NCBI GenBank assembly: GCA_038065235.1 | Contig: JBBTRK010000005.1 | Coordinates: 22,389 to 86,388 of the forward strand | DNA from: Patescibacteria group bacterium | GTDB taxonomy: Bacteria; Patescibacteriota; Patescibacteriia; PEXW01 | DNA length: 64,000 nucleotides | Direction of reading: 5' to 3' | Notes under the pieces: generated by a model | Databases searched by the model: none | The model's input: the letters and a program-made list of their open reading frames with translations, nothing else | Told to the model about the DNA's origin: nothing | Shown here: positions 1-64,000 of the stretch, piece by piece | How the letters are laid out: each line of letters opens with the position of its first letter | How positions within the stretch are numbered: position 1 is the first letter of the stretch | Translations under genes and position numbers: made by a program

Positions 1-35
1 AGGCAAGTTCAGAGACCCAAAGCATTTTTGATCAG

Positions 36-3000
36 GTGCTCAAGAACCTCAAGTTCAACGAAATTATACCCACCCCTCTGCCCTTGCCGCTGCTCACCAA
101 CCTGCGCGCCGACCTAAAGCGCATTCACGCCATGCAGGAGCTGGTCTTCGGCCTGGCGGACTACTATCAAGTGAAAAAAGCAAATCCTACGTTGGACACC
201 GGATCGTACATTAAGAATATGTCGTTCTCCGCCTGGCCATCTTGGCAGTCTTTGGGCAGTACGCTGGGCATTACCATGCCGCAAGATCCCGAAGTGCTGT
301 GGAAACCATCGTCAACCCTCTGCGGCACTGGGTTTGACCAGGGGTCGTGCTGGAATCAGGTGAGCAAAGTTATGCAGTTCCCCAGCGACAGCGCTGACCC
401 GCCCGAGTCGCACGGATTCGCCTATAAGTACGTCCCCGGCAACCCGCCGCTCGTCCCACCCAGCGTGCAGCTGTACGGCACAGGCAGTGCGAACATCCAA
501 AATCATGACACGACTCTCATTAGCTTCCCCAGTCCGGCGACAAGTATCTGTCCTACTACTTTGCCTCCTGCACCTGTGAATTCTTGCTTGGGCTTCAACT
601 TTGGCGTCAACGCGTCGAACTTTGGTCAGATGAGCGACTGGCGGTTGCCCAGTGCCGCAGACACGACGGCTCCAACGCCTGTAACCATCGATTCGCCCGT
701 GAATAATGACACAGTGTCTGGGGCAGTGCCATTCGTCATAACCGCCAGTGACGAAACCGGTGGCAGCGGCATGCAGCGGGTTGACGTGCAGATAAAGCGC
801 GGTACTACTATCGTGGCCTCAACCTCCATTGGCGCACCAGACAAAGATGGCAAGTACCGCTGGACCTGGAGTTCGCGCCTAGCGCTCAACAGTCCGCCCG
901 ATTACGACGTCACCGTCACCGCCTTTGACAAGGCCGGCAACAGCCAGGCTGCTCCAAATTTGCAGCTGACGCTCACCAACCCCCCTGCCGACAGCGAACC
1001 GCCAATAATTACCGCTTCGGCGCCGTCAACCACCTGGAATGGCAGCGCCAGCATTGTGGTTTCCGCTACAGCCACAGACGTCCACCCCACAGCCACGAAC
1101 AACACCAAAGTTGTGAAAATAGAGTTCTACCTTGGGAGTTCGAAGCTTGGGCAAGCACCAGACCCAATGTGTGCAGCCAATTGCCCCGATAGCTACACAG
1201 CAAACGTCACCATACCGGCCACAACCATTCGAGGATTTCCGAACGGGTCGTACACCTACTCAGTGGTGGCCTATGACGGCTTTGGTAATACGAGCATTAA
1301 GAACTATCCGGTTACTATCGACAAAACTAGCCCCGATTCCACCCCACCGCAGATACTTATTACGTTGCCAACGGGAACAGTGAGCGGGGCAAATACCGAT
1401 GTCGTTGCAACCGCAACTGATGCCAGCGGCATTGACCGCGTAGAGTTCTTAATTGATGGGATTCCCAAAACAGTAGACTTCAGCGGGCCGTACAGTTTTT
1501 CTTGGCTACTCAATGGTTACGCAGAAGGTCCACATACTATTACCGCCGTGGCGTACGATCGGTATGGCAACCAGGCCACTGCCACGCAGACCGTCACCTA
1601 TATGGTCGTCACCGGGCCAGATACGCAACGGCCGACCATTACTGATGTTACGGCCACGCTCGATACGAACGTTAGCATTCCGCTGGAAGGAGCTCAGTTA
1701 AGTAACAGAGTCACACTCAATGCCACACTCACCGACAACGTCGCCATACATAGAGCTGAGCTGCGTATTGATGGGGTGAAAATCCCGCTCATTGGTGGCG
1801 CGTACTACTGCGACACGCCCCAAAATTGTATCTTGGCGTACAGCTGGGATACGTTGCCCGAAACTGTGGGTCAACACACGGTAAGTATTACGGCATACGA
1901 TACCGCAGGATACGTCGTGACGGTGACGCAGATAGTGAACGTCGTCAACCAGGTAATTATGACCATCAGTTCGCCGCAGTCGGGCACGACGGTGAAAGAT
2001 TTACCTGCCGGTAGCACCTGTTCGAATAATCCGACGAAAACCTGTACGACCAATAGAGACTGTCCATTGGTTAAAGTTGGTTCGTGTGAATTGACCGGTA
2101 TAAAGTGCTATAATGACCCAATATGTGCTGGTGCTAATCCTGGAGACTTTTGTAACCGCCCGCTCGGCTCATGCAACGCCACGCCGGCGGGTATCCCGGT
2201 GGTCATTGACGTGACGCGGACGTGTAGTACAGATCTGACTCTCTCGAGCGTTCAGTTCTTCCTCGACAGCAGCCCCACCCCATTACCCGGCTCGGCAACT
2301 TGCACGTCTGGACGTTGCACCTACACTTGGAATTCCAAGACTACGACTTCAAATGGCTCGCATGTGTTAACCGCAATTGGGCAAGCAACACCTGCTAGCT
2401 GTAGAGGTGGGGCGAAGTCAACCATCGTGGTAAACAATGACGTCGTTGACACAACTCCGCCGGTGATAGACAGTTTCCAGTTCGGCGCCCAGACGTGGGG
2501 CTCTGCTCTGCCTAGGATTATTAACCGTGCAGGGAATATTACCGTAATAGCTAGTGACCCCGCGGGTGGCAGCGGCCTAGCGCAAATCACCATTGCCATA
2601 AACGGCACAACAGTGACAACCTGCAATACTGCGCCTATTGGCACTTGTCAGTACTTCTGGAGCCCTACTGACGGTGCGAACAACACGGTCACCATAGGCG
2701 TAACCGACGTCGCGGGGAACAGTGCGCCGGGCCAGAGCCAGATGGTGAACGTGGATACGACGCCACCAGATACTTCGACCTGGCAGTCACCTGCCACTAG
2801 TAGTATCGTCACGTCGCCGCCAGACGTCACTATGCAGGTCGCGGCGAGCGATCCTCAGATCAACGGGTACGCCTCGGGCATAGCTTCGGTGATTTTCTAC
2901 TATGTCGACACTGATGGTCTTATGTTCCCCCCCGATAGTACTGGATCGGGCGGAGTCTACTCATGGGTTGGGCAACCACCGGTTGGCACCGCAGAGTACT

Positions 3001-3488
3001 TTGCCGAAGTGAGAGACAACGCTGGAAATGTATTCACGACTACGCCGGTAGTAAGTATCACCGTTGTTGCACCCGATACTCGGGCACCGTGGGTGAATAT
3101 CACAATTCCTGACGGTGATGGTTATTACGTTAGCGGGATTTTCAACCCTCAAGCGTCCGCGGGCGATTGGGGTGGCACCGGTATCCGTGACGTGCAACTC
3201 TATCTGGATGGTGCCCCGCTCGGGGGTCCAGATGCGACGTCGCCGTACAACGCCAGTAGTGTTAACACCGCAGCAATGGCGGATTTGAGTTCTCACTCCT
3301 TGTACGCTGTGGCGTGTGATAGGGCAACCCCAACGAACCTGTGCACCACGTCAGCGACCCGTACGTTTCTGGTGAATAATGGCCCGGGGAGTAACTGTGG
3401 CCCACTCATTTGCAGCGGCGCCACGCCAGATTGTTGCGGTGGACCGCCCTTCTCGTGCATTACCCCTACCAGTCTTTGTTCAATATAG
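36..3488 (+). CDS. Giant secreted or surface protein with multiple bacterial Ig-like (group 3-like) repeats and Cys-rich segments. Possibly 5'-partial, because the frame is open to the window start.
   Basis: Recurrent V-T-A-x-D-x-A/G-G-N motifs (VTVTAFDKAGNSQA, VVAYDGFGNTS, ITAVAYDRYGNQAT, ITAYDTAGYVV, IGVTDVAGNSAP, EVRDNAGNVFT). Cys-rich insert (aa ~650-720) and Cys-rich C-terminus. GTG start at 36 with no upstream in-frame stop. Confidence 0.6.
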   Translation: MLKNLKFNEIIPTPLPLPLLTNLRADLKRIHAMQELVFGLADYYQVKKANPTLDTGSYIKNMSFSAWPSWQSLGSTLGITMPQDPEVLWKPSSTLCGTGFDQGSCWNQVSKVMQFPSDSADPPESHGFAYKYVPGNPPLVPPSVQLYGTGSANIQNHDTTLISFPSPATSICPTTLPPAPVNSCLGFNFGVNASNFGQMSDWRLPSAADTTAPTPVTIDSPVNNDTVSGAVPFVITASDETGGSGMQRVDVQIKRGTTIVASTSIGAPDKDGKYRWTWSSRLALNSPPDYDVTVTAFDKAGNSQAAPNLQLTLTNPPADSEPPIITASAPSTTWNGSASIVVSATATDVHPTATNNTKVVKIEFYLGSSKLGQAPDPMCAANCPDSYTANVTIPATTIRGFPNGSYTYSVVAYDGFGNTSIKNYPVTIDKTSPDSTPPQILITLPTGTVSGANTDVVATATDASGIDRVEFLIDGIPKTVDFSGPYSFSWLLNGYAEGPHTITAVAYDRYGNQATATQTVTYMVVTGPDTQRPTITDVTATLDTNVSIPLEGAQLSNRVTLNATLTDNVAIHRAELRIDGVKIPLIGGAYYCDTPQNCILAYSWDTLPETVGQHTVSITAYDTAGYVVTVTQIVNVVNQVIMTISSPQSGTTVKDLPAGSTCSNNPTKTCTTNRDCPLVKVGSCELTGIKCYNDPICAGANPGDFCNRPLGSCNATPAGIPVVIDVTRTCSTDLTLSSVQFFLDSSPTPLPGSATCTSGRCTYTWNSKTTTSNGSHVLTAIGQATPASCRGGAKSTIVVNNDVVDTTPPVIDSFQFGAQTWGSALPRIINRAGNITVIASDPAGGSGLAQITIAINGTTVTTCNTAPIGTCQYFWSPTDGANNTVTIGVTDVAGNSAPGQSQMVNVDTTPPDTSTWQSPATSSIVTSPPDVTMQVAASDPQINGYASGIASVIFYYVDTDGLMFPPDSTGSGGVYSWVGQPPVGTAEYFAEVRDNAGNVFTTTPVVSITVVAPDTRAPWVNITIPDGDGYYVSGIFNPQASAGDWGGTGIRDVQLYLDGAPLGGPDATSPYNASSVNTAAMADLSSHSLYAVACDRATPTNLCTTSATRTFLVNNGPGSNCGPLICSGATPDCCGGPPFSCITPTSLCSI

Positions 3489-3516
3489 GTGACGGTGGTG
3501 GGTAACAATATTCAAT

Positions 3517-4143
3517 ATGCCAGATCAACCAAAAGATATTTTCCAAGAGGTCGAGCCCGCAGCAGATGCGCAACCGGTTCGCCGTGCAGTTCCGGCAGCC
3601 CCGGTTATCCCGTCGGTTGTACCAACCCCAGAAATTCGGGGTGTACAACCTGCCCGCTATGACTCGCAGCGCGTGGCAGGCGGGCCGCGACGTTCACGCA
3701 TGCCTTTTCTGGTCGGTGGGGCAGTCGTGCTGCTCATCGGCATTGTGGCAGTTGTGGTACTGGTGCGCCGACAAACCCCAGCACCTGTGGTCCAGAGTAA
3801 TGTGCAAAATAGCAATACAACAACGAATGCCGCAGCAGCCACGACGAACACCCAACCTGCGCCGGTAGTGGTTCAGCCAGAGGTTGTTGCGAACGATGCG
3901 GACCGCGATGGCCTGACCACCGATGAGGAGCAGAAGCTAGGAACCAAGGATACGCTGGCAGATACCGATGGTGACGGCTTGAGTGACTGGGACGAGGTGA
4001 AAGTGTACAAGACCAACCCGCTGAAGCCGGATACGGATGGCGATGGGAACGCCGATGGCGCTGAAGTAAAAAAAGGGTATAATCCAAATGGTTCTGGCCT
4101 GCTCCTAGATTTTGAGGCCGCCAAGCAGAAGCTCACCAAGTAA
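3517..4143 (+). CDS. Membrane-anchored protein with thrombospondin type-3-like Ca-binding repeats.
   Basis: Pro-rich N-terminus, one TM helix, then DxDxDG repeats (DADRDGLTTDEE, DTDGDGLSDWDE, DTDGDGNADGAE). Confidence 0.65.
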   Translation: MPDQPKDIFQEVEPAADAQPVRRAVPAAPVIPSVVPTPEIRGVQPARYDSQRVAGGPRRSRMPFLVGGAVVLLIGIVAVVVLVRRQTPAPVVQSNVQNSNTTTNAAAATTNTQPAPVVVQPEVVANDADRDGLTTDEEQKLGTKDTLADTDGDGLSDWDEVKVYKTNPLKPDTDGDGNADGAEVKKGYNPNGSGLLLDFEAAKQKLTK

Positions 4144-5341
4144 TTTTTCTTCTCCTTCACGCCACACGCGTATGTTCGAATCTGTTACCCCCTCGGGAGC
4201 GAATACCCCAGCAACCCAAGTTCCGGCCCCACCTACCACGCCACTAGAAATACACAGCATGCCTGAGCGCTTCCTGGGGAGTAAATCCCCGTTAGGCAAA
4301 GCGCCGGTGCCAGGCGGAAAGGGGAGTAGCAAGAAGCTCATTATTGCTATTGGCATTATCGTCGTGGTTGCGCTTGGTGCCGCCGCCGCGCTTATGTTTA
4401 CCGGCGTGCTGAATAAAAACGCCGCGAATACGAATAACGCTAATTTGGTGACGAACGCACCGGCAACCAACACGAATAAGAATGTAAACCTGAACGGGAA
4501 TAAGAATACCAACGGGAATAGCAATGCCAACGTTAATGCCAATTCGAATGCTAATGCAAATGGAAACACGAACGTTAACGTGAATGCAAATAGTAACGCC
4601 AATACGAATGCGAATCAAAACGTGAATAGCAACCCAACAGCAGCCTCCAGCGCCGACGCCGACAAAGACGGCCTCACCGATGCAGAGGAGACATTATTCA
4701 CCACTAACCCAAGTGTCGCAGATACCGATGGTGATGGTTTCACCGATAGCAGCGAAGTGAAGTTTGGGTACAATCCTAAAGGCAGCGGGAGACTCGTGGC
4801 CAGTAATCTCATTTCCACATTCACGAACTCGCTCTATGGGGCAAGCGTGTTGTACCCCAAAGGCTGGTTAAGCGTAGCTCGCAGCAGCACCGAGCAGCTT
4901 ATCTCTAACCCAACCGGTGATGAAACTGTAACGGTTGCGGTGGAAGACAACCTCGCCCGGCTCACGGCGAAGCAGTGGTACATTACCAAAGCGCCGAGTG
5001 CAGACATCGCGTCACTGGTGGATGCGGCGGCGTGGGATGGGAAGAGCACAGGGGTCATTAGTCCAGATGGTTTGGCTTACTACTTTGCCAACGGCAATCA
5101 GGTGTTCGTCATCTCCCTTAGCTATGGTTTGAAGCCAACAGTGGATTCCCGAACAACCTTCGAGATGATTGCACGTAGTCTTGTGGTGGATTCGACAAAA
5201 GTGAACGTCAACGTGAATACGAATACGGCAAACCTAAATTTCAATGTGAACACCACGTTGAATACTAATTCTAATGCAAACACAAATCTTAATAGCAACC
5301 TAAACACCAACAGCGCGACGAATCTCAACGTGACTCCGTAA
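4112..5341 (+). CDS. Paralogous membrane-anchored TSP3-repeat protein with Asn-rich low-complexity linkers. The start is uncertain; ATG at 4172 or 4259 are alternatives.
   Basis: TM helix, then NANSNANANGNTN-type tract, then DADKDGLTDAEE and DTDGDGFTDSSE repeats. C-terminal NVNTN tract. Overlaps the upstream gene by 32 nt if the start is taken at 4112. Confidence 0.6.
   Translation: MRPPSRSSPSNFSSPSRHTRMFESVTPSGANTPATQVPAPPTTPLEIHSMPERFLGSKSPLGKAPVPGGKGSSKKLIIAIGIIVVVALGAAAALMFTGVLNKNAANTNNANLVTNAPATNTNKNVNLNGNKNTNGNSNANVNANSNANANGNTNVNVNANSNANTNANQNVNSNPTAASSADADKDGLTDAEETLFTTNPSVADTDGDGFTDSSEVKFGYNPKGSGRLVASNLISTFTNSLYGASVLYPKGWLSVARSSTEQLISNPTGDETVTVAVEDNLARLTAKQWYITKAPSADIASLVDAAAWDGKSTGVISPDGLAYYFANGNQVFVISLSYGLKPTVDSRTTFEMIARSLVVDSTKVNVNVNTNTANLNFNVNTTLNTNSNANTNLNSNLNTNSATNLNVTP
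4425..4640 (+). repeat. Tandem AAT/GCN/AAC codon repeats encoding a poly-(N-x) low-complexity linker. A second tract lies at about 5200-5335.
   Basis: Visible aatgccaat, aatgcgaat and aacgtgaat iterations in the sequence. Confidence 0.7.
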
Positions 5342-5344
5342 GGC

Positions 5345-5749
5345 ATGGAGTTTCGGGTAATAAACGAAACTGGGCGGCGTCTGCCGGCTGTCCAGTGGGC
5401 GCTGCTCTTCGAGCGCGTCCAACGGGGCGAGCGCGCCGCTGTGGCGACGAGTGTTGCACTAATCCTCACATCGCCGTCGCGAATTTCTGTGCTGAACCGG
5501 CAGTACCACCACGGCAGTGGACCCACTGACGTTTTAGCCTTTCCTGCACCCCAGCATCGGCAACACGATGGTAGCGGGGATATCGTCATCTGTCCGTTCA
5601 TCCTGCGGAAGCGTTACCCTCAAGCATCCCAGCCTGCCTTGCTCCAGCATCGTTTCGTCCACGCCCTCTTGCACCTACACGGCTACCAGCATGCCACCGA
5701 TCGAGCTGCAGCCAGCATGGAAGCACGCACGCTAAAGTACCTAGCATAA
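5345..5749 (+). CDS. ybeY: rRNA maturation endoribonuclease YbeY.
   Basis: TDVLAFP, DIVICP and the HxxLHLHGYQH metal-binding motif. Confidence 0.85.
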   Translation: MEFRVINETGRRLPAVQWALLFERVQRGERAAVATSVALILTSPSRISVLNRQYHHGSGPTDVLAFPAPQHRQHDGSGDIVICPFILRKRYPQASQPALLQHRFVHALLHLHGYQHATDRAAASMEARTLKYLA

Positions 5750-5760
5750 TCCACGCACCA

Positions 5761-6135
5761 ATGGTCGTTATTACCCCCCAGAGCCTTCGCAATAGCTTCC
5801 GCTACGCCCTCCGTGGGTTGCGGCACACATTCCGCACCCAGCAGAGCTTCCGCATTCAGGTCTTTGCGGCTGCGGTCGTCATCGTCGCCATGCTGCTGCT
5901 GCAGGTTAGCACCCGAGATACCGTCGTTCTCATTGTCATGGTGGCGGCAGTTCTGGTCCTGGAACTCATAAATACCGTCGTGGAACATCTAACCGATTTG
6001 GTAAGTGCCCGGCTTTCACCCGTCGCCCAAGCCGTGAAAGATGCTATGGCTGCCGCGGTTTTCGTCGCCTCACTCATTGCCCTGGTGGTTGGTTTACTCA
6101 TCTTCTGGCCCTACCTCGCATCGGCCGCCTTGTAA
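5761..6135 (+). CDS. dgkA: Diacylglycerol kinase / undecaprenol kinase family (DgkA).
   Basis: NSFRYALRGL, TQQSFRIQ, ELINTVVEHLTDLVS. Three TM helices and the typical ~120-aa size. ybeY-dgkA adjacency is common. Confidence 0.75.
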   Translation: MVVITPQSLRNSFRYALRGLRHTFRTQQSFRIQVFAAAVVIVAMLLLQVSTRDTVVLIVMVAAVLVLELINTVVEHLTDLVSARLSPVAQAVKDAMAAAVFVASLIALVVGLLIFWPYLASAAL

Positions 6136-6176
6136 TTGTCCTGAAGGCCATTTTTCTGTATACTTAAAGCCTATTT

Positions 6177-7415
6177 ATGTCACGTGAAGCTCCACTCGTA
6201 GGCCTTGATCTTGGTTCGACGACCGTCCGCGTCGTTGTTGCGACCCCGACCGAAGGTGGTTCGGAACTTCAGATTCTCGGCGTCGGGGAGCACAGTGCAG
6301 ACGGCATTAGTAAGGGCGCAATCACGAGCATCGAAGATGCAATCTCGTCAATTTCTGGCGCACTGGAGCAAGCCGAGCGCATGACCGGCATCCCCGTGAC
6401 ACATGCGTACGTCGGTATCAACGGCACCCACATTTCGTCGCAAGAAGTGCACGGCGTCGTTGCCGTAGCCAAGGCTGATGGCGAGATACGCGAAGAAGAC
6501 GTCGAACGCGTCATCGAAGCCTCCCAGACAATGGTGAGCCCATCAAATGTGGAAATCCTTCACGTTATCCCGCGTACCTTCACCGTTGATAACCAGAAAG
6601 GTGTCAAAGACCCCATCGGCATGTCCGGTATCCGGCTAGAAGTTGACGCGCAGGTCATTCAGGGGCTCACCGCCCAGGTGAAGAACCTCACGAAGTGCGT
6701 GTACCGCACCGGGGTGGAAATTGACGAGTTGGTTCTGGGCGTCCTGGCTGCTTCGGAAGCCGTCCTCACCAAGCGTCAGAAAGAAATTGGCGTTGCCCTG
6801 TTAAATATCGGTGCTTCCACGTCTAGTCTCATGGTGTTCGAAGAGGGCGATGTATTGCATGCTGGTATTATTCCGGTTGGGGCTGGACATATCACGAACG
6901 ATATTGCCATAGGCCTGCGAACCTCTATTGATGTTGCGGAGCGGGTAAAGATAGAATTTGGTACAGCCATGCCAGAAGAGGTTGGTAAGCGCGATGAAAT
7001 AAACCTTGCGGACATAGATCCCAAGGAATCGGGTGTCGTCTCGCGCAAACACGTCGCCGAGATTATTGAAGCTCGGGTCGCCGAAATCTTCAGCATGGTC
7101 GATAAAGAACTTCAGAAAGTCGATCGGTCTGGATTGTTGCCGGCTGGGATCGTGCTCATCGGCGGAGGCGCTAAGCTCTCTGGCATCATCGAAGTGGCTA
7201 AGCGTGAGTTCCGCTTGCCGGCCGCCGTTGGGAACCCACTCAACCTCATTACCGCAATCGACAAAGTGCACGAACCCGAGTACGCTACGGCAGTCGGCCT
7301 CGCTGCGTGGGGCGCCGCCCTTCAGCATGGCGGGGGCACACGCACATCGAAGTTTTCGACGGTGAACGTTGTTCTTGGTAAGCTACGTGGGTGGGTGAAG
7401 AACATTACTTCCTAA
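6177..7415 (+). CDS. ftsA: Cell division protein FtsA.
   Basis: Actin-like ATPase signature ([24 protein letters not shown]) directly upstream of ftsZ. Confidence 0.93.
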
Positions 7416-7422
7416 TATCGTC

Positions 7423-8625
7423 ATGGCCCGAAGCACTATGGAAATAAAGCCAGATATCGAAACCTTTGCGAAGATCAAAGTCGTCGGCGTGGGCGGTTCT
7501 GGTGGCTCGGCTGTAGACCGCATGATCACCTCGAAAATTCGCGGGGTGGAGTTTATTGTAATCAACACCGACGCACAGGCGCTGCACCACTCCAAAGCCC
7601 CGACCAAGATTCACATTGGCAAAACCGTCACACGTGGGCTTGGTGCGGGTATGGATCCCGAGCTTGGACGGAAAGCTGCGGAAGAGAGCCAGGATGAAAT
7701 TCATGAAGCATTGAAAGGCGCAGACATGGTCTTCATTACCTGTGGCCTCGGTGGCGGTACGGGTACGGGTGCGGCGCCAGTCGTTGCGGAAATCGCCAAA
7801 GACGTGGGTGCACTCACGGTAGCTGTCGTCACTAAGCCGTTCGCTTTCGAAGGTGCCCAGCGAAAGGGGATTGCCGACGGGGGTCTGGGCGACCTCGGCG
7901 ATCGCGTCGATACACTCATCACTATCCCGAATGACCGGTTGCTGCAGATCATCGACAAGAAGACTAGTCTCTTGGACGCGTTCGGCACGGTCGATGAGGT
8001 GCTTCGCCAAGGGGTGCAGGGGATTAGCGAACTCATCACTATTCCCGGGCTCATCAACGTCGATTTCGCGGACGTGAAATCCATCATGGCCGATGCCGGC
8101 TCCGCGCTCATGGGTATTGGCAAGGCGACCGGGGATAACCGTGCCGTGGATGCCGCCAAGGCCGCTATCGACAGCCCTCTCTTGGAACTCTCTATTGATG
8201 GCGCCAAGGGCATTCTTTTCACGGTGACGGGTGGTCCAGACCTTGGGATGTATGAGGTAAATGAAGCCGCTAGGGTTATTACTGCCTCGGTTGATCCAAA
8301 TGCCAAGGTTATTTTCGGCACGGTCATTGATGAGACTTTGAAAGGTGAGGTTCGCATTACCGTAATTGCCACTGGGTTTGGTAAAGGTCCACTGGCAACC
8401 CCTCGACCCCTGCCGAAGAAGATCACCCCCACCGGCTTCGATACCTATGAACCCGTGAAGGAGCCCGAAAGACGTCCCCAGCCCCGGCCAATCGCGTCAC
8501 AGCGCCCAGCCGCACCAGTGATGCCGCCAGCACGCCCAGCCGCAGCAGAGCCAAAACCGGTGATGCCGAAGAAGCCAGAAGATGACCTGGAAATTCCCGC
8601 CTTCATCCGGCGGAAGATGATGTGA
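7423..8625 (+). CDS. ftsZ: Cell division GTPase FtsZ.
   Basis: [13 protein letters not shown] and the tubulin signature [17 protein letters not shown]. Pro/Ala-rich C-terminal linker. Confidence 0.97.
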
Positions 8626-8732
8626 GAAGATCTCCACAGGTTTTTTTGGTGTCGGGATTGCGTTCCTAAAGCGACACCGGGATACCCCAGTAATCATGCG
8701 GCTCAACACGAGGCGCCGTTTTTAGGTTTAGG

Positions 8733-8786
8733 TTGACAACACTACATGTAGTGGTATACTACCCTCTAGTAACACTACATCTAGTA
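8733..8786 (+). promoter_or_regulatory. Sigma70-like promoter (TTGACA at 8733-8738, TATACT at 8755-8760) with NrdR box 1 (ACACTACATGTAGTG, 8739-8753) in the spacer and NrdR box 2 (ACACTACATCTAGTA, 8772-8786) 33 bp downstream.
   Basis: Two palindromes match the NrdR-box consensus (acaCwAtATaTwGtgt) in tandem, upstream of nrdR and the RNR gene. Confidence 0.75.
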
Positions 8787-9090
8787 TTGACTAGGGCGTT
8801 GAGCCTTAGCCTCCGCCAGAGGCGGAGGGGAGCGTGACCGCTTGTCACACGCCTCTTTCACAAAAGCAACACCACGTTTTGCTGTTCGCCTGCATTCGTA
8901 AGGTGTCCAGCCCGCCCGCCTCCGCCTAGTGCTCGGCATTGGCGGGCAGGCCCGCCGTTGCCTCCCGCACCAGTCCTGTCGCCCCCTAGGCGAGAGGTCA
9001 ACATCGTTGTACGATGGTGACCCCGCCCGCCACGCGTTGCCGCGAGGCATTGCGGGCAGGCTCAGCGGCTGCTGCTTTCTCGTCCACGCT

Positions 9091-9627
9091 ATGAAGTGCC
9101 CTGCCTGCCACAAACTTGATACTCGGGTCATGGATTCCCGGCTCATTGAGGATGGAATGGCAATTCGCCGACGCCGCGAGTGTGCCCGCTGTGATTTTCG
9201 CTTCTCGACCATCGAAGAGACGGAAATTCTGAACCTCACGGTCATCAAGCGGGATGGTCGGCACGAGCCATATAGTAGGGAGAAGATGGAGACAGGCCTC
9301 CGCCGCTCATTCCAGAAATTACCGATCACGCAGGATGAATTGAAACGTCTGGTTAACCACATTGAGCGGGATATCCAGATCACTGGTCGACAAGAGATAA
9401 AGAGCGCTGACATTGGGGACATCCTAATGAAGCACCTGAAGCGGGCGAATCACGTTGCGTACATTCGCTTCGCCTCGGTGTACCGGTCATTTAAAGACGT
9501 TGAGACCTTCCAGCGTGAACTCCACAGCCTGCTGAAGCCCGCCCGGCACCGGCCCGACACGCTGCGCGAGTCGAAGCGGGCGGGACGCCGTCTGGCGGAC
9601 GAGCCCGCCCGTCGAGCTAAGCGCTAA
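9091..9627 (+). CDS. nrdR: Transcriptional repressor NrdR (Zn ribbon + ATP cone).
   Basis: Starts MKCPACHK...ECARC (zinc ribbon), followed by an ATP-cone. The longer GTG-initiated ORF from 8929 is rejected because NrdR begins at the zinc ribbon. Confidence 0.88.
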   Translation: MKCPACHKLDTRVMDSRLIEDGMAIRRRRECARCDFRFSTIEETEILNLTVIKRDGRHEPYSREKMETGLRRSFQKLPITQDELKRLVNHIERDIQITGRQEIKSADIGDILMKHLKRANHVAYIRFASVYRSFKDVETFQRELHSLLKPARHRPDTLRESKRAGRRLADEPARRAKR

Positions 9628-9666
9628 ATTAATAAATTACCCTTCGCTCTTAAAGACTCTGCGACC

Positions 9667-12600
9667 ATGCCGCACGTCACCCTCCGCGATCCTGCTACCC
9701 AAACTGCCACGGGCAACTATCCCGCGCATGGTTTGCGTATTACGCGTCGTCATACAACCGTGGGGGTGGACCCGCTCGAGCAGCTGACTTATGAGAAGCG
9801 TTCCTCGGTCATCAAGAATCCGGACGGCCGCATCGTCTACGAGATCACCGACGTGGAAGTCCCCACCAGCTGGTCGCAGGTTGCCACAGATATTTTGGCG
9901 CAAAAGTACTTCCGCAAGGCGGGTGTGCCGGTGCTCGACGAGCAGGGGCAGCCGATGCTGGATGGACAGGGGAACGTTGTCACCGGCTCGGAGAAGAGCG
10001 CTAGGCAAGTCGTTCGGCGCATGACCATGTGCTGGCGCTGGTGGGGTGAGCAGTATGGCTACTTCGCCTCGCCCGAGGATGCGCAGGCGTACCAAGATGA
10101 AATGGCGTACTTCCTCATCCACCAGATGAGCGCGCCGAATTCCCCGCAGTGGTTCAACACCGGCCTGCACACGGCCTACGGCATCACTGGCCGACCGCAG
10201 GGGCACTACTACGTCGTCCCCGAAACTGGCGAAGTGGTGAAGTCCGAGGATGCCTACACCCACCCCCAGCCGCACGCGTGCTTCATCCAGAGTGTCTCGG
10301 ACGACCTGGTTGGTGAAGGTGGCATCTTTGACCTTATGACCCGCGAAGCGCGACTCTTCAAGTTTGGCTCTGGCACGGGCAGCAACTTCTCGAGCCTTCG
10401 TGGTCGGGGTGAAAAGCTCGGTGGCGGTGGGACGTCGTCGGGCATGATGTCGTTCCTGAACGTCTTCGACCGTGCCGCGGGCGCCATTAAGAGCGGCGGC
10501 ACCACGCGGCGGGCAGCCAAGATGGTCATTGTGAACGTCGACCATCCCGACGTGGAAGAGTTTATCAGCTGGAAGGTTAAGGAGGAGCAGAAGGTGGCAG
10601 ACCTCGTCACCGGCAGCAAACTTAACGCCAAATATCTGAACGCAATCATGACCACGGCCCATGCCGAAGGGGCCACCGCCCTCACCCAGTCACCCGCGCT
10701 CAAGGCGCTTGTGCGCAAAGCCGTCGCTCACGAGGTGCCGCTTAACTACATTGCCCGCGCACTGGACTTGGTTCGCCAAGGCAAGACGTCAATCGATTTC
10801 CACATCCTCGACACGCATTTCGAAGGCGACGCGTACAATACCGTTTCGGGCCAGAACAGCAACAACACCGTGCGCGTCACCAACGAGTACATGGACGCGG
10901 TGCGAGTGAACGCCCCATGGAACCTCACTGCGCGCGTCACTGGCGATGTCGTGAAGACCATCCCGGCGCGTGAGCTGTGGGATACAATTGGTTACGCCGC
11001 GTGGTCCTGCGCTGACCCAGGCTTGCAATTCGACACGACGATCAATGAGTGGCACACCTGCCCGGTGGACGGCCGCATCAATGGTTCGAACCCATGCAGC
11101 GAGTACATGTTCCTGGATGACACGGCCTGCAACCTCGCTTCTATGAACTTGGCCAAGTACCTCGACGCCGATACCGGCACCTTCGACGTGGATAGCTACC
11201 GTCACAGCATTCGGCTGTGGACCGTCACGCTCGAGCTCTCGGTGCTCATGGCACAGTTCCCAGGCAAGGAGATTGCGCGCCGCAGCTACGCCTACCGTAC
11301 ACTCGGCTTGGGGTACGCCAACCTCGGTACCGTGCTCATGACCATGGGCATTCCGTACGACTCTGACGAAGCCCGCGCCATTGCCGGCAGCCTCACCGCC
11401 ATTATGACCGGCGAGTCCTACGCCACCAGCGCCGAAGTGGCCAGCGTCGTCGGGGCATTCCCAGCCTACGAGCGGAACAAGCGCCACATGCTCCGTGTTA
11501 TCCGCAACCACCGTCGCGCCGCCTACAATGCACCCGCCGATGAGTACGAAGGCCTCTCCATCACCCCGCAGGGCATCAACCACAGTGCTGTCCCGCCCTA
11601 CCTGGGTGACGCCGCCAAGCTGGCCTGGGATCGAGCTATTACCCTGGGCGAGCAGCACGGTTTCCGGAACGCACAGACCACAGTTATTGCACCCACTGGC
11701 ACGATTGGCCTCATCATGGATTGTGACACCACCGGCATCGAGCCAGACTTCGCACTCGTGAAGTTCAAGAAGCTCGCTGGCGGGGGATTCTTCAAGATCG
11801 TGAACCAGTCCATGGACAAAGCCTTGCGCCATTTGGGTTACACCGAGCCGCAGGTGAGAGACATTGAGAATTTCGCCAAGGGTCACGGTACGCTCGTGGG
11901 TTGCCCTGCCATAAACCCGCAAGAGCTCCGTGAGAAAGGTTTCACCGACGCTGACCTAGCAAAGGTCGAGGCCAACCTGAAGACTGCCTTTGACCTCCGT
12001 TTCGCTTTCACCCCTTTCGCGCTCGGGGCCGAAGCACTGACGCGCGCTGGCCTCACCGACGTACAGGTTGCAGACCGTGAGCTTAACGTCCTGGGTGCGC
12101 TCGGCTTCACCGATAGGCAGGTCTCGGAAGCCAACGAGTACGTCTGTGGCACCATGACCATCGAAGGTGCTCCACACCTGAAGCCCGAGCACCTGCCGGT
12201 GTTTGACTGCGCCAACCGCTGTGGTGCCAAGGGGAAGCGCTTCATCGCCTACGACGCGCACCTGCAGATGATGGCGGCAGCCCAGCCATTCATTTCTGGC
12301 GCAATTTCCAAGACCATCAACATGCCTAACGAGGCCACGCTCGTCGACATCGAGCAGGCGTACCAGAAGAGCTGGAAGCACATGCTGAAGGCCGTGGCTC
12401 TCTACCGCGACGGCTCCAAGCTCTCCCAGCCGCTCAACACCATTGCCGGTCTGGATGACCTGGGTCAAGCCGAGACCACCGCGGAAGAGACTAACGAGCA
12501 GGTCACGCCCAAGCAGGTGAATGATGCTACGGCTGCGCAAGCTGCCGGTCAGGCCATCCGCCATGCCTTGCCGAACAAACGCCACGGCTTCGTGCAGAAG

Positions 12601-13179
12601 GCGTACGTCGGCGGGCACAAAGTCTACCTCCGCACCGGCGAGTACGATAACGGCCAGATCGGCGAGATCTTCGTGGACATGTACAAAGAGGGGACTGCCT
12701 ACCGCAGTCTACTCTCTATGTTCGCCATTTCTATTTCCAAAGGTTTGCAGTACGGCATTCCGCTAGAGGAGTACGTCGACACCTTCACCTACACGCGTTT
12801 CGAGCCGGCTGGCACGGTCCAGGGTCACGAGAACGTGAAGATGGCCACATCCATCCTAGACTACGTGTTTCGCGTGTTGGGCTTCGAGTACCTAGGCCGC
12901 ACAGACCTGGTGCACATTAAGCCCCAACTGAAAGTCGATGAGAAAGAACTCCATGTTCCGGCACCGATCCAGCAAGCGACGCTACCCATGAATGTCCAGA
13001 CGACCGCGCAGCGAGATGCCACGAAGAGCAACGTGAGCTTCGGCATGCAGGACAAGGACGAAGCGCGCCAGCAGGGCTTCACCGGCGACCAGTGCGTGGC
13101 CTGCGGGAGCATGAAGATGAAGCGCAACGGCACCTGCATCCTCTGCCTGGACTGCGGCGAGACAACGGGGTGTAGCTAG
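9667..13179 (+). CDS. nrdJ: Class II adenosylcobalamin-dependent ribonucleotide reductase (NrdJ-like, long form).
   Basis: Active-site region SNPCSEYMFLDDTACNLASMNL. C-terminal CxxC...CxxC zinc finger (CVACGS...CILCLDCG). ~1170 aa is typical of long NrdJ. Confidence 0.82.
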   Translation: MPHVTLRDPATQTATGNYPAHGLRITRRHTTVGVDPLEQLTYEKRSSVIKNPDGRIVYEITDVEVPTSWSQVATDILAQKYFRKAGVPVLDEQGQPMLDGQGNVVTGSEKSARQVVRRMTMCWRWWGEQYGYFASPEDAQAYQDEMAYFLIHQMSAPNSPQWFNTGLHTAYGITGRPQGHYYVVPETGEVVKSEDAYTHPQPHACFIQSVSDDLVGEGGIFDLMTREARLFKFGSGTGSNFSSLRGRGEKLGGGGTSSGMMSFLNVFDRAAGAIKSGGTTRRAAKMVIVNVDHPDVEEFISWKVKEEQKVADLVTGSKLNAKYLNAIMTTAHAEGATALTQSPALKALVRKAVAHEVPLNYIARALDLVRQGKTSIDFHILDTHFEGDAYNTVSGQNSNNTVRVTNEYMDAVRVNAPWNLTARVTGDVVKTIPARELWDTIGYAAWSCADPGLQFDTTINEWHTCPVDGRINGSNPCSEYMFLDDTACNLASMNLAKYLDADTGTFDVDSYRHSIRLWTVTLELSVLMAQFPGKEIARRSYAYRTLGLGYANLGTVLMTMGIPYDSDEARAIAGSLTAIMTGESYATSAEVASVVGAFPAYERNKRHMLRVIRNHRRAAYNAPADEYEGLSITPQGINHSAVPPYLGDAAKLAWDRAITLGEQHGFRNAQTTVIAPTGTIGLIMDCDTTGIEPDFALVKFKKLAGGGFFKIVNQSMDKALRHLGYTEPQVRDIENFAKGHGTLVGCPAINPQELREKGFTDADLAKVEANLKTAFDLRFAFTPFALGAEALTRAGLTDVQVADRELNVLGALGFTDRQVSEANEYVCGTMTIEGAPHLKPEHLPVFDCANRCGAKGKRFIAYDAHLQMMAAAQPFISGAISKTINMPNEATLVDIEQAYQKSWKHMLKAVALYRDGSKLSQPLNTIAGLDDLGQAETTAEETNEQVTPKQVNDATAAQAAGQAIRHALPNKRHGFVQKAYVGGHKVYLRTGEYDNGQIGEIFVDMYKEGTAYRSLLSMFAISISKGLQYGIPLEEYVDTFTYTRFEPAGTVQGHENVKMATSILDYVFRVLGFEYLGRTDLVHIKPQLKVDEKELHVPAPIQQATLPMNVQTTAQRDATKSNVSFGMQDKDEARQQGFTGDQCVACGSMKMKRNGTCILCLDCGETTGCS

Positions 13180-13297
13180 ATGTAACGACAACTTCCCCCT
13201 GCCCCCTCCTTGGTAAGGAGGGGGTTTCGTGTAGACCAGCTTCCTCCCTCCCCTTGAGAAGGGGAGGGTTGGGGTGGAGTTGGAGTATACTCGGGGT

Positions 13298-13660
13298 ATG
13301 ACTCGCCTCATCAACCGAAGCACGGAAAAAGCAAAGCGCCGGACGTTGCGAAATGCGATGCCAAAAGCGGAATATATCCTCTGGCAGCAGTTGCGTCGAA
13401 AGCAAATTGCAGGAGTGACGTTTCGCCGTCAGGTAAGTGTTGGGAAGTACGTCGTGGATTTCTACTGCTCCGCAAGGCGATTGGCAATTGAAGTAGATGG
13501 CGAAACACATATTGGAAAAGAAGCGGAGGCATATGACGCTGAGCGACAAAAATATCTAGAAGACCTAGGTATTCGCGTTATCCGTTTCTGGAATACTGAT
13601 GTGTATAAAAATTTGGCGGGTGTGATTGATGAGGTACTCCACGTTGTTAGAAAGATATGA
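13298..13660 (+). CDS. DUF559 endonuclease-domain protein (Vsr-like fold).
   Basis: YVVDFYC, LAIEVDGETH, RQKYLEDLGIRVIRFWNTDV. Start chosen at the internal ATG; ATG at 13274 is also possible. Confidence 0.7.
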   Translation: MTRLINRSTEKAKRRTLRNAMPKAEYILWQQLRRKQIAGVTFRRQVSVGKYVVDFYCSARRLAIEVDGETHIGKEAEAYDAERQKYLEDLGIRVIRFWNTDVYKNLAGVIDEVLHVVRKI

Positions 13661-14120
13661 AAAACGAGCGGGCCGGGGGTGGTCGTCAATAGAAAAGCCC
13701 TCCGGTGGTGTGCGGAGGGCGGGTTCGATCATGGAAACACGATTTCCAGATGCGCGTCCTCAAGCTCGGTAACGTGCGGCATGTTCCGGAGCACGTACTC
13801 ACGGGTTGCAGCCCAGGCGAGTGGTATAGCGTAGGGTCCGCGCGGGATGTGAAATTCATCCCAGCGTACCTCGAGCTTCTCCCAACGTCTGCCGTCGACA
13901 ACTGCGTTCACGAGTGTGAGGGTATAAAATACTCGCATAGATATGCGCCTTTCTACAGATTGGCGCTTCCTATTCGAGGTGATGCCTGGTGGTCCTATGC
14001 CAGGCAAAAGAGCATGAGCAGGGGGAGCCGGCAAACCTACCGCGACAGCTTTCGGCTGTCAAGAAGAAGAACTCCCGAAGAAGAACTCCCGACCAGGTGG
14101 ACGGGAGTTAGGTGCATGTA

Positions 14121-14390
14121 TTATTTTCGGTGACGGTCCAGATTTCGGTAGAGTTTTTTCGCGAGGTCTGCACGGCGGTGTATTTTTAAAATCATGCACA
14201 TTTCATATTTTTCCGCATTGGTCAGCTGCACTCCTTCACGTTTGATATCCATAATATACGCGAGGATGTGCTGGTCGGTGACAGTCACATCTGCACACTT
14301 TGAACGAAAAATCTCTAGGTTCATTGTACTTCTCATTTCTCGAGTTATTTTTTGTTTCTGCAGCGTAGCCAAATTTAACAGAAAGAGCAA
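14121..14390 (-). CDS. Small hypothetical protein in a lower-GC patch.
   Basis: ORF only; no recognisable motif. Confidence 0.25.
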   Translation of the reverse strand: MLFLLNLATLQKQKITREMRSTMNLEIFRSKCADVTVTDQHILAYIMDIKREGVQLTNAEKYEMCMILKIHRRADLAKKLYRNLDRHRK

Positions 14391-14733
14391 CTCTGGTCTT
14401 GCGACGGCTTTATTGCGGTGGCCATAGGCAGTAGCTATTCGCTGGATTTTTCTAGGTCTAGGTGCAACTTTGAGATTGCATAGATAACCTCAAGGGCATT
14501 GAGTTCAGGGCGGTCTTCGGTGAGTTGATCAGTGTAGTCGATGGGGTGTTTCATAGAGTATGAAAAGTTAACCCAGGACTTTAGCATTGGTAACCCGCTA
14601 TGTCAACCAAAGAAAAAAGGCCCCGCAGGAGCCTTGCCAGGGGGGGAGGAAATCTGGCTCAGCATCCCAGAGCGGGGCCGAAGATCAAGACGAAAGATTG
14701 TATTTTTGTGTCGGTTTCCGTACTCTACATGGC

Positions 14734-15321
14734 ATGGTCAAAGCAGTCAAGCGTATAGCCCCAAAGAAGCTCCGTCCCTTCCCCCACGGCATCACCGTGG
14801 CGTACATTGGCGATGGCAAAGGCAAGACCACAGCTGCGGTTGGGGCAGCCACTCGAGCCGCTGGCTACGGCTGGAAGGTGCTCTTTTTGCAGTTTTACAA
14901 AAGTATCGATTGGCCATCCGGTGAACGCGAGGCACTGCGCAAGCTCGGCGTGGACGTCGAGGTACACGGCGCAGGGTTTGTTGGAATCCTCGGTGATCGG
15001 AAGCATCTGCGTGAACACCAGCAAGCTGCTCAACGTGCGTTGCGTGTAGCGTGGGCACACATCCTCTCGGGCAAGTACAAGCTCGTCGTGCTGGATGAAG
15101 TGATTTCTTGCCTCGAACAGAAACTCTTTCCGGTCAGCACGCTCGTACAGTTTTTTCAGAAGCGTCTGCAACACGCCAAAGCCAAGAACGTACACCTCGT
15201 CCTCACCGGTCATCAACAGTTCCCTGCAATCCTCAAGTACTGCGATGTGGTGACAGAGATGAATATGCTGAAGCATCCGTACTATAAAGGCTTCATTGCC
15301 GTGAAGGGGATTGATTTTTAA
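14734..15321 (+). CDS. cobO: Cob(I)alamin (corrinoid) adenosyltransferase, CobA/CobO/BtuR family.
   Basis: P-loop GDGKGKTTAAVGAATRAAGYG, KVLFLQFYK, and overall collinearity with CobO. The 5' extension to 14587 is judged non-coding. Confidence 0.85.
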   Translation: MVKAVKRIAPKKLRPFPHGITVAYIGDGKGKTTAAVGAATRAAGYGWKVLFLQFYKSIDWPSGEREALRKLGVDVEVHGAGFVGILGDRKHLREHQQAAQRALRVAWAHILSGKYKLVVLDEVISCLEQKLFPVSTLVQFFQKRLQHAKAKNVHLVLTGHQQFPAILKYCDVVTEMNMLKHPYYKGFIAVKGIDF

Positions 15322-15334
15322 TTGGTGGTGTGTT

Positions 15335-15545
15335 CGGCATGTGCTATAGTCAGAAAGCTTTGAAAATCAGCAAGGCAAACCGGTGTGAATCCGGTACGGT
15401 CCCGCCATGGTATCTCGACGCCTAGTCCTTTGGACAGGGCAGACGAGTAGTCCAACGCCTATTCTGCCCACCTGGGCAGGATGAAGACAAATCCTTCGGG
15501 AAAAGGTCGAACAAGGATGGAACCTGTCCTGCGACTGCCCTGATG
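15335..15545 (+). ncRNA. Cobalamin (B12) riboswitch.
   Basis: Core GGTGTGAATCCGGTACGGTCCCGCCATGGTA matches the conserved GGUGnnAAUCCgg...GGUCCCGCCACUG B12-box region. Lies 5' of a DUF4430/ECF-S operon. Confidence 0.65.
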
Positions 15546-15577
15546 TCGTAGGCATTTCGTATTTAAGAAATTATTAT

Positions 15578-16027
15578 ATGGATCAACAACAGCCAGTTCA
15601 GCCTGTCTCAAATAAAAAACCAGAAGTGCAAAAATCTCCTCGCGTCCTGTGGTGGCTTGTGGTCATGATCGTTGTCGCCTTGGGGTTGGGCGTGTGGTCA
15701 CGAGTGAGTAAGTACAAGGCGAACACGAACGGGAATACGCCAACTGCGAATACGAACGTCGCCGTAAACACGAATGCTGCTACGAGTTACCTGTATTCTG
15801 GTCAGGATGGGAAGACCGCCTTGGAACTCCTGAAGACTGCCTACCCGAATACGACGACCAAGTCATCAGGGAGCCTCGGTGAACAGGTCATGAGCATAAA
15901 TGGGAAAGAAGCCAAGTCCAATGAGTACTGGCAGTTCCTCGTGAACGGCACAGCAGCGACCGTTGGTGCGGGTTCCTACGTAACTAAGTCCACGGACATG
16001 ATTGAGTGGAGGCTTACTTCGTTCTAA
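15578..16027 (+). CDS. Membrane-anchored DUF4430 protein (transcobalamin-like B12-binding fold, as found in B12 uptake loci).
   Basis: TM anchor, poly-N linker, then GKTALELL...YWQFLVNG...GAGSYVTKSTDMIEWR, characteristic of DUF4430. Confidence 0.6.
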   Translation: MDQQQPVQPVSNKKPEVQKSPRVLWWLVVMIVVALGLGVWSRVSKYKANTNGNTPTANTNVAVNTNAATSYLYSGQDGKTALELLKTAYPNTTTKSSGSLGEQVMSINGKEAKSNEYWQFLVNGTAATVGAGSYVTKSTDMIEWRLTSF

Positions 16028-16037
16028 CTTCATACTC

Positions 16038-16577
16038 ATGCGCCTCCGTCAGCACCTTACGATAACGAACGGAATACTCGTCCTGCTCATTGCCTTTGCG
16101 GCGGCGGCACGGTTCTGGCCCCACCCGGCGAATTTCGCGCCGGTGGCCGCCGTGGCACTTTTCAGCGGCGTGTACCTGGGCAAGCGTGCGTCGATCGTTG
16201 CGCCGGTCATCGCCATGGTCATTTCGGATATGTTCCTGGGCATGCATAATCTCGTTTTCTTTACGTGGGGGAGCATGGCACTCGTGGGTGTCATTGGTTG
16301 GTGGGTGCGGGAGAAGAAGAATCCCGGCAGAATTGTACTCGGTGCGCTCGCTGGTTCGGCGCTGTTCTACTTCATTACAAATGGCGCGGTCTGGGCAATT
16401 GGGCAAGGCGCAAGTTACGCACACAACCTTACCGGGCTCACCCAGGCGTACGTTGCCGGGTTGCCGTTTCTGCGTAATACCCTAGCGGGTGACATGGTGT
16501 ACGTCGGCGTATTCTTCGGCATTGCCGAGCTTGCCTTTGCCTGGGAGCGGCGACGGTTGCGGGCACCAGCGGCGTAA
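16038..16577 (+). CDS. ECF-transporter S-component-like membrane protein. The B12 specificity (CbrT-like) is inferred from context.
   Basis: ~180 aa with 5-6 TM helices and a NFAPVAAVALFSG motif. Sits in the riboswitch operon. Start at 16038, just after the upstream stop. Confidence 0.5.
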   Translation: MRLRQHLTITNGILVLLIAFAAAARFWPHPANFAPVAAVALFSGVYLGKRASIVAPVIAMVISDMFLGMHNLVFFTWGSMALVGVIGWWVREKKNPGRIVLGALAGSALFYFITNGAVWAIGQGASYAHNLTGLTQAYVAGLPFLRNTLAGDMVYVGVFFGIAELAFAWERRRLRAPAA

Positions 16578-16656
16578 AATTTGACCGTTTTTTAACCACC
16601 CCCGCAGATGCGGGGGTGCGTTGCTTTCCTAATGGTTTGGGCGTACACTAGCCGCC

Positions 16657-17586
16657 ATGCGTAACTACCGACGCTATACAGGCGGGAGTGTTCGTTCCCT
16701 TGGTTCCCGGCGGCAATCTGGGTCTCGCCGACGGCCTTTCACCGTGGTACTCATCCTCGTTGCTCTGGTGCTGCTCTTCGTGGCGTACATGAAAGCCGGG
16801 AAAAAGGTGACGAATTTGAATTCGGCACTTTCGAATCAGAACACGAATGTTTCAGTGACTCTCCCCAAGCCTGCCGCGCTCACGACCGCAATATGTCCGA
16901 GTAGTATTAGCATTGTGGCGACGACGCAGAAAATTGTTGCACTCACCTACGATGTTGGTACTACTCCTGGTGATCTTGCAAAAACCATACCAGCAGCAAA
17001 AGCGGCGAACGTACCAGCAGCGTTCTTCATTACGGGTAAGCTCGTGGAGAAGGAGAAAGTAGTGGTGCAGCAGATCCACGATGCGGGTTTTCCCATCTAC
17101 AACCACACCTACGATAATTTAAAATTCACCACGCTTACCCCTACGGAAGTGCAAGCGCAACTTTTGGCTGCAGATGATCTCATCCGCAGCGTAACGAATG
17201 TGACCACGAAACCCTATGCACGTATCCCCTACGGCGCGAGTACACCCGAGGCGCTCACTGCTATGCGCGAAGCCGGGTACTGCGGCATTACCTGGACGGT
17301 GGATGGGCTGGACATTGAGAGCACCGCATCGACCGAGAGCGTGACAAACCGGGTAACCCGGTTTGCGAAACCTGGCGCAATTATTCTCCTTCATGCCGGC
17401 AGCGACCTTGCTGCCACAGCGACCCCCCGTATCGTTGCTGCGTTGCAACAAGCAGGGTACCGTTTCGTCTCACTCGATGAGCTCTTCCGCGCCGCGACAA
17501 CGGTGCCCGGCGGAGCCGGGTCCGGCTCTGCCGGAAACACCAATACTCCAGCGGCTTCTGTGAGTTCTCCTAACGGGAACGCGTAA
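16657..17586 (+). CDS. Polysaccharide deacetylase (NodB homology) family, membrane-anchored.
   Basis: TM anchor plus VALTYDVGTTPGD and NHTYDN motifs. Confidence 0.6.
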   Translation: MRNYRRYTGGSVRSLGSRRQSGSRRRPFTVVLILVALVLLFVAYMKAGKKVTNLNSALSNQNTNVSVTLPKPAALTTAICPSSISIVATTQKIVALTYDVGTTPGDLAKTIPAAKAANVPAAFFITGKLVEKEKVVVQQIHDAGFPIYNHTYDNLKFTTLTPTEVQAQLLAADDLIRSVTNVTTKPYARIPYGASTPEALTAMREAGYCGITWTVDGLDIESTASTESVTNRVTRFAKPGAIILLHAGSDLAATATPRIVAALQQAGYRFVSLDELFRAATTVPGGAGSGSAGNTNTPAASVSSPNGNA

Positions 17587-17740
17587 ACCCACATGTGGTA
17601 CTGCGAGGCCGTCTTTGGTTTTTCAGGATATTTTCAGGGTACGAGTTTTTACTCAGCATGTGCGCGCCGTATCGTTTTTTGATGTACCTACTACGGCCTG
17701 TGGTATACTGATGTCAGTATTCTCTTAATCGATTAATTGT

Positions 17741-19018
17741 ATGTCCGATACACCTATGACTCCTGCCCCTGCCCGCCATGCTTCGCAAGGCGAGGCAGGC
17801 GGGCCGAAACCTCAGCCACGCTACACGCAGTCGGCGTTGACCGTGGCGGTCATCCTTAGTCTTATCTTTGGTACCATTGGTGGGGCACTCGGCGGCGCGC
17901 TCGCCTCGGGGAATTTCGATTCGTGGTTCAACCGGACATTCCAGAAGACCTTTGTTGCCTCATCCACGAGTGGCAGCTCGACCACGTTGAAAGTCGAGGA
18001 GGAATCTGCAACCATTGACGTCGTAAAGAAGGTTCAGAAATCTGTCGTCAGTATTATTATCACTAAAGACTTAAGTAAAGTATATAACCAATCGGGAGGT
18101 TCGCCGTTCGATTTCTTTTTCGGTACGGGTCAGCAACAGCCGCAGCAAGGCACGAAAGAAATTGGGGGCGGTTCCGGGTTCATACTTTCGGCTGACGGGT
18201 ACATCATGACGAACAAGCACGTCGTTGACGACACCCAGGCTGACTACACCGTACTGACGAACGACGCGAAGAGTTACTCAGCGAAAGTTATTGCGAGCGA
18301 CCCGGTGAATGACCTGGCTGTGCTGAAGATCGAGTCGAAAGATTTGCCGGCAATTGAATTTGGCGACTCAGAGAACCTTCAAATAGGCCAGACCGTAATT
18401 GCCATTGGTAATGCGCTCGGTGAGTATCGAAACACCGTGACCAAAGGTGTCGTGTCGGGTCTCGCCCGGCGTATCACCGCTGGCGATGGGCAATCGTCTG
18501 AGACGTTAGAGAACGCCATTCAAACTGATGCTGCTATTAATCCTGGGAATTCTGGTGGTCCGCTGCTCAACCTGGCTGGTCAAGTCATTGGCGTCAACGT
18601 CGCGGTGAGCCAGCAGGGCCAGCTCATCGGCTTCGCTATCCCGGCGAACCAAGCGAACACGGTGTATGAAAGCGTGAGAAAGACTGGGAAAATTGTTCGA
18701 CCCTACCTGGGCGTGCGGTACATGCCCATAACAAAAGCGCTTAAGGAGCAGAATAAACTTTCCGTTGACTACGGCGTCCTTATCCAACGCGGGACGACTT
18801 CGGGCGAGCTAGCGATTATCCCGGGTGGCCCAGCCGATAAAGCCGGGCTGCAGGAGAACGATATTATTTTGGAATTGAACGGGGTGAAACTGGACACCGA
18901 ACATAGCTTGGCCGGTGAAATTCAAAAGCACGCCCCCGGCGACACTATTACCCTTAAAGTCTTGAGCAAGGGCAAGGAGAAGTCGGTTACGGCCACGCTT
19001 GCAGAGCTGAAGCCGTAA
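17741..19018 (+). CDS. htrA: HtrA/DegP-family serine protease with a C-terminal PDZ domain.
   Basis: Trypsin-like GNSGGPLLN and a catalytic-triad context. PDZ-like C-terminus. Confidence 0.85.
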   Translation: MSDTPMTPAPARHASQGEAGGPKPQPRYTQSALTVAVILSLIFGTIGGALGGALASGNFDSWFNRTFQKTFVASSTSGSSTTLKVEEESATIDVVKKVQKSVVSIIITKDLSKVYNQSGGSPFDFFFGTGQQQPQQGTKEIGGGSGFILSADGYIMTNKHVVDDTQADYTVLTNDAKSYSAKVIASDPVNDLAVLKIESKDLPAIEFGDSENLQIGQTVIAIGNALGEYRNTVTKGVVSGLARRITAGDGQSSETLENAIQTDAAINPGNSGGPLLNLAGQVIGVNVAVSQQGQLIGFAIPANQANTVYESVRKTGKIVRPYLGVRYMPITKALKEQNKLSVDYGVLIQRGTTSGELAIIPGGPADKAGLQENDIILELNGVKLDTEHSLAGEIQKHAPGDTITLKVLSKGKEKSVTATLAELKP

Positions 19019-19053
19019 GTTGCTCATGTACGGCAGCATGCTACACTCTGCCC

Positions 19054-20149
19054 ATGCCTAGTTTGGCTGACCAAATCCGCGGCCTCCAGTTGAAGCTTGC
19101 TTCAACTTGGAGGTTACTTTGACCTCGACCAGCGCAGACAGAAGCTCGGCGAACTTGACGACCAAATGGCGCAAGTCGATTTTTGGGATGACCAGGAACA
19201 CGCCCGCAGTGTAAGCCAGCAAGCCGAAGCCTTACGTAAAGAAGTGGGGGAGTGGCAGCAGCTCAAGGCGAATCTTGATGACCTTGGACACCTTGCCGAG
19301 GATACTAGTGGAGACGCTAAGCTTACGAAGGAAATTACCGAGCAGTTCAGCCAATTGCAAAAGCAGTTTGACGGTTTGGAGTTTCAAGTGTTGCTCGCTG
19401 GCGCCTACGACGATAAGGATGCCATCTTCGCCGTGCACGCCGGCACGGGCGGCACCGACGCGCAGGATTGGGCCGAGATGCTGCTGCGCATGCTGTTGCG
19501 ATTTTGCGAACGGAAGAAGTGGAGCGCGCAAGTTGTAGATGAATCGAAAGGCCAAGAAGCGGGTATTAAGAGTGCCACGGTCATTGTCCGTGGCCGCTGG
19601 GCATATGGTTATTTGAAAGCGGAAGCCGGTGTGCATCGCTTGGTTCGTATCTCGCCATTCGACGCCGAGAAGATGCGGCACACGTCATTCGCGCTCGTGG
19701 AAGTGCTGCCCGAGTTTGCCGATGTGGCGGAGCAACCAATTGATGAGAAAGATTTGCGCATCGATACGTACCTTTCATCCGGCCACGGCGGGCAGAGTGT
19801 TCAGACAACGTACTCGGCTGTCCGCATCGTGCACATTCCTACAGGTATAACCGTCGCGTGCCAGAACGAACGGTCGCAGAAGCAGAACAAGGAGACGGCA
19901 ATGAAAATCTTGCGCGCCAAACTGCACCAAATCGACATTGCCAAGCAGCAGGATGAGAAGCAAGCCTTACGCGGGGCGTACAGCGAGGCAGCCTGGGGTA
20001 ATCAGATCCGCAGCTACGTGCTGCAGCCATACCAGCTGGTGAAAGATCACCGGACCAAAGTGGAGACCACGGATCCTGACGCTGTGCTCAACGGCAACCT
20101 TGAACCATTCATTGAAGGCTATTTGCGGTGGCACAGAGGGAAAAAATAA
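19054..20149 (+). CDS. prfB: Peptide chain release factor 2 with a programmed +1 frameshift. Coding is join(19054..19119, 19121..20149).
   Basis: SPF and GGQ motifs. Frame 1 reads MPSLADQIRGLQLKLASTWRLL and ends at CTT TGA C (19117-19123), which is preceded by GGAGG. The main frame continues DLDQRRQKL. Confidence 0.88.
19111..19123 (+). promoter_or_regulatory. RF2 autoregulatory frameshift site (internal SD GGAGG plus CUU UGA C).
   Basis: ttGGAGGttaCTTTGAC, the textbook prfB shift motif. Confidence 0.85.
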
Positions 20150-20157
20150 AGGAGCAG

Positions 20158-20817
20158 TCAGCGTGACTGCTCCATGACGTCTTTGCTACCGAAGGTCTGT
20201 TGGATTTGCGCACTGAAGTAATCTACATGTTCCACCACCTGCCCTGCTTTTTCGAATATGATGATTTTGCGTTGGTCTTCCTCGCTCACCGTATGGCCAA
20301 GGTAATGCTGGAGGGTATCGAGGCTCCACTGGTTCGTGCTGCCAGGCACCGCAAGTGCGTCGGCCCAGATAAGAATTTTTCGTGGGACGGTGCGTAAACC
20401 CTGCACCTCCTGGAGCTCTTGGCCGAGTGCGTACAAGGTGTTGAGGAGCAGACCGACGCTGCGTCGATTGAGTGCCAGGAAGACCAGCACGGGTGTGGCT
20501 TCCAAGTGGTGCAGACGTTCGAGCGGGTCGGTGTACTGCAGCGTGTAGTATCCATTCGATTGGTTTCGATTGCGTACCACATCTGGGTGTGGCGGACCAA
20601 GCGAGTGCGTGTCCACGCGTTTGACAAGGCATCGGTCGGCACCACGACGGACCGCTTCGGCCGTACCCGTGGGTGAGGCCGTGACCATGAGCTGGTGGAA
20701 AGGTTTGCCCCGCCTGGAGTCACTCGACACTTTCGTGCAGAGTTGTACGGCCAGCTCTTCCGCCAAGCGGTCTGACTGCTCGTTGGGATGGGTGTCACCG
20801 AGAATGCAAATGAGCAT
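20158..20817 (-). CDS. Hypothetical protein (Rossmann-like?).
   Basis: GGAGG RBS followed by ATG at 20817. No recognisable family from sequence alone. Confidence 0.4.
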   Translation of the reverse strand: MLICILGDTHPNEQSDRLAEELAVQLCTKVSSDSRRGKPFHQLMVTASPTGTAEAVRRGADRCLVKRVDTHSLGPPHPDVVRNRNQSNGYYTLQYTDPLERLHHLEATPVLVFLALNRRSVGLLLNTLYALGQELQEVQGLRTVPRKILIWADALAVPGSTNQWSLDTLQHYLGHTVSEEDQRKIIIFEKAGQVVEHVDYFSAQIQQTFGSKDVMEQSR

Positions 20818-20922
20818 GTTTCCTCCTTCACTAGAATTTTTCTTTGTCCTGACCCTAGCAATGCCCCGGGCTTTTGACAAGCAGAGGTGTCTGTGGGTAT
20901 CCTATGACTGACAAGCGGACGG

Positions 20923-22056
20923 ATGTCACCCATGACCCCGTCGCGTTGGCTTTTCATAACTACCCTTGCTGCAAGTACTGGCATTACCCTGGTGACGCCA
21001 GGTGTTGGTTCGTTGGGGAAAAGTATTTTCCTTGCAGTACTCCTAGCGATTTTACTCATATGGCGCGTAGGCGTGCGAGGTTTTGCGCTTGCCGTTCTCC
21101 TCGTCACGAGTATGGCTATTCGTAGCCTTGGTGCTGTTCCCATCTCAATCCCACAACCGACTTGGCTAGTGAGTGCTCGGGACACGTTCGTGCAGGCACT
21201 CACCCGCGCAATCCCAGACCGTGAAGCTCAGCTCGGCGCCGGCATGCTGCTGGGCGTGACTGATGGTATCGACAAGCAAACCATCAAAAACTTCCGCACC
21301 GATGGCGTCACGCACGTGGTGGCAGTTTCCGGCTCAAACCTCTCGCTCATCCTCACGGCGCTTTCCATGTTCGGCATCACCATGCTCTCACGGCGCTGGC
21401 GCGTCGTCATCACCGTGAGCGTCGCATTTGGTTTCACCATTTTCACGGGCGGGGAACCTTCGATGATTCGCGCTGCGGTCATGGCGTTTCTTGCTGTACT
21501 CGTTATGGCTCAAGGTCGCAAGGCGGCTGGGACAAATACCCTCTGCGCGGCCGCGCTGCTCATGATTATCTGGGATCCCACATTGCTGTGGGAGAGTGTT
21601 GGCTTTCAGCTCTCGGCTGGTGCGACGTTCGGGCTCGTGGCGTTCAGCGAACCCATTGCTGATTTTCTACGTCGTCTACGTATCCCCGGTGCGTTGCTGC
21701 TTGGTGCGACCCTCGGGGCAACGCTCACGACCATGCCGCTTATACTCCTCACCTTTCAGCAGGTCTCGCTGGTTGGGCCGCTCGCAAATCTTCTCGTGGT
21801 GCCGCTCGTACCTTTCATCATGGTGAGTGTTGCTATCACCGGCCTAGCAGGATTACTCGTGCCGTTCCTTGGTCAAGTTGCTGGTATAGCTGCCTGGGTT
21901 TTGCTCCGAATTGTTGAGTGGCTCACCATGACGGCCGCACGTTTACCAGCGGCAAGTCTCACGCTGGCACGACGGGATGCTATACTCCTGACCTTGCTCA
22001 CAACATTTTTTTTGATTCTGTACGGCCGTCGCCATGCCCGCCAGCTCTTCGACTAA
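20923..22056 (+). CDS. comEC: ComEC/Rec2 competence channel, N-terminal part (DUF4131 plus competence domain).
   Basis: Multi-TM with the HVVAVSGSNLSLIL motif. Confidence 0.8.
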   Translation: MSPMTPSRWLFITTLAASTGITLVTPGVGSLGKSIFLAVLLAILLIWRVGVRGFALAVLLVTSMAIRSLGAVPISIPQPTWLVSARDTFVQALTRAIPDREAQLGAGMLLGVTDGIDKQTIKNFRTDGVTHVVAVSGSNLSLILTALSMFGITMLSRRWRVVITVSVAFGFTIFTGGEPSMIRAAVMAFLAVLVMAQGRKAAGTNTLCAAALLMIIWDPTLLWESVGFQLSAGATFGLVAFSEPIADFLRRLRIPGALLLGATLGATLTTMPLILLTFQQVSLVGPLANLLVVPLVPFIMVSVAITGLAGLLVPFLGQVAGIAAWVLLRIVEWLTMTAARLPAASLTLARRDAILLTLLTTFFLILYGRRHARQLFD

Positions 22057-22894
22057 ACGCATTGTCCTGCTCGCGTGTGGAGTATTTCTTCTCATTGGGA
22101 GTATTGGCTTTTGGTCGTCACGTGAACCCGAGGTGCTGCGCGTGTGGTTTGCCGATGTGGGGCAAGGTGATGGTACGATCATCCGCACACCGAGCCACGA
22201 GACGATTGTCGTTGATGGCGGGAAGCAAAATGATTTTCTCCAAGAAGTTGATGACCACGTACCCATCACCGATCGGACGGTAGATCTGGTCGTGGTTACG
22301 CACGCCGATGCCGACCACGTGACTGGGCTTACCAACCTTATTGCGAGCGGGCGGGTGCAGGCAGTGCTAATGAACCGCGATTCCACGGTGACGACGAAAA
22401 CGTACGCGCGGCTCCTTGCGGCAATCGAAAGTCAGCACGTGCCAGTTATCGAAGCGTATGCCGGGCAAGAGTATACCTACGGAGCAGTTCACCTGAAGGT
22501 GCTCTGGCCAACAGTGGGAGGATTAGCAAAGGCTAAAACGACCAACGAACGTTCTGTTGTGGTGAAAGTCACTTACGGGAATGAAGATATTCTCCTCACG
22601 GGTGATGCGCCGGACACCGTTGAGAAGCAATTGCTCCAGCAGGGGAGTGACGTCGCTGCAGAAGTATTGAAAGTCGGCCACCACGGGAGCGGTCATTCGA
22701 CAACATTGAATTTATTACAAGCAGTGCACCCAGAGATTGCCACTATTTCGGTCGGGGCGAAGAATACGTACGGCCACCCGGCTACGCGGGTGTTGAATGA
22801 CCTGGAAAAATTAGGTCTCGAGGTACTTCGAACAGACGTGCTCGGCGACATTTTGGTGGAGTGTTCATTAGTTATTTGTAAGGTGTATAAATAA
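22034..22894 (+). CDS. comEC: ComEC C-terminal metallo-beta-lactamase domain, encoded as a separate, overlapping ORF.
   Basis: TM helix, then VWFADVGQGDG, VVTHADADHVTGL and KVGHHGSGHS. Overlaps the previous ORF by 23 nt in the +1 frame. Confidence 0.8.
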   Translation: MPASSSTKRIVLLACGVFLLIGSIGFWSSREPEVLRVWFADVGQGDGTIIRTPSHETIVVDGGKQNDFLQEVDDHVPITDRTVDLVVVTHADADHVTGLTNLIASGRVQAVLMNRDSTVTTKTYARLLAAIESQHVPVIEAYAGQEYTYGAVHLKVLWPTVGGLAKAKTTNERSVVVKVTYGNEDILLTGDAPDTVEKQLLQQGSDVAAEVLKVGHHGSGHSTTLNLLQAVHPEIATISVGAKNTYGHPATRVLNDLEKLGLEVLRTDVLGDILVECSLVICKVYK

Positions 22895-22895
22895 A

Positions 22896-22925
22896 AAGCT
22901 CCACATCATTTGTGGAGCTTACAGG
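22896..22925. terminator. Bidirectional hairpin terminator between convergent genes.
   Basis: aagctccaca tcat ttgtggagctt is a perfect 10-bp stem flanked by A/T. Confidence 0.6.
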
Positions 22926-22938
22926 AAAATAATGAGCG

Positions 22939-23961
22939 TCAAGCAACTTTTTCGGTCGATGTTGGCGGGGGAGACCCTGGGACGGTAATGTTAACAATGG
23001 GCGACATGACGCCTCGGAGTTGCTCGAAAAATTGACTTGCAAACAACCCATGGTCTGCTGCCTTCCCTTGGTTGGAGAGGCCGACTTCCATTGCGTAGGC
23101 GAGCATCCACTGCTCGTGCGTTGGCTTCGTGCTAGTTGCTTCGAACATGAGGTTCACTTTCGTCACTATCGCTGACATGTCGATAGCGACACGCTGCTTG
23201 TGGAGCGTCGCAGCAGAGAGTGCCTGCAATTCCTGGATGATGACCGGGTCTGGATCGATGTCACCAATTGGGACGGCAGTTGCTTCTATGCCCCAGACCG
23301 CTATGTTCTTGTTGATCTCTTCCAGAATGCGCTGGTCGATCTCCCGTCGAACGCGTCCGCGCTCTTCGGGTGATACCAGTTCACCATTCATCTTCACGTT
23401 CAGGTGAACAATTTTCTGGTATGGGTAATCGCCAATGACCTGACGTAGGTACCGCAGCACAGCATCAACGATACGCTTGTCGACTTCTGCCCTGGCGATA
23501 CTCGTGTAGGCCAAGAGCAAGTTGCCACGCTTCCAGCCTATGAAGCGGAAGATTTTCCACCAACCATCCGGCCAGCCTGATTCGTGTTTGATGATGTGGA
23601 ATTGCACGGAGACGTTGCTCACATGGACGAAAACCGCGCCTTCGCCGTTTCCGTCAGGTACCAAAATAGTTTCGACTGTTTGGTGCGGCGCCTCATGCGT
23701 TGGGGCGCTGTCATCGGGCTGCGTGTAATCGCGTTTCTTGACGAGTACTTCAATCCGACGCTCAATCGTTGACTCTTCGATGTAGGTGAACAACCACCTG
23801 GGTAGCCAGATGAGCCCTTCATCGAATCTGATGGGTAGCCGTTGGCCAAAGAGGACAGGTATCCACTGGGTATTGGTCGGTACGACCCGAATCCCAATGC
23901 CTACCAACCCTCCAATGAGGATGATTAGAATACTCAGGAACATGGTAACCTCCTTTGTCAC
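22939..23961 (-). CDS. SPFH/band-7 domain membrane protein.
   Basis: N-terminal TM, then VVPTNTQWIPVLFGQ...RFDEGLIWLPRW, resembling the SPFH core. Confidence 0.55.
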   Translation of the reverse strand: MTKEVTMFLSILIILIGGLVGIGIRVVPTNTQWIPVLFGQRLPIRFDEGLIWLPRWLFTYIEESTIERRIEVLVKKRDYTQPDDSAPTHEAPHQTVETILVPDGNGEGAVFVHVSNVSVQFHIIKHESGWPDGWWKIFRFIGWKRGNLLLAYTSIARAEVDKRIVDAVLRYLRQVIGDYPYQKIVHLNVKMNGELVSPEERGRVRREIDQRILEEINKNIAVWGIEATAVPIGDIDPDPVIIQELQALSAATLHKQRVAIDMSAIVTKVNLMFEATSTKPTHEQWMLAYAMEVGLSNQGKAADHGLFASQFFEQLRGVMSPIVNITVPGSPPPTSTEKVA

Positions 23962-24192
23962 CTAGTTATTGTTGTTAATGTGCAACGCCTGACCCTAGCA
24001 CGCCATGTTTCCCGCGTCAAGGCAAGTACGGCGGGATGTAGCGAATGTTGAGACCCCCAGACATTGACAAAAACCCCAGTGAATGCTATCCTGCGACGTT
24101 ATGACCATGGGCTCCTCCTGTGGTAATAGCTCCACCCCAAAAGTGGACGAACATTGAAAAATGAATAACAGCTATAACGAAAAGGAGCCAGC

Positions 24193-25158
24193 ATGACACA
24201 GAGAAAAGACAGAGAAAATGAGCCAAAACCTTCACGGTTTGGGCTTGGGAAAAAAGAATGGTTATTCGTGAACGGATTGCTCACGTTACGACTTTGGTTC
24301 AACATACCGAGAGGCGCAACAGAGCTTACCGGCACGATCTACGGCCAAACCATTACTTCAACTCCTACTGCCACAGGACTCACCATGGTTGATGTACCAG
24401 GTGTCGATCCTCAACTCTCACCCCGTCTCGATGTGACGTGCACAACAGGTACGGGCGAAGTGTTAACGCACACGCAGGATATTACAGCGGAGCAGCCCAC
24501 CAATTCTGAGCAGATGAACGTTCAGTGGCGTGATTTTCAAGTAGACAGACAGTTGTTTTTGGAAGTTGGTGCCCGCGTGCTCTCGCTTGCTGGCCGGGTC
24601 ATCCCGCCAGTACCCGTGCGTTTCATGCTGGGCAATGATAAGCGTGACCCAATTCCGACGGATGCGAAAGGTATTGCTCAAACGACCTTCGGGCCGCTTG
24701 AGTATAACCGGACGTACATACTCTTAGTAGCAACGCCATCTAGTGGCGAGCGGACGACGCCAATTACCATTAAGCCAGCGCGCGCAGTTAAATATGACAT
24801 TCGTGAACTGGTGGTTAAGACACGGAGACCACGACCGGTGATGTTTCAATTGCGAATCAATGTTTGGGACGACGTCAAAGGAATTCCACTCAGCGGATTG
24901 CACGTGAACGTACACGTCGGAGCAGTACATCAGTCAGCTATCACTGACGACAATGGCATTGCGGAAATCACGTGCCCTTTTGATGAGGGCAGTGACGTTA
25001 CGCACTACCGTATCATTGTCGAAGATGGCAAAGACAAGAAGAGCTACATTCGTAGACCGACTGCAGCTCGATCCACGGTTGCAACGCCTACAGATGCACC
25101 ACGGAGTTTCCGTGAAGCGTTTCGTGCGGCACGTAACCCACAACGTAGGAAGGAGTAA
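24193..25158 (+). CDS. Hypothetical protein (soluble). First gene of a three-gene operon.
   Basis: AAAGGAG RBS 6 nt upstream. No recognised domain. Confidence 0.5.
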   Translation: MTQRKDRENEPKPSRFGLGKKEWLFVNGLLTLRLWFNIPRGATELTGTIYGQTITSTPTATGLTMVDVPGVDPQLSPRLDVTCTTGTGEVLTHTQDITAEQPTNSEQMNVQWRDFQVDRQLFLEVGARVLSLAGRVIPPVPVRFMLGNDKRDPIPTDAKGIAQTTFGPLEYNRTYILLVATPSSGERTTPITIKPARAVKYDIRELVVKTRRPRPVMFQLRINVWDDVKGIPLSGLHVNVHVGAVHQSAITDDNGIAEITCPFDEGSDVTHYRIIVEDGKDKKSYIRRPTAARSTVATPTDAPRSFREAFRAARNPQRRKE

Positions 25159-25161
25159 ACA

Positions 25162-26091
25162 ATGTTTTTCTGGATTGATTTTAGTTCAGTATGGTCGTCG
25201 ATCCTAAGCATCTTTGGGATCGGTGTCCTAGCATGTGTCGCGTGGTGGGTTCTCTACATTGTGTGGAGAGCTATTACCGATAACCTGCATGGTGCTCAGC
25301 GCCAGTTCGTTGCACCAGGCGAAAGAAATGCCCTACAAGACACCCCCCAGGGTGTCCTTGGTCGCTTGATGATTTTTTTTGGTACCACCCTTGGTGGCAT
25401 GTGGTATTGGTGGCTGCAGACGAACAACCGACGTGCGCGGGTAATCCTGATCATGCTCACGTTGGGCACGCTTGCCTTTACCTTCATCTACCTACCGTAC
25501 GCGTATCGCCAAGCGCAGCCAAACGGTTTGCGCGATGCCGTACTGACGGAGACGTTTGGGCAACAGCCGTTGTCTGGTAAATCAATGGTTCGTTCCGCCT
25601 ATATCCCTAATCCGGATGAGTTTTATGGGACGGCAAAGCCACAGAAATCAGCATCGGTGAAAACACATCCCGTAACGAGCATCCTCTGGTTGTTTTTCTG
25701 GATGTTTGCATTTTTGCCGTTTGCCTGGACGTGTGCAATTCTCTATGCGGTTATTTCACTCCGTGAGGAAACGTGGAAAGGTGCGCAGAATATGGTTGGC
25801 AAAATTCGCGACTGGATTAGCAACCTGAGCGAGTCTGGGATTAGCGGTACACGCAGTGCGGGTGGTGCGCAAGGTGGCCTCACCTTCAGTGCGCCGGTAA
25901 TTATTACCAGCACTGGCGCGGCTGCTGTAGACGTTGAAAAATCAACAGCGAAAGTGCCTTGGGTCAAGATCATGTCATGGCTGAAGCGGAACAGCGGTGA
26001 AATCATCGCTGGACTCTTCGTCATTGATGAAGTATTGGAACTCGGCATGGCGCGCCGGGGCAAAAAAAACCAAAAAAGAGAGGTTGAATAA
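25162..26091 (+). CDS. Hypothetical integral membrane protein (~4 TM).
   Basis: GGAAGGAG RBS. Tightly coupled to the neighbouring genes. Confidence 0.5.
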   Translation: MFFWIDFSSVWSSILSIFGIGVLACVAWWVLYIVWRAITDNLHGAQRQFVAPGERNALQDTPQGVLGRLMIFFGTTLGGMWYWWLQTNNRRARVILIMLTLGTLAFTFIYLPYAYRQAQPNGLRDAVLTETFGQQPLSGKSMVRSAYIPNPDEFYGTAKPQKSASVKTHPVTSILWLFFWMFAFLPFAWTCAILYAVISLREETWKGAQNMVGKIRDWISNLSESGISGTRSAGGAQGGLTFSAPVIITSTGAAAVDVEKSTAKVPWVKIMSWLKRNSGEIIAGLFVIDEVLELGMARRGKKNQKREVE

Positions 26092-26092
26092 T

Positions 26093-27136
26093 ATGTGGGA
26101 AGCAATCAAAAAACTCCCGGGTACCGTGGTCATCCTCATTGCCACGCTGCTGGGAATCGTTGTGCTCTCAATCATGTTTCCGGAGCGTGCGCAGATCCTG
26201 GCCATCCTTGGCATTTGCGCCTTGGTTTCGGTCGGAGCATTCCGGGCAAAACCAGTTGCTGGATTTATCGTTACCAGTCTCATGATTGTTGCGTTCGTGT
26301 TCTGGGGGCCGAGCATTGTGCAGGAGTTCAATCGGGCGAATGATCCGAATGGTACATTTGCTAGTTTCTTCGCAAAAGCGAAGGAGCAAACGATCAACGC
26401 CAACCGTGACTATGCGTCAGGAGCAATTAGTCAGGCTTCAGCCCTCGCAGGAGTGATGGCTGTCGATGCGAAGTTGAGCGCCAATCTCGAGGTGAATATC
26501 ATGCGTACGGGGTCGACGATTGACAGTGCTCAGCTTACGTTGCGTCCAGAGCAGGTCGACAGCTTAGTATTGGCAGCATCAACTATAAAGGAGAACCAAT
26601 TGGTTCTCCAAAACATTCTCGCTGTTGCTGGTATTACCAATGTAGAGCCTACGAAGGCCGCAGACTCGCTAGATACTCTCGTCGTTGACGTCGCCAACGA
26701 AGACGGCGCAACGTACAAGATTCCGCGTGGGAAGACTGCGGAGGTCAGCATTGATTCGGCTTGGTATACCTGCAAGTTTACCAGGATCGAAAAGTATGAA
26801 AAATCTTGGTGCGATGGCGATGGCTACACCATTGCGCCGAAGAAATCTGTTAGTGGGGCGGCATTTTCTCAACGATTCCTAAATCCCAATGAATCGATGG
26901 GAGCCGTATTGGTTTTTGACCAGAACAACCCTAAAGGGTATAGGCTCGCCATGGGCCAGACCATCGTCGTGCCAGGTGGCACCGTAACCATCGCAGTTAA
27001 TGACTGGCGTGGCGGAGTATTCGGTGGAATCGGGCTAGAAGGCATGGCGCTTTCTAGTAAACAAATACAACGTGGAGGTTTCTACGACAATCAGGGCTAC
27101 CTCCGCGTGCGTATTGTTCTGAATTCGAAATATTGA
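26093..27136 (+). CDS. Hypothetical membrane-anchored protein with a beta-rich C-terminal domain.
   Basis: Start ATG at 26093 after AGAGAGG. Two TM helices. Confidence 0.5.
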   Translation: MWEAIKKLPGTVVILIATLLGIVVLSIMFPERAQILAILGICALVSVGAFRAKPVAGFIVTSLMIVAFVFWGPSIVQEFNRANDPNGTFASFFAKAKEQTINANRDYASGAISQASALAGVMAVDAKLSANLEVNIMRTGSTIDSAQLTLRPEQVDSLVLAASTIKENQLVLQNILAVAGITNVEPTKAADSLDTLVVDVANEDGATYKIPRGKTAEVSIDSAWYTCKFTRIEKYEKSWCDGDGYTIAPKKSVSGAAFSQRFLNPNESMGAVLVFDQNNPKGYRLAMGQTIVVPGGTVTIAVNDWRGGVFGGIGLEGMALSSKQIQRGGFYDNQGYLRVRIVLNSKY

Positions 27137-27240
27137 ACCTTTTTACCGGGCGGCACACACTTCTGTGGCCGCCCTTTCTTTTTGTCTGCGAATGTGCTAC
27201 AATACATTCAGAAATAAAATTCCCAATTAAACATTCATCT

Positions 27241-29604
27241 ATGCACACATCCTTTCGTTTGCGCGTGCACATTGTCACCGCCCTGGTTATCAGCGCGGCG
27301 TTTTTGTTTGCCCCGGCAGTACGGGCTGCATACGGCGATGTTTCCACTTTCCTCGGCAAGATTTACAGCGGTGATGGCGGTACCCGCACCGATGCCCTTC
27401 TCGACTTCCCCGAAGATCTGGAAATTGCCAGTGACGGCAGCTTCTACATTGCCGATACCTACAACAACGTTATTCGGAAAGTAACCACCGCTGGTGTGGT
27501 ATCGACCCTGGCCGGTACAGGGGAGTACGGGAACAAGGATGGTGCTGGCGCTAATGCAACGTTCGCTCTGCCGCGAGGCGTCGCCCTGGATGACGACGGG
27601 AATGTGTATGTAGCAGATTCGGCCAACAACCGCATTAGAAAAATTACCCCGCTCGGTGTCGTAAGTACTCTTGTGAAGACTGTCTTAAAATCTCCTCAGG
27701 GCGTGATCGTAAGTGGAACAACTCTCTATATTGCGGATACCGAAGGCAATGCGATTCGTAAAGTGAGCACGAGTGGTGGAGTTTTGAGCACGGTATCGAC
27801 GAACGTGAATAAACCGAAAAAGCTTGCCTTATCTGCTGACGGTGCTTCACTGTACGTCGCCGATAGCGGTTCATACCGCGTGCTCGAGGTGAGTATTGCC
27901 ACTGGCGCAGCGAGCGTCGTCGCTGGCTCGGGTGCGGCAGGGTACTGGGAAGGGACTGGGGCCGAAGCGCAGTTTCGTAATGTTTGGGGCGTTACCCGTG
28001 ACGGGAACACACTCTACATCAGTGACGGCAATGGCCTCACCGACTACATTCGCGCTATTGATATCCCGACGAAAGCGACGAGCTTATTCGCGACTGACTA
28101 CCGCATGCAGGATTTGAACCTGCCAGTTGGTCTGCGCGTGTATGGGGCGAACGTTTACGTTGCGAACTCAGGCATTGGCACTATTCATCGCTACAGCAAG
28201 GCAACCCCATCTGATGAGGGTGCATTTATTGGTTCTACTCGGTTCGGTAACGTGAATGGGACGAAAGCGAGTGTACTTCTTGGTCGTCCAGCATCTTTTG
28301 CTATCACCCATGATGGCACGACGATGTACGCGTCGGTGAACAACCACATTCGAAAAATTGTTCTTGCAACTGGTGAAACCTCAACGATAATTGGTGATAT
28401 GGTCGATGACTACGGTGAAGGGCCCGCTGACCAGGTGAGTCCACGGACTCGCTTCAGTACCATATCCTCAATAGTCTTAAGTCCAGATGAGACAGCACTC
28501 TACGTCGTCGACCGTTGGAACAATCGGGTACGAAAGGTGACACTCGGGTCAACGGCAGCATCCTCGATCGTCTCTGGTGCCGGGTTAATAAATTCTAACG
28601 GAAGTATGGATAATGGGTATCAAGATGGCGGACCGTGTGTTACAGAATCATTAGGGCAAAGTGGATGTGCGTACTTCCGTGGTCCACAGGGGATTGCTAT
28701 TTCCCCAGATGGTTCAACGTTGTACATAGCTGACTCTGGCAATAATCGAATTAGGACAGTGCGGGTGAGCGATGGGCAGACTGCGCTACTCGCAGGCTCG
28801 GGCGCAAGCAAGAGCACCGATGGCACCGGAGCACTAGCGAGCTTCAACCAACCTCGTCGTCTTGTAATTTCTAGTGATGGGCTTACTCTTTATGTTGCTG
28901 AACAGGGCGGGAATCGTATTCGGGCTATAGTAATTGCCAGTGGGAAGGTGACGACCCTCGCTGGCCACAACCTTGGCTACGCGGAAGGGAAAGGTGTAGA
29001 TGCTTCTTTCTCTCTCCCGGTTGGTTTAGCCATGGGTCCGAACAACCTCCTGTACGTTTCGAGTGCTGGCGCTGGCCGCATTATGGTTGTCGATACGCGC
29101 ACTGGCATTACGACGCTTGTCTCGGGCGCTGGGCAGACCGGCTACAAGGATGGCGTTCGGGCAATCGCGCGCTTCAATGGACTGGCGAGCCTCGCCGTTT
29201 CTCCTGACGGTAAGACGCTCTACGTTGCAGATAGCACGAACGACCTGATCCGGACCGTGGACATCGTCGGGGGGCCGAAGTTCAGCCAGCCCGCGCCGGT
29301 GTTCACGAAATTCCTCGTGAGCAAACTTAAGCAAACGACGAATGTGAAGGCTACGGCGTACCTCGACATTTTCGGCAAGAACTTCCGGAATGGCGTCTCG
29401 GTTACGCTCGGTTCAACGAAATTAAAGACTTTCATGAAGAAGACTACGAATGTCAACATGCTCATCCCGATTGGCAAGATGAAACCTGGGTACTACGATG
29501 TGAAGATCACCAACCGAGATACGCAGTCGGTCATAAAGAAAGCCGCCTTCGTCATCACCGATAGCAAAGGGAAGATCCCGAGGGTATACTTTCGGGTGAA
29601 ATAG
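27241..29604 (+). CDS. Secreted NHL-repeat beta-propeller protein with a C-terminal IPT/TIG-like domain.
   Basis: Signal peptide. Repeated YIADxxNNxIRK and ADSGNNRIR NHL motifs. Confidence 0.7.
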   Translation: MHTSFRLRVHIVTALVISAAFLFAPAVRAAYGDVSTFLGKIYSGDGGTRTDALLDFPEDLEIASDGSFYIADTYNNVIRKVTTAGVVSTLAGTGEYGNKDGAGANATFALPRGVALDDDGNVYVADSANNRIRKITPLGVVSTLVKTVLKSPQGVIVSGTTLYIADTEGNAIRKVSTSGGVLSTVSTNVNKPKKLALSADGASLYVADSGSYRVLEVSIATGAASVVAGSGAAGYWEGTGAEAQFRNVWGVTRDGNTLYISDGNGLTDYIRAIDIPTKATSLFATDYRMQDLNLPVGLRVYGANVYVANSGIGTIHRYSKATPSDEGAFIGSTRFGNVNGTKASVLLGRPASFAITHDGTTMYASVNNHIRKIVLATGETSTIIGDMVDDYGEGPADQVSPRTRFSTISSIVLSPDETALYVVDRWNNRVRKVTLGSTAASSIVSGAGLINSNGSMDNGYQDGGPCVTESLGQSGCAYFRGPQGIAISPDGSTLYIADSGNNRIRTVRVSDGQTALLAGSGASKSTDGTGALASFNQPRRLVISSDGLTLYVAEQGGNRIRAIVIASGKVTTLAGHNLGYAEGKGVDASFSLPVGLAMGPNNLLYVSSAGAGRIMVVDTRTGITTLVSGAGQTGYKDGVRAIARFNGLASLAVSPDGKTLYVADSTNDLIRTVDIVGGPKFSQPAPVFTKFLVSKLKQTTNVKATAYLDIFGKNFRNGVSVTLGSTKLKTFMKKTTNVNMLIPIGKMKPGYYDVKITNRDTQSVIKKAAFVITDSKGKIPRVYFRVK

Positions 29605-29608
29605 TAGA

Positions 29609-31684
29609 TTAGGTTTGCAGTTTCTGACGTCGACGTTCCAGAACGTACCCGGCAATAAGGATGACAATTGAAATACCACTCACGAGCCCGCCCATAGCGA
29701 GGCTCTTGGGTTGATACGAGAACGTCACGGTATGTGCACCCGTAGGCACAACTGCACCCAGGAATGTCGCATTTACTTGGAGTGGTTTAAATTTTTTTCC
29801 ATCCACGTTCACGTACCATCCTGGGTAAAACTGAAGGTTCGTTACGACGACCGTATTCCCCGTCGTGACGACGTTGAGCTTGAGGGCGGAGGTTTTACGA
29901 TGCACGACGCGGACGGTTGCCGTTGCGTTTGGGTCAATGACTGGGGGAATCCCAGCGACGAGTGCCTGAAATTTTAGATCGATTTCCTGTATTGCAGCAG
30001 GTCGAGTGGTTGCGACTAACTTCTGCACCGTATGGATCGGTTCTGGTTGATTGTTTGGTTTTGCCAACGTCCAAGACCCTTGTGTCGTGATTGCATGCCA
30101 ACCTGCAGGCAGTGGTTGGAGTGTGAGGAGGCTATCCACGCCAGTTACCTCTAGAACATTCGGGTTCGGATCGTGAATGACGAGTTGGTACTTCTTCACG
30201 ACAATGCTGTTCGTCCGCCATAGGTCGAGGTACAGCTGTGGGTAGAGCGAGTCGTAGCCAAGCACCGTTGGGATGTTGTATGGCATGAACTGGTCCAGAT
30301 CACTATCTTTTGCCCACATCCGGGATTGGGTTTGCAACGCCGCGTCGCGCAGGATAGAAGACTGCGGGTACAAGTTTGCAGCTGGTCCGAACGGGATCAC
30401 GTGTTGCCACTGCCAGAGCCCTGTGACGATGAGCCCGGTGACGGCTGCTGCACCGATCCACCGACGTTTCTGACCGAGCCATTCGATTCCCAATCCTGCT
30501 AGCACTGCCGCACCGAACGTGAGGAAGAACGAGAATCGCCAGACCGATGCGAGCGAGAGCGGGGGGATTGGCTTCCCGACAAGTAAGCCCTTTAGTGTTG
30601 GAAAGGCGATGAACAAACAGACAAGTATGACCATGCCTGCGGCGACACGCCACAGACGCCGGCGCCACATAACGAACGAGAGTAGACCGAGGAGTATAAC
30701 GACAGGACCCACGTAGAGGTTACCTTCGAGGTAGTTAGCCGGACCGCGGAAGTCTGAGTTGAAACCCAAGATGTTCGGGTCAACGACTGTTGCGAAGGCA
30801 CGGACGTTTCGGCTCTCAAGCTGGAAGAGATTTTTCGGATTGAGGAGGTAAGACCAGGTTTTGGGGCTGGCTTGGCGGTATGCTTGCTGCGATGCTTCGT
30901 AGTTCGGGATGAGCTGAACCGAAGCGAGGCCGAGGCCCAAGGCGAAGGCGAGCATGAAGAGTACCAGCCGTCTCTTCCATTGTGCCTTTTGCCAGAACGT
31001 GAGTGACCAAATGCCGGCAACGAGCAGCACGAGGAGTGCGACTTGGACTTGCCCACTGAGCACAGTCGCGGCGCAGAGTGCGGCGAGGCCAATGACCCAG
31101 CGCCAGGTGAGTGTGCGGTGTAGGCCATGAATTGCCCAGAGGAGCCACGGGAGGAACGCGACGACTGCGCTCATGATCCCAGTCGTGCTCCAGAGAATGA
31201 ATGGCGCACTGAGGATGAACGCAACTGCTGCGAAGAGGCGCGATGCGCGACGCCAGCCCCAGGCGCCGGCGCACAGGTAGAGCCCAAGCCCACCCAGGAG
31301 AAACTGTGAGAGGATGGTGAGCGTGAAGCTCACGGCTGGTGGGAATCCCCACCAGAGCGCCTTTACTGGTGAGAGGACGCCGGCTTGACCATTGGCGAAG
31401 AACGGAATCCCGCTGAAGGTGAGCGGGTTCCACAGTGGGAAGGTGCCCTGGTGAAGCATCGTGCTCGTGAATGCGTGGTACGGGTACGCTTGCACCAGTG
31501 CATCGCGGAGGAACGCCGTATCTACACTCGCCGTCGTCTGCAGGGGCATGAGCGTCGGGAGCGAGTCAACGGCAAGGGGTACGTACCCACGGAGCACTGG
31601 GCCGAAGAGGAAGAGCGTTACGCCGAGTATTACAACGACCGCAATGATTGGTCCGCGTCGGCAAAAGGTGATTAAGCGTGACAT
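29609..31684 (-). CDS. YfhO-family large membrane protein (putative glycosylation-related).
   Basis: ~690 aa with many TMs. N-terminal YPYHAF...FPLWNP...GQAGVLSP resembles YfhO. Confidence 0.45.
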   Translation of the reverse strand: MSRLITFCRRGPIIAVVVILGVTLFLFGPVLRGYVPLAVDSLPTLMPLQTTASVDTAFLRDALVQAYPYHAFTSTMLHQGTFPLWNPLTFSGIPFFANGQAGVLSPVKALWWGFPPAVSFTLTILSQFLLGGLGLYLCAGAWGWRRASRLFAAVAFILSAPFILWSTTGIMSAVVAFLPWLLWAIHGLHRTLTWRWVIGLAALCAATVLSGQVQVALLVLLVAGIWSLTFWQKAQWKRRLVLFMLAFALGLGLASVQLIPNYEASQQAYRQASPKTWSYLLNPKNLFQLESRNVRAFATVVDPNILGFNSDFRGPANYLEGNLYVGPVVILLGLLSFVMWRRRLWRVAAGMVILVCLFIAFPTLKGLLVGKPIPPLSLASVWRFSFFLTFGAAVLAGLGIEWLGQKRRWIGAAAVTGLIVTGLWQWQHVIPFGPAANLYPQSSILRDAALQTQSRMWAKDSDLDQFMPYNIPTVLGYDSLYPQLYLDLWRTNSIVVKKYQLVIHDPNPNVLEVTGVDSLLTLQPLPAGWHAITTQGSWTLAKPNNQPEPIHTVQKLVATTRPAAIQEIDLKFQALVAGIPPVIDPNATATVRVVHRKTSALKLNVVTTGNTVVVTNLQFYPGWYVNVDGKKFKPLQVNATFLGAVVPTGAHTVTFSYQPKSLAMGGLVSGISIVILIAGYVLERRRQKLQT

Positions 31685-31753
31685 ACAATAAGCCTAGGGG
31701 ATTTCTTACGCAGCGACAAACGATCAGTCGTCAGATAATGGCGACTATTCGTC

Positions 31754-31829
31754 TGGCGGACCCGAAGGGAATCGAACCCTCGATCTTCTCCGTGACAGGG
31801 AGACGTGTTAACCGCTACACTACGGGTCC
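31754..31829 (-). tRNA. tRNA-Asp (GUC), CCA-encoded.
   Basis: Reverse complement GGACCCGTAGTGTAGCGGTTAACACGTCTCCCTGTCACGGAGAAGATCGAGGGTTCGATTCCCTTCGGGTCCGCCA. Anticodon loop CTGTCAC. Confidence 0.93.
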
Positions 31830-31888
31830 AAATTTAAAGCTAGGCGATTGTAGCACGCTCACTTGAGCATGCCAAGTATAACCCTTAC

Positions 31889-33529
31889 TTACTCAGCATT
31901 CTGTAGTAATCGAAAATTTACTGAACGAAGGAGGATTCTCCCTGGGAGTGGTGGTATATCGCGTTTTACCCCTTCAAGCACCAGGGCGCCCTTTGGAATT
32001 TCTTTTGGTGCTCCTTGGAGCTTCGTCCCAGGTTCATTCCCAAGGTAGTAGAGGACGGTTGGCTCGTGGTCTAGGAAAATATTCTCGAGGTAGAGCGTTG
32101 CTGGTTTTTCCCGTTGGACTACAGTACGTGCTTCGCGCAGGAGGGGCTCACCTCGCGTAAGGGTGAATTCAGTTTTTTGGCCGAGGAGCGCGATGCACCC
32201 AATCCACAGGACGAGCGCGGTAACCATGGTACGCCACAGCCATAACCATTGGCGTTTGCGTGCAAGAACGGTAATTCCTATGACTGCGCCAACGGCGATT
32301 AGCGCTACGACCAGGCGCGTCGTGGTGTTCATCCAGCCGCCGACGTATTGCTCTGGCACGAGCCAGCGGCCAATGCCATTCCGGTCCACCATGCTCGGCA
32401 AGCGGCGAACGAACGTGAACACGCCCCAGCAAAGTAACCCGACGAATGGCCAACGAGTCGGCCAGCTGAACCATTTGGGAATCCACATGCCAATTATAAG
32501 TGCCAGGACAGGGTAGACCGGCAGTAGGTACCAGTCCGTTTTCGTGGCATTGATCGAGACGATCGCGGAGGTGACGACGAGGAAGAGCACCCAGAGGAGC
32601 ACGAGCTGGTCTCGCTTTTTCGCGAGTCGACCGAGTGACCAGACTAAAGCCGGGATGGCGAATGCAGCGAGTGGGAACGCGCGCTTCAGGAAGATGCCCC
32701 AGTACCAGTCTGGTCCGGCCGTGAAGCCGTAGAGGTTCTTCGATGCGCGAGTAATAATATCCTCGTTTACGTACTCCTGGATGAAGGCGCCGCCGCGAAT
32801 AGCAAGTTGTACCAGGATCCACGGTGCAACAATGAGGACGCCCAGGCCAATGGTTTGGAGCCAAACTTTTATGGGGTACAGTCGGAAGCGTTTGGTGAGC
32901 AGGAGGTGCAGGAGTATTGCCGCGCCCGCAAAGCCAACTGCCGTGAATTTCGTCAGGAAGGTGAGACCGAGCGCGATTGCCGTCAGCAAGAGCCAGCGGG
33001 GTTTCAACCAGCTGCGCCAGTACGACCACAGGGCGAGCAGGGAGAAGAACGTGAGCAAGCCGTCGGTCTCCCCAGTGCGGAAGGCGTGGTAGAAGAGGTA
33101 CCGGCCGCTCAGGAAAGCCAGCGTCGTAAACCACATTGCGGTATTCTTTTGCGTCGCCTGCCAGGCCCACAGCGCGATGAGCATGGTGGTGAGCACGCCT
33201 GCAGTCGCAGACCAGAAACGGATAGTCCACTCATTCTCACCGAACGCCGCGCTCACCACTCCCTGCAGCCAGAAGCGGAGCGGCGGCTTGCGAAAGTACG
33301 GTTCGTGGTTCCAGGTGAGCTCCAACCAGTCGCCAGACTGCAGCATCTCGTGTGTCACCTGTGCGTGGATGGCTTCGTCCCATTTTTCCAAGGGGTTGCT
33401 GCCAAGGCGCCAGAAGAAGAAACCGCCGGCCAATACGGCAATAGCGATGAAGGAGATTAGGGTATGGCGGGGGAGTGACATGGGGGAATTGTACCACTCC
33501 ATCATTGAATATAAACCAAGCGCACCCAC
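31889..33529 (-). CDS. GT-C fold glycosyltransferase (PMT/ArnT, GT39/83-like).
   Basis: WDEAIHAQVTHEM...YFRKPPLRFW first-loop motif plus >10 TM helices. Confidence 0.7.
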   Translation of the reverse strand: MGALGLYSMMEWYNSPMSLPRHTLISFIAIAVLAGGFFFWRLGSNPLEKWDEAIHAQVTHEMLQSGDWLELTWNHEPYFRKPPLRFWLQGVVSAAFGENEWTIRFWSATAGVLTTMLIALWAWQATQKNTAMWFTTLAFLSGRYLFYHAFRTGETDGLLTFFSLLALWSYWRSWLKPRWLLLTAIALGLTFLTKFTAVGFAGAAILLHLLLTKRFRLYPIKVWLQTIGLGVLIVAPWILVQLAIRGGAFIQEYVNEDIITRASKNLYGFTAGPDWYWGIFLKRAFPLAAFAIPALVWSLGRLAKKRDQLVLLWVLFLVVTSAIVSINATKTDWYLLPVYPVLALIIGMWIPKWFSWPTRWPFVGLLCWGVFTFVRRLPSMVDRNGIGRWLVPEQYVGGWMNTTTRLVVALIAVGAVIGITVLARKRQWLWLWRTMVTALVLWIGCIALLGQKTEFTLTRGEPLLREARTVVQREKPATLYLENIFLDHEPTVLYYLGNEPGTKLQGAPKEIPKGALVLEGVKRDIPPLPGRILLRSVNFRLLQNAE

Positions 33530-33563
33530 GGAGAGGTGCGCTCGGGCTAAAATTTAGGGTAAA

Positions 33564-33905
33564 TTACTTCGTTTCCTCGACGATCTTGGTGAATGCCTTG
33601 GGTTCGTGCTCGGCCAGGTAGGCCAGGATTTTCCGGTCCAGCTCCACGTGCGCCTGCTTCAGGCTGTGCATGAGTTTGGAATAAGTCGTGTCGTTCAAGC
33701 GGGCGGCGGCGTTGATCTTAATCTGCCACAGGCTGCGGGCTTCGCGCTTCTTCAGGCGGCGGTGGATGTAGGCGTAGCGGCCGGCTTTGCGGACGGCAAC
33801 TTTGGCCAGCTTGATGCTGGACTTGCGCTTCCAGCGGTAGCCCTTCGCTCGGGAGAGGAGGTTCTTGCGGTGCTTGACGTGGTGGGTGCCTCGTTTGACG
33901 CGCAT
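33564..33905 (-). CDS. rplT: 50S ribosomal protein L20.
   Basis: MRVKRGTHHVKHRK...INAAARLN. Confidence 0.95.
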   Translation of the reverse strand: MRVKRGTHHVKHRKNLLSRAKGYRWKRKSSIKLAKVAVRKAGRYAYIHRRLKKREARSLWQIKINAAARLNDTTYSKLMHSLKQAHVELDRKILAYLAEHEPKAFTKIVEETK

Positions 33906-33908
33906 AGG

Positions 33909-34106
33909 TTAGGCGTAGGGAGTGAGCTCACGAACTGCGCGCTCGTTGGTCTTGTGTGCCAACTTATCGCGGCGCTTGTTGCGGGTAATGTTGCCAGACT
34001 CACGGGCGTTGAAGTGGTCTTGGCCCGCGGCACGGCGAAGCAGCTTCCCCGTACCAGTCCGGCGGAAGCGCTTGGCTGTTGCTTTATGCGTCTTAATCTT
34101 CGGCAT
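33909..34106 (-). CDS. rpmI: 50S ribosomal protein L35.
   Basis: MPKIKTHKATAKRFRRTGTGK. Confidence 0.95.
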   Translation of the reverse strand: MPKIKTHKATAKRFRRTGTGKLLRRAAGQDHFNARESGNITRNKRRDKLAHKTNERAVRELTPYA

Positions 34107-34242
34107 AGGTATCGAATCTACCCCGTTTGGCGGGGTTCGTCAAGGGTGAGCGGAGAGATCCCGCCAGAAGCGTATTGCAGTGTGCCGGCGGGATGATGCT
34201 TCGGTCAGACTTTCATTCACAAAACGCTTTACCACCGAAGCA

Positions 34243-34755
34243 TCACTTCTTTCTCCGAATCAGGGCAGTGAGCCGCCCGCCCATGGAGCTCATGGGGGAA
34301 TCAACGACCACCCCTTCCCCGAGGCTGGTCACGAAGTCTTTCATGATTTGGCGAGCCAGGTCCATACGGGCTTTCTCGCGACCCCGCAGGATCATTTCCA
34401 GCTTCACTCGGTCACCTTGCTCGAAGAATTTCAGCGATTGGCTGCGGCGCATGTCCAGGTCGTGGGCGCCAATCTTCAAGGACAGGCGGATACCTTTAAT
34501 CTCCGATACCTTCATTTTCGCCTTCTGCTTCCGCTCAGCTTTCTCTTGCTGGTAGAGGTACGAGCCCCAGTCAATGATCTTACAGATCGGTGGGTTGGCC
34601 CGAGGGTTCACCTCAACCAGGTCGAGCTCTTGCTCTTTCGCTTGCCGAAGCGCTTGTTCGGTTGGCATTTTGCCAATGAACTTCCCCTCCGCATCAATAA
34701 TCTGGACTTCTGGTATACGAATTTGGAGATTGATGCGGAAACGTTTAGTACTAAT
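34243..34755 (-). CDS. infC: Translation initiation factor IF-3, probably AUU-initiated.
   Basis: The ATG ORF (34243..34668) lacks the IF3 N-domain. The frame stays open upstream and encodes STKRFRINLQIRIPEVQIIDAEGKFIGK, which matches the IF3 N-terminus. ATT at 34753-34755 is the first in-frame candidate after the stop at 34768-34770. Confidence 0.8.
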   Translation of the reverse strand: MSTKRFRINLQIRIPEVQIIDAEGKFIGKMPTEQALRQAKEQELDLVEVNPRANPPICKIIDWGSYLYQQEKAERKQKAKMKVSEIKGIRLSLKIGAHDLDMRRSQSLKFFEQGDRVKLEMILRGREKARMDLARQIMKDFVTSLGEGVVVDSPMSSMGGRLTALIRRKK

Positions 34756-34896
34756 ACGCGTCGGGGGTTAGGAAACGAGATGGATAGAGTATAGCAGAGA
34801 ACTGATACTTTTCGACAAGGCTGCTACCACAAAAATCTTTTTTCTGGATTGGAATAGAAAGACCCCGTGACAATTGTCATCGGGGTCAAAGGTGCT

Positions 34897-35121
34897 TTAC
34901 GCGGCGAATGTGTGTGTGCCGTACTTCGGACTGCAGTGCGGGCAACGGCGATGGATTATGCCATTACCCCAGCCCATTTTTTTCAAGAATTCAGCATGTT
35001 TTTCGTTGCGTATGCGGTCCTGCTCTTCCCTTGGAAGTTTTTGGAATGCCTCACATGCTTCTTGGAATTGTCTGATACAGGCACGAGTCGCCTCGTGTTC
35101 TTCCGGTGTTAATTCAGGCAT
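34897..35121 (-). CDS. Small CxxC-containing hypothetical protein.
   Basis: Strong AGGAGG RBS. 74 aa. Confidence 0.5.
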   Translation of the reverse strand: MPELTPEEHEATRACIRQFQEACEAFQKLPREEQDRIRNEKHAEFLKKMGWGNGIIHRRCPHCSPKYGTHTFAA

Positions 35122-35186
35122 TATTGCCTCCTTTGGTTTGTGACCTAAGTATACACCGGCTACAAAAAGACTTTAAGCGCAGTGAA

Positions 35187-35456
35187 TTATGCTTTACCCA
35201 ACGATTCCTTCAATATTGTCCGCAACGCGACTTTGCCTTTCGTCGTCTTGAAGTAGGCTTCGCGCCGTCGGGCTTCTGCGGCAGTTAGAAAACCTTCAAA
35301 GAAAATGAGTTTCAGTGGTCGGCGATTTGCCGTTGAAACGTTTTGGCCTGCGTTGTGGGCTTTCAGGCGTTCAGCCACGTCGCCGGTATATCCGATGTAG
35401 AGTTTTCGGTCCCTGAGGCTTTGGAGTACGTAGACGTAGCAAAAGTTTTCGTGCAT
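35187..35456 (-). CDS. GIY-YIG nuclease-domain protein.
   Basis: CYVYVLQS...LYIGYTGDVAERLKAHN. Confidence 0.7.
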   Translation of the reverse strand: MHENFCYVYVLQSLRDRKLYIGYTGDVAERLKAHNAGQNVSTANRRPLKLIFFEGFLTAAEARRREAYFKTTKGKVALRTILKESLGKA

Positions 35457-35622
35457 ACAAGCATTATAACGGAAGAGCCCCGCACCAGTCGCTACTCGCC
35501 TTGCGGCGAGGCTCCGGTGCAGGGCATGAACCACTCGTCACACTTTCATGGCTGGTCACTCTTCAGAAATTGGTACTGTACTAGAGTGGCTCGCCATGAA
35601 CCCGAGCGAAGCGAGTGGTTCA

Positions 35623-36026
35623 TGGTGGAGATGAGGGGTCTTGCGCCCCTGTCTAGAATGCGGCGGGCAGGTGGTCTACAGGTGTAGGGCGTTCACGGGT
35701 GTTTCGATTGTGCCGCATGGAGCGCCCAAGCTCGGCAGAATCTAGTGGAGGTGATTTTCGGTTGCGCTGTTACCACACCCACGCAACCTACGCCTGAATT
35801 ATGACACTCGCAATTCCCGCGCCAGGCCGCGGGGCGAATGGGTTATCGGTTTTTAAGCGAGAACCGGAGCAAAGCTGGGCATTGCGAACGCGTTAGCGAA
35901 CGCAGTCTTCACTTTGCTGACAATGTTATTGGCAGTTGTCAATTTGTCCAGCAGTTTCACGCCGTGCCGAACGAGGGCGACCCGCACACTTACCGTAATG
36001 CAATCTATCAACTAATGGACATCCCC
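35623..36026 (-). ncRNA. ssrA: tmRNA (ssrA).
   Basis: Lies immediately downstream of smpB. The 5' GGGGAUG pairs with 3' CAUCUCC-A-CCA to give a 7-bp acceptor stem with a G3-U70 wobble (the AlaRS identity element). A T-arm-like GGGG-CGCAAGA-CCCC sits before the 3' end. An internal tag frame reads ...ANAFAMPSFAPVLA with TAA at 35853-35855. Confidence 0.6.
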
Positions 36027-36163
36027 GAGGAGATTGTTAGTGATAACATGCTCTTCGTGGACGTTCAATGCTTATACTTTATGTTGCGCTGACAGAGAAC
36101 CAAGAACTGAGAACCGTGAACCAGAAAGTTCGGTTCTAAGTTCTTTGTTTTGTGTTCAAAGTT

Positions 36164-36616
36164 CTATCCCTTCTGCCGCATGGCGCGGGCGACGTCGCGG
36201 GCAACTTCACGTTTCTTTATGGACGACCGTTTATCGTGCGCTTTTTTTCCGCGCGCCAGGCCGACGCCGACTTTCACCAAACCTCGGTAGGTAAAGAATT
36301 TTAGCGGGATAAGCGTGCAGCCCGCGCTATGCATCTTGCCAATGAGGCTGGCAATCTCGTTGCGCTTCATGAGCAACCGACGATCACGATCTGGGACGTA
36401 GTGTGTCTGCACCGCGGCGGCCGGTTTGTATGGGCCGATGAACGCGTGCACCAGCCATAGGCTGCTCTCCCGTAAGCTCACATAGGCACCCTGCAGGCTC
36501 ACGTTGCCGCCCTTCACACTCTTCACCTCGGGGCCGGTTAGGGCAATACCCGCATCGTACGATTCCAGGATGTCGTAGTTAAAGGTAGCTTTTTTGTTGC
36601 GGGCGAGCTGGGGCAT
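36164..36616 (-). CDS. smpB: SsrA-binding protein SmpB.
   Basis: NKKATFNYDILESYDAGIALTGPEVKSVK. Start at MPQLARNKKA. Confidence 0.9.
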   Translation of the reverse strand: MPQLARNKKATFNYDILESYDAGIALTGPEVKSVKGGNVSLQGAYVSLRESSLWLVHAFIGPYKPAAAVQTHYVPDRDRRLLMKRNEIASLIGKMHSAGCTLIPLKFFTYRGLVKVGVGLARGKKAHDKRSSIKKREVARDVARAMRQKG

Positions 36617-36712
36617 AGAAGCAGTATAGCGCAGGTGTTCACGCCTGCGGGATAGAATAGCGGCCCGTGTCCTGGTGGGGAGCACGGGCCGACTGTTTAT
36701 TGTTTTTCTGCG

Positions 36713-37144
36713 TCAGGCGGCGATGGCACGATTGTGCAGAATGACCGGCGAGGAGTGGTTGCGCAACGTGCGCTCCAGGCTCCGTAGGTCGTCAGCGAAC
36801 TTGTACGCGGTGACGAATACTCCGTGGACATCGACTCCTAGATCTTCTTTGGCGTGCATACGGCACTGCGGTGATGCCTTACACTCCGCCGCAATGAGCA
36901 GGAGCTGGGCTCCAACCGGCTTACTATAGCCAAATGAGTGTAGGTAGATACGGTGGTCGTCACCAAGACAGGTTTTCGCCGTGTGCGTGAGGGCGAAGGT
37001 GGCGCGCTTCAGATCGATTGGATGCCCTTCGGTGCTGGGCTCAGGAAAATCTTCGTACTTTTCAAAACGGCAATTTCCATGATGTTGCATGTAGTTCCTG
37101 ATACCTTCGAAGAACTCCACAACGGATTGACGGTTTCTTGCCAA
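36713..37144 (-). CDS. Hypothetical protein.
   Basis: ORF with good coding appearance but no recognised motif. Confidence 0.4.
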   Translation of the reverse strand: MARNRQSVVEFFEGIRNYMQHHGNCRFEKYEDFPEPSTEGHPIDLKRATFALTHTAKTCLGDDHRIYLHSFGYSKPVGAQLLLIAAECKASPQCRMHAKEDLGVDVHGVFVTAYKFADDLRSLERTLRNHSSPVILHNRAIAA

Positions 37145-37247
37145 AACTGAACTCCTTTTGTTTTAGGTTTGGGCGTGACTGCGCACTTTAGGATATAGCT
37201 GTCGTCCTGTCAAGAGTCGAGTAACCTCTACGTGGTATACTCAGGCC

Positions 37248-38861
37248 ATGAACGTCCGCAAAGAACTACAAGAACTCATCACCAAGGTTGCCGGTGGTAC
37301 GCAAGCCAAAATTGAGCGCACGCCGCGACCAGATTTCGGCGACTATGCGACGAACGTTGCACTAGGATTGGCGAAGGTGGAAAATCAGAAGCCACATGAT
37401 ATTGCCGCAAAGCTCTCCGAGAAAGTTACTGCTCCGTACATCGCGAAGGTCAGTGTTGCTGGTCCGGGTTTCCTTAATATTACCCTGGACGACGCATGGC
37501 TTGTGGCGAAGGTAAAAGTGTTTGCGAAGTCTGCATCGTCACTCGTGAAGAGTACCGAGCATAAAGGCAAGCACGTGCACTTGGAGTTCATTTCTGCAAA
37601 CCCCACGGGTCCGTTGACCTTGGCGAATGCGCGCGGTGGCTTCCTGGGCGACGTGCTGGGTAACGTGCTACAACGTACCGGCTACAAAGTCTACCGCGAG
37701 TATTACGTCAACGACCGCGGTAACCAGGTGAGCGTGCTGGCCGAGTCTGTGCTGCGCCGGTACTTTCAGCAGCAGGGGATTACCATCGACTACCCGGAGA
37801 CGTGCTACCAGGGCGTGTACATCGACGAGCTCGCCCGCAAGCTGAAGCTGCCCAACTACAAGATGACGGACGTGGCCAAGCTCAACGATATCCGCGACAA
37901 GATAAAGGATAAGGTTGTGGCCATCATGCTCAAGGAGCTCCAGCGTGTTGTTGCAAAGAGTATGAGCATTACGTTCGATAATTGGCTTTCAGAAAAAGCC
38001 CTGGTTGCTACGGGCATCGTGGAAAAACTTTTGGCCACGTTCAAAGCCAAGGGTTTGATTTTTGAAAAAGACGGTGCCACATGGCTGGCCACGACAAAGT
38101 TCGGTGACGATAAAGATCGGGTGCTCATAAAAAAGGATGGTGAGATGACGTATTTCCCGCCGGACATTGCCAACCACTACTTAAAGTTCACCAAGCACAA
38201 GGCAGACGTTGCTATTAACATCCTGGGTGCAGACCACCACGGCTACATTGGCCGAATGGCTGCGGCGATTGCGGGTATGGGTATCGACCCCAAGAAATTC
38301 CAGCCAATCATCATTCAGTTCGTGCGGCTCATCCGCGACGGGCAAGAGGTGAAGATGTCCAAGCGGCGGGGGACGTACGTGGAAGCTGAGGAAATCGTGC
38401 AGGAGGTCGGCCTGGATGCCGCACGGTTCTTCTTCCTCATGTACGACGTGAATTCGCACATGGATTTCAACCTCGACGTGGCGAAGGAGCGGAGCGAGAA
38501 GAACCCGGTGTACTACGTGCAGTATGCCCACGCCCGCATCTGCAGCATCCTGGCCAAGGTGAAGGCACTGCCCGCGGCGAAATTAAAACCCGGAGCATTG
38601 CACCCCTCGGCGCGGAAGCTTATACTGGAACTCCTCCGTTGGCCTGAAGTGCTAGAAGACGTGAGCCGCGACTACGGCGCGCAACGCATCCCGCAGTACG
38701 CGCTCGACCTCGCCCGGACGTTCCACGATTTCTACACGCAAGTGCGGGTGATTGATAACGACAGAGTGCAACCATTGCCCCTCACGCTCACCCGCGCGAC
38801 GAAGAATGTGCTCGAAGATGTCCTCGAAACGCTCGGCATCACTGCGCCGGTGAAGATGTGA
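37248..38861 (+). CDS. argS: Arginine--tRNA ligase.
   Basis: ANPTGPL...ARGG (HIGH-region variant) and KMSKRRG. Confidence 0.9.
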   Translation: MNVRKELQELITKVAGGTQAKIERTPRPDFGDYATNVALGLAKVENQKPHDIAAKLSEKVTAPYIAKVSVAGPGFLNITLDDAWLVAKVKVFAKSASSLVKSTEHKGKHVHLEFISANPTGPLTLANARGGFLGDVLGNVLQRTGYKVYREYYVNDRGNQVSVLAESVLRRYFQQQGITIDYPETCYQGVYIDELARKLKLPNYKMTDVAKLNDIRDKIKDKVVAIMLKELQRVVAKSMSITFDNWLSEKALVATGIVEKLLATFKAKGLIFEKDGATWLATTKFGDDKDRVLIKKDGEMTYFPPDIANHYLKFTKHKADVAINILGADHHGYIGRMAAAIAGMGIDPKKFQPIIIQFVRLIRDGQEVKMSKRRGTYVEAEEIVQEVGLDAARFFFLMYDVNSHMDFNLDVAKERSEKNPVYYVQYAHARICSILAKVKALPAAKLKPGALHPSARKLILELLRWPEVLEDVSRDYGAQRIPQYALDLARTFHDFYTQVRVIDNDRVQPLPLTLTRATKNVLEDVLETLGITAPVKM

Positions 38862-39002
38862 CGTTTCGGTGCAACCAATGTTTTCTCCAAAGTGTACTAT
38901 TTCCCGAAACGTCATCCCGCAGGCAGCTTGATGCAAAAATTCTTGCGGGATCTCGGCCTGTGCTATCCTGAACTCATCCCTCGCAGCTCATCCGATAGAA
39001 GT

Positions 39003-40145
39003 ATGCGCATCGGCATCGACTGCAGAACCATCCTGAACCCACACTCCGGCGAACGCGCTGGCGTGGGGCATTACGTGGAAGGCCTCGTCTCTGCGCTCAT
39101 TGAGCGGTTCCCGAAAGAGGAATTCGTCTTGTACTTCGACTACCGCATTGGTGACCTTGCAGGTTTTACACGGCCGAATGTGAAGGTGAAGCACTTCCCC
39201 TTCTCCCAGTACGGCAAGTACCTCTCGTTCGGGTACTCGCACATGCTCATTACCGCGTACCTACTCAAGGAAGGTTTGGACGTACTGCACGTGCCTGCCG
39301 GATCCATCCCGCTGACGTACCCCAAGAAGGTGGTATACACCGTGCACGACTTGGCAATTTTCAAACACCCCGAGTGGTTCCCGTCGTCGTTCATCTCGCG
39401 GTCCGTGCTGGTGCCGCAGACCTTGCGGAAGGCAGATAACCTCATCGCGGTGTCGCAGAGCACAGCCAAAGACCTGCGGCAGCTCTTCAATATCAAGAGC
39501 TCGAAAATTTCCGTCATTCATCATGGTTTCGACGTAGCGAAGATCCCGCTGAAGCGCCGGGTGAGCGAGACGATTGAGAAGTACAAGTTACCGAAGCGCT
39601 ATGTGCTCTTCGTTGGGACAATTGAGCCACGGAAGAACGTAGAAGGCTTGATGCGCGCGTTCGTCGGCCTGCAAGAGAAAAATCCTGCCCTTGCCGATGT
39701 TGCCCTGGTCATCGCCGGGCAGGAAGGCTACCACTCGGAACAGGTGATGCAGACAATGACCGCATTGAAAGTGAAGCGGAGTATTCGGTACATTGGCTAC
39801 GTCACGCACAACGAGAAGGTAGAGTTACTTCGCCACGCTACGGCATTCGTCTTCCCGTCGTTCTACGAAGGTTTTGGTCTGCCTATTCTCGAAGCCATGG
39901 CTTTGAGCGTGCCGGTCATCACGAGTAAAACCACGTCTATGCCCGAGATCGCGGAGCGTGCCGCGCTTTTCGTCGACCCCACGAGCGTCACGGACATGAC
40001 CCGTGGCTTGCGTGAGGTACTCACCAAGCCCGACGTCGCCAAGCGCTTGCACGAAGCTGGGCCCAAGCAGGCGGCGAAGTTCTCATGGGAGCGCTGCGCG
40101 GACCAGACCATGGCGGTGTACAAGAAGGTTGTGGGGAAGAAGTAG
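39003..40145 (+). CDS. GT4-family glycosyltransferase.
   Basis: C-terminal GTIEPRKN...EGFGLPILEAMA. Confidence 0.8.
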   Translation: MRIGIDCRTILNPHSGERAGVGHYVEGLVSALIERFPKEEFVLYFDYRIGDLAGFTRPNVKVKHFPFSQYGKYLSFGYSHMLITAYLLKEGLDVLHVPAGSIPLTYPKKVVYTVHDLAIFKHPEWFPSSFISRSVLVPQTLRKADNLIAVSQSTAKDLRQLFNIKSSKISVIHHGFDVAKIPLKRRVSETIEKYKLPKRYVLFVGTIEPRKNVEGLMRAFVGLQEKNPALADVALVIAGQEGYHSEQVMQTMTALKVKRSIRYIGYVTHNEKVELLRHATAFVFPSFYEGFGLPILEAMALSVPVITSKTTSMPEIAERAALFVDPTSVTDMTRGLREVLTKPDVAKRLHEAGPKQAAKFSWERCADQTMAVYKKVVGKK

Positions 40146-40147
40146 GG

Positions 40148-40196
40148 GATTGACCCAGCACCACTTTTAGAGTCATAAAAAGTGGTGCTGGGTTGA
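40148..40196 (+). terminator. Long perfect hairpin after the GT4 gene.
   Basis: acccagcaccactttt ... aaaagtggtgctgggt, with a 16-bp stem. Confidence 0.55.
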
Positions 40197-40447
40197 CGTC
40201 AAACGTACCGCGTTGTACGCTTATTTGTAATTGGAAATTATGAACAACCAACTCCACAACTGGCACCAGCAAAAAACCGCAACCATTACGGTCGGTTTTT
40301 CCATGCCGCGTTACGATGCGGTCGCGAATGCTTTGCCTGCGCTGAGTTGGGATAGTCTGATGTAAGAAGGTTCACCCTTTCCATCAATCATGTATCTCGG
40401 CTGAGCAGAGGCCGAGATTTTTCGATTGAACTTTGAAAGGAGAATAT

Positions 40448-41638
40448 ATGGAACAGAAATTGATTTTGCGGAACCTGAAGCTCTACGCGTGGTTCCAAGC
40501 TTTACGCGAGCCGTTGTTCTGGGGGCCGGTGCTCATCACCTACATCCAGCAGATTGGCCGCATGAGCTTATCGCAGATTTACGTGATGGAGTCCATCGTG
40601 GTCGTGGCGGTCATGCTGCTGCAGATTCCGGGCGGCGCCATCGCGGACCGCATCGGGCGCAAGCGGACCATGGTCATTGGCATGAGCATCCTGGTGCTGG
40701 ACAGCGTGCTGTTCGGAATCGGGGATAGCCCAGCGTGGATGTGGGCGGCGAACCTAGCGTGGGCATTCGGGTACTCCCTGGTGAGTGGCGCCGACAGCGC
40801 CTTGCTCTACGACACGCTCGTCGCTGCCGGCCGCACTGACGACTTTAAACGTATCGAGGGGCGGACCATCGCGTACCGGCTGCTACTCATGGCGCTCACG
40901 TCGCTGAGCGTCGGCTACCTGGCGGGCGTGCACATGCGCCTACCAGTGCTGCTCGGCATTCCGGGCATCCTCGCCGCCGTTGCCGTGGTGGCGAACATGG
41001 TGGAGCCGCCGCGCACGAAGTCCACAGCCAAGCACTGGGACCTGATGAAGCTGTCCGTCCTGTTCGTAGCGAATAACCGTAAGGTGAAGTGGATCATTGC
41101 CTACGCCGTGCTGCTCACGGTCATCGGTAAGGTGTGGTTCTTCACTTACAACCCGTACTTCGAGCTAGTGCACTTGCCACTCGCAATGTACGGCTGGGTG
41201 TTCTTCGGGCTCAACCTGGTGGCGGCAATCTTCAGCTGGGGAGCGGCGTGGCTGGCCAAGCACGTGCCAGCGAGCACGAGCATCGCGAGCATGGTGGTAC
41301 TCACGGGCGTGCCGATTGTGCTCATGGCCCTCATCATTGCCGCACCCATGGTCGTTCTGGTACTCATGCAGAATGTCGTGCGTGGCTACCTGAAGCCGTT
41401 CATGGGACATTTCCTGCACGACCACCTGGATTCGGATAACCGCGCCACGGTCGCCTCCGTGCAGTCTGCCGTGGATGGCTTTGGGCAAGTTGTGCTCCTG
41501 GGGATTTTCGGCCTCGTCCTCCAGGTTGTCAGCTTACCTGCAAGCCTCTTGCTACTCGGCGTGTTCACGCTGGTGGCAGGTGGCGCGCTGCTTGTGGCGT
41601 ACCCCAGAGTATTCGGCAGGAGTACGTCAGTTCGCTAG
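40448..41638 (+). CDS. MFS transporter.
   Basis: 12 TM helices and a DRIGRKRTMVIGM motif. AAAGGAGA RBS. Confidence 0.75.
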   Translation: MEQKLILRNLKLYAWFQALREPLFWGPVLITYIQQIGRMSLSQIYVMESIVVVAVMLLQIPGGAIADRIGRKRTMVIGMSILVLDSVLFGIGDSPAWMWAANLAWAFGYSLVSGADSALLYDTLVAAGRTDDFKRIEGRTIAYRLLLMALTSLSVGYLAGVHMRLPVLLGIPGILAAVAVVANMVEPPRTKSTAKHWDLMKLSVLFVANNRKVKWIIAYAVLLTVIGKVWFFTYNPYFELVHLPLAMYGWVFFGLNLVAAIFSWGAAWLAKHVPASTSIASMVVLTGVPIVLMALIIAAPMVVLVLMQNVVRGYLKPFMGHFLHDHLDSDNRATVASVQSAVDGFGQVVLLGIFGLVLQVVSLPASLLLLGVFTLVAGGALLVAYPRVFGRSTSVR

Positions 41639-41802
41639 TACACCGAATGCTCTTTGCAACAACCCCGCGCCATATTGGTTCGGGGTTGTTTGTTCTGTAT
41701 GCTGGCGGGTTTGACGTATGCTGAAATACGCGCTACAATGCACTTCGACGAATGACAAACGTCCTCTCCTCGAGGGGAGTTTGTGCCATTGCTTTTCCTC
41801 CT

Positions 41803-43599
41803 ATGTCCCAACACACTTCCGCCACACTCCGCATCTACTGGCAGCACGTGAAACAGTACCCCTGGCTCACGGCGTCCGCGCTGGCCGCAATGCTACTCGC
41901 TTCAATCGAGGGCGTTGTCCTGCCACTCGTCTTCAAACGTTTTTTCGACACGCTCGCCCAGGCAGGATTGGATCGCGCGAGCACGGCAGCGTTGCTGCTC
42001 CACACGTTGCTCTTCATTGGCGCACTAGAATTTTTTGGCTGGGCTATGTTCCGCGTCGCAACCTTCACCAGCATTCAGGTGCAGGGCAAGGTAATGTACT
42101 CCTTAAGCACCATGTGCTTTAGCACATTGCACCGTCACGCCGTGAGTTTCTTCGCCAACAACTTCGTCGGCTCCTTGGTGAAGAAGGTGAAGTGGTTCTC
42201 CCGCGCCTTCGACAAAATTTCTGACGACATTTTCTGGCGCATCATCCCCATGGTCATCAGCTTGGTGGCTATCTGCGGTGTGCTCTTCGTGCGCAACGCC
42301 ACGCTCGGTTTGGTCGTTTCGCTTTGGCTCGTTGTCTTCCTAAGCGCGCAGGTATTCTTCATTCGGTACAAGCTGAAGTACGATCTTGCGCGTTCCGCAG
42401 CGGAAACCAAGTCCACGGCCGTGCTGGCAGACTCGATTACGAACTACAGCACTATTACACTCTTCGGCGGCTTCCTGCGGGAAGTGCAGCGCTTCGGTCG
42501 CGCCATGGCCGAGCAGCGCCGTCTCTTCCTGAAGAGCTGGAATATCAGCGGCATTTTTGACGCGATCCAGGGCTTCCTCATGGTATGCCTGGAGGTTGGT
42601 GGTTTTGTACTCGTCATTCACTTGTGGAAGCAAGGCAGACTCACGCTCGGTGATTTCGTGCTTTTTCAGTCGTACGTGCTGGTGCTCATCAATCGGCTGT
42701 GGGACTTTGGCCGCGTATCGCGGGATATCTATGAGAGTCTGGCCGACGCCGACGAGATGACCGTAATCCTCCAAACCCCGCGGGAAGTGAAAGATGTGCG
42801 TTCGGCACAACCTCTCACTGTACCGCATGGAATGGTGCATTTCGACAAGGTGGACTTCAACTACCACCAAACGCGGCGCGTGCTGCACCACTTCAGCCTG
42901 GACATTACACCGCGGGAGCATGTGGCACTGGTCGGCCCATCTGGCGCGGGGAAGTCCACTGTGGTCAAAGTGCTGCTTCGTTTGCACGACCTCTCGGGCG
43001 GACACATCAAGATTGACGGCCAGGACATTTCGAAAGTCACGCAGGAGAGTTTGCGCCACAGCATCAGCGTGGTGCCGCAGGACGTCGTGCTCTTCCACCG
43101 CACGCTCATGGAGAACATTCGCTACGGCAAGCCGGACGCCACGGACGAGGAAGTGATCGAAGCATCCAAGGCCGCGCACTGCCACGAATTCATCCAGACG
43201 TTCACCGACAAGTACGACACCTACGTCGGCGAACGAGGCGTGAAGCTCTCGGGTGGGGAGCGCCAGCGCGTGGCAATTGCGCGCGCCATGCTTGCGAATG
43301 CGCCTATTCTCGTGCTGGATGAAGCAACCTCTAGTTTGGACTCCGAATCCGAGCAGCTCGTCCAGGCTGCACTCGCCAAGCTCATGGCCGGCAAGACCGT
43401 GCTGGCAATTGCCCACCGGCTCTCCACCATCCGCGCCATGAATCGCATCGTCGTTCTCGACGGCGGCCGTATCATCGAGCAGGGGACGCATGACGCGCTG
43501 CTCGCGAACCCAGCCAACACCTACAGCAAGCTCTGGAACCTGCAGGTGGCAGGCACCGGCGTGCTGCCGAAGGTTACGGTCGAAGCAGAGGAGGAGTAA
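41803..43599 (+). CDS. ABC exporter (fused permease-ATPase, MsbA-like).
   Basis: 6 TM helices, Walker A GPSGAGKST, signature LSGGERQR, Walker B ILVLDEATS. Confidence 0.9.
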   Translation: MSQHTSATLRIYWQHVKQYPWLTASALAAMLLASIEGVVLPLVFKRFFDTLAQAGLDRASTAALLLHTLLFIGALEFFGWAMFRVATFTSIQVQGKVMYSLSTMCFSTLHRHAVSFFANNFVGSLVKKVKWFSRAFDKISDDIFWRIIPMVISLVAICGVLFVRNATLGLVVSLWLVVFLSAQVFFIRYKLKYDLARSAAETKSTAVLADSITNYSTITLFGGFLREVQRFGRAMAEQRRLFLKSWNISGIFDAIQGFLMVCLEVGGFVLVIHLWKQGRLTLGDFVLFQSYVLVLINRLWDFGRVSRDIYESLADADEMTVILQTPREVKDVRSAQPLTVPHGMVHFDKVDFNYHQTRRVLHHFSLDITPREHVALVGPSGAGKSTVVKVLLRLHDLSGGHIKIDGQDISKVTQESLRHSISVVPQDVVLFHRTLMENIRYGKPDATDEEVIEASKAAHCHEFIQTFTDKYDTYVGERGVKLSGGERQRVAIARAMLANAPILVLDEATSSLDSESEQLVQAALAKLMAGKTVLAIAHRLSTIRAMNRIVVLDGGRIIEQGTHDALLANPANTYSKLWNLQVAGTGVLPKVTVEAEEE

Positions 43600-43630
43600 A
43601 GGCGGCATTGCTACATATATCGTCAATCAT

Positions 43631-44038
43631 ATGAATTCCAAAAATATCATAAAATACATTTGCATAGTGATATTACTTTTCTTTGCGGTCATTGATATAG
43701 TCGCACTGTTTACCAGTATTACCTCTGGGTACCTTACTTGGTCATTCTCAAGCGAAACAAAATCTTTTGTTTTCACGTTGATAAGTTTGAGTTTGTATAT
43801 TCCAGTACTCTTTGGTATTTGGAATCTTAAGAAATGGGCAATCCTGCCGTTGGCTGGGCTAACTATATTTGGCCTCATTCTTGCCATAGCATATCCGCCG
43901 GCGTATCTCAGCGGAAATATTATTAATAAGTTGTCTAATCTACCACCAGATTTATTCATTGGTATAGTAGTCTTGGCAGTCTACTATTTTGTGCTACGGC
44001 AAAAAGTTGTTTCTAACCAACTCACTTCAAAATTATGA
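43631..44038 (+). CDS. Small 4-TM membrane protein in an AT-rich patch.
   Basis: GC content visibly lower than the flanks. Hydrophobic segments. Confidence 0.45.
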   Translation: MNSKNIIKYICIVILLFFAVIDIVALFTSITSGYLTWSFSSETKSFVFTLISLSLYIPVLFGIWNLKKWAILPLAGLTIFGLILAIAYPPAYLSGNIINKLSNLPPDLFIGIVVLAVYYFVLRQKVVSNQLTSKL

Positions 44039-44153
44039 CCACCCTCGTCCTTCGATGAAAGATGGCGCAGCAATCGTCTGGCCAGCCATGCTGGTGTACC
44101 ATGCCTTGCAATTCCTCTATACTCACTAAGCTTCACATTCACCCCGATCTCCT

Positions 44154-44780
44154 ATGGCAACGAATATCGTCGACTCTGGGAAAGCATTCCGTTACGGCTG
44201 GGAGTCCTTGAAGAAGGACTTCTGGTACTTCATTGGTATTTCGGTGCTCTACCTGGTTATTACCAATTTACCAAGTAGTGGGAAGGGGAATAGCTTGGGC
44301 ATTCTTGGTATCTTCATCAGTGCCTGGCTCGCAGGTGGCTTGTATCGCATCTTGCTAGATTACAAGGACGGCAAGAAGCCGGAGATCACCGTACTCTTCA
44401 CCCAGTTCAAGCAGTTCTGGCGCATCCTTTTGGGTATGCTTTTGCTGTTGCTCATCGTCGCCGGCGGGTTTATCCTGTTCATTGTGCCGGGCATTATTTT
44501 GGCCATCAAGTACCAGTTCACTATTTTACTCATCATCGATAAGGACATGCAGGTCATGGATGCCTTGCGTGCCAGCGGGGAGATGACCAAGGGCATCAAG
44601 AGTCAGCTCTTCATGTTCGGCCTGACGGCAATTGGCGTCATGATTCTTGGGTTCATTGCTTTGGGTGTGGGCGTTATAGTTGCCATGCCTGTGGTGTGGC
44701 TTGCGCAAGTGTGGGTATACCGCAGCTTGGCAGCACCAGCGGTCCCAACGCCAGATGTTCCAACACCAATAAAGGTCTAG
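44154..44780 (+). CDS. Integral membrane protein (DUF975-like?).
   Basis: Multiple TM helices. Confidence 0.45.
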   Translation: MATNIVDSGKAFRYGWESLKKDFWYFIGISVLYLVITNLPSSGKGNSLGILGIFISAWLAGGLYRILLDYKDGKKPEITVLFTQFKQFWRILLGMLLLLLIVAGGFILFIVPGIILAIKYQFTILLIIDKDMQVMDALRASGEMTKGIKSQLFMFGLTAIGVMILGFIALGVGVIVAMPVVWLAQVWVYRSLAAPAVPTPDVPTPIKV

Positions 44781-44938
44781 ATACTTCGTCTTTCCGCAAA
44801 ACCCGCCAGCCAGCGGGTTTTGTATTTCATCGGGGCAAGCTGGTATTCCTATTGTGTTTTTGCAGAAATTCAGTAGCATTATTGTCAGAAAAAGAAAACT
44901 AACTATCTTGAAAACCAAAAGGAAGGAGGGTAACCACC

Positions 44939-45316
44939 TTGAAAATACTTGGTAAACACCTGCTGGCAGAGCTCACCGGCTGCAATGTGGCGGTGCTGGA
45001 TGACCTGGAAAAACTCCAGAACATCTTCAAAACCGCTGCCGAAAAGGCTGGCGCGACTGTGGTGAACGCCACTGCGCACCGTTTCTCCCCGCACGGCGTG
45101 TCCGTGGTCGTGGTGATTTCCGAATCCCACGTCTCGGTGCACACCTGGCCAGAGTACGCCTTCGCGTCAGTAGACTTCTACACCTGCGGTGAGAAGGTTG
45201 ACCCCCACAAAGGGCTCGACTACATCCGGCAGGAGTTGGGTGCTACCGACGCGCACGTGCAAGAGATTGCACGGGGTATTCCTTCTTCTATTGAGGAGAA
45301 GCTTGCCCACAAGTAG
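44939..45316 (+). CDS. speH: S-adenosylmethionine decarboxylase proenzyme (class 1B, pyruvoyl).
   Basis: ESHVSVHTWPE (Ser cleavage site) and the typical ~125-aa size. Confidence 0.85.
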   Translation: MKILGKHLLAELTGCNVAVLDDLEKLQNIFKTAAEKAGATVVNATAHRFSPHGVSVVVVISESHVSVHTWPEYAFASVDFYTCGEKVDPHKGLDYIRQELGATDAHVQEIARGIPSSIEEKLAHK

Positions 45317-45509
45317 CTAGTGGTTCATTCAAAGGCTTGAACAATTTGTTCAGGCCTTTATTTTTACCCCCTTTCTAACCCCCACTCACACGAATGCGGG
45401 AATAAAAAGAGTGGGCATCCGTTTGGATACCCACGTTTGCCGAATGGCGCGGCTTCTTATCCGCATGCTCACTATGATGTGAGGCTATGCATTACACCGC
45501 GGTTCGGGT

Positions 45510-45764
45510 TTAGGAGCGCTTGGTGCGCTTGCGTTCATCTTTGGCCTTCAGGAAGGCCGGGAGATTCGCACACGCTTTTTCAAGCATTGCATGTACGTGC
45601 TGATCGTACTCATCGCTCGAATGCCCATTTTGGCCGAGAATGAACTTTTGATACTCACTGGTTCTCCGACCGATTTCGTTCAATCCATCCTCTACCATGA
45701 AGCTCATGATAGTGCTGACAACGAACAGTTCGGCCGCGGCTTCTCTTGTTATTGGCTTAGCCAC
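45510..45764 (-). CDS. Small hypothetical protein.
   Basis: ORF only. Confidence 0.35.
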   Translation of the reverse strand: MAKPITREAAAELFVVSTIMSFMVEDGLNEIGRRTSEYQKFILGQNGHSSDEYDQHVHAMLEKACANLPAFLKAKDERKRTKRS

Positions 45765-45832
45765 ACAATCACCTCCTTTCAGGCTGTTTTAGGTGACAGG
45801 AAAATCTATACCAAAATGTAGCATTTGTCAAT

Positions 45833-45897
45833 GCCAACCCCGCTTGCCGACCGAAGCTCTAATGAGCGAAGGCTGGGGGCAGAGGGGTGGGGGAATT
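45833..45897. repeat. GC-rich palindromic repeat, family A, copy 1.
   Basis: ccaacccc...ttgccgaccgaagc...gcgaaggctgggggcagaggggtggggg. Confidence 0.7.
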
Positions 45898-45932
45898 GTT
45901 AGTAAAGCAGTTGCGGCTAAGCGTAAACATTC

Positions 45933-46658
45933 TTGACGTTATGTGTGGAACCTGGTAATTTTTTCAACCACGTTCTTTCCCATAACCAATCAGTGAAACG
46001 GAGGTACCCGTTGAGCAATCGAATTCTTGGCATGTGGTTACGTTACCTGTGTATAATACCTGGCCTACCGCCACGTGGTGATCTATCGACCGCGGATGTG
46101 GTACTGGTGCAGGCTTTCGGTCGCAACCAGTACCCCGACAGCGAGCTCGATCACATTACTGATCTGCATGTTGCGTACGGTAAGCAGGATGCCGTAACGA
46201 TAGCAAAGTTACGCGAACAAGGCTTTGATCCTGGTCAACCAAACCGAGACCTCGCTCTGGCTTGCCAGCAGCTAGTGGACACGTATGGTATTGCAGCAAT
46301 TGTCCAGTGGGAGGTTACCGTCGCCTTTGATCCCGCGTGGTACGCCGCGCACCGCAACCGCATTGTCAGTCTGTGGCCGACGGCGGAGTACTTTTCTACT
46401 AGGCTGGTGCAAGAGCACAGCCTGCGGGTGATGCAAGAGCACGGGTGGACAAAGCCCATTGAGCTGGCGCATAGCTGGCAAATCGTTCGCGCCTTCCTCA
46501 TTGTGAGGAAATTATTTGGCCATGAACCTATGGTCAGCTCCGAAACCATACGATGCTTTGATTCGAAATCCGTCCAATGGTGGACGAGGTCCAAGGTTAA
46601 ATGGTTAGCATACGAGTGCTTGGCGCGTGTCCATCATGTGTTGTATCGCTGGGTGTAA
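45933..46658 (+). CDS. Hypothetical protein.
   Basis: ORF only. The start may be an internal ATG. Confidence 0.4.
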   Translation: MTLCVEPGNFFNHVLSHNQSVKRRYPLSNRILGMWLRYLCIIPGLPPRGDLSTADVVLVQAFGRNQYPDSELDHITDLHVAYGKQDAVTIAKLREQGFDPGQPNRDLALACQQLVDTYGIAAIVQWEVTVAFDPAWYAAHRNRIVSLWPTAEYFSTRLVQEHSLRVMQEHGWTKPIELAHSWQIVRAFLIVRKLFGHEPMVSSETIRCFDSKSVQWWTRSKVKWLAYECLARVHHVLYRWV

Positions 46659-46705
46659 CGGAAGGTCTTTGAAACCGGCCCCAATTTTGGAGCCGGTTTT
46701 TCTTT

Positions 46706-46784
46706 TCCCCCAACCCCCCCCCTATCGGCCGAAGTCCCGCGCATGCGGGACGAAGGCTGAAACCCCCCCCCGCCCCCGGGGTAG
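46706..46784. repeat. Family A-like GC palindrome with long C homopolymers and an inner tcccgcgcatgcggga palindrome.
   Basis: Seen directly in the sequence. Confidence 0.6.
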
Positions 46785-46861
46785 AGAATATTTTGGCATT
46801 GTATTCTTTGATTGGTACACTACTGTGCATCAACGCACTTCACACTTATGAGCGCATTATT

Positions 46862-48016
46862 ATGAATCCTATTCGTCGGTTTGGCGCTTTACTAGCGATC
46901 GTGGCTGCAGTAGCAGTCATGCTTTTCCCTTTGGCTAGCGTTCGAGCGCAAGCCAACGAAGAGTCGTTCAAAGCGAAAGTGGTGGAAGTCCTTGAGAACA
47001 AAACCACTCCAGAAGAAGAAGGTGCGGCCCTACCCCAGCAGAAGTTGCAGCTGCAAGGCCTTTCTGGTACCTGGAAAGGGAAGAGCATCATCTTCGACGG
47101 TACGAAGTATGAGGTCATGTCGGCGAGTAGGTACGAAGTCGGTGATGTCGTCATGGTTAATGTATCTGCAGACGCAGATGGGAATAAAGAATTCTTCGTC
47201 GTCGACTACGTCCGGCAGAACTCGCTCTACTGGCTCGCAGCACTTTTCGCATTAGTGGTTGTCGTTGTGGGCAGGCTCAAAGGCCTGCGCGCACTTGCCG
47301 TGCTGCTGCTGACTTTCGTGGTCATCCAGAAGTTCATCGTGCCAAGAATCCTCGCCGGTGATAACCCGCTCGTCATTAGCATTCTTGGTGCGTTGGTTAT
47401 CCTCGGCATTGCAATCTACATTACGGAAGGCTTCAAGCGTTCCTCTACTATTGCCATTGGCTCGGTCCTGCTCTCGCTCATTATCACCGGCCTGCTGTCT
47501 ATTGCGTTTACCGCCGCAGCGAAGCTCACGGGATTTGCAAGTGAAGAAGCCATTTACCTCAAAGGGCTCTCTGGGGTGGACATTAACGTGCATGGCTTAC
47601 TACTCGCCGGCATCATCATCGGTACCCTGGGGGTTTTGGATGATGTCATTATTTCTCAAGTGATGGTGGTAGAAGAATTGAAGCACGCAAACCGTAGCCT
47701 GACGAATCGCACCGTCTTCGCAAAAGCAATGCGGGTGGGCATTGGGCACATGAGCGCCTTGGTGAACACGCTCTTCCTCGCCTACGCCGGGGCATCGCTG
47801 CCACTCCTCTTGCTCTTCAGTGTTCGCGAGGAGCCGTTCCTGACGTTTAATCAGGTCATCAACAACGACATGATCGCTACAGAAATTGTCCGTACGCTCA
47901 CGGGCAGCATTGGCATTGTCCTCGCCGTACCGATTGCCACAGCACTAGCAGTAAAATTTATAAAAGCAAGTAAAGGTGGGGATACCGAGGTTGCCGACAG
48001 CACCCACCGGCACTAA
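46862..48016 (+). CDS. YibE/F-family membrane protein.
   Basis: Signal/TM, an extracellular domain, then multiple TMs with a GVLDDVIIS motif. Confidence 0.5.
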   Translation: MNPIRRFGALLAIVAAVAVMLFPLASVRAQANEESFKAKVVEVLENKTTPEEEGAALPQQKLQLQGLSGTWKGKSIIFDGTKYEVMSASRYEVGDVVMVNVSADADGNKEFFVVDYVRQNSLYWLAALFALVVVVVGRLKGLRALAVLLLTFVVIQKFIVPRILAGDNPLVISILGALVILGIAIYITEGFKRSSTIAIGSVLLSLIITGLLSIAFTAAAKLTGFASEEAIYLKGLSGVDINVHGLLLAGIIIGTLGVLDDVIISQVMVVEELKHANRSLTNRTVFAKAMRVGIGHMSALVNTLFLAYAGASLPLLLLFSVREEPFLTFNQVINNDMIATEIVRTLTGSIGIVLAVPIATALAVKFIKASKGGDTEVADSTHRH

Positions 48017-48047
48017 CTGAAACCTTTTTGGTTCGGGTTCCCCCCAA

Positions 48048-48127
48048 CCCCCTTGCCGACCGTAGCTTACTTGCCGTCCGAAGCTTTAGCGTAGGAAGGG
48101 GCGCAGGCTGGGGGCAGAGGGGTGGGT
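48048..48127. repeat. Family A repeat, copy 3.
   Basis: ttccccccaacccccttgccgaccgtagctt...ggctgggggcagaggggtggg. Confidence 0.7.
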
Positions 48128-48164
48128 TTTGGCGTTCACTTCTTCAGCCTGGTAGACTAGGGGC

Positions 48165-48655
48165 ATGACCCTATTGCCCGCGGAGACGATTAGGGTCAGA
48201 ATGTTATTTTTTTGGGTTATGTAAAAACCGCTCGGGGATTGAGCGGTTTTGAGTAATACGGTATTTGGGTTACTTTCACATTAGCCGGCGAAAGCTTGGA
48301 TGGCCGCAGCGCAGGCTGCAATAATGAGCATAATGGTTACGGAAATTGCAGAGCAAACAAAAAGGATCAGGGTTACGTGCAAGAGTTTTGCCCGATAGTA
48401 CTTCCCAGCGCTTTCGGCAGTAAAAAGTAAGGCCCAGCTTATCACGACTCCAGCGCAGCTAATGGGGATTAAGAACAGCCACGCCCACCAATAAGCAGAT
48501 ATAAAATTTATCAATGTTGCCTCCGTTGGTTTTCTCAAACCTACACCCCCAGCTTGAGTAGTCAATAGCTTGCACGTACAATACAGGTATGAACCTCATG
48601 TCATCTTTGAATAGTGAACAAAAACAGGCGGTTACGCATGCGTCCGGCCCGCTGT
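48165..48655. repeat. Left copy of a 491-bp perfect direct repeat.
   Basis: Identical to 53606-54096 (atgaccctattgcccgcggagacg ... gcgtccggcccgct). Confidence 0.9.
48281..48514 (-). CDS. Small 2-TM membrane protein, left duplicate copy. Probable TTG start after GGAGG; the ORF track extends it to 48565.
   Basis: MINFISAYWWAWLFLIPIS... A highly hydrophobic ~77 aa. Confidence 0.5.
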   Translation of the reverse strand: MINFISAYWWAWLFLIPISCAGVVISWALLFTAESAGKYYRAKLLHVTLILFVCSAISVTIMLIIAACAAAIQAFAG

Positions 48656-48671
48656 TAATCGTTGCTGGTGG
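48589..48671 (+). pseudogene. Duplicated 5' fragment of the UvrD-like helicase gene.
   Basis: MNLMSSLNSEQKQAVTHASGPLLIVAG is identical to the start of the 54031 gene, then diverges before Walker A. Confidence 0.75.
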
Positions 48672-48755
48672 AGAGATATTGTTAGGTAGGCCACGAAAGT
48701 CGACACACGAAAGTCGGCACTTGATATTCTGTATTACTTTGGGTAGAGTATCTCT

Positions 48756-49031
48756 ATGCTCTTACACGTAAATGTACCCCTCTCCATTTTCCGCGAAGGT
48801 AAGCGTTTTGTGGCCTTTACCCCAGCACTCGACCTCTCTACCTCTGGCAAGTCCCTTGCCGAGGCAAAGTCTCGTTTTTCCGAAGCCGTCCAGCTCTTCT
48901 TTGAAGAGTTAGAACGGATGGGGACAGTGGACGAAACACTTTCCGATCTCGGCTGGCACAAAGCCGAGCGGAAGTGGCAAGCGCCCCAGCCAATTTTTCA
49001 AGATACACAGCGGGTGCAAGTCGCGGTGTAA
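48756..49031 (+). CDS. hicB: HicB-family antitoxin (UPF0150 fold).
   Basis: FVAFTPALDLSTSGKSLAEAKSRFSEAVQLFFEELE matches the HicB N-domain pattern. Adjacent to hicA. Confidence 0.65.
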   Translation: MLLHVNVPLSIFREGKRFVAFTPALDLSTSGKSLAEAKSRFSEAVQLFFEELERMGTVDETLSDLGWHKAERKWQAPQPIFQDTQRVQVAV

Positions 49032-49035
49032 TTTT

Positions 49036-49266
49036 ATGCCGCGCGTCACGCCGGTACACTGGAAGCGCTTTGAGAAGTTTCTCCTCTACGTTGGTTGCAC
49101 GTTCGTTCGAGAGAAAGGTGACCACCGCATCTACACGCGGGATGGTTTATCGCGCCCGGTTGTTGTCCCCCGCGACACGCAGCTGCCGATATTCATTATA
49201 CGGAATAACTTACGCGTCCTTGGTATTTCGACGGACGACTACTTGCAAATTTTAGACCGCGTGTAG
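49036..49266 (+). CDS. hicA: HicA-family mRNA interferase toxin.
   Basis: WKRFEKFLLYVGCTFVREKGDHRIYTRDG...VVVP fits the K..L...GW...R.KGSH..F HicA pattern. Confidence 0.7.
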   Translation: MPRVTPVHWKRFEKFLLYVGCTFVREKGDHRIYTRDGLSRPVVVPRDTQLPIFIIRNNLRVLGISTDDYLQILDRV

Positions 49267-49352
49267 CAGGTTCCTCGTATGGCCCTATTGCCCATGCGCT
49301 AGGGGATTTGTTTATGCTTCCGAGCGCAGCATCTCCAAGCTGCGCTCTCTCC

Positions 49353-49392
49353 ATTCCCCCAACCCCCGCCCGCCCCAGGGGGCAGAGGGATT
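49353..49392. repeat. Family A repeat, short copy.
   Basis: cccccaacccccgcccgccccagggggcagaggg. Confidence 0.6.
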
Positions 49393-49481
49393 GACAAAGC
49401 GTAGTATTTCTAGTACATTGTATTGTTCCTAGAAAAAGTACAAAGTACCCTGACAATATTCACACAGAAAGGTGGAATTTC

Positions 49482-50468
49482 GTGCAAAAAGACCCAGTTG
49501 TTTACTTGGGCGAGGCATGGCGTGATGCACATGCCGTCGCGGTTCTGGATCATCAACGAGTCGTTGCAGAAAAGCAACTGGCTCGTACGCTCGTCCAAGA
49601 CGAAGATGTCATGGGCGAACGAGTTCTTTACGGTTGCACAGTGCAAGTGCCAGTTGGCATCGCACATGCAGATCGTGCTGTAGAATCTGCTTCTACCGAG
49701 TTTGAGCTTGTTCAAGCAGAGGCAGAACAGGCAAAAGCATTCGAATGCGAATGTCTGACGGAGACCGGTATAGCCCCGCTAGCAGTTGTACCGACGAATA
49801 TATGGGAACAGGTGACCAAGGCCTGGGGGTTGGTGAGGTTCGAATACCTGGAGCACTCCCGCGCCTACGCGCGTACTGTCAGCGAGCCGCCAATGCCTTC
49901 GGAGACTCGTAGAGCTGCGTGGATGTACTCCATTTCTGCTTGCATTGCACTGTGCATGGTCGCCATTCTGGCGATCGTTGCATCGGTATACTGGTGGGGT
50001 GCCGCATTCGTTGCTGTGTTTCTTTCCTGGTGTGCCTATGTTCTGGTTCGCGAGTACCGCACAAAGTCAAAAGCGCGTAGTGCATACGAGCAGCGTAAAC
50101 AGACACCGGGAGGGTTCGTTTCCGAGCTCTGGCCAGATGGGCATGACTATTACGAGTACCTCGTTCGAATGTCTGATTTCGGTGAGTTCTGCCAGCTTCC
50201 CGTAGCGTTTCCAAACGCACCCAAGAGCTTTGTTGAGAAGTTGCTTCGGTTAGAATCCAAGAGGGTACATTGCTGCATTGCCGCCGCCCCCGAAGCAATT
50301 CACGTCAAGCTTAGCGAAGCAAGACCGGCACCGAATGCCGATCCCATACTGTATATCAAGTCTCCATGCGGAGGCTTCGTAGCAGTCCTCGACCGCTTCG
50401 GTAACTTCGAAAATGAAGCGCGTGCCGTCCAGCAAGCGCAAGACATCACGGCACAGTACTACGCCTAA
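49482..50468 (+). CDS. Hypothetical protein with two central TM helices.
   Basis: GTG start after AAAGGTGG. Confidence 0.45.
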   Translation: MQKDPVVYLGEAWRDAHAVAVLDHQRVVAEKQLARTLVQDEDVMGERVLYGCTVQVPVGIAHADRAVESASTEFELVQAEAEQAKAFECECLTETGIAPLAVVPTNIWEQVTKAWGLVRFEYLEHSRAYARTVSEPPMPSETRRAAWMYSISACIALCMVAILAIVASVYWWGAAFVAVFLSWCAYVLVREYRTKSKARSAYEQRKQTPGGFVSELWPDGHDYYEYLVRMSDFGEFCQLPVAFPNAPKSFVEKLLRLESKRVHCCIAAAPEAIHVKLSEARPAPNADPILYIKSPCGGFVAVLDRFGNFENEARAVQQAQDITAQYYA

Positions 50469-50522
50469 CACCAACATTCGTTGTTTGATGACCAGCACCC
50501 TAAAAAGTGCTGGTTTTCTTTT

Positions 50523-50633
50523 TCCCCCAACCCCCTTGCCGTCCGTAGCTTTCTTGCCGACCGAAGCCTTGGCGAAGGTCGGAGCGTAGGACGGTGGCGT
50601 AGGTCGGTGCGCCCCGAGGGAGGGGGCAGCGGC
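50523..50633. repeat. Family A repeat, expanded copy with internal cgtaggWcgg sub-repeats.
   Basis: tttcccccaacccccttgccgtccgtagctttcttgccgaccgaagc...gagggagggggcagcggccc. Confidence 0.7.
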
Positions 50634-50678
50634 CCAGGTTGACGCCCACTTTCGGCTGGCGTACACTAGTTTTTACTT

Positions 50679-50951
50679 ATGTCTGCCCCAACTACTGAAT
50701 ACCTAGACCAGCGTTTTGAGCGCCTGGAATTAGCTACGCAATCTATTCTGACCGAAATGCGTCAGCGGTTTGCTGACCATGACGCCCGTTTCCAGCGTAT
50801 TGAAGCAACCTTAGCAACCCTTGTAGAATCCGTTGATCGTTTTGCAAAAATTTACACCGATCTAAACCAGGAAGTCGTGGTTATGCGGCAACAGCTTCGC
50901 GACGTGGAATCGCGTGTGGGGAAACTGGAGCTCAAGTTGAAGACAGCGTAA
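50679..50951 (+). CDS. Small coiled-coil hypothetical protein.
   Basis: ORF followed by a terminator hairpin. Confidence 0.45.
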   Translation: MSAPTTEYLDQRFERLELATQSILTEMRQRFADHDARFQRIEATLATLVESVDRFAKIYTDLNQEVVVMRQQLRDVESRVGKLELKLKTA

Positions 50952-51085
50952 TTATTCATTTTCTGGCAAACCCCGAGCATCCGCCCGGGGTTTTCTTTTT
51001 GCCGAATTTTCCCCCACCCCCAACCCCCGCGCCCCGGAACGTAAAACAAAAAGCCCAACTCTCGTGAGTTGGGCCAAAAGTAATT

Positions 51086-51313
51086 TTACTTTTTCGTATC
51101 GCCCTTCTTCGTGCATTCGACGCTAACCTTCAGCCGCCACTGTGCACCGCAGCGCGTGCAGGTAAAAGTCTTTTTGCCATCGACGAATACGACTGGCTTG
51201 CCACAGTGGCATGCCTGGGAGGGGATAGGCGTGAAGAGATGACCTATTTCCAGAATCAACCTCTCGCCGGCAGTTTGAATCACTTTTCTTAAAGAGCTAG
51301 TTTCGCTTGCCAT
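51086..51313 (-). CDS. Small zinc-ribbon protein.
   Basis: CHCG...CTRCG. Confidence 0.45.
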   Translation of the reverse strand: MASETSSLRKVIQTAGERLILEIGHLFTPIPSQACHCGKPVVFVDGKKTFTCTRCGAQWRLKVSVECTKKGDTKK

Positions 51314-51384
51314 GTAAATACCTCACTTTGTATGTGACTTTGTTTAACGGCTTACTGTAGCTAGGTAAGCTGCCTTTGTCAACC

Positions 51385-51466
51385 AAACCCCGCGCCCCCG
51401 CCCCAGGGGAGGGCAGAGGTCCGCCCGGCACGCCTACGGCGCAGCCGTGGCGGACGGGGGTGGGGG
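51385..51466. repeat. Family A repeat copy. A partial copy also lies at 51009-51037.
   Basis: caaaccccgcgcccccgccccaggggagggcagagg...gggggtgggggat. Confidence 0.65.
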
Positions 51467-51540
51467 ATAACCTGTTCACAAGCTAGCCCTTGCCGTTTGC
51501 TGTGGGAAAGCTAAAATAGTACTTATTTTAAAGTTATTGT

Positions 51541-52335
51541 ATGACTTCTGATAAAGAGTTTAATAAGGCAGCGCTGACAGCCGTAATATGCGCATTCATA
51601 ATCATGACATTTGTATTATTGTGGCGTTCTGGGGTGGATATAAGGTGGGCTGATGTACTAATTAATTTGTGTATAGCGTTACTTACAGCAATAATTTCAA
51701 TATTCGCCGCATTTGCTTTGTATAAGAGAGGGAAGAAAGCTGAGCAAAAAAGAGTGTTCGCAAACTTTAAACTGCTGTTTGCCGCATTTGTTTCAGAGAC
51801 TAATGACAATTTAGGTATACTAGTGTCATATCAAAAATCTGTAACGACAGATTCAATTTCGCATTTTAAAATGCTAACTGAAGTAATATCTAAAATAGTT
51901 ACTAACCATTTAATCTATAAACATTTAAGTGAGGAGCATGTAGTAGCAATTCGTTACGCACTTCATAAATACTTAGAGCTAAATAGCTATCTTGAAATTT
52001 TGATGCCGATTTTTTATGAGGGGAAAATTACTGAGCATTTAGTAAAACAGTTGCAGTTAGATGCAAAGAAAGTCAGGTATTATGCACTCGTTTTGCAGAA
52101 TTTAAACCAGGTTGCATTAAATGTGCTTGACGTTAGGTGGGTACCAAGTACAGATACTAAGTTGTTATATATGGATTTGTTGAAAAATGAGCCTAAGGAA
52201 GACGATCTTGAAAAATTTATTGATAAGTTGAAAAGCCATATAGAAATTGAGAAAAATATTAGCGCTCAACAAAAAGCGATTTCTAAAAAGAACTATTTAG
52301 CCGCAATGGAGAGGTACGAGAAAAAGTTAGAGTGA
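51541..52335 (+). CDS. AT-rich hypothetical protein with an N-terminal 2-TM anchor.
   Basis: Strongly AT-rich relative to the flanks. Confidence 0.55.
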   Translation: MTSDKEFNKAALTAVICAFIIMTFVLLWRSGVDIRWADVLINLCIALLTAIISIFAAFALYKRGKKAEQKRVFANFKLLFAAFVSETNDNLGILVSYQKSVTTDSISHFKMLTEVISKIVTNHLIYKHLSEEHVVAIRYALHKYLELNSYLEILMPIFYEGKITEHLVKQLQLDAKKVRYYALVLQNLNQVALNVLDVRWVPSTDTKLLYMDLLKNEPKEDDLEKFIDKLKSHIEIEKNISAQQKAISKKNYLAAMERYEKKLE

Positions 52336-52433
52336 ATCACGATACCTCACCTCAAGGGGCACATCAGTTACACCCGGCCATATGGTTTATTGTAAAGAGC
52401 TTAGAATATGAGCTCACATAACGCATAGATATT

Positions 52434-53180
52434 ATGAAGAAAGGGACAAAAATTTCGATACGTCTCAACCCCTACGTTTTTTTATATTCTGAAGCAAAGT
52501 TCTTTTTAGAGCACAGCAGTGTTAGTAGAGACTCTAAAAATGTGACCGATCTTATTAAGCGTTCAAAATTTGCAAGAACGAGCATAATTCTGTTCCAAGC
52601 TACGGTGGAATCAATACTTCGGTGGCTTCTTTTTAATGGCGCAATAAAAGGTATTTCAATGAGTTTAAAGAAAAAAATCGACCGAATGGATTTCAAGACC
52701 CGATTGGTTGAAATCACGAACGCTAATTGTAAAAAAATAAAGGTGTCTAATTTTCAGAAATACAATCACTTACTAGAAATGGCTGACCTAAGAAACAGCA
52801 TAATTCATCAAGAACATCTTCAAATGCAAGGCACCGTGGAAACTTTCGATAAAGTAAACAATAAAATAAAGATCCACCTAATTTCACGGAGTGAATTTTA
52901 TACTCATTCAAAACTCCAGAAGAATGTCAGACTCGTTGACTATTTTGATGCAATAAAAAGTAACGAAATTGTAGACGAGTTTGTTGATTGGTTGAAAATC
53001 AATCTTAAACGCCCAGAAGACTTTATCAACACGTTTAGCATTGTTGCCCATAATATAAAATCTAGAAGCCGGAAATTAAAAATCGGTTCAAGTTTACAGA
53101 TTGAAATTAAAGGTAGAGGAGAAGATCTCATCGATATGGCTAGCTATTGGCCAAATACAAAAATGACTTTTAGATTGTAA
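52434..53180 (+). CDS. AT-rich hypothetical protein with an RNxxxH (HEPN-like) motif.
   Basis: EMADLRNSIIHQEH. AT-rich. Confidence 0.55.
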   Translation: MKKGTKISIRLNPYVFLYSEAKFFLEHSSVSRDSKNVTDLIKRSKFARTSIILFQATVESILRWLLFNGAIKGISMSLKKKIDRMDFKTRLVEITNANCKKIKVSNFQKYNHLLEMADLRNSIIHQEHLQMQGTVETFDKVNNKIKIHLISRSEFYTHSKLQKNVRLVDYFDAIKSNEIVDEFVDWLKINLKRPEDFINTFSIVAHNIKSRSRKLKIGSSLQIEIKGRGEDLIDMASYWPNTKMTFRL

Positions 53181-53319
53181 TCTCACACCCTATTTTTTGG
53201 CATCTCCTATCCTGCCTGGTAGACTAGGTACATGACCCTATTGCCCCAAGAAAAATAGTTTTTGTTTGAAAAAAAGCCACCCGTAGAGAGTGGCTTGCAT
53301 TTTGCAACGATGTTTTTGC

Positions 53320-53532
53320 TCATGTCGCCGTGAGGGCGTGTACTCCTGCAATTATCAGTAGTACTACTGAGCTTGCACCGACCAGAAAGAACATAGAAAA
53401 AAGAAAACCCAGGAATCTTTGGTATTTTATACTCATCAGCGAGATGACGCTGAAGTACATTCCCAGTACGCCCAGTAACCCAATGATTCCCGTGAGAATC
53501 CAGACCCACCAAAGCGCTGTTATTAAATCCAC
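53320..53532 (-). CDS. Small 2-TM membrane protein, paralogous to the 48281/53723 genes.
   Basis: MDLITALWWVWILTG... AGGAGG RBS. The upstream region is similar to the paralog's upstream region. Confidence 0.55.
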   Translation of the reverse strand: MDLITALWWVWILTGIIGLLGVLGMYFSVISLMSIKYQRFLGFLFSMFFLVGASSVVLLIIAGVHALTAT

Positions 53533-53605
53533 ATTTTCCTCCTTGTGTTTTCTTCAACCTACACCAGCCGCTTGAGTAGTCAATGGCTAGCACCTGCAAT
53601 GAGGC

Positions 53606-54096
53606 TATGACCCTATTGCCCGCGGAGACGATTAGGGTCAGAATGTTATTTTTTTGGGTTATGTAAAAACCGCTCGGGGATTGAGCGGTTTTGAGTAATA
53701 CGGTATTTGGGTTACTTTCACATTAGCCGGCGAAAGCTTGGATGGCCGCAGCGCAGGCTGCAATAATGAGCATAATGGTTACGGAAATTGCAGAGCAAAC
53801 AAAAAGGATCAGGGTTACGTGCAAGAGTTTTGCCCGATAGTACTTCCCAGCGCTTTCGGCAGTAAAAAGTAAGGCCCAGCTTATCACGACTCCAGCGCAG
53901 CTAATGGGGATTAAGAACAGCCACGCCCACCAATAAGCAGATATAAAATTTATCAATGTTGCCTCCGTTGGTTTTCTCAAACCTACACCCCCAGCTTGAG
54001 TAGTCAATAGCTTGCACGTACAATACAGGTATGAACCTCATGTCATCTTTGAATAGTGAACAAAAACAGGCGGTTACGCATGCGTCCGGCCCGCTC
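53606..54096. repeat. Right copy of the 491-bp direct repeat. It carries the genuine 5' end of the helicase gene.
   Basis: See the left copy. Confidence 0.9.
53723..53956 (-). CDS. Small 2-TM membrane protein, right duplicate copy.
   Basis: Identical to the 48281..48514 copy. Confidence 0.5.
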   Translation of the reverse strand: MINFISAYWWAWLFLIPISCAGVVISWALLFTAESAGKYYRAKLLHVTLILFVCSAISVTIMLIIAACAAAIQAFAG

Positions 54097-57000
54097 CTTA
54101 TCGTTGCCGGCGCGGGGACGGGCAAGACCACCGTCGTCACCCAGCGCATTGCCTGGCTCATTGCCGAAAAGAAGATTAAGCCTGACCACATCCTCGGGTT
54201 AACGTTCACGGACAAAGCCGCCGGGGAACTGGAAGAGCGCGTGGACAAGCTGCTGCCCATGGGCTACGTGGATTTGTGGGTGAGCACGTTCCACAGCTTC
54301 TGCGAGCGCATCCTGCGGGATCACGCCCTGGACATTGGCCTTAGCCCCGACTTCACCTTGCTGGATGAGACGGACCAGGCCATTCTGATGCGCGAGCACC
54401 TGGAGCAATTCGACTTGAGCTACTACCGGCCGTTGGGCAACCCGACGAAGTTCGTGTCCAGCCTCATCAAGCACTTCAGCCGGTGCAAGGATGAAGCAAT
54501 TCGGCCAGAGGAATATCTGAAATACGCAGAAAAGTTACGGCTGGATTTGGATCAGGTGCATGGGCGCAAAAAGCATTCGCAGGATGAAGACAAGGATGAA
54601 ATCGTTGAAGTAGACAGGATAAACGAAATTGCGAACGCGTACCACACCTACCAGCAGCTCCTGTTCCAGAAGGGGAGCCTGGACTTCGGCGACCTCATCA
54701 CGCAGACGCTCTATCTCTTCCAGCAGCGGCCCAAGATTCTGGAGCGCTACCGCAAGCAGTTCGAGTACATCCTGGTGGACGAATTCCAGGACACGAACTG
54801 GGCGCAGTACGAGCTGGTGAAGTTGCTCGCTGCCCCGCAGAACAACCTGACCGTGGTGGGGGATGATGACCAGAGTATCTACAAGTTCCGCGGCGCCAGC
54901 GTGGCCAACATTCTGGCGTTCAAGACGGACTTCCCCAAAGCCAAAGAAGTGGTGCTCACCCAGAACTACCGCAGCACGCAAAACATTCTGGACTTGGCCT
55001 ACGACTTCATCCAGGCGAACAACCCGAATAGGTTAGAGGTGCAGCTTGGTAATACACCCCCCCTTACCCCCCCTTCGAAAGGGGGGGAGGGTGAGGGAGC
55101 CAAGAAGCGTGGGCGACGGAAAAATTCCGCACCCCAATTATCTCCCTCTTCACAAGGGGGAGAGGGAGGGGGTCGAGACAAGGCCTTTGCGATTAGCAAA
55201 AAGCTTTTTGCTCAAGAGCAAGGCACCGGTACAATAGAGTATTCCATTGCACCGATTCTGGAGCAGGAAGCCACTGGCGCAGTGGAGAAAATCCTGGAGC
55301 TCAAGAAGAAGAAAGGCACCAGCTACAACGATTTTGCCATTCTGGTGCGCGCCAATGATTCGGCGCAGCCCTTCATCCAGCGCCTGAAAGCCGCGGACGT
55401 GCCGTTCCAGTTCGTGGCCACGGCCGGGCTGTACCGCCAACCCATTGTGCTGGACATCCTCAACTACCTCAAGCTGCTAGATAACTTCCACGAGAGCGCC
55501 AGCTTGTACCGCATGCTCACCCTCCCATCCCTGTGCATTCCCTTGCAGGATGTGATGAGCATGATGGCTACAGCGCGGCGGGAGACCAAGTCGCTGTACG
55601 AAGTGTCCAAGAACGTCCGTGCGCTCACCGGGATGCAACCCGAGACAATCGCGGCTGTGGAAAAACTTCATGGGTGGCTCGAAGCGCACGGCCAACTGGC
55701 GCGCACGCAGCCCGTGGGTGAAGTGGCCTTGAAGTTCTTGGAAGACTCGGGTTTGATGAAAGACCTCACCAGCTCCACAGACGCTGACCACTTGGAAGTG
55801 GTGAACTACATGAACCAGCTGTTCCAAGTGTTCCAGAGCTTCCAGATGCGGCACGAAGAACCGACGGTGAAGAATTTTTTGCACGAATTAGCTTTCGCCC
55901 AAGACGCGGGCGATTCTGGAAGTCTGCGGCCGCCCGAATGGGAGCAAGGCCCAGAGGCTGTGAAGCTCATGACCATTCACAGCGCCAAAGGCTTGGAATT
56001 CCCGTACGTGTTCATTGCGAACTTGGTTGATAAGAGATTCCCCACAATCGAGCGCCGCGACGCCATTGAACTACCCGATGATCTCGTCAGAGAGAAACTT
56101 CCCGAAGGGGACTGGCACTTGCAAGAAGAGCGACGCCTCATGTATGTGGCCATCACCCGCGCCAAGCAAGGCGTGTTCTTCACGGCCGCGGAAGACTACG
56201 GCGGCACGCGCAAGAAAAAGCCCTCGCGCTTCATTGAAGAGCTTGGCCTCAAAGCCAAACCGTTCAAATTAAAGGGTGGATTGTTGGATAAGCAAAAGGC
56301 GCCTGCACGTCAAGAAAATGACGCCGAATTACTGCGTAAAGCACTGCCCCCGTACTTCAGCTTCACGCAGTTGAAGGCGTTTGAGAAATGCCCTAAGCAG
56401 TACAAGTACGCCCACTTGCTGAAGATCCCGGTGCCAGGGCATGCCACGTTGAGCTTTGGCCAAACCATTCATAACACCTTGCTCAACTTCTTCAAGCTGG
56501 CACGCGAGCGCGGCATGGCCGGTCAGGCTGATTTGTTCGGCAAGAAAGACCAGGCCACCAGCGGCCCGCCTGTTACCTGGGCCGAGCTGCAGCAAATTTA
56601 CCAAGCCAACTGGCAAGACATGTGGTACAGCAGCATGGCGCAGAAGACGGAGTACAAGCACCGCGGCGTAAAGTTCCTCAAAAACTTCTACGATTCTCTC
56701 CCAACACCGTGGCCACAACCAACCGAGCTGGAAAAAGGTTTTACCATTGTCATCAACGGCCATAAAGTAAAAGGCAAGATTGACCGCATTGACCCCAGCA
56801 CTGGCGGCATAGAAATTATTGACTACAAGACCAGCGAGAAACCGCCAGCAGAAAACAAAGCCGATTTGGAACAGCTGCACATTTACGCTATGGCCGCGCG
56901 CGAAGCGCTTGGACTCAATCCGGTGAAGCTCACCTTCATTTACCTGGCCGCCGAAAAACCCTTTAGCTACCCAATTGACGAAAAGGCCATTGAGAAAACC

Positions 57001-57123
57001 CGCGCCGAGATAGGGGAGACCATTGAGGCAATTTTGAAAAGTGACTTTGTTGCCACGCCGAGCAAGTTCACCTGCGTATCCTGCGATTTTCGAAATATCT
57101 GCGAGGATAGGTATAGAGGGTAA
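54031..57123 (+). CDS. UvrD/PcrA-like superfamily-1 helicase fused to a C-terminal RecB-family (PD-(D/E)xK, Cys-cluster) nuclease domain.
   Basis: Walker A AGAGTGKT, DEFQDTN, and the helicase motifs. C-terminal IIDYKTS and CVSCDFRNICEDR. Confidence 0.9.
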   Translation: MNLMSSLNSEQKQAVTHASGPLLIVAGAGTGKTTVVTQRIAWLIAEKKIKPDHILGLTFTDKAAGELEERVDKLLPMGYVDLWVSTFHSFCERILRDHALDIGLSPDFTLLDETDQAILMREHLEQFDLSYYRPLGNPTKFVSSLIKHFSRCKDEAIRPEEYLKYAEKLRLDLDQVHGRKKHSQDEDKDEIVEVDRINEIANAYHTYQQLLFQKGSLDFGDLITQTLYLFQQRPKILERYRKQFEYILVDEFQDTNWAQYELVKLLAAPQNNLTVVGDDDQSIYKFRGASVANILAFKTDFPKAKEVVLTQNYRSTQNILDLAYDFIQANNPNRLEVQLGNTPPLTPPSKGGEGEGAKKRGRRKNSAPQLSPSSQGGEGGGRDKAFAISKKLFAQEQGTGTIEYSIAPILEQEATGAVEKILELKKKKGTSYNDFAILVRANDSAQPFIQRLKAADVPFQFVATAGLYRQPIVLDILNYLKLLDNFHESASLYRMLTLPSLCIPLQDVMSMMATARRETKSLYEVSKNVRALTGMQPETIAAVEKLHGWLEAHGQLARTQPVGEVALKFLEDSGLMKDLTSSTDADHLEVVNYMNQLFQVFQSFQMRHEEPTVKNFLHELAFAQDAGDSGSLRPPEWEQGPEAVKLMTIHSAKGLEFPYVFIANLVDKRFPTIERRDAIELPDDLVREKLPEGDWHLQEERRLMYVAITRAKQGVFFTAAEDYGGTRKKKPSRFIEELGLKAKPFKLKGGLLDKQKAPARQENDAELLRKALPPYFSFTQLKAFEKCPKQYKYAHLLKIPVPGHATLSFGQTIHNTLLNFFKLARERGMAGQADLFGKKDQATSGPPVTWAELQQIYQANWQDMWYSSMAQKTEYKHRGVKFLKNFYDSLPTPWPQPTELEKGFTIVINGHKVKGKIDRIDPSTGGIEIIDYKTSEKPPAENKADLEQLHIYAMAAREALGLNPVKLTFIYLAAEKPFSYPIDEKAIEKTRAEIGETIEAILKSDFVATPSKFTCVSCDFRNICEDRYRG
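55055..55172 (+). repeat. In-frame GC-rich palindromic insertion within the helicase ORF.
   Basis: CCCCCCC-TTCGAAA-GGGGGGG and tccctct...agaggga hairpins. Encodes the low-complexity stretch NTPPLTPPSKGGEGEGAKKRGRRKNSAPQLSPSSQGGEGGG. Confidence 0.6.
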
Positions 57124-57200
57124 TTAAAGTTGTCATGCCGGACTCGATCCGGCATCTTGCCGCAAGGCCCCGGGTCTGACGCCCGGGGCGACATAAATGA

Positions 57201-57749
57201 GTGAAGCTTATGCAAGAAGAACTTTTCGACGCCTGCGACGAACAAGGCAACCCAAAGGGTGAGCGGGTAACCCGTGCAGACGCGCACACCAAAGGAATTT
57301 GGCACCACACCGTGCACCTGTACCTGGTACGGAAGGTGGGGGATGACTTCGCGTTCCTCATGCACCTTCGAGCAAAGACCAAAGACTTGAACCCGGACAA
57401 GTGGGACACGCGCTTCGGCGGACACGTGCTTGCGGGTATGAGCATCGCCGATACCGCTCGCCGAGAACTCAAAGAAGAAGTTGGTTTGAACTTGGAGTAC
57501 TATAAAATAGTTGAAGGTGTTGTAACGAAACGTGACAATTTTCCAAATAGGGAATTTACTCACACATTTTTTGTTGAGGTTCCAGAAGATGTCCCAGTAC
57601 AATTCGAAGACGGTGAAGTGCAGCGCGTGGAGTGGATGACGGCAAAGGAAATTATTGCTTCAATGCAAACCAAGTCTCGCCCGTGGGCCGGGAGTCTGCA
57701 AGGCTTCCAAGAAACGCTGAAGGTTTTGCAGGAGAGGTGGAAGGGGTAG
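57201..57749 (+). CDS. NUDIX hydrolase.
   Basis: Nudix box GGHVLAGMSIADTARRELKEEVGL. Confidence 0.8.
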   Translation: MKLMQEELFDACDEQGNPKGERVTRADAHTKGIWHHTVHLYLVRKVGDDFAFLMHLRAKTKDLNPDKWDTRFGGHVLAGMSIADTARRELKEEVGLNLEYYKIVEGVVTKRDNFPNREFTHTFFVEVPEDVPVQFEDGEVQRVEWMTAKEIIASMQTKSRPWAGSLQGFQETLKVLQERWKG

Positions 57750-58190
57750 TGTTATTTGTCATGCCGGAGAGCACATCCGGCATCTTGTAGTTGCACTGAA
57801 GTGCGACCTAATGTTTTCCAGTTGATGGTGTTCCATCACGTGAATGCCACCCTTTCTTGGTGGCAAGAAAGGATGTAGCCCAAAGAAGCCAGCAGGGGGA
57901 ATCGATTCGCACACGAGAAGCACGCCATCCCATTTGTTGGATGGGCTCAGCGATTCCCCCTGCACCCGAATGCTAAACAAGTTTTCTCTTTTCCCTTTGA
58001 TCAACCGTGATTCGATGACATGAACCGTATAAACGTTTGGTCGTTCACCCGTATAACCCAGAGATCCCGGATCGGAGTCCGGGATGACAGTAAATGAGCA
58101 TTGCGTTGTACTATAATTGACACTATTACAGGAGGAGTATACTAGGGCGACATGAGCGTACGTGCTGGGTGTGGCTAACCTTCCCGCACT

Positions 58191-58763
58191 ATGGCAGTTT
58201 TCCTCGGGGTCATTGTGGTCATAAGTCTCTTCGTCGCAGCGATTGCGCTGTGCACGGCGCTGGTTGGCTTTGGCGCATGGCTGCGGTGGCGCATTGCACT
58301 GCTGCCGCATATGCGCCAATCTTCCGACTTGCGTACGTGGTACAAGCGCGAGAAGGTGAAAGACGATGACCGCCGCAACATGCAGCGCATGGCATTCGGT
58401 ATGGTCTTCCTCATCGTGCAGGTTCCTTTTTTCATTTTCTTCGAGCAACGCACATGGCCATTCCGAACGGTGCTGCTCGGCCTTGGTGTCTACTTAGCAC
58501 TCCGGGGAGTGTACGGCCACTGGCTCGGTGGTCGAGCGCGGTTGGAGCGTCATGTCACAGAAAAAGCATCGACAGCACACCATGCATTTGATTTACTGAC
58601 GCCCGAGGAGGGTGCGCGCTCGAGAGAGATCATGATGCGGCTCTTCACCGCTGAGCGAATTATTCGCCTGGGCGGGTATACAATCTTGGGTGTAGGCTTC
58701 GTGGCAGCCTTAGTGTGGGACGCTGGGGCTGGTGGCGCCCTGCCTTCGCTCGTGCTACCGTAA
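58191..58763 (+). CDS. Hypothetical integral membrane protein.
   Basis: 4-5 TM helices. Confidence 0.5.
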   Translation: MAVFLGVIVVISLFVAAIALCTALVGFGAWLRWRIALLPHMRQSSDLRTWYKREKVKDDDRRNMQRMAFGMVFLIVQVPFFIFFEQRTWPFRTVLLGLGVYLALRGVYGHWLGGRARLERHVTEKASTAHHAFDLLTPEEGARSREIMMRLFTAERIIRLGGYTILGVGFVAALVWDAGAGGALPSLVLP

Positions 58764-58785
58764 CTATAGAAAGGAGACGGGGCGT

Positions 58786-59082
58786 ATGGGTTTTACCCCG
58801 ATTAAGTACACGCTAAACCGTAATATTCAATCCTCTGGCCTGCAGGATCAGGTTGACGGCGCTCGAGTCATTGAGCTCTTTTCTTCTATTGTGGCGGAGG
58901 TGATTGGCGAAGGTATTGCCCAGAAAGTGAAGGGCCTCTACCTGAAGAATCGGACACTCACCGTGTCGGTTCCATCCCCGGTCATCGGCCAAGAAATCAA
59001 ATTACACGAGAATGCGATTGTGGACGCGCTCAACAAGAAAATGGAGGTCGTGGTGGTCGAGCGGTTGAGGTTTTTGGCATGA
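58786..59082 (+). CDS. DUF721 (DciA/RemB-like) small protein.
   Basis: AAAGGAGA RBS. ARVIELFSSIV...LYLKNRTLTVSVPSPVIGQEI pattern. Confidence 0.45.
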   Translation: MGFTPIKYTLNRNIQSSGLQDQVDGARVIELFSSIVAEVIGEGIAQKVKGLYLKNRTLTVSVPSPVIGQEIKLHENAIVDALNKKMEVVVVERLRFLA

Positions 59083-59227
59083 TTGCCCCTCTCCCCAGCC
59101 CTCTCCCGCGAAGGGGAGAGGGAGATTTTTTATACCCTCTCCTCCAGCAGGAGAGGGTGGCCGAAGGCCGGGAGAGGAGGATTGCGAGAAATAATTCGAG
59201 TGGAAAAATGAGAAGAAATATGGTATA

Positions 59228-59656
59228 GTGAAGGTGTTCGCAGCACCTCATTTTTTATTCATGAGCCTGAAGAATTACCTCATACTCTTCGCCGTCGGTA
59301 CGTTGCTCTCGTGGGGGGCGTGGGCAATCGTCCTCACGCAAATGAACCCAGACGTGAACCGCGCAATGACCGTGACGGCCTTTGCCATGTCACTCGGTTT
59401 CGCCGTGGCTGGGACGTTCGCCCTGGCAGGATTTGGGGTGCGGGCGATGTTCGGCAAAGATCCCGTGCTCTTCCGCGTGTTGCGCACGTCCGTGCGGCAG
59501 GGCGTTGTGGTTGCTGTACTGCTAGAAGGCCTACTCGTCCTGCAAGCTATGCGCTGGTTCGCCTGGTGGAACGTCATGCCTTTGGTACTTTTCTTTATTT
59601 TACTCGAAGGCTTTTTCTTATCGCAGGAAGCATTGCGTGAACGCCAGACTCGATGA
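59228..59656 (+). CDS. Hypothetical membrane protein.
   Basis: 4 TM helices. Confidence 0.45.
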   Translation: MKVFAAPHFLFMSLKNYLILFAVGTLLSWGAWAIVLTQMNPDVNRAMTVTAFAMSLGFAVAGTFALAGFGVRAMFGKDPVLFRVLRTSVRQGVVVAVLLEGLLVLQAMRWFAWWNVMPLVLFFILLEGFFLSQEALRERQTR

Positions 59657-60669
59657 AATCTGCAATTGAACAGCTCCAAGCCGAAACCCTCGACGCCCTA
59701 CAGCACGTGCAAGACGTTGCTGCTGTGGATGCACTTGAAATTGCTGTCCTCGGTCGCAAAGGCAAGCTCGCGGCAATCCTCTCGCGCATTCCAACCTTGC
59801 CCCCTGCGGAGCGGGCTGGTATTGGCACGCTCGCGAATGAGGTAAAGCAAGCGTTGCAGCAGGCCTTCAACGATTGCCGGACGAAGTTTAGCGGCACCAG
59901 CGACCACAGCCACTTCGATCCCACGTGGCCGGGCGTGGCGCCGAGCATCGGCCACCTTCATCCGGTCACGGCGTTCGTCGAGAAAGCAGTGCAGTTCTTC
60001 ACTTCGTTGGGCTACGCCGTAGCGGACGGGCCAGAGGTAGAAACCGCAGTCTACAACTTCGACAAGCTCAACATTCCAGCGAATCACCCGGTCCGTGATT
60101 TGTGGGACACCTACTACCTCAACCCCGAACGTGAGGGGATACTACTGCGCACCCAAACATCGCCGGTTCAGTTGCGGTACATGGAAAAGCATCGGCCGCC
60201 AGCGTTTTTCGTTGCTCCGGGTCGGGTATACCGTCGCGAAGCTACGGATGCCAGTCATGACACCAACTTCACTCAGCTGGAAGGTTTAGCAATTGACCGC
60301 GACCTGCACATCACCGATCTCATTGGCACGCTCAAGGCGTTCATCACCCATACCTTCGGAAACGTGAAGATGCGCGTGCGACCAAGCTACTTCCCGTTCG
60401 TGGAGCCTGGTATTGAAGTCGACATGTCCTGCCTCATTTGCGCAGGCAAAGGCTGCTCGGTGTGCAAGCAGACGGGTTGGCTAGAAATGCTCGGCGCTGG
60501 CATGGTGCACCCCAAGGTGCTGACCAACATGAAAGTAGACCCCAAGAAGTTCTCGGGCTTCGCCTTTGGCATTGGCGTGGAGCGCATGGTTATGTTGCTG
60601 CACGGCATTCCCGAAGTTCGTTTGCTGTTGAGTGGTGACCAGAGATTTTTAGAACAATTTCACTACTAA
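59653..60669 (+). CDS. pheS: Phenylalanine--tRNA ligase alpha subunit.
   Basis: NHPVRDLWDTYY, FTQLEGL and the class II motifs. Confidence 0.95.
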   Translation: MKSAIEQLQAETLDALQHVQDVAAVDALEIAVLGRKGKLAAILSRIPTLPPAERAGIGTLANEVKQALQQAFNDCRTKFSGTSDHSHFDPTWPGVAPSIGHLHPVTAFVEKAVQFFTSLGYAVADGPEVETAVYNFDKLNIPANHPVRDLWDTYYLNPEREGILLRTQTSPVQLRYMEKHRPPAFFVAPGRVYRREATDASHDTNFTQLEGLAIDRDLHITDLIGTLKAFITHTFGNVKMRVRPSYFPFVEPGIEVDMSCLICAGKGCSVCKQTGWLEMLGAGMVHPKVLTNMKVDPKKFSGFAFGIGVERMVMLLHGIPEVRLLLSGDQRFLEQFHY

Positions 60670-60679
60670 CGAACTTCAT

Positions 60680-61165
60680 ATGGAAAAAGTGCATGAAGCA
60701 GTCGACGAGCCAGACGAAATTGAAGCGCGGATAGAGAAGCAAGGTGTGTACGATGAGACGCCGAATGAAGTTTTGAATAAAGAAAAGGAAGATGAGGTTG
60801 AAGTACAAGTCGAGCCGACCGCCGAAGATTTACAAGTCGAAGAGGAGATGAAGCTCACGGGCAGTGAGGAGAAATGGTTGCAAGATTTGAAGCTCCGCGT
60901 GAAAGAGTGGAAAGCAAGTAAATCCACCTACCCACACGATGCACAAGATGCCATGGGGAATATTCATGCGGAAGATTTTGACGGCGTGGATGTTCGGCTC
61001 TACCACGTTTTTCAGCAACTGCAGAAAAGTCCTAGCCCGTACTTCAAGCAACGGTTCGGTCGGCTGCTGCGCAAGCAGGTTCGCGATACCCAGAACAATA
61101 CCGAATCTACTGGCTACCAGCTGACGAAGATACTGGATGCACTCGCCAACGCTGAACAAGAATAA
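60680..61165 (+). CDS. Acidic hypothetical protein located between pheS and pheT.
   Basis: Glu-rich ORF. Confidence 0.45.
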   Translation: MEKVHEAVDEPDEIEARIEKQGVYDETPNEVLNKEKEDEVEVQVEPTAEDLQVEEEMKLTGSEEKWLQDLKLRVKEWKASKSTYPHDAQDAMGNIHAEDFDGVDVRLYHVFQQLQKSPSPYFKQRFGRLLRKQVRDTQNNTESTGYQLTKILDALANAEQE

Positions 61166-61168
61166 TTC

Positions 61169-63523
61169 ATGAAGCTCCCGCTCACCTGGCTCAAAGACTT
61201 CGTCACCGTCCGTACTAGCCCAGAGAAACTGGCGCAGCTGCTGACGTTGTCGGGATCGGAAGTGGAGAAAATTGAACGTGGGCCAGAGGTGAGCGGCATC
61301 ATCGTTGGTTTGGTAGAAGAGGTGAAGCAGCACCCGAACGCCGATCGTTTGAAAGTCTGTAAGGTTCGAGTTGAGCCAGATGGAGAGCTGCGGACAATCG
61401 TCTGCGGCGCGCCGAACGTTGCCGTTGGTCAGAAAGTTCCGGTTGCTTTGCCAGGCACGGTTTTGCCGAACGGCGTGGAGCTGGGGAAGGCGACGATTCG
61501 CGGGGTGGAATCCAGCGGCATGATTTGTGCAGCAGATGAGCTCGCCTTAGGCAACGACCACAGCGGTATCATTGTCCTCGATCCGAAAGCAGAAGTCGGC
61601 ACACCGGCAGCGAAGTGGCTGGGCGCGGCAGACACGACGTTCGACGTGAAGGTCACACCAAACCGCGGGGACTGCCTCTCCATTCGCGGCCTGGCCCGGG
61701 AAGTTGCCATCCTCACCAAGCAGAAGGTGAAAGTTGTCGAACCGATGCTTGTGGAGGGAAAATCACGCAACACCGTTAAAGTGAAAATCCAAGATACCAA
61801 AGGCTGCAGCCAGTACGTGGCGCGGCTCGTGGAAGGCATCACCATAAAGCCGTCGCCATTGGAAGTGCAGGAACGTCTGCGCAGCGTTGGGGTGCGCCCC
61901 ATCAACGCCGTGGTGGATGCAACCAACTACGTCATGTTGGAGCTCGGCCAACCCTTGCACGCATTCGATGCGGACACGGTGAAGCAGATTGTCGTCCGCA
62001 GCGCCAAGCCCAACGAGCAGCTCGTCACCTTGGATGGCGAGAAGCGCAATCTCCTAACGGCCGACCTCGTCATTGCAGACAAGCAGAAAGCTATTGCGCT
62101 GGCTGGCGTTATGGGCGGCCAAGCCACTGAAGTGAGCGAGCACACGACCCGCGTCATTATTGAGTCAGCACGCTTCGATCCCATCCGCGTGCGACTCACG
62201 GCGCAGCGTTTGCGTTTGCGCTCCGAAGCCTCGAGCCGGTTCGAGAAGGGGATAGACCCCAATCTCGCAATCGAAGCAGCTGACCGGTGCGCGGCGTACA
62301 TTGCGCAATGGGCAGACGGTGTCGTGGCGAAAGGCCGCATTGTCGCTGGGAAGAAACCATCAGCGCCAAAAGCCATCAGTCTACCGCTCGCAGAAGTGGA
62401 GCGACTCCTCGGCACACGCATTGCCGCAACCAAAGTGAAAGCGACACTCGTCAGCTTGGGGTGCCTCGTATCGGGTACGAAAACTGCGCTGCGCGTCATC
62501 CCGCCATCGTGGCGCTTGGATCTTTGTATTCCAGCAGACCTTGTAGAAGAGGTTGGTCGGCTCATGGACTACAACACCCTCACACCAACGTTGCCGCGAA
62601 TCCCGCAGCGATCACCCGAACCATCCAGCACGTTCACGTTCACCTCGACTGTTCGGCACCGCTTGGTGGCTGCTGGCCTTACCGAGACACCAACGTACAG
62701 CTTCTACAGCAAGCAGCTCGCGGCAGACTTCGATTTAGCCGACCAGCCGCACTCGGAACTCGCAAACCCGCTCAACCCCGACCAAGCGTTGCTGCGCCGC
62801 TCGCTCATGCCGCAGCTCCTCACCGTGGCAGGCAAGCAGAGTGCCACGCGCGATACGCTGCGCATCTTCGAAGTTGGCCGCGCGTTCTGGCCAGCGAACA
62901 AGACTATGCCCGAGGAGCGCACCATGCTGGGCATCGTGGACGTACGTAAAGTCGGCCTGCCCGCCAGCGCCTCGGCGCAGCCGTGGCAGGCGGGTGACCC
63001 CTTCCTTGCCGTGAAAGGCGTGGTGGAAGCACTGTGCCGAAGCCTCGGCTTGCATGACGTGCGCTACCACGGTTCAACCTCAACCGCAGCGCGCATCACC
63101 GTGGGCACGGAAGCCATTGGCATCATCGGCAGCGTGCGGCAGAAGTACGCTGACGCGGTGAAGCTGCGCAAGCCTGCAGCGTTCGCTGAGATCGACCTGT
63201 CGCTGCTCATGGAGCAGCCGCGACACGTGACGAAAGCACAGCCGCTTCCCGTCTACCCGTCGGTGGAGCGCGACCTCTCATTCGCCCTGCCCCACCCTGT
63301 AGCGCATGCCGAGCTCATACGGGAAGTGCGCAGCGTGGACCCGCTCGTGCTGAAGGTGCAGGGGATTGACCGGTTCAGCCTGCCCGGCGGCAAGGTGAGT
63401 ATCACCCTCCGCGTGACGTTCCAGAGCCCGGGAACCACGTTGACCAGCGATGACGTGCAAGGTATCGTAGAGAGGATCGCCCAGCGCATGGACGAGGTAT
63501 TCTCCGCTGAATTCCGCAGGTAA
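61169..63523 (+). CDS. pheT: Phenylalanine--tRNA ligase beta subunit.
   Basis: N-terminal tRNA-binding domain [12 protein letters not shown]. ~784 aa. Confidence 0.95.
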
Positions 63524-63537
63524 TTCCACCATTCCGT

Positions 63538-64000
63538 ATGCCGAAGAAAGCCGCCAGTTCCGAATACTCCGCCAAGCAAATTACCGTCCTCGAAGGCCTG
63601 GACCCGGTGCGCAAGCGCCCGGGTATGTACATTGGCAACACTGCCAGTGAGGGTTTGCATCACCTGGTGTGGGAGGTCGTGGACAACTCCATTGACGAAG
63701 CTATGGCTGGCCACGCCAAACGCATTGTAGTCACCATGCACTCTGGCAACCGCGTGTCTGTGGAAGATGATGGCCGCGGCATTCCGGTGGACATCCATAA
63801 GACCACGAAGAAGTCTGCCCTGGAAACCGTGCTCACCGTGCTCCACGCTGGCGGTAAGTTCGGCGAAGGCGGGTACAAAGTTTCTGGCGGCCTGCACGGC
63901 GTAGGTGTTTCCGTGGTCAATGCACTGTCCGTCTACGTAAAGGCTGAGGTGAAGCGCGACGGCAAGCTGTGGCAGCAGGAGTACACCCGCGGCAAAGCAC
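63538..64000 (+). CDS. gyrB: DNA gyrase subunit B, N-terminal part (3' end lies beyond the window).
   Basis: [24 protein letters not shown]...[15 protein letters not shown]. Confidence 0.95.

What the first reader, a model, noticed from the sequence alone, without database searches (positions are those of the whole stretch)
8733..9090. NrdR boxes embedded in a consensus sigma70 promoter, followed by an unusually long (~300 nt) GC-rich structured leader before nrdR-nrdJ
Box 1 (ACACTACATGTAGTG) occupies the 16-nt spacer between TTGACA and TATACT. Box 2 lies 33 bp downstream. This is a textbook repressor geometry. Transcription would start about 320 nt before the nrdR ATG. That leader is extremely GC-rich with perfect hairpins (cctccgcc-aga-ggcggagg) and a direct repeat ggcattg(g)cgggcaggc (8938 / 9046), which suggests an additional RNA-level control layer. 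I looked for a B12 box and did not find one.
Basis: partly seen in the sequence, partly recalled or inferred. Interest (0 to 1): 0.5.

Follow-up and report, generated by a model that had tools for sequence, protein, structure and literature searches.

The report
NrdR-repressed promoter with conserved structured leader
The only ribonucleotide-reductase operon of this tiny candidate-phyla-radiation (Patescibacteria) bacterium has an ordinary NrdR-repressed promoter, followed by a roughly 320-base untranslated RNA that is conserved in a narrow group of relatives, matches no described RNA family, and has an unknown function.

Summary
TTGACA(8733)-16 nt-TATACT(8760) scores 11/12 with a TG extension. 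NrdR box 1 fills the spacer and box 2 lies 33 bp downstream. nrdR starts at 9091, so the leader is about 323 nt long.

The window comes from a Patescibacteria (CPR) genome with the gene order ftsA-ftsZ-nrdR-nrdJ. In 13 distinct relatives the leader keeps the same architecture:
- three adjacent hairpins (P1-P3);
- a nearly invariant single-stranded CUCUUUCACAAAAGCAACACCACG tract;
- a variable insert;
- hairpins P5 and P6, the latter carrying a conserved UGUACGAU;
- a variable GC hairpin;
- a U/C-rich start region with no Shine-Dalgarno sequence.

P1 and P2 covary clearly. P5 and P6 covary moderately. G·U pairs fix the + strand as the RNA strand. The leader is not coding. No Rfam family matches, cobalamin included, and I found no paper describing it.

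The "perfect hairpin" is the variable P2. The upstream copy of the direct repeat sits in a roughly 40-nt insertion found only in this window.

My reading is a new, clade-restricted cis-regulatory leader RNA layered on standard NrdR repression. Its effector is unknown. The live rivals are a boxA-like Nus site, a passive stability element, and an embedded weak second promoter. Interest is moderate.

The parts
8733..8760 (+). Sigma-70-type promoter: -35 TTGACA, 16-nt spacer, extended -10 TGgTATACT
   Evidence: 11/12, TG present; the only site in 8400-9800. A promoter of this type, identical or nearly so, is present in the relatives.
8739..8754 (.). NrdR box 1 (ACACTACATGTAGTGG), filling the promoter spacer
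   Evidence: C4, A6, A8, T9, T11 and G13 are all present, judged against the consensus in PMC13584703.
8772..8787 (.). NrdR box 2 (ACACTACATCTAGTAT), about +5 to +20 of the transcript; 17-bp linker to box 1
   Evidence: The 23-nt core spacer recurs in the relatives with a recognisable box pair.
8791..8809 (+). Leader hairpin P1: CUAGGGC-GUUGA-GCCUUAG
   Evidence: Seven pairs, 100% of cells paired in 13 sequences, three pairs with compensatory changes (A-U to G-C, G-C to A-U).
8810..8828 (+). Leader hairpin P2: CCUCCGCC-AGA-GGCGGAGG. Its sequence and length vary between relatives but the pairing is kept.
   Evidence: Five of the seven modelled pairs show changes on both sides.
8829..8855 (+). 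Leader hairpin P3: GGAGCGUG / CACGCCUC with an 11-nt loop containing the conserved GCUUGU
   Evidence: 92% of cells paired, mostly invariant, one compensatory U-A to C-G. A G·U pair in 12 of 13 sequences fixes the + strand.
8853..8876 (+). Conserved single-stranded C/A-rich tract CUCUUUCACAAAAGCAACACCACG (boxA-like core CUCUUUCACAA)
   Evidence: nearly invariant columns. It is unique in the window. It is unpaired in the predicted folds.
8881..8911 (+). Variable hairpin P4 (GCUG...CAGC)
   Evidence: Read from the alignments. It is absent in L005 and replaced by other hairpins elsewhere. Pairing was not tested statistically.
8917..8956 (+). Insertion of about 40 nt found only in this window, flanked by duplicated GCCCGCC.
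   Evidence: a gap in all other sequences.
8953..8966 (+). Conserved CGCCGUUGCCUCCC segment between P4 and P5
   Evidence: It is missing in L005, so it is not essential.
8975..8997 (+). Hairpin P5: CCUGUCGCC-CCCUA-GGCGAGAGG. The 3' strand and loop (UUGGCGA in relatives) are conserved.
   Evidence: Three pairs show compensatory changes; 75% of cells paired.
8996..9022 (+). Hairpin P6: GGUCA-A-CAUCG-UUGUA-CGAUG-G-UGACC, with conserved UGUACGAU
   Evidence: Four outer pairs are compensatory; the inner four pairs are invariant.
8987..9015 (+). Candidate weak internal promoter: TAGGCG (TTGGCG in most relatives), 17 nt, TACGAT. It overlaps P5 and P6.
   Evidence: My reading, compared with other promoters of this genome. 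It scores 8/12 or less, below the scan threshold. Unverified.
9023..9060 (+). Variable GC hairpin P7 (CCGCCCGC...GCGGGCAGG), preceded by the conserved CCCGCC. It holds the downstream copy of the direct repeat (9046-9061).
   Evidence: It is short in L005, L006 and L031 and missing in L036.
9062..9090 (+). U/C-rich region before the start codon, with no Shine-Dalgarno sequence
   Evidence: This is the same character as in all relatives.
9091..9627 (+). nrdR (178 aa; Zn ribbon plus ATP-cone)
9667..13179 (+). nrdJ (class II, B12-dependent ribonucleotide reductase, 1170 aa, C-terminal TSCPD domain)

Best explanation
This is the autoregulated control region of the nrdR-nrdJ operon of a Patescibacteria bacterium. 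It has two layers.

**Layer 1 (sequence shown, mechanism from established knowledge of NrdR).** A near-consensus sigma-70 promoter carries NrdR box 1 in its spacer and box 2 at about +5 to +20. NrdR bound to the box pair would occlude RNA polymerase. An ftsZ terminator tail directly upstream insulates the operon from ftsAZ.

**Layer 2 (structure shown, function inferred).** Transcripts that do start carry a leader of about 323 nt. The leader is a clade-specific, conserved, structured RNA built as follows:
- three abutting hairpins (P1, P2, P3);
- a nearly invariant unpaired C/A-rich tract;
- a variable insert;
- hairpins P5 and P6;
- a variable GC hairpin;
- an unstructured pyrimidine-rich start region with no Shine-Dalgarno sequence.

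I commit to the reading that this leader is a cis-acting regulatory RNA, that is, a riboswitch-like sensor of a metabolite or a protein. On this reading the conserved 5' domain and the single-stranded tract bind the effector. That binding decides whether polymerase and ribosome reach the nrdR start, by controlling elongation, Rho access or start-site accessibility.

Confidence by step:
- The leader is a selected, structured, + strand, non-coding RNA: about 0.85.
- It senses something and regulates: about 0.5.
- The effector is a small molecule: about 0.3.
For: **Promoter, boxes and gene identities.**
-, with PMC13584703.

**Conservation.**
- The same architecture is seen upstream of nrdR in 13 distinct sequences from genomes and metagenomes.
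- Weaker versions exist in L024, L025, L039, L004 and L003.
- The gene order is ftsA-ftsZ-nrdR-nrdJ wherever neighbouring genes were recorded.

**Covariation.**
- 5' domain: 94% of cells paired and 9 pairs changed on both sides. No shuffle of 500 reached the observed values on four of the five measures (1 of 500 on the fifth). All slid-register controls scored far lower.
- 3' domain: 78% paired and 7 pairs changed on both sides. No shuffle of 500 reached the covariation score.

**Selection on the conserved blocks.**
- P2, P4 and P7 have turned over completely while the conserved blocks have not.

**Strand.**
- G·U pairs would be C·A on the other strand. The P3 G·U pair is present in 12 of 13 sequences.

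**Not coding.**
- The distance from the conserved motif to the ATG is 0, 1 or 2 modulo 3 across relatives, and 1-nt indels lie inside the conserved blocks.

**Folding.**
- z = -3.7, -2.1 and -2.0.

**No known family.**
-. No paper was found.

**Genome context.**
- Many genes here look leaderless or short-leadered, and only 6 of 37 have a Shine-Dalgarno-like sequence. A 323-nt leader is therefore exceptional.
- Riboswitches are known upstream of nrd genes: B12, and 2'-deoxyguanosine (the latter from my own knowledge).
Against: - No effector, expression platform or terminator was identified. No intrinsic terminator lies in the leader of the window, L027 or L006.
- Leader pairing with the translation start region is no better than in dinucleotide shuffles.
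- Predicted accessibility of the start region is unremarkable.
- A row of hairpins without a closing multi-stem junction is less typical of metabolite aptamers than of protein-binding leaders.
- The sample is small and closely related: 13 sequences, with NrdR about 78-100% identical. The shuffle controls therefore overstate significance.
- P3 and the inner part of P6 are almost invariant, so they say little about pairing.
- L005 lacks P4 and the CGUUG segment, and L036 lacks P7. Large parts are dispensable.
- The 5' domains of L024 and L039 do not fold better than shuffles.
- The transcription start is not mapped.
Confidence: 0.5

Rival explanations
1. Nus-factor (boxA/boxB-type) leader. The invariant tract after hairpin P3 is a boxA that recruits NusB/NusE (S10), NusA and NusG. 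The modified polymerase then resists Rho while crossing about 300 nt of untranslated, C-rich RNA. Alternatively, as at E. coli suhB, the complex represses the downstream gene.
For: - CUCUUUCACAA (8853-8863) matches the gamma-proteobacterial boxA consensus GYTCTTTAANA at 9 of 11 positions. Its CUCUUU-ACAA core is that of E. coli rrn boxA (consensus from PMC5725501).
- It is the most conserved single-stranded segment and directly follows a hairpin, as boxA follows boxB in rrn leaders.
- It is unique in the 64 kb.
- The leader has negative GC skew, meaning it is C-rich, which is rut-like.
- boxA elements outside rRNA operons are documented (PMC5725501, PMC7665894).
- The boxA-like tract is present in the long leaders, while L007, L008, L009 and L041, which have shorter leaders, lack it.
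Against: - The position equivalent to G2, which is critical for NusB binding (PMC3177189), is C in the family members read. The G lies one base too far 5'.
- By my estimate, a match with two or fewer mismatches to an 11-mer is expected by chance in roughly 15-25% of 300-nt leaders.
- In one search, 10 of 100 shuffles of the window gave at least one hit.
- The first three bases lie in the base of P3.
- This lineage's own rRNA-leader boxA could not be retrieved for comparison.
- The presence of rho and nusB in this genome was not checked.
Confidence: 0.15
2. Passive structural leader. The hairpins only stabilise or process the mRNA, or space the promoter from the gene. They protect against 5'-end-dependent RNases or provide a processing site. 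Nothing is sensed, and NrdR is the only regulator.
For: - No expression platform, terminator or start-site sequestration was found.
- The architecture is a row of hairpins.
- Large parts are dispensable in some relatives.
- The long 5' UTR of P. aeruginosa nrdAB lowers mRNA level and stability, and no specific regulatory element was identified in it (PMC12528414).
Against: - Stability elements rarely need about 24 invariant unpaired nucleotides.
- They also rarely need invariant stem sequences (P1, P3) and loop sequences (GCUUGU, UGUACGAU) while neighbouring hairpins drift freely.
- P1 starts about 24 nt from the 5' end, not at it.
- These are streamlined genomes of about 1 Mb in which many genes have almost no leader.
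Confidence: 0.2
3. Embedded second promoter. The conserved UUGGCG and UACGAU are the -35 and -10 of a weak internal promoter, giving a leader of about 70 nt in this window and shorter in relatives such as L005, L006, L031 and L036. Part of the 3'-domain conservation is then at the DNA level, and the long leader belongs only to the NrdR-controlled distal transcript.
For: - TTGGCG-17/18 nt-TA[CG][CG]AT keeps its spacing in 12 relatives. Variation in the second hexamer falls only on positions 3 and 4 (TACGAT, TACCAT, TAGGAT), as expected for a -10 element.
- Other likely promoters in this genome are of the same TTGnnn-17-TAnnnT type.
Against: - It scores 8/12 at best and is not reported by the scan.
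- In this window and in L001 the -35 is TAGGCG.
- The spacer covaries with the bases downstream of the -10 (outer P6 pairs). A promoter does not require that.
- In L024, L033 and L039 a hairpin is kept in a different register around the same motif.
- A constitutive inner promoter would bypass the NrdR boxes.
Confidence: 0.12
4. The leader is coding (an N-terminal extension of NrdR or a leader peptide), or its palindromes are DNA operators for another transcription factor, or it is a divergent cobalamin riboswitch.
For: - Gene callers extend NrdR into the leader: ORF 8929-9627 in the window and P0003 at 247 aa.
- A uORF at 9014-9094 ends in ATGA on the nrdR start.
- P1 is a perfect 7-bp inverted repeat.
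- NrdJ needs AdoCbl.
Against: - The reading frame is not conserved, and 1-nt indels lie in the conserved blocks.
- The uORF AUG is AUA in L002, L005, L006 and L031.
- P2 keeps its pairing through complete sequence turnover, and G·U pairs are strand-specific. Both point to RNA rather than a protein operator.
- There is no cobalamin hit or any other Rfam hit at E up to 10.
Confidence: 0.03

Closest known systems
NrdR-box operators of nrd promoters, e.g. Streptomyces coelicolor nrdRJ and E. coli nrdAB/nrdDG/nrdHIEF
   Same: Two 16-bp partially palindromic boxes with C4, A6, A8, T9, T11 and G13 overlap the promoter of an RNR operon. The operon itself encodes NrdR (nrdR-nrdJ, as in Streptomyces).
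   Different: The linker is 17 bp, at the edge of the usual 15-16 bp, and this holds across the relatives with a recognisable box pair. The boxes sit about 320 nt from the start codon rather than close to it.
Riboswitches upstream of ribonucleotide reductase genes (cobalamin riboswitch on nrdAB-type operons; 2'-deoxyguanosine riboswitches)
   Same: A conserved, structured 5' leader lies in front of an RNR operon.
   Different: There is no sequence or structure match to those or any other Rfam family. The architecture is a row of hairpins rather than a junction-centred aptamer. No ligand or expression platform was identified.
rrn-type boxB-boxA antitermination leaders and non-rRNA boxA elements (E. 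coli suhB, Salmonella CRISPR leaders)
   Same: A short invariant single-stranded YUCUUU-ACAA tract lies just 3' of a hairpin in a long untranslated transcript.
   Different: The critical G2 position is not matched. No comparison with this lineage's own rRNA boxA was possible. No boxC-like GU-rich element is present.
Long 5' UTR of Pseudomonas aeruginosa nrdAB (PMC12528414)
   Same: It is a long 5' UTR on an NrdR-controlled RNR operon. It lowers transcript level and stability, and no specific element was identified in it.
   Different: There is no sequence relationship. The organism, RNR class and leader are all different. The leader here shows covariation-supported hairpins.

Membership tests
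NrdR operator (NrdR regulon promoter) | Two 16-bp boxes carrying the conserved C4, A6, A8, T9, T11 and G13 | tested here: met
   Box 1 at 8739-8754 and box 2 at 8772-8787 carry all six positions. They match the regular expression of PMC13584703.
NrdR operator (NrdR regulon promoter) | Linker of 15-16 bp (14-17 or 24-27 accepted in surveys) | tested here: met
   17 bp (23-nt core spacer), at the edge of the accepted range. The same value is found in nearly all relatives, including L007 and L008.
NrdR operator (NrdR regulon promoter) | Located in the promoter of a ribonucleotide reductase operon, in a genome that encodes NrdR (Zn ribbon plus ATP-cone) | tested here: met
   The boxes overlap the only promoter-like site upstream of nrdR-nrdJ. 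Pfam PF22811 plus PF03477 for NrdR; PF08471 plus PF02867 for NrdJ.
NrdR operator (NrdR regulon promoter) | NrdR binds the site and represses transcription | not testable with these tools
   Needs EMSA, MST or a reporter assay.
Sigma-70 promoter | -35 and -10 hexamers at 16-18 nt spacing, and a mapped transcription start | tested here: inconclusive
   The sequence criterion is met (11/12, TG extension) and conserved. The transcription start is not mapped.
Cobalamin (B12) riboswitch | Match to the Rfam cobalamin covariance models, including the B12 box | tested here: not met
   No hit at E up to 10 in 8500-9800, and none at E up to 1 in eight orthologous loci.
Any described RNA family (Rfam 15, 4227 models) | Covariance-model match | tested here: not met
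   Only chance-level hits in the leader regions (a Mnt IRES at E = 9.8 in the window; a miRNA at E = 0.37 in L027). The window's only hits above threshold are a tmRNA and a tRNA elsewhere.
Riboswitch (generic) | Conserved aptamer fold supported by covariation | tested here: met
   P1 and P2 are strongly supported; P5 and P6 moderately. Caveat: 11-13 related sequences, with alignments fitted to the model.
Riboswitch (generic) | Expression platform: terminator/antiterminator, or sequestration of the start site | tested here: inconclusive
   No terminator found. Pairing to the start region is not above shuffles. Accessibility is unremarkable.
Riboswitch (generic) | Direct, selective ligand binding | not testable with these tools
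   Needs in-line probing or ITC.
boxA / Nus-factor binding site | Single-stranded match to the boxA consensus, including critical G2, C5 and U6 | tested here: not met
   9 of 11 to GYTCTTTAANA. C5 and U6 are matched. G2 is C in the family members read.
boxA / Nus-factor binding site | The same motif in the organism's own rRNA operon leader, and NusB/NusE binding | not testable with these tools
   No rRNA operon lies in the window.

The most novel reading that the evidence does not exclude
The leader is a new riboswitch class, or a new protein-responsive leader, specific to a Patescibacteria lineage. It would gate the cell's only ribonucleotide reductase in response to a signal that NrdR cannot read. 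Candidate signals are salvaged cobalamin/AdoCbl or host-derived (deoxy)nucleosides. It would be one of the few regulatory RNAs known from these uncultured, genome-reduced episymbionts.
Probability: 0.27. Interest if true: 0.72.

Novelty: new member of a known kind. Interest (0 to 1): 0.45.

Why it matters
Patescibacteria (CPR) have genomes of about 1 Mb, almost no biosynthesis, few regulators and, in this genome, mostly tiny leaders. They depend on salvaged nucleotides and cobalamin. RNR is therefore the choke point for DNA synthesis.

A selected 220-330-nt structured RNA in front of nrdR-nrdJ suggests that these cells add a second control layer to NrdR at exactly this point.

If the effector can be identified, it would show what such episymbionts monitor to decide on DNA replication. 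It would also add a regulatory RNA family from a part of the tree where hardly any are known.

If the leader proves to be only a stability element or a boxA site, the finding is a modest annotation point. It would still correct the gene calls that extend NrdR into the leader.

Tried and rejected
1. **Known RNA families.** Rfam at permissive thresholds on the window leader and on eight orthologous loci gave nothing. Resemblances I recalled to ykkC (ACUAGGG...) and ZTP (GGGnCGUGAC ... CCGCCUG) are not backed by any model hit.
2. **Coding or leader peptide.** Rejected by frame and indel analysis. The uORF 9014-9094, whose TGA overlaps the nrdR ATG, loses its AUG in L002, L005, L006 and L031.
3. 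**Start-site sequestration.** GCGGGCAGG (P7 3' strand, and the repeat copy) is perfectly complementary to codons 3-6 of nrdR. MFE folds pair them in the window, L002, L023 and L037. However, leader-to-start-region duplex energies are not better than dinucleotide shuffles in any of 17 leaders. Rejected as a conserved mechanism.
4. **Long-range pairing of box-2 RNA (CACUACAU) with AUGAAGUG.** It appears in the window MFE fold. It is not kept in L002, L021 or L027. Rejected.
5. **Pseudoknots.** I tested these by eye against substitutions: CA-rich tract with UGGUG of P6, GCAAC with GUUGC or GUUGU, and the P1 loop with CAAC. No covariation was seen. Rejected.
6. **Intrinsic attenuator.** No terminator-like site in the leaders. 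Only weak 3-4-bp hairpins precede the U/C tract.
7. **Dispersed repeat or mobile element.** The leader model hits the window only once. The GGCATTGCGGGCAGGC-like matches elsewhere in the window include a pair at 3649 and 17768 that is a shared in-frame peptide motif, not an RNA repeat.
8. **Wider distribution.**
   - A DNA-pattern scan of JGI metagenomes gave one true hit (L021) and ten chance hits.
   - Viral contigs gave none.
   - A Kerfeldbacteria relative with 72% NrdR identity has a different gene order and a short leader.
9. **Recurrent YUUG in the loops of P1, P3, P5 and P6.** Noted as a possible protein-binding signature but not tested statistically.
Full report
**1. What is in the sequence**

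- TTGACA (8733-8738) and TATACT (8755-8760) are 16 nt apart, preceded by TG. They score 11/12 and form the only promoter-like site in 8400-9800, against 0.6 expected.
- The spacer is NrdR box 1, ACACTACATGTAGTGG (8739-8754).
- Box 2, ACACTACATCTAGTAT (8772-8787), follows 33 bp later.
- Both boxes carry the six positions that a 2026 mutational study names as conserved (C4, A6, A8, T9, T11, G13).
- They fit that paper's search expression with a 23-nt core spacer, which is a 17-bp linker. That is the upper edge of the 14-17 bp class the authors counted (PMC13584703).
- The nrdR ATG is at 9091, not 9092.
- Pfam confirms NrdR (Zn ribbon plus ATP-cone) and a class II B12-dependent NrdJ at 9667-13179. 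ftsA and ftsZ lie upstream.
- With a start near 8767/8768, the leader is about 323 nt and box 2 lies at about +5 to +20.
- The leader is 63% GC, against 54% for the window. It is rich rather than extreme.
- It folds better than its shuffles, z = -3.74.

**2. Where it comes from and who shares it**

- NrdR is 100% identical to an NCBI protein from a "Patescibacteria group bacterium" MAG.
- Its closest relatives are Patescibacteria, Parcubacteria and Kerfeldbacteria MAGs.
- I collected the upstream regions from GTDB genomes, from one JGI metagenome contig found with a DNA pattern taken from the leader (the other ten hits were chance), and from contigs encoding close NrdR homologues.
- Wherever neighbours were recorded, the order is ftsA-ftsZ-nrdR-nrdJ.
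- A promoter of this type, with a box pair at the same spacing, is present in the relatives examined. A few are imperfect: L024 has TTGCTT as its -35 and an off-register box 2.
- In L027 a clear intrinsic terminator sits immediately upstream of the -35. Its weaker equivalent in the window is the GCGGC...GCCG-TTTTT at about 8698-8724. The operon is therefore insulated from ftsAZ, and this is its own promoter.

**3. The leader is a conserved, structured, non-coding RNA**

Alignments show blocks of near-identity separated by segments that have turned over completely.
- **P1.** Hairpin CUAGGGC-GUUGA-GCCYUAG (window 8791-8809).
- **P2.** It abuts P1 directly (8810-8828). Every relative forms a GC-rich hairpin here, but with unrelated sequence and length.
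- **P3.** It abuts P2 directly. GGAGCGUG pairs with CACGCYUC (8829-8855), and the loop contains the conserved GCUUGU.
- **Single-stranded tract.** CUCUUUCACAAAAGCAACACCACG (8853-8876) is nearly invariant and unpaired.
- **P4.** A variable hairpin (8881-8911).
- **CGCCGUUGCCUCC.** A conserved segment. L005 lacks both P4 and this segment.
- **P5.** At 8975-8997, with the conserved UUGGCGA.
- **P6.** At 8996-9022, with the conserved UGUACGAU.
- **CCCGCC.** A conserved short motif after P6.
- **P7.** A variable GC hairpin (9023-9060). It is short in L005, L006 and L031 and missing in L036.
- **Start region.** A U/C-rich stretch with no Shine-Dalgarno sequence, then the AUG.

A covariance model of the 5' domain finds 13 strong matches, all at the expected place. 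It finds only one match in the 64-kb window. Weak matches fall at the right place in L004, L003, L024 and L025.

Pair counts on the model alignment of the 5' domain:
- 94% of cells are paired.
- 9 of 22 pairs changed on both sides.
- No shuffle of 500 reached the observed values on four of the five measures (1 of 500 on the fifth).
- All slid registers scored far lower.
- P1 and P2 carry most of the compensatory changes. P3 is largely invariant.

Pair counts for the 3' domain:
- 78% of cells are paired.
- 7 pairs changed on both sides.
- No shuffle of 500 reached the covariation score. The two type-count measures are not exceptional.
- Support is moderate and concentrated in P5 and the outer half of P6.

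These alignments are fitted to the models and the sequences are related, so the shuffle figures are not probabilities.

Three further points support an RNA on the + strand:
- G·U pairs (one in P3 is present in 12 of 13 sequences) would be C·A on the minus strand.
- The leader is not coding. The distance from the conserved 5' block to the ATG is 0, 1 or 2 modulo 3 among relatives, and single-base indels lie inside conserved blocks.
- A palindromic DNA operator would not keep pairing through total sequence turnover, as P2 does.

**4.

- The perfect hairpin is P2. It is real, but it is the least sequence-conserved helix.
- The upstream copy of the direct repeat (8935-8951) lies in a roughly 40-nt insertion (8917-8956) flanked by duplicated GCCCGCC. 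The insertion is found only in this window.
- The downstream copy (9046-9061) is the 3' strand of the variable P7.
- The repeat is therefore a local duplication, not part of the conserved element.

**5. Is it a known RNA?**

- No Rfam 15 family matches the window leader up to E = 10.
- None matches eight orthologous loci up to E = 1.
- Full-text searches for NrdR/nrdJ with riboswitch or leader, and for CPR structured RNAs, found nothing describing it. Two large Breaker-laboratory surveys do not mention nrd genes.
- The nearest literature analogue is the long nrdAB 5' UTR of P. aeruginosa. It lowers mRNA level and stability, and no element was identified in it (PMC12528414).

**6. How might it work?**

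I tested several concrete mechanisms.

*Attenuation.* No terminator-like site lies in the leaders of the window, L027 or L006.

*Start-site sequestration.*
- GCGGGCAGG is perfectly complementary to nrdR codons 3-6, and MFE folds pair them in several relatives.
- However, leader-to-start-region duplexes are no stronger than for dinucleotide shuffles in any of 17 leaders.
- Predicted accessibility of the start is unremarkable.
- I reject it as a conserved mechanism.

*Nus factors.*
- The invariant tract contains CUCUUUCACAA, which matches the boxA consensus GYTCTTTAANA at 9 of 11 positions. It sits just 3' of a hairpin and is unique in the window.
- boxA elements outside rRNA operons are established.
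- But the G2 equivalent, critical for NusB, is C in the family members read.
- A match of this quality is not rare by chance. I could not retrieve this lineage's rRNA leader for comparison.
- This remains a live but minority hypothesis.

*Second promoter.*
- UUGGCG and UACGAU are spaced 17-18 nt apart in 12 relatives. Variation in the second hexamer falls only on positions 3 and 4.
- Other promoters here are of the TTGnnn-17-TAnnnT type.
- Yet the match is 8/12 or less, the -35 is TAGGCG in this window, and the spacer covaries with bases downstream of the -10.
- A weak embedded promoter cannot be excluded.

*Context.* Many genes in this window have a -10-like hexamer 6-8 nt before the ATG, and only 6 of 37 have a Shine-Dalgarno-like sequence. 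A 323-nt leader is highly unusual for this genome, which argues for function.

**7. Verdict**

- Layer 1, the NrdR operator in a consensus promoter, is a textbook case and already known in kind.
- Layer 2 is a previously undescribed, clade-restricted, structured leader RNA. It is restricted to relatives with NrdR of about 78% identity or more. A Kerfeldbacteria relative at 72% has a different gene order and a short leader.
- I commit to a cis-regulatory sensor RNA as the most likely function. My confidence that it regulates is about 0.5, and that the effector is a small molecule about 0.3.
- The rivals are a passive stability element (0.2), a Nus/boxA leader (0.15) and an embedded promoter (0.12).
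- Interest is moderate. It is a solid new RNA-motif candidate in an under-explored lineage, with a small family and no mechanism yet.

Noticed in passing
window 8630-8638 (ATCTCCACA); equivalents in L001, L002, L005-L009, L024, L033, L039: A DnaA-box-like motif (T/C)TATCCACAGG lies just after the ftsZ stop codon, about 95 bp upstream of the nrdR -35. It matches the consensus perfectly (TTATCCACA) in L009 and has two mismatches in the window. It is conserved even in relatives that lack the long leader. DnaA control of nrd genes is known from E. coli.
   Followed up: partly
window 8648-8678: A conserved hairpin, GGUGUCG...CGACACC, lies between the DnaA-box-like motif and the nrdR promoter. It is present with variations in most relatives (GTGTCGG...GCGACAC). 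Its function is unknown.
   Followed up: no
window about 8698-8732; L027 1563-1594: The T-rich tract directly upstream of the -35 is the tail of an ftsZ intrinsic terminator. The terminator is clear in L027 (7-bp stem plus TTTT) and weaker in the window. It may double as an UP-like element.
   Followed up: partly
window 9014-9094: A 26-codon uORF starts at the AUG inside UGUACGAUGG. Its TGA overlaps the nrdR ATG (ATGA). The AUG is AUA in L002, L005, L006 and L031, and the frame differs in L001, so it is not conserved.
   Followed up: yes
window 8929-9627; P0003 / L023 2001-2744: Gene callers extend NrdR N-terminally into the GC-rich leader, which has few stop codons (232-aa ORF here; 247-aa protein in an ENA record). 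Conversely, several relatives have NrdR called about 13 codons short (L027, L028, L031, L037). These are annotation artefacts caused by the leader.
   Followed up: partly
window, e.g. 37248 (argS), 54031, 16657, 14734: Many genes have a -10-like TAnnnT hexamer 6-8 nt before the ATG, often with TTGnnn 17 nt upstream. This suggests leaderless mRNAs. Only 6 of 37 long ORFs have a Shine-Dalgarno-like sequence, and ftsA, ftsZ, nrdR and nrdJ have none.
   Followed up: partly
window 14587-15318: A BtuR/CobO-type ATP:corrinoid adenosyltransferase lies 1.4 kb downstream of nrdJ. It would convert salvaged cobalamin into the AdoCbl that NrdJ needs.
   Followed up: no
window 13298-13657: A DUF559 / restriction-endonuclease-like small ORF lies immediately after nrdJ. 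It has a TATACT hexamer 6 nt before its ATG.
   Followed up: no
window 48165-48596 and 53607-54038: Two identical segments (300 nt and 80 nt, both 100% identical) lie 5.4 kb apart. They include a promoter-like TTGAGT-17-TACAAT and a gene start. Further diverged copies lie nearby (48038 and 50521; 48127 and 53194). This is a local duplication of gene 5' regions.
   Followed up: no
window 3649-3687 and 17768-17806: A 39-nt GC-rich repeat (85% identical) lies in frame near the N-termini of two unrelated proteins (PARxxSQxxAGGP). It accounts for some of the matches in the window that resemble the leader's GCGGGCAGG motif.
   Followed up: partly
window 35623-36026 (-) and 31757-31829 (-): A tmRNA and a tRNA are the only Rfam matches above gathering score in the 64 kb. 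There is no rRNA operon in the window.
   Followed up: no
L041 2340-2520: In a Kerfeldbacteria genome (NrdR 72% identical), nrdR lies after ndk, a methyltransferase gene and a NUDIX gene. Its intergenic region is 134 nt. nrdJ does not follow it. The box-pair expression found no NrdR boxes there.
   Followed up: partly

What the first reader, a model, noticed from the sequence alone, without database searches (positions are those of the whole stretch)
15335..15545. Cobalamin riboswitch upstream of the DUF4430/ECF-S operon
The sequence ...AGCAAGGCAAACCGGTGTGAATCCGGTACGGTCCCGCCATGGTA... reproduces the conserved core of the B12 element. Downstream GGGCAG...CTGCCC and CCTGGGCAGG...CCTGTCCTGC pairings could form the expression platform that occludes the weak RBS of the 15578 gene.
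Basis: partly seen in the sequence, partly recalled or inferred. Interest (0 to 1): 0.5.

Follow-up and report, generated by a model that had tools for sequence, protein, structure and literature searches.

The report
Divergent vitamin B12 riboswitch, terminator-controlled
This is a real but divergent vitamin B12-sensing RNA switch from an uncultivated ultra-small (Patescibacteria) bacterium; it falls below the standard database cut-offs and most likely shuts off two B12-uptake genes by ending transcription early, not by hiding the ribosome-binding site.

Summary
The B12-like core is present as described (15369-15412). No Rfam model reaches its gathering score. The best match is a local hit to AdoCbl RF01482: 33.2 bits against a cut-off of 50, E=0.029 for the whole window. 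Its 3' half is mis-aligned onto a window-specific hairpin.

Comparison rescues the call. Twenty distinct orthologous leaders, all upstream of DUF4430-DUF6580 in Patescibacteria, share the element. 19 of 39 helix pairs show compensatory changes (0 of 500 shuffles reach this). One member (L003) passes RF00174. A model built without the window hits it once, at 15369-15512 (123.9 bits, E=2.4e-30).

Architecture: a four-way junction P3-P6, an extra hairpin P7, and a P13 hairpin whose loop CGGGA matches the L5 consensus UCCCG.

The expression platform is an intrinsic terminator (15528-15552 plus a U-rich tail). It competes with an anti-terminator built from L13 and the 3' side of P13. [quoted passage not shown] RBS occlusion is not supported.

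Verdict: an ordinary function in a divergent new member of a known class. The riboswitch call is supported; the proposed platform is not.

The parts
15322..15350 (+). Inferred promoter: weak -35 TTGGTG (15322-27), 17-nt spacer, extended -10 TGcTATAGT (15342-50). The inferred RNA start is near 15357.
   Evidence: TGnTAnnnT is conserved at the same distance from the aptamer in most of the 16 aligned leaders. It is not called by the generic promoter scan because the -35 is weak. Inference only.
15357..15372 (+). Conserved 5' leader GCUUUGAAAAUCAGCA; pairing partner unresolved.
   Evidence: Conserved in most members. Two candidate partners each give about 89% pairing with weak covariation.
15373..15460 (+). 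Aptamer core, a four-way junction. P3 15373-76/15457-60; P4 15379-83/15391-95 with L4 UGUGAAU; P5/L5 15397-15406 (L5 UCCCG 15400-04); P6 15408-10/15452-54; P6 extension hairpin 15414-48; B12-box-like AGUCCAACGCC 15449-59.
   Evidence: Coordinates. Compensatory changes in P3 (1 of 4 pairs), P4 (3 of 5), P6 (2 of 3) and the outer P6 extension (2 of 3), with 96.7-100% of cells paired. Local Rfam hit. Family model hit.
15461..15482 (+). P7 hairpin AUUCUGCCC-ACCU-GGGCAGGAU, directly 3' of P3. It occupies the place of the 3' strands of P2/P1 in class I riboswitches.
   Evidence: 5 of 7 counted pairs have compensatory changes. Also recovered by RNAalifold on an uncurated alignment.
15483..15506 (+). 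Linker GAAGACAA plus the P13 hairpin (CCUU 15493-96 / AAGG 15503-06) with loop L13 CGGGAA (15497-15502). CGGGA is complementary to L5 UCCCG, giving a five-pair kissing loop.
   Evidence: Invariant in the 20 close members. L052 has CCUC/GAGG (compensatory), and L029/L042 keep P13 while losing the alternative UUCG fold. The L5 consensus and five-pair kissing loop are as in PMC10327014.
15496..15544 (+). Anti-terminator (ligand-free state): UCGGG 15496-15500 with CCUGA 15539-43; GGUCG 15505-09 with CGACU 15532-36; CA/UG; and the apical P14 hairpin AGGAUGG 15514-20 / CUGUCCU 15524-30.
   Evidence: It is the minimum-energy fold of the transcript truncated before the terminator's 3' strand in 20 of 20 members. 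In the window it is also the MFE of the transcript ending at the terminator (-19.2 kcal/mol, 0 of 8 terminator pairs). 98.1% of cells are paired but only 1 of 16 pairs is compensatory. L003 and L106 reach the same logic with different sequences.
15528..15564 (+). Intrinsic terminator: stem CCUGCGAC 15528-35 / GUCGUAGG 15545-52, 9-nt loop UGCCCUGAU 15536-44, U-rich tail CAUUUCGUAUUU 15553-64.
   Evidence: 6 of 8 stem pairs have compensatory changes, and a U-run follows in all 20 members. The generic scanner calls the orthologous hairpin in L003 and L107, and a site in L106, but not in the window, where the loop exceeds its 8-nt limit. It forms 8 of 8 pairs when P13/L13 are locked.
15578..16027 (+). 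Regulated gene 1: membrane-anchored DUF4430 protein with a transcobalamin beta-domain-like fold; probable cobalamin capture protein.
   Evidence: PF14478 51.8 bits. Weak match to the transcobalamin-2 beta domain, PDB 5no0, E=0.022. DUF4430 is the C-terminal domain of TCN proteins (PMC4350170). The hydrophobic N-terminal segment is visible in the translation.
16038..16577 (+). Regulated gene 2: DUF6580 membrane protein (mechanical ORF starts at TTG 16002; likely start ATG 16038). It is a remote relative of the B12-specific ECF S-component CbrT.
   Evidence: PF20221 161.9 bits. Homologues are about 179 aa. The profile hits PDB 6fnp chain A at E=7.3e-5; 6FNP is ECF-CbrT (PMC5997447).

Best explanation
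The 15357-15564 leader is a lineage-specific (Patescibacteria), divergent cobalamin riboswitch that represses the DUF4430-DUF6580 operon by premature transcription termination. The aptamer is a four-way junction (P3-P6) with the class-wide L5 loop UCCCG. It has no clear P1/P2 and carries an extra hairpin, P7. When a corrinoid is bound, L5 (15400-04) kisses L13 CGGGA (15497-15501) and locks the weak four-pair P13. The segment CCUGCGAC is then free to form the terminator with GUCGUAGG, and RNA polymerase stops in the U-rich tail before the ATG at 15578. Without ligand, L13 and the 3' flank of P13 (UCGGG, GGUCG) pair with the terminator loop and 5' strand (CCUGA, CGACU) around hairpin P14. That forms an anti-terminator, so the two probable B12 capture and uptake genes are transcribed. 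Shown here: the conserved, covarying aptamer helices, P7 and the terminator; the B12 gene context; homology to Rfam-passing riboswitches. Inferred: ligand identity, the kissing loop, the anti-terminator, and the sign of regulation.
For: Aptamer: 20 distinct orthologous leaders; 98.2% of cells paired; 19 of 39 pairs with compensatory change; 0 of 500 shuffles reach this; slid registers give 4 or fewer (independent counts). The hallmark GCCACUG...CAG is replaced by GCCAUGG...CCA or GCCACGG...CCG, which are compensatory P6 pairs (C-G 12, U-A 8). Homology: L003, with the same synteny and the same P13 block, passes RF00174 at 36.2 against 31.5. 12 of 12 relatives have their best Rfam hit to the cobalamin clan at this site, 17.3-31.3 bits. 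Model R1, built without the window, hits it once at 123.9 bits, E=2.4e-30, and cross-detects the Rfam-positive L004, L005, L009 and L013. Eight of the first 20 DUF6580 loci carry a gathering-level Cbl-clan riboswitch. Context: NrdR, B12-dependent class II RNR, CobA adenosyltransferase, then the leader, a transcobalamin-like DUF4430 and a CbrT-like DUF6580. Platform: terminator covariation in 6 of 8 pairs with a U-run in all members; the scanner calls the orthologous hairpin in L003 and L107, and a site in L106. The anti-terminator is the MFE in 20 of 20 truncated transcripts. In the window, apo gives the anti-terminator (0 of 8 terminator pairs) and holo gives the terminator (8 of 8). The terminator-loop motif CCUGA, complementary to UCGGG, is kept even where the terminator stem differs (L106, L107). 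L003 uses different sequences for the same logic. The design matches the experimentally dissected repressing P. megaterium metE riboswitch (PMC10327014).
Against: No Rfam family reaches its gathering score on the window. P5, P13 and the kissing loop are invariant in the close family, so covariation says nothing about them. The anti-terminator has only 1 of 16 compensatory pairs, and the energy of the window's truncated fold is not unusual against shuffled tails (67 of 500). With P13 locked, the full terminator is the MFE in only 7 of 20 members; in 13, P14 keeps the lower three terminator pairs. The window's U-tract is interrupted and the generic scanner does not call the terminator. My structure and curated alignment were derived from the same sequences on which I counted pairs. 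RNAalifold on an uncurated alignment recovers only P3 and P7. No ligand binding was tested.
Confidence: 0.8

Rival explanations
1. One reading: a cobalamin riboswitch that acts on translation. Pairings GGGCAG/CUGCCC and CCUGGGCAGG/CCUGUCCUGC form a platform that occludes a weak RBS of the 15578 gene.
For: The complementary segments exist. The P7 3' arm can form a duplex of about -13 kcal/mol with 15523-32 in the window, and -10 to -17 kcal/mol in most members. Many known cobalamin riboswitches are translational (PMC10327014).
Against: The pairing is lost in L095, L096, L106, L107 and L109 (-4.5 to -6.2 kcal/mol). The arm is already held in the covarying P7 hairpin. All these segments end by 15540, at least 38 nt before the ATG. 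No Shine-Dalgarno-like sequence precedes the ATG in the window or its relatives. A covarying hairpin followed by a U-run lies between them and the gene.
Confidence: 0.06
2. A genuine cobalamin riboswitch of opposite sign (activating). With P13 locked by the kissing loop, AAGGAUGG is free to form P14, which removes the lower three to four pairs of the terminator, so B12 turns the operon on.
For: With P13/L13 locked, P14 plus a shortened five-pair hairpin is the MFE in 13 of 20 members. P14 covaries at one pair and always overlaps the terminator's CCU(G). An activating corrinoid riboswitch exists (A. halodurans cobT, PMC10327014).
Against: In the window itself, locked P13 gives the full terminator, 8 of 8 pairs. 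The orthologue L003 has no P14, and its P13 3' strand AAGG pairs directly with the terminator's 5' CCUU, which is the repressing design. In L107, the G-to-A change in the lower terminator stem is compensated in the terminator (A-U) but breaks the P14-base pair. Repression is the norm for uptake genes (established knowledge of the B12 regulon).
Confidence: 0.1
3. Not a working B12 sensor. Either a decayed relic or chance resemblance, or a conserved leader that senses something else (another corrinoid precursor, or a protein).
For: It is below the gathering score of every Rfam model. The B12 box departs from consensus. There are no clear P1/P2. The window has a unique 35-nt P6 extension and a weak U-tract.
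Against: Twenty orthologues are under purifying selection with compensatory changes. The exact L5 consensus and a complementary L13 are present. Sequence and structure run continuously into Rfam-passing riboswitches. The gene context is strictly B12-related. The downstream genes are intact.
Confidence: 0.04

Closest known systems
Rfam Cobalamin riboswitch RF00174 (clan CL00101)
   Same: J3/4 AA; P4 hairpin with GGUGnGAAUCC; L5 UCCCG; GCCA(Y)NG entry into P6; AGYC...ACgCC 'B12 box'; position upstream of B12 transport genes. The orthologue L003 passes the model (36.2 bits) and L100 scores 31.3 against 31.5.
   Different: The window gives no reportable RF00174 hit. There are no convincing P1/P2. 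The P6 base is UGG/CCA instead of CUG/CAG. P3 has a fourth Watson-Crick pair where the consensus has G..A. The P6 extension is a short single hairpin rather than the P7-P11 peripheral domain.
Rfam AdoCbl RF01482 and AdoCbl-II RF01689 (short, class II-type aptamers)
   Same: A compact four-way junction closed by a single helix, with a downstream P13 kissing loop. RF01482 is the window's best hit (33.2 bits). RF01689 passes in other Patescibacteria DUF6580 loci (L004, L010, L011).
   Different: 33.2 bits against a cut-off of 50, and only model positions 24-97 align, partly onto the wrong hairpin. This family also has the additional P7 hairpin and a near-invariant 26-nt P13 block (GACAAAUCCUUCGGGAAAAGGUCGAA).
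Priestia megaterium metE repressing corrinoid riboswitch (PMC10327014)
   Same: L5 UCCCG. A five-pair L5-L13 kissing loop. A weak P13. [quoted passage not shown] Terminator formation when P13 is locked.
   Different: Here the L13 loop bases themselves (UCGGG) also pair with the terminator loop (CCUGA), and an extra hairpin (P14) sits inside the anti-terminator. Nothing was tested experimentally here.
ECF-CbrT vitamin B12 transporter (PDB 6FNP, PMC5997447) and transcobalamin
   Same: The DUF6580 profile matches 6fnp chain A (E=7.3e-5). DUF4430 matches the cobalamin-binding beta domain of transcobalamin (PMC4350170).
   Different: Both similarities are remote. That chain A (182 aa) is CbrT is my inference from its length and name. 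No EcfA/EcfT genes were found among the ORFs scanned, up to about 44 kb. Transport was not tested.

Membership tests
Cobalamin riboswitch (Rfam clan CL00101: RF00174, RF01482, RF01689) | Reaches the curated gathering score of a clan model | tested here: not met
   The window's best hit is RF01482 at 33.2 bits against 50. There is no hit in gathering mode. Relatives score 17.3-31.3 against 31.5 for RF00174. Only L003 passes, at 36.2.
Cobalamin riboswitch (Rfam clan CL00101) | Four-way junction P3-P4-P5-P6 with conserved J3/4 and the GGUGnGAAUCC P4 hairpin | tested here: met
   P3, P4, P6 and the P6 extension are 96.7-100% paired, and 8 of 15 pairs have compensatory changes. The core sequence matches the model consensus.
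Cobalamin riboswitch (Rfam clan CL00101) | L5 loop consensus UCCCG | tested here: met
   UCCCG is at 15400-15404 and is invariant in all 20 members. The consensus is as quoted in PMC10327014.
Cobalamin riboswitch (Rfam clan CL00101) | B12 box (consensus about AGYCMGGgAgaCCkGCC) forming the 3' side of P6, J6/3 and the 3' side of P3 | tested here: inconclusive
   The window has GAGUAGUCCAACGCCU (15445-60). AGUC and CC(U) are kept. CAG becomes CCA with a compensatory change on the 5' side. J6/3 is shorter. Rfam's own alignment put the box on the wrong hairpin in the window, but on this segment in L100.
Cobalamin riboswitch (Rfam clan CL00101) | L5-L13 kissing loop with a P13 hairpin downstream of the aptamer | tested here: inconclusive
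   Five contiguous complementary bases, CGGGA with UCCCG, are present. Both loops are invariant, so there is no covariation. P13 itself is supported by L052 (CCUC/GAGG) and by L029/L042.
Cobalamin riboswitch (Rfam clan CL00101) | P1/P2 helices enclosing the junction (class I architecture) | tested here: not met
   Only about 16 nt lie between the inferred RNA start and P3. A leader-linker 'P1' is 89% paired with weak covariation. The architecture is class II-like, with an added P7.
Cobalamin riboswitch (Rfam clan CL00101) | Located in the 5' leader of B12-related genes | tested here: met
   It lies upstream of DUF4430 (transcobalamin-like) and DUF6580 (CbrT-like), next to CobA and a B12-dependent RNR. 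The synteny is kept in 16 fetched loci.
Cobalamin riboswitch (Rfam clan CL00101) | Specific binding of a corrinoid | not testable with these tools
   This needs in-line probing, ITC or a reporter assay.
Repressing transcriptional corrinoid riboswitch (P. megaterium metE design) | Intrinsic terminator downstream of P13 | tested here: met
   An eight-pair stem with 6 of 8 pairs compensatory, followed by a U-run in all members. The scanner is positive in L003, L107 and L106 and negative in the window because of its 9-nt loop.
Repressing transcriptional corrinoid riboswitch (P. megaterium metE design) | [quoted passage not shown] | tested here: inconclusive
   It is the predicted MFE in 20 of 20 truncated transcripts, and the window switches cleanly. 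Three sequence designs keep the logic. But only 1 of 16 pairs is compensatory, and the holo-state predictions are mixed across the family.

The most novel reading that the evidence does not exclude
The leader belongs to a distinct Patescibacteria-specific subclass of corrinoid riboswitch. It has no P1/P2, an added P7, a near-invariant P13 module, and tolerated hairpin insertions in L4. Its ligand preference or regulatory sign could differ from the textbook case, for example activation through P14. It would mark DUF4430 plus DUF6580 as a previously uncharacterised two-component B12 capture and uptake system that works without a nearby ECF energizing module in organisms that cannot make B12.
Probability: 0.15. 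Interest if true: 0.55.

Novelty: new member of a known kind. Interest (0 to 1): 0.3.

Why it matters
In practice, standard Rfam annotation misses this riboswitch and at least 18 of its relatives, so B12 regulons in CPR/Patescibacteria genomes are under-called. Adding these sequences to the Rfam seed would fix that. Biologically, the riboswitch ties two domain-of-unknown-function genes (DUF4430, DUF6580) to cobalamin. This supports the idea that these reduced-genome bacteria scavenge B12 for their class II ribonucleotide reductase, and it gives a testable candidate uptake system. Mechanistically it adds a natural example, with three sequence variants, of the kissing-loop, P13 and anti-terminator logic that so far has been dissected in one Bacillus-type riboswitch. 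None of this overturns current understanding.

Tried and rejected
1. Rfam gathering-mode search of the window found no cobalamin hit. The permissive hit is local, and its 3' half is aligned onto the window-specific P6-extension hairpin rather than the true B12 box (compared).

2. Single-sequence folding of 15325-15600 is unremarkable (z=-1.6).

3. RNAalifold on an uncurated MAFFT alignment recovers only P3 and P7. It misses P4 and P6 because MAFFT split P4 around the L4 insertions.

4. An alternative local fold of the P13 region (UCC-UUCG-GGA plus GAC/GUC) was rejected as the conserved fold. L029 and L042 cannot form it but keep P13, and L052 compensates P13. It may still compete in the ligand-free state.

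5. A partner for the conserved leader GCUUUGAAAA was sought. Leader with linker ('P1') and leader with CAAGG were both inconclusive.

7. An AUCCUU/AAGGAU alternative pairing was considered as a switch element and dropped, because by inspection of the sequences it is absent in L096 and weak in L107.

8. Terminator-loop CCC as a mimic of L5 for L13 was dropped, because the CCC is not kept in L106 and L107. The conserved motif is CCUGA.

9. The generic terminator and promoter scan of the window was negative.

10. 12 of the 18 metagenome hits to the P13 block were chance matches inside coding sequence.

11. The search for a second copy in the window found none.

12. Literature searches found no paper on DUF6580 or on cobalamin riboswitches in Patescibacteria.

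Full report
**Observation.** The quoted core sequence is at 15369-15412 on the + strand, in the 256-nt gap between a CobA/BtuR-type corrinoid adenosyltransferase gene (14587-15321) and a DUF4430 gene (15578-16027). At gathering thresholds Rfam 15 finds only a tmRNA and a tRNA in the 64-kb window. In permissive mode the only riboswitch-like match is a local hit to AdoCbl RF01482 at 15371-15432. It scores 33.2 bits against a cut-off of 50 and covers model positions 24-97 of 149. Its E-value is 2.3e-4 for a 500-nt search and 0.029 for the whole window. The resemblance is better than chance, but on its own it does not establish membership.

**Organism and context.** Homologues of the second downstream gene (DUF6580) come from Patescibacteria/CPR genomes and metagenomes. 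The neighbourhood is a B12-salvage block:
- NrdR (8929-9627)
- a class II, B12-dependent ribonucleotide reductase (9667-13179)
- CobA (14587-15321)
- the leader RNA
- DUF4430 and DUF6580

DUF4430 has an N-terminal hydrophobic anchor. Its C-terminal domain weakly matches the cobalamin-binding beta domain of transcobalamin (PDB 5no0, E=0.022). Pfam's DUF4430 is the C-terminal domain of TCN proteins (PMC4350170). A profile of DUF6580 proteins hits chain A of PDB 6FNP at E=7.3e-5. 6FNP is ECF-CbrT, the vitamin B12 ECF transporter (PMC5997447). I infer that chain A (182 aa) is the S-component. Both regulated genes are therefore plausible B12 capture and uptake components.

**Comparative evidence.** I collected orthologous loci in three ways: a genome-collection scan with the DUF6580 alignment, a metagenome scan with a conserved downstream block, and contig look-ups for intermediate homologues. 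Synteny (CobA ... gap ... DUF4430, DUF6580, polysaccharide deacetylase, HtrA) is conserved. Twenty distinct versions of the leader were obtained.
- None of the 12 relatives tested reaches a gathering score. All 12 have their best Rfam hit to the cobalamin clan at the orthologous place, at 17.3-31.3 bits against 31.5 for RF00174.
- One member, L003, has the same synteny and the same downstream block, and it passes RF00174 at 36.2 bits.
- Of the first 20 DUF6580 loci, eight carry a gathering-level Cbl-clan riboswitch. Seven of these are upstream of the gene, and L009's hit lies downstream.
- A covariance model built from the 19 relatives without the window hits the window exactly once, at 15369-15512 (123.9 bits, E=2.4e-30, full length).
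- The same model cross-detects Rfam-positive cobalamin riboswitches in L004, L005, L009 and L013.

The lineage therefore sits just outside the curated thresholds but is continuous with the known class.

**Structure.** I anchored each sequence on conserved blocks to build a curated alignment. The helices in window coordinates are:

| Element | Coordinates |
|---|---|
| P3 | 15373-76 / 15457-60 |
| P4 | 15379-83 / 15391-95 |
| P5 / L5 | 15397-15406 (UCCCG at 15400-04) |
| P6 | 15408-10 / 15452-54 |
| P6 extension | 15414-48 |
| P7 hairpin | 15461-82 |
| P13 | 15493-96 / 15503-06, loop CGGGAA |
| Terminator | 15528-35 / 15545-52 |

On this alignment 98.2% of cells form standard pairs and 19 of 39 pairs show changes on both sides. 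None of 500 column shuffles reaches these values, and sliding the partners by 1-3 columns leaves at most 4 such pairs. My own counts agree.

The unusual 'GCCAUGG' that made the core look off-consensus is explained by covariation. The canonical CUG/CAG at the base of P6 is UGG/CCA or CGG/CCG here, and CUG/CAG in L003.

Rfam's local alignment in the window mistook a window-specific 35-nt P6-extension hairpin for the B12 box. The real box is GAGUAGUCCAACGCCU (15445-60), as Rfam itself aligns it in L100.

Caveats:
- I drew the structure from these same sequences.
- P5, P13 and the kissing loop never vary in the close set, so counting says nothing about them.
- RNAalifold on an uncurated alignment recovers only P3 and P7.

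More distant hits of the family model help with P13. L052 has CCUC/GAGG, a compensatory change. L029 and L042 keep a CCUU/AAGG-type stem with a CGG-initial loop, while being unable to form the competing UCC-UUCG-GGA fold.

**Expression platform.**
- CUGCCC/GGGCAG is the P7 hairpin.
- The long-range pairing of its 3' arm with CCUGUCCUGC is lost in five members.
- No Shine-Dalgarno sequence precedes the conserved ATG (MDQQQ...).

What is conserved is a hairpin, CCUGCGAC-UGCCCUGAU-GUCGYAGG, followed by a U-run. Six of its eight pairs show compensatory changes, for example CCUACGAC/GUCGUAGG in L107 and a different stem in L106 and L003. The generic scanner calls the orthologous hairpins terminator-like in L003 and L107, and calls a site in L106. 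The window's U-tract (CAUUUCGUAUUU) is also the weakest of the family.

Unconstrained folds revealed a mutually exclusive structure. UCGGG (the last base of P13's 5' strand plus L13) pairs with the conserved terminator-loop motif CCUGA. GGUCG (the 3' flank of P13) pairs with CGACU (the terminator's 5' strand). Both enclose hairpin P14.
- In transcripts cut before the terminator's 3' strand, this anti-terminator is the minimum-energy fold in 20 of 20 members.
- In the window, the transcript ending at the terminator folds into the anti-terminator when free (-19.2 kcal/mol, 0 of 8 terminator pairs). It folds into the full terminator (8 of 8) when P13 and L13 are locked, as a kissing loop would do.
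- L003 and L106 achieve the same logic with different sequences. In L003, CUUCGGGG pairs with CUCCCGAAG and AAGG with CCUU. In L106, UCGGGAAA pairs directly with UUUCCUGA.

[quoted passage not shown] That riboswitch also has L5 UCCCG and a five-pair kissing loop (PMC10327014).

Weak points:
- The anti-terminator has only one compensatory pair.
- With P13 locked, P14 retains the lower three terminator pairs in the predicted optimum of 13 of 20 members.

An activating variant, with P14 as a ligand-induced anti-terminator, therefore cannot be excluded. I give it about 0.1. The P14-less orthologue L003 and the compensated lower-stem change in L107 argue against it.

**Comparison and novelty.** Functionally and mechanistically this is a cobalamin riboswitch of the repressing, transcription-terminating kind, upstream of B12 uptake genes. 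That is the commonest context for this class. As a family member it fails the formal Rfam threshold, but it meets the junction architecture, the L5 consensus and the genomic context. It differs from the textbook form in these ways:
- no clear P1/P2
- an added P7 hairpin
- a compensated variant of the B12 box
- a near-invariant P13 module
- in some relatives, hairpins inserted into L4

I file it as a new (divergent) member of a known kind. I found no paper on cobalamin riboswitches in Patescibacteria or on DUF6580, but the searched library is incomplete.

**Verdict.** The riboswitch identification is right (confidence about 0.9 for a 'cobalamin-type aptamer', about 0.65-0.7 for 'OFF switch by termination'). 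The proposed check would have failed, and the proposed RBS-occluding platform is wrong. Interest is modest, at 0.3.

Noticed in passing
L085:5495-5535, L104:1855-1895, L099 and L105 (L4 of the riboswitch); L081:5270-5310 (P7 loop): Several relatives carry an extra 25-32-nt hairpin inserted into riboswitch loops. The L4 inserts of L085 and L104 and the P7 insert of L081 share the core CGAGCWWTGTCGAG. This pattern occurs nowhere else in the 110 fetched loci or in the window. It could be a small insertion element or a tolerated expansion; L4 normally takes part in a tertiary contact.
   Followed up: partly
L001:2480-2530, L085:5690-5725, L090 about 592-640 (- strand), L099:2030-2060: Directly after the terminator, some relatives have tandem TACGAAT-like units (for example TTTTTACGAATGTACGAAAAAAGATACGAATATACGAAATACGAATCC) between the riboswitch and the DUF4430 start. 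They are absent from the window. Function unknown.
   Followed up: no
window 15357-15366: The 5' leader motif GCUUUGAAAA is conserved in most family members, but it has no convincingly covarying partner. Two candidates were tested and each gave about 89% pairing.
   Followed up: yes
window 35623-36026 (-) and 31757-31829 (-): A tmRNA gene (75.7 bits, about 45-nt insertion relative to the model after the tag-coding region) and a tRNA gene. These are the only Rfam gathering-level hits in the window.
   Followed up: no
window 8929-13660: NrdR repressor, then a 1170-aa class II (B12-dependent) ribonucleotide reductase whose barrel domain matches in two stretches plus a TSCPD domain. A DUF559/restriction-endonuclease-like ORF (13274-13660) follows. 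The long RNR may carry an insertion.
   Followed up: no
window 16002-16038: The mechanical DUF6580 ORF starts at TTG 16002 and overlaps the end of DUF4430. Homologues are about 179 aa, so the likely start is ATG 16038, 10 nt after the DUF4430 stop. No EcfA/EcfT genes were found among the ORFs scanned, up to about 44 kb.
   Followed up: partly
window 36-5341: A large surface-type protein with bacterial Ig-like domains (Big_7, Big_13; 1150 aa), followed by two TSP3-repeat proteins at the start of the window. They sit upstream of ftsA and ftsZ.
   Followed up: no

Follow-up and report, generated by a model that had tools for sequence, protein, structure and literature searches.

A one-piece tmRNA gene with a CGCAAGA T-loop next to smpB in Candidatus Kerfeldbacteria: standard architecture, an elbow of a known alternative class and a lineage-typical tag

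Two kinds of tmRNA invite comparison with the gene described here. The standard one-piece tmRNA (RF00023; E. coli, Thermus thermophilus) carries G-G in its D-loop, a UUCRANN T-loop and a GAC/GGAC junction into helix P2. The two-piece tmRNAs of the Alpha- and Betaproteobacteria (RF01849, RF01850 and RF04321; Caulobacter crescentus) are circularly permuted and made of two RNA pieces, with a UGCRA T-loop, a D-loop U-A-G and occasional CGC variants. The D-loop/T-loop interaction is needed for SmpB binding, and the T-loop of E. coli tmRNA contains m5U and pseudouridine (PMC3968760). In 2005 a G was recorded at the position of U342 in the C. crescentus tmRNA, and GG in a jakobid mitochondrial tmRNA was recorded alongside it (PMC1168896). 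The general signature of T-loops and U-turns is (g/u)NR, and a ribosomal T-loop that was studied in isolation reads UGGAAC (PMC2175325).

The window, by which we mean the whole stretch of 64,000 nucleotides that was analysed, contains a one-piece tmRNA gene, ssrA, of 404 nt on the minus strand (36026..35623). Rfam model RF00023 matches it with 75.7 bits (gathering score 47, E 1.3e-27) over its full length, model positions 1-374 of 374, and the boundaries of the match are exactly those given, without a strand, in an earlier note on this DNA. The note's identification of the gene as ssrA proved correct. Its placing of the gene downstream of smpB was also confirmed, the two genes lying 137 nt apart on the same strand, and the SmpB partner is encoded in the window (PF01668, E 4.3e-48). 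The note's reading of the acceptor stem holds: GGGGAUG pairs with CAUCUCC, including G3·U70, and discriminator A73 and an encoded CCA come next, so that the alanine identity set (7-bp acceptor stem, G3·U70, discriminator A, 3' CCA) is present. The D-loop is stemless with a purine-G dinucleotide and leads through a GA/GA junction into helix P2; G18-A19 stands opposite G374-A375, and U20-A373 replaces the consensus C-G. After PK1 comes a tag reading frame without an initiation codon, which ends at a stop codon in helix P5, and all four pseudoknots, PK1 to PK4, are supported on a nine-sequence alignment. The P2b/c helix has several mismatches. The T-arm reads AGGGG-CGCAAGA-CCCCU, a 5-bp stem with a 7-nt loop; the loop, C-G-C-A-A-G-A, departs from the canonical U-U-C-R-A.

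The resemblance to the standard one-piece tmRNA extends to gene order and smpB linkage, the acceptor stem with G3·U70, A73 and CCA, the stemless D-loop, GA/GA junction and long helix P2, the order of PK1, resume codon, tag frame and stop codon in the P5 loop, PK2 to PK4, and the dimensions of the T-arm. The differences are a D-loop with A-G instead of G-G and two nucleotides shorter, a GAU/AGAC junction, a tag of 26 codons that ends in PVLA rather than the ALAA of E. coli, and a T-loop without the uridines that are modified to m5U and pseudouridine in E. coli (PMC3968760). The window's tmRNA is a constrained one-piece tmRNA of standard architecture, with an elbow from an alternative class that is already known and a tag of the kind usual in its lineage. 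We consider it highly probable (about 0.92) that ssrA is a functional gene of Candidatus Kerfeldbacteria (Patescibacteria), specifying a standard one-piece tmRNA that would act with the SmpB encoded upstream. The coordinates are collected in Table 1.

Table 1. Features of the ssrA locus; positions are counted from the first nucleotide of the window, and nt numbers from the 5' end of the tmRNA.
Feature	Position	Strand	Evidence
ssrA	35623..36026	-	Rfam RF00023, full length; orthologues just 3' of smpB in 18/20 related loci
Acceptor stem, 5' strand GGGGAUG (nt 1-7)	36020..36026	-	Pairs with 35627-35633; 7/7 pairs invariant in 9 relatives
D-loop UCCAUUAGUU (nt 8-17)	36010..36019	-	A14-G15 at 36013-36012, not G-G; 2 nt fewer before the GA motif
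G18-A19 sheared-pair motif and P2a-d 5' strand (nt 18-47)	35980..36009	-	Compensatory changes in P2a-d
PK1 (P3 48-51/64-67; P4 55-61/75-81)	35946..35979	-	P4 88.9% paired; 4/7 pairs with double-sided changes
Tag frame, 26 codons, ANNIVSKVKTAFANAFAMPSFAPVLA	35853..35933	-	Resume codon GCC 35931-35933; stop codon UAA 35853-35855
Helix P5 (nt 162-186), stop codon in loop	35841..35865	-	95.2% paired; 4/7 pairs with double-sided changes
PK2 (nt 187-235)	35792..35840	-	Second stem weakest, 73% paired
PK3 (nt 239-282)	35745..35788	-	Main stem: 7/8 pairs with double-sided changes
PK4 (nt 285-340)	35687..35742	-	Main stem: 9/9 pairs with double-sided changes, 96.3% paired
P2 3' strand and G374-A375-C376 junction (AGAC)	35651..35683	-	Rfam alignment, pair counts
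T-arm AGGGG/CCCCU, T-loop CGCAAGA at 35639-35645	35634..35650	-	Stem 100% paired, 2 pairs with double-sided changes
Acceptor 3' strand CAUCUCC, discriminator A, CCA	35623..35633	-	Sequence reading, Rfam
smpB	36164..36685	-	Pfam PF01668, E 4.3e-48
Structured 3' trailer of ssrA	35525..35624	-	Perfect 13-nt arms; -48.5 kcal/mol, z = -4.0

A circularly permuted two-piece gene was considered and rejected, because one continuous match contains both the 5' strand and, 376 nt downstream of it, the T-arm. No match to RF04321, RF01849 or RF01850 was listed at gathering score in the window; RF04321 belongs to no clan and would be listed, but RF01849-51 share the clan of RF00023, and a weaker overlapping match to them would be suppressed. 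Rfam located no second tmRNA candidate in the window. An island integrated at ssrA would be expected to leave a duplicate of the gene's 3' end, and none was present there within 3 mismatches.

The earlier note had suspected a deep-branching, reduced lineage, which fits the host. In a species-level genome collection the closest SmpB loci belong to Candidatus Kerfeldbacteria and other Patescibacteria genomes, with identities to the SmpB of the window of 94% (L001), 89% (L005), 87% (L002), 82% (L003) and 75% (L004). The host is an ultra-small groundwater bacterium of the Candidatus Kerfeldbacteria (Patescibacteria/CPR), and its arginyl-tRNA synthetase is found on 19 public contigs, Hainich groundwater assemblies among them. 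When 20 related loci were scanned with Rfam, 18 had a tmRNA directly 3' of smpB. A metagenome scan with SmpB supplied a single further complete sequence from the clade, L203; the two contigs that came closest in that scan (L201 and L202) stop before the T-arm. The smpB reading frame as listed has a GTG start, and the public gene calls (L425, L426) give a protein of 150 aa, fitting a start at Met24 (36616).

To describe the constraint on the gene we used a secondary structure of 103 pairs, taken from the Rfam alignment with the pseudoknot stems added manually (P1, P2a-d, PK1, a hairpin inside the tag region, P5, PK2, PK3, PK4 and P12), and alignment A2 of nine Kerfeldbacteria-clade tmRNAs. The architecture of P1, P2, four pseudoknots, P5 and T-arm is kept across all nine. 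Standard pairs occupy 89.6% of the 923 cells of A2, against 38-43% when the pairs were slid by 1-3 columns. Double-sided changes affect 51 of the 103 pairs, compared with 10-22 in the slid controls and 25.1 ± 3.4 in shuffled alignments, none of 500 shuffles reaching 51. Apart from the acceptor stem, which is invariant, and the second PK2 stem, all helices show compensatory change; A11, A14, G15 and U16 of the D-loop are invariant. Since pairs change in a compensatory manner and the tag frame is intact in the nine clade sequences, the ssrA of the window is constrained and not a pseudogene.

The tag frame is open in all nine clade sequences, with 21-26 codons, which bears out the internal reading frame ending in TAA that the earlier note had proposed. 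Its indels, of 3, 3 and 15 nt, are multiples of three, and the variable columns fall 10/3/17 on codon positions 1/2/3, as in coding-type variation. GAYAANU precedes the resume codon in 9/9, with A at -4 and a pyrimidine at -5, matching positions important for frame setting in E. coli. The clade tags (n=9) end in FAPVLA, FAPALA, FAPAFA, FAPVVA or FAPSFA, those of more distant Patescibacteria in APSLA, ALALA, ALAVA, AFAFA or AFATA, and the tags that ARAGORN called in relatives begin and end much as that of the window does. The ending ...FAPx[L/V/F]A is thus clade-typical: PVLA is indeed unlike the ALAA of E. coli, as the note had remarked, but it is the norm in its own clade. What these endings share is a small/hydrophobic-hydrophobic-Ala C-terminus, like that of other tmRNA tags.

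For a long tag ending in ...FAPVLA, one may ask which protease would recognise it in a reduced genome. Gur and Sauer in 2008 reportedly found that the long Mycoplasma ssrA tags, which end in ...FAFA, are degraded by Lon rather than ClpXP. The Mycoplasma tags and that of the window are alike in being long, in having an aromatic/aliphatic-Ala C-terminus and in coming from a reduced-genome bacterium, but they have no sequence relationship. Among the 15 window ORFs that were compared with Pfam, none was clpX, clpP or lon. The window does encode an HtrA-type PDZ protease, at 17741-19018.

The T-loop was compared in two sets of tmRNAs. In the one-piece set, which consists of 39 unique tRNA-like domains adjoining smpB in the loci fetched, 17 have G at loop position 2, as UGC in 14, as CGC in two (the window and L001) and as CGU in one (L007). 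All 17 come from Patescibacteria: Kerfeldbacteria, one Moranbacteria and one Uhrbacteria genome, and unclassified members. G at loop position 2 (UGC in place of UUC) is common to all the close Patescibacteria relatives that were sampled; in other phyla and in more distant Patescibacteria the loop has UUC. A scan of IMG/VR for T-arms with a YGCRA loop, followed by a tmRNA-type acceptor strand, gave at least 120 contigs. Of the 120 YGC matches listed, 119 have perfectly paired T-stems. Judged by where the 5' acceptor strand lies, 112 of the 120 belong to permuted genes and one to a one-piece gene; all 20 YGC loci passed to Rfam were permuted two-piece tmRNAs of alpha or beta type. An equal IMG/VR sample with UUC loops contained 54 one-piece and 34 permuted genes. 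Five CGC-pattern matches (L293, L086, L288, L292 and L298) were not tmRNAs by Rfam or ARAGORN and were left out of the tmRNA counts.

G at T-loop position 2 is therefore common in tmRNAs generally, and very common in the two-piece tmRNAs of Proteobacteria, and the UGCRA loop still fits the general T-loop and U-turn signature. Because YGC loops occur in many tmRNAs that score above Rfam thresholds and have been recorded for Caulobacter, U-U-C-R-A is a typical and not an obligatory feature of tmRNA. The lack of UUC to which the earlier note drew attention is real, but the loop is less exotic than it suggested, belonging as it does to the widespread YGC class. The literature on tmRNA with Patescibacteria or T-loop yielded no paper describing the T-loop of this clade; the curated tmRNA database (97,179 sequences; PMC11915505) may well already contain sequences from it.

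The D-loop varies together with the T-loop. We read the D-loop dinucleotide 3 nt upstream of the [C/U/A]GA[C/U] motif; this fixed-spacing count was used in place of a 'contains AG' criterion, which is confounded by A-G-G strings. With UUC loops in IMG/VR the dinucleotide is GG in 74/88 and AG in 0/88; among the YGC matches listed it is AG in 92/113, most of the remaining cases being explained by one extra nucleotide after U-A-G, although the association of AG with YGC is partly confounded by shared ancestry within each lineage. In the one-piece tmRNAs next to smpB, GG accompanies 20 of 21 UUC loops and none of the 17 loops with G at position 2. Since the switch from GG/UUC to AG/UGC is seen in unrelated lineages, the contact between D-loop and T-loop most likely persists with a changed chemistry. 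In one-piece and two-piece tmRNAs alike, GG or AG in the D-loop covaries naturally and cleanly with U or G at T-loop position 2. This covariation supports the tertiary contact on which SmpB binding depends, and it shows that whole lineages can do without the modified T-loop uridines. The contact is not uniformly preserved, given that the D-loop of the clade is 2 nt short and that in L008, L012 and L013 even the G of the D-loop A-G is absent.

The one-piece tmRNAs of other Patescibacteria (Kerfeldbacteria, Moranbacteria and Uhrbacteria: L001-L013, L063, L203-L208 and L240) share with the window the smpB-ssrA linkage, YGC T-loops and tags of the form AN..VSKVK...AF...FAPx[L/V/F]A. Several features of the elbow are narrower in distribution. 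In the window and in L001-L007/L203 only two nucleotides separate A14-G15 from G18-A19, and Rfam aligns the window's D-loop AG to the consensus GG with 2 nt deleted; the more distant L009 and L063 have a D-loop of standard length with A-G. In the same sequences the junction reads GAU...AGAC against the consensus GAC...GGAC, a change from C-G to U-A at the base of P2a, where the C-G pair has been called weakly supported (PMC1168896). Loop positions 6-7 are G-A in 10/10 Kerfeldbacteria-clade sequences and U/A/C-rich in other YGC loops.

The window, its nearest relative L001 and, independently, L007 have C at loop position 1; among these Patescibacteria the CGC loop itself is shared only with L001, L007 having CGU. 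CGC loops also occur in 25 IMG/VR contigs, permuted alpha-type tmRNAs included, which points to a rarer but recurrent variant. A C here cannot make the reverse-Hoogsteen U·A pair that normally involves the A at position 5, for which a C·A pair might substitute. As loop positions 1 and 2 are C and G, neither m5U nor pseudouridine can be made in the T-loop of the window's tmRNA. The window's tRNA-Asp has an ordinary GGUUCGAUUCC arm, and hence the change is specific to the tmRNA. We regard the shortened D-loop of the clade and C at loop position 1 as minor variants, and found no paper describing either for Patescibacteria. As the window's gene is in one piece with four pseudoknots and has no RF04321 match, the elbow class that it has in common with the two-piece tmRNAs is convergent or ancient and not a sign of permutation.

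More speculatively, the one-piece tmRNAs of a large Patescibacteria clade could have independently adopted the two-piece-type A-G/Y-G-C elbow, which the Kerfeldbacteria then changed further (short D-loop, fixed G-A, and loss of the U·A pair in the window's species), and their docking on SmpB and the ribosome may rely on another tertiary arrangement. We regard this as rather unlikely; if it were true, a tRNA-like domain with an unmodifiable T-loop would be a natural experiment on the minimal needs of a tmRNA elbow. It also seems improbable that the T-loop of the Kerfeldbacteria clade is remodelled into an extended hairpin, with the classic contact lost or replaced and SmpB alone shaping the elbow. 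In such a model U54-A60 would close a GCAAG pentaloop or, in the window, C54-G59 would close a GCAA tetraloop with A60 bulged. The predicted nearest-neighbour gain is 1.2 kcal/mol for the window (-7.8 vs -6.6) and 2.9 for UGCAAGA (-9.5 vs -6.6), but differences of 1-3 kcal/mol are small and such models ignore tertiary contacts. The G-A at loop positions 6-7, which sets the clade apart from other YGC loops, and the short D-loop of the same clade would suit a hairpin, as would the loop of L007 (CGUACGA), which lacks A at position 5 and keeps a possible C-G closing pair. The closing pairs, however, differ between the U54 and C54 sequences, so that there is no single conserved alternative, and CGC loops elsewhere have U, not G, at position 6. 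Moreover, A14-G15 does not vary in the clade and is the same A-G that accompanies YGC loops in unrelated tmRNAs, which speaks for persistence of the contact.

That the gene is a decaying or non-functional copy with a drifted T-loop is very improbable. It does have the second-lowest Rfam score of the tmRNAs scanned (75.7 bits vs 68-139 in related loci), ARAGORN is negative, and there are the mismatches in P2b/c. The low score, however, is common to the whole clade and thus reflects the model and not decay; smpB is intact and adjoining, no other tmRNA candidate is available in the window, and nine genomes show conservation of acceptor stem, D-loop core, T-stem and tag frame, with abundant compensatory change. 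ARAGORN, which the earlier note had proposed as a check, reported only the tRNA-Asp in the window and no tmRNA. Among 19 one-piece tmRNAs with a non-UUC loop it called four (L008, L012, L063 and L240), missing the window and 14 others, and these 14 were recovered by Rfam or by an explicit structural scan. Because most clade members are also missed, we judge the result to be a false negative which leaves the identification standing. Scarcely credible, finally, is a sequencing or assembly error at loop position 1 that would have turned a true UGCAAGA into CGCAAGA: the next relatives (L002, L003, L004, L005 and L203) do have U there, but two assemblies made independently from separate read sets both carry the identical 404-nt tmRNA (L425, ENA ERZ1292616, from Hainich aquifer wells; L426, Logan ERR3858127), and CGCAAGA recurs in the distinct genome of L001, whose SmpB differs from that of the window. 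A functional one-piece tmRNA remains our reading of the gene. As ARAGORN misses it together with most clade tmRNAs, and the public gene calls place a spurious ORF of 84 aa on the opposite strand at ssrA, the gene is likely to be under-annotated in this Patescibacteria clade.

The steps by which the tmRNA would act are those of the established trans-translation pathway. RNase P would trim the 5' end of a precursor, trimming at the structured 3' trailer would free the encoded CCA, and AlaRS would charge the RNA by way of G3·U70 and A73. SmpB would bind the elbow of the tRNA-like domain, which is of the alternative class, with D-loop A-G paired with T-loop Y-G-C-R-A and not G-G with U-U-C-R-A, and with a species-level change from U to C at loop position 1. 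EF-Tu would bring the complex to a stalled ribosome and the nascent chain would pass to the tmRNA-borne alanine. Translation would then resume at GCC (35931-35933), add ANNIVSKVKTAFANAFAMPSFAPVLA and halt at UAA in the P5 loop, the hydrophobic ...FAPVLA end marking the product for proteolysis. By analogy with known systems we infer charging, SmpB binding, tagging and the acting protease; the mechanism of trans-translation as known is unchanged by this tmRNA.

A scan of positions 35100-36800 for consensus promoters and intrinsic terminators gave matches at chance level, none of them sensibly placed for ssrA. By eye, a candidate TTGAAC-17 nt-TATCAC can be seen about 13 nt upstream of the 5' end of ssrA. 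Directly after the CCA lies a hairpin nested in a long-range inverted repeat with perfect 13-bp pairing (35525-35537 / 35612-35624), and the folded trailer has a markedly low minimum free energy (Table 1). Apart from the tmRNA, Rfam recognised no family in this region (35100-36200, E ≤ 1). Some hairpin follows the CCA in all relatives, and the long-range arms are kept in L003, L004 and L005; the structure probably serves termination or 3' processing. A GIY-YIG gene follows ssrA at 35187-35534.

The tag reading frame of the tmRNA contains an 8-bp hairpin which is lacking in the standard tmRNA model. It stretches across the middle of the frame, with 35 coding nucleotides between its two arms, and across an alignment of nine Kerfeldbacteria-clade relatives it is conserved, with 91.7% of the positions paired. 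On the opposite strand there is an 84-aa open reading frame which is annotated as a gene (1591–1845) in L425 and L426, two independent public assemblies with identical tmRNAs. It has no Pfam match in either assembly, and the tmRNA is absent from every gene list of the public assemblies that carry this call. The ORF is most likely a spurious gene call arising from failure to recognise the tmRNA.

Features of the window and of the comparison loci
Feature	Location	Strand	Remarks
8-bp hairpin	window 35868-35918 (tmRNA nt 109-116 with 152-159)	-	AGCAAAGU pairs with GCUUUGCU
84-aa ORF	window 35838-36092	+	opposite tmRNA, nearly all within ssrA
Structured ssrA 3' trailer	window 35525-35624	-	inverted repeat plus hairpin
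Small GIY-YIG nuclease-domain gene	window 35187-35534	-	Pfam E 7.9e-15
Class II (B12-dependent) ribonucleotide reductase	window 9667-13179	+	1170 aa
tRNA-like element, example	L086 ~6360-6435		resembles a lone tmRNA tRNA-like domain
L014 tmRNA	L014:3606-4155		550 nt, Patescibacteria genome
Patescibacteria tmRNAs with UGC T-loops	L008:3524-3923, L012:3515-3913, L013:3473-3875
L072 one-piece tmRNA	L072:4052-4441		T-loop AUCAUUC, A at loop position 1

The ssrA 3' trailer folds with a minimum free energy of -48.5 kcal/mol (z = -4.0). It comprises a perfect 13-bp inverted repeat around 74 nt, the long-range arms of which are conserved in the related loci L003, L004 and L005, and a second hairpin immediately 3' of the CCA end; no Rfam family matched it. 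The GIY-YIG gene, annotated at 89 aa in the public assemblies, lies directly downstream of ssrA. tmRNA genes are often used as integration sites; a search for a repeat of the ssrA end found none.

A tRNA-like element of approximately 70 nt was located in 13 IMG/VR viral contigs (L086, L281, L283–L286, L289, L291, L296, L299–L301 and L303). It reads GGGGGUG-UAAAAGAAUUCGAC...GGAC-CCGGG-CGCGAUA-CCCGG-CACCUCC-ACCA, the 5' acceptor strand being just 38 nt upstream of the GAC that precedes the T-arm, and the L086 copy was recognised by neither Rfam nor ARAGORN. This element may represent a coding-free form of tmRNA or a phage attachment site.

Among the comparison loci, the L014 tmRNA is approximately 150 nt longer than those of its relatives and scores only 68.3 bits, which suggests an internal insertion in the gene; ARAGORN made no call, though the T-loop is the canonical UUCAACU. 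The tmRNAs of L008, L012 and L013 share the acceptor stem GGGAGCG and a D-loop core without any G (AUAAUCGAC or UAAAAUCGAC), such that the G which normally pairs with the loop C also appears to be absent. The L072 tmRNA, whose D-loop has the usual GG, is a further rare exception at loop position 1, where the tmRNA of the window carries C.

Elsewhere in the window, the ribonucleotide reductase possesses a C-terminal TSCPD domain and a barrel domain match (residues 204–750) split into two stretches, which could reflect an insertion, such as an intein.
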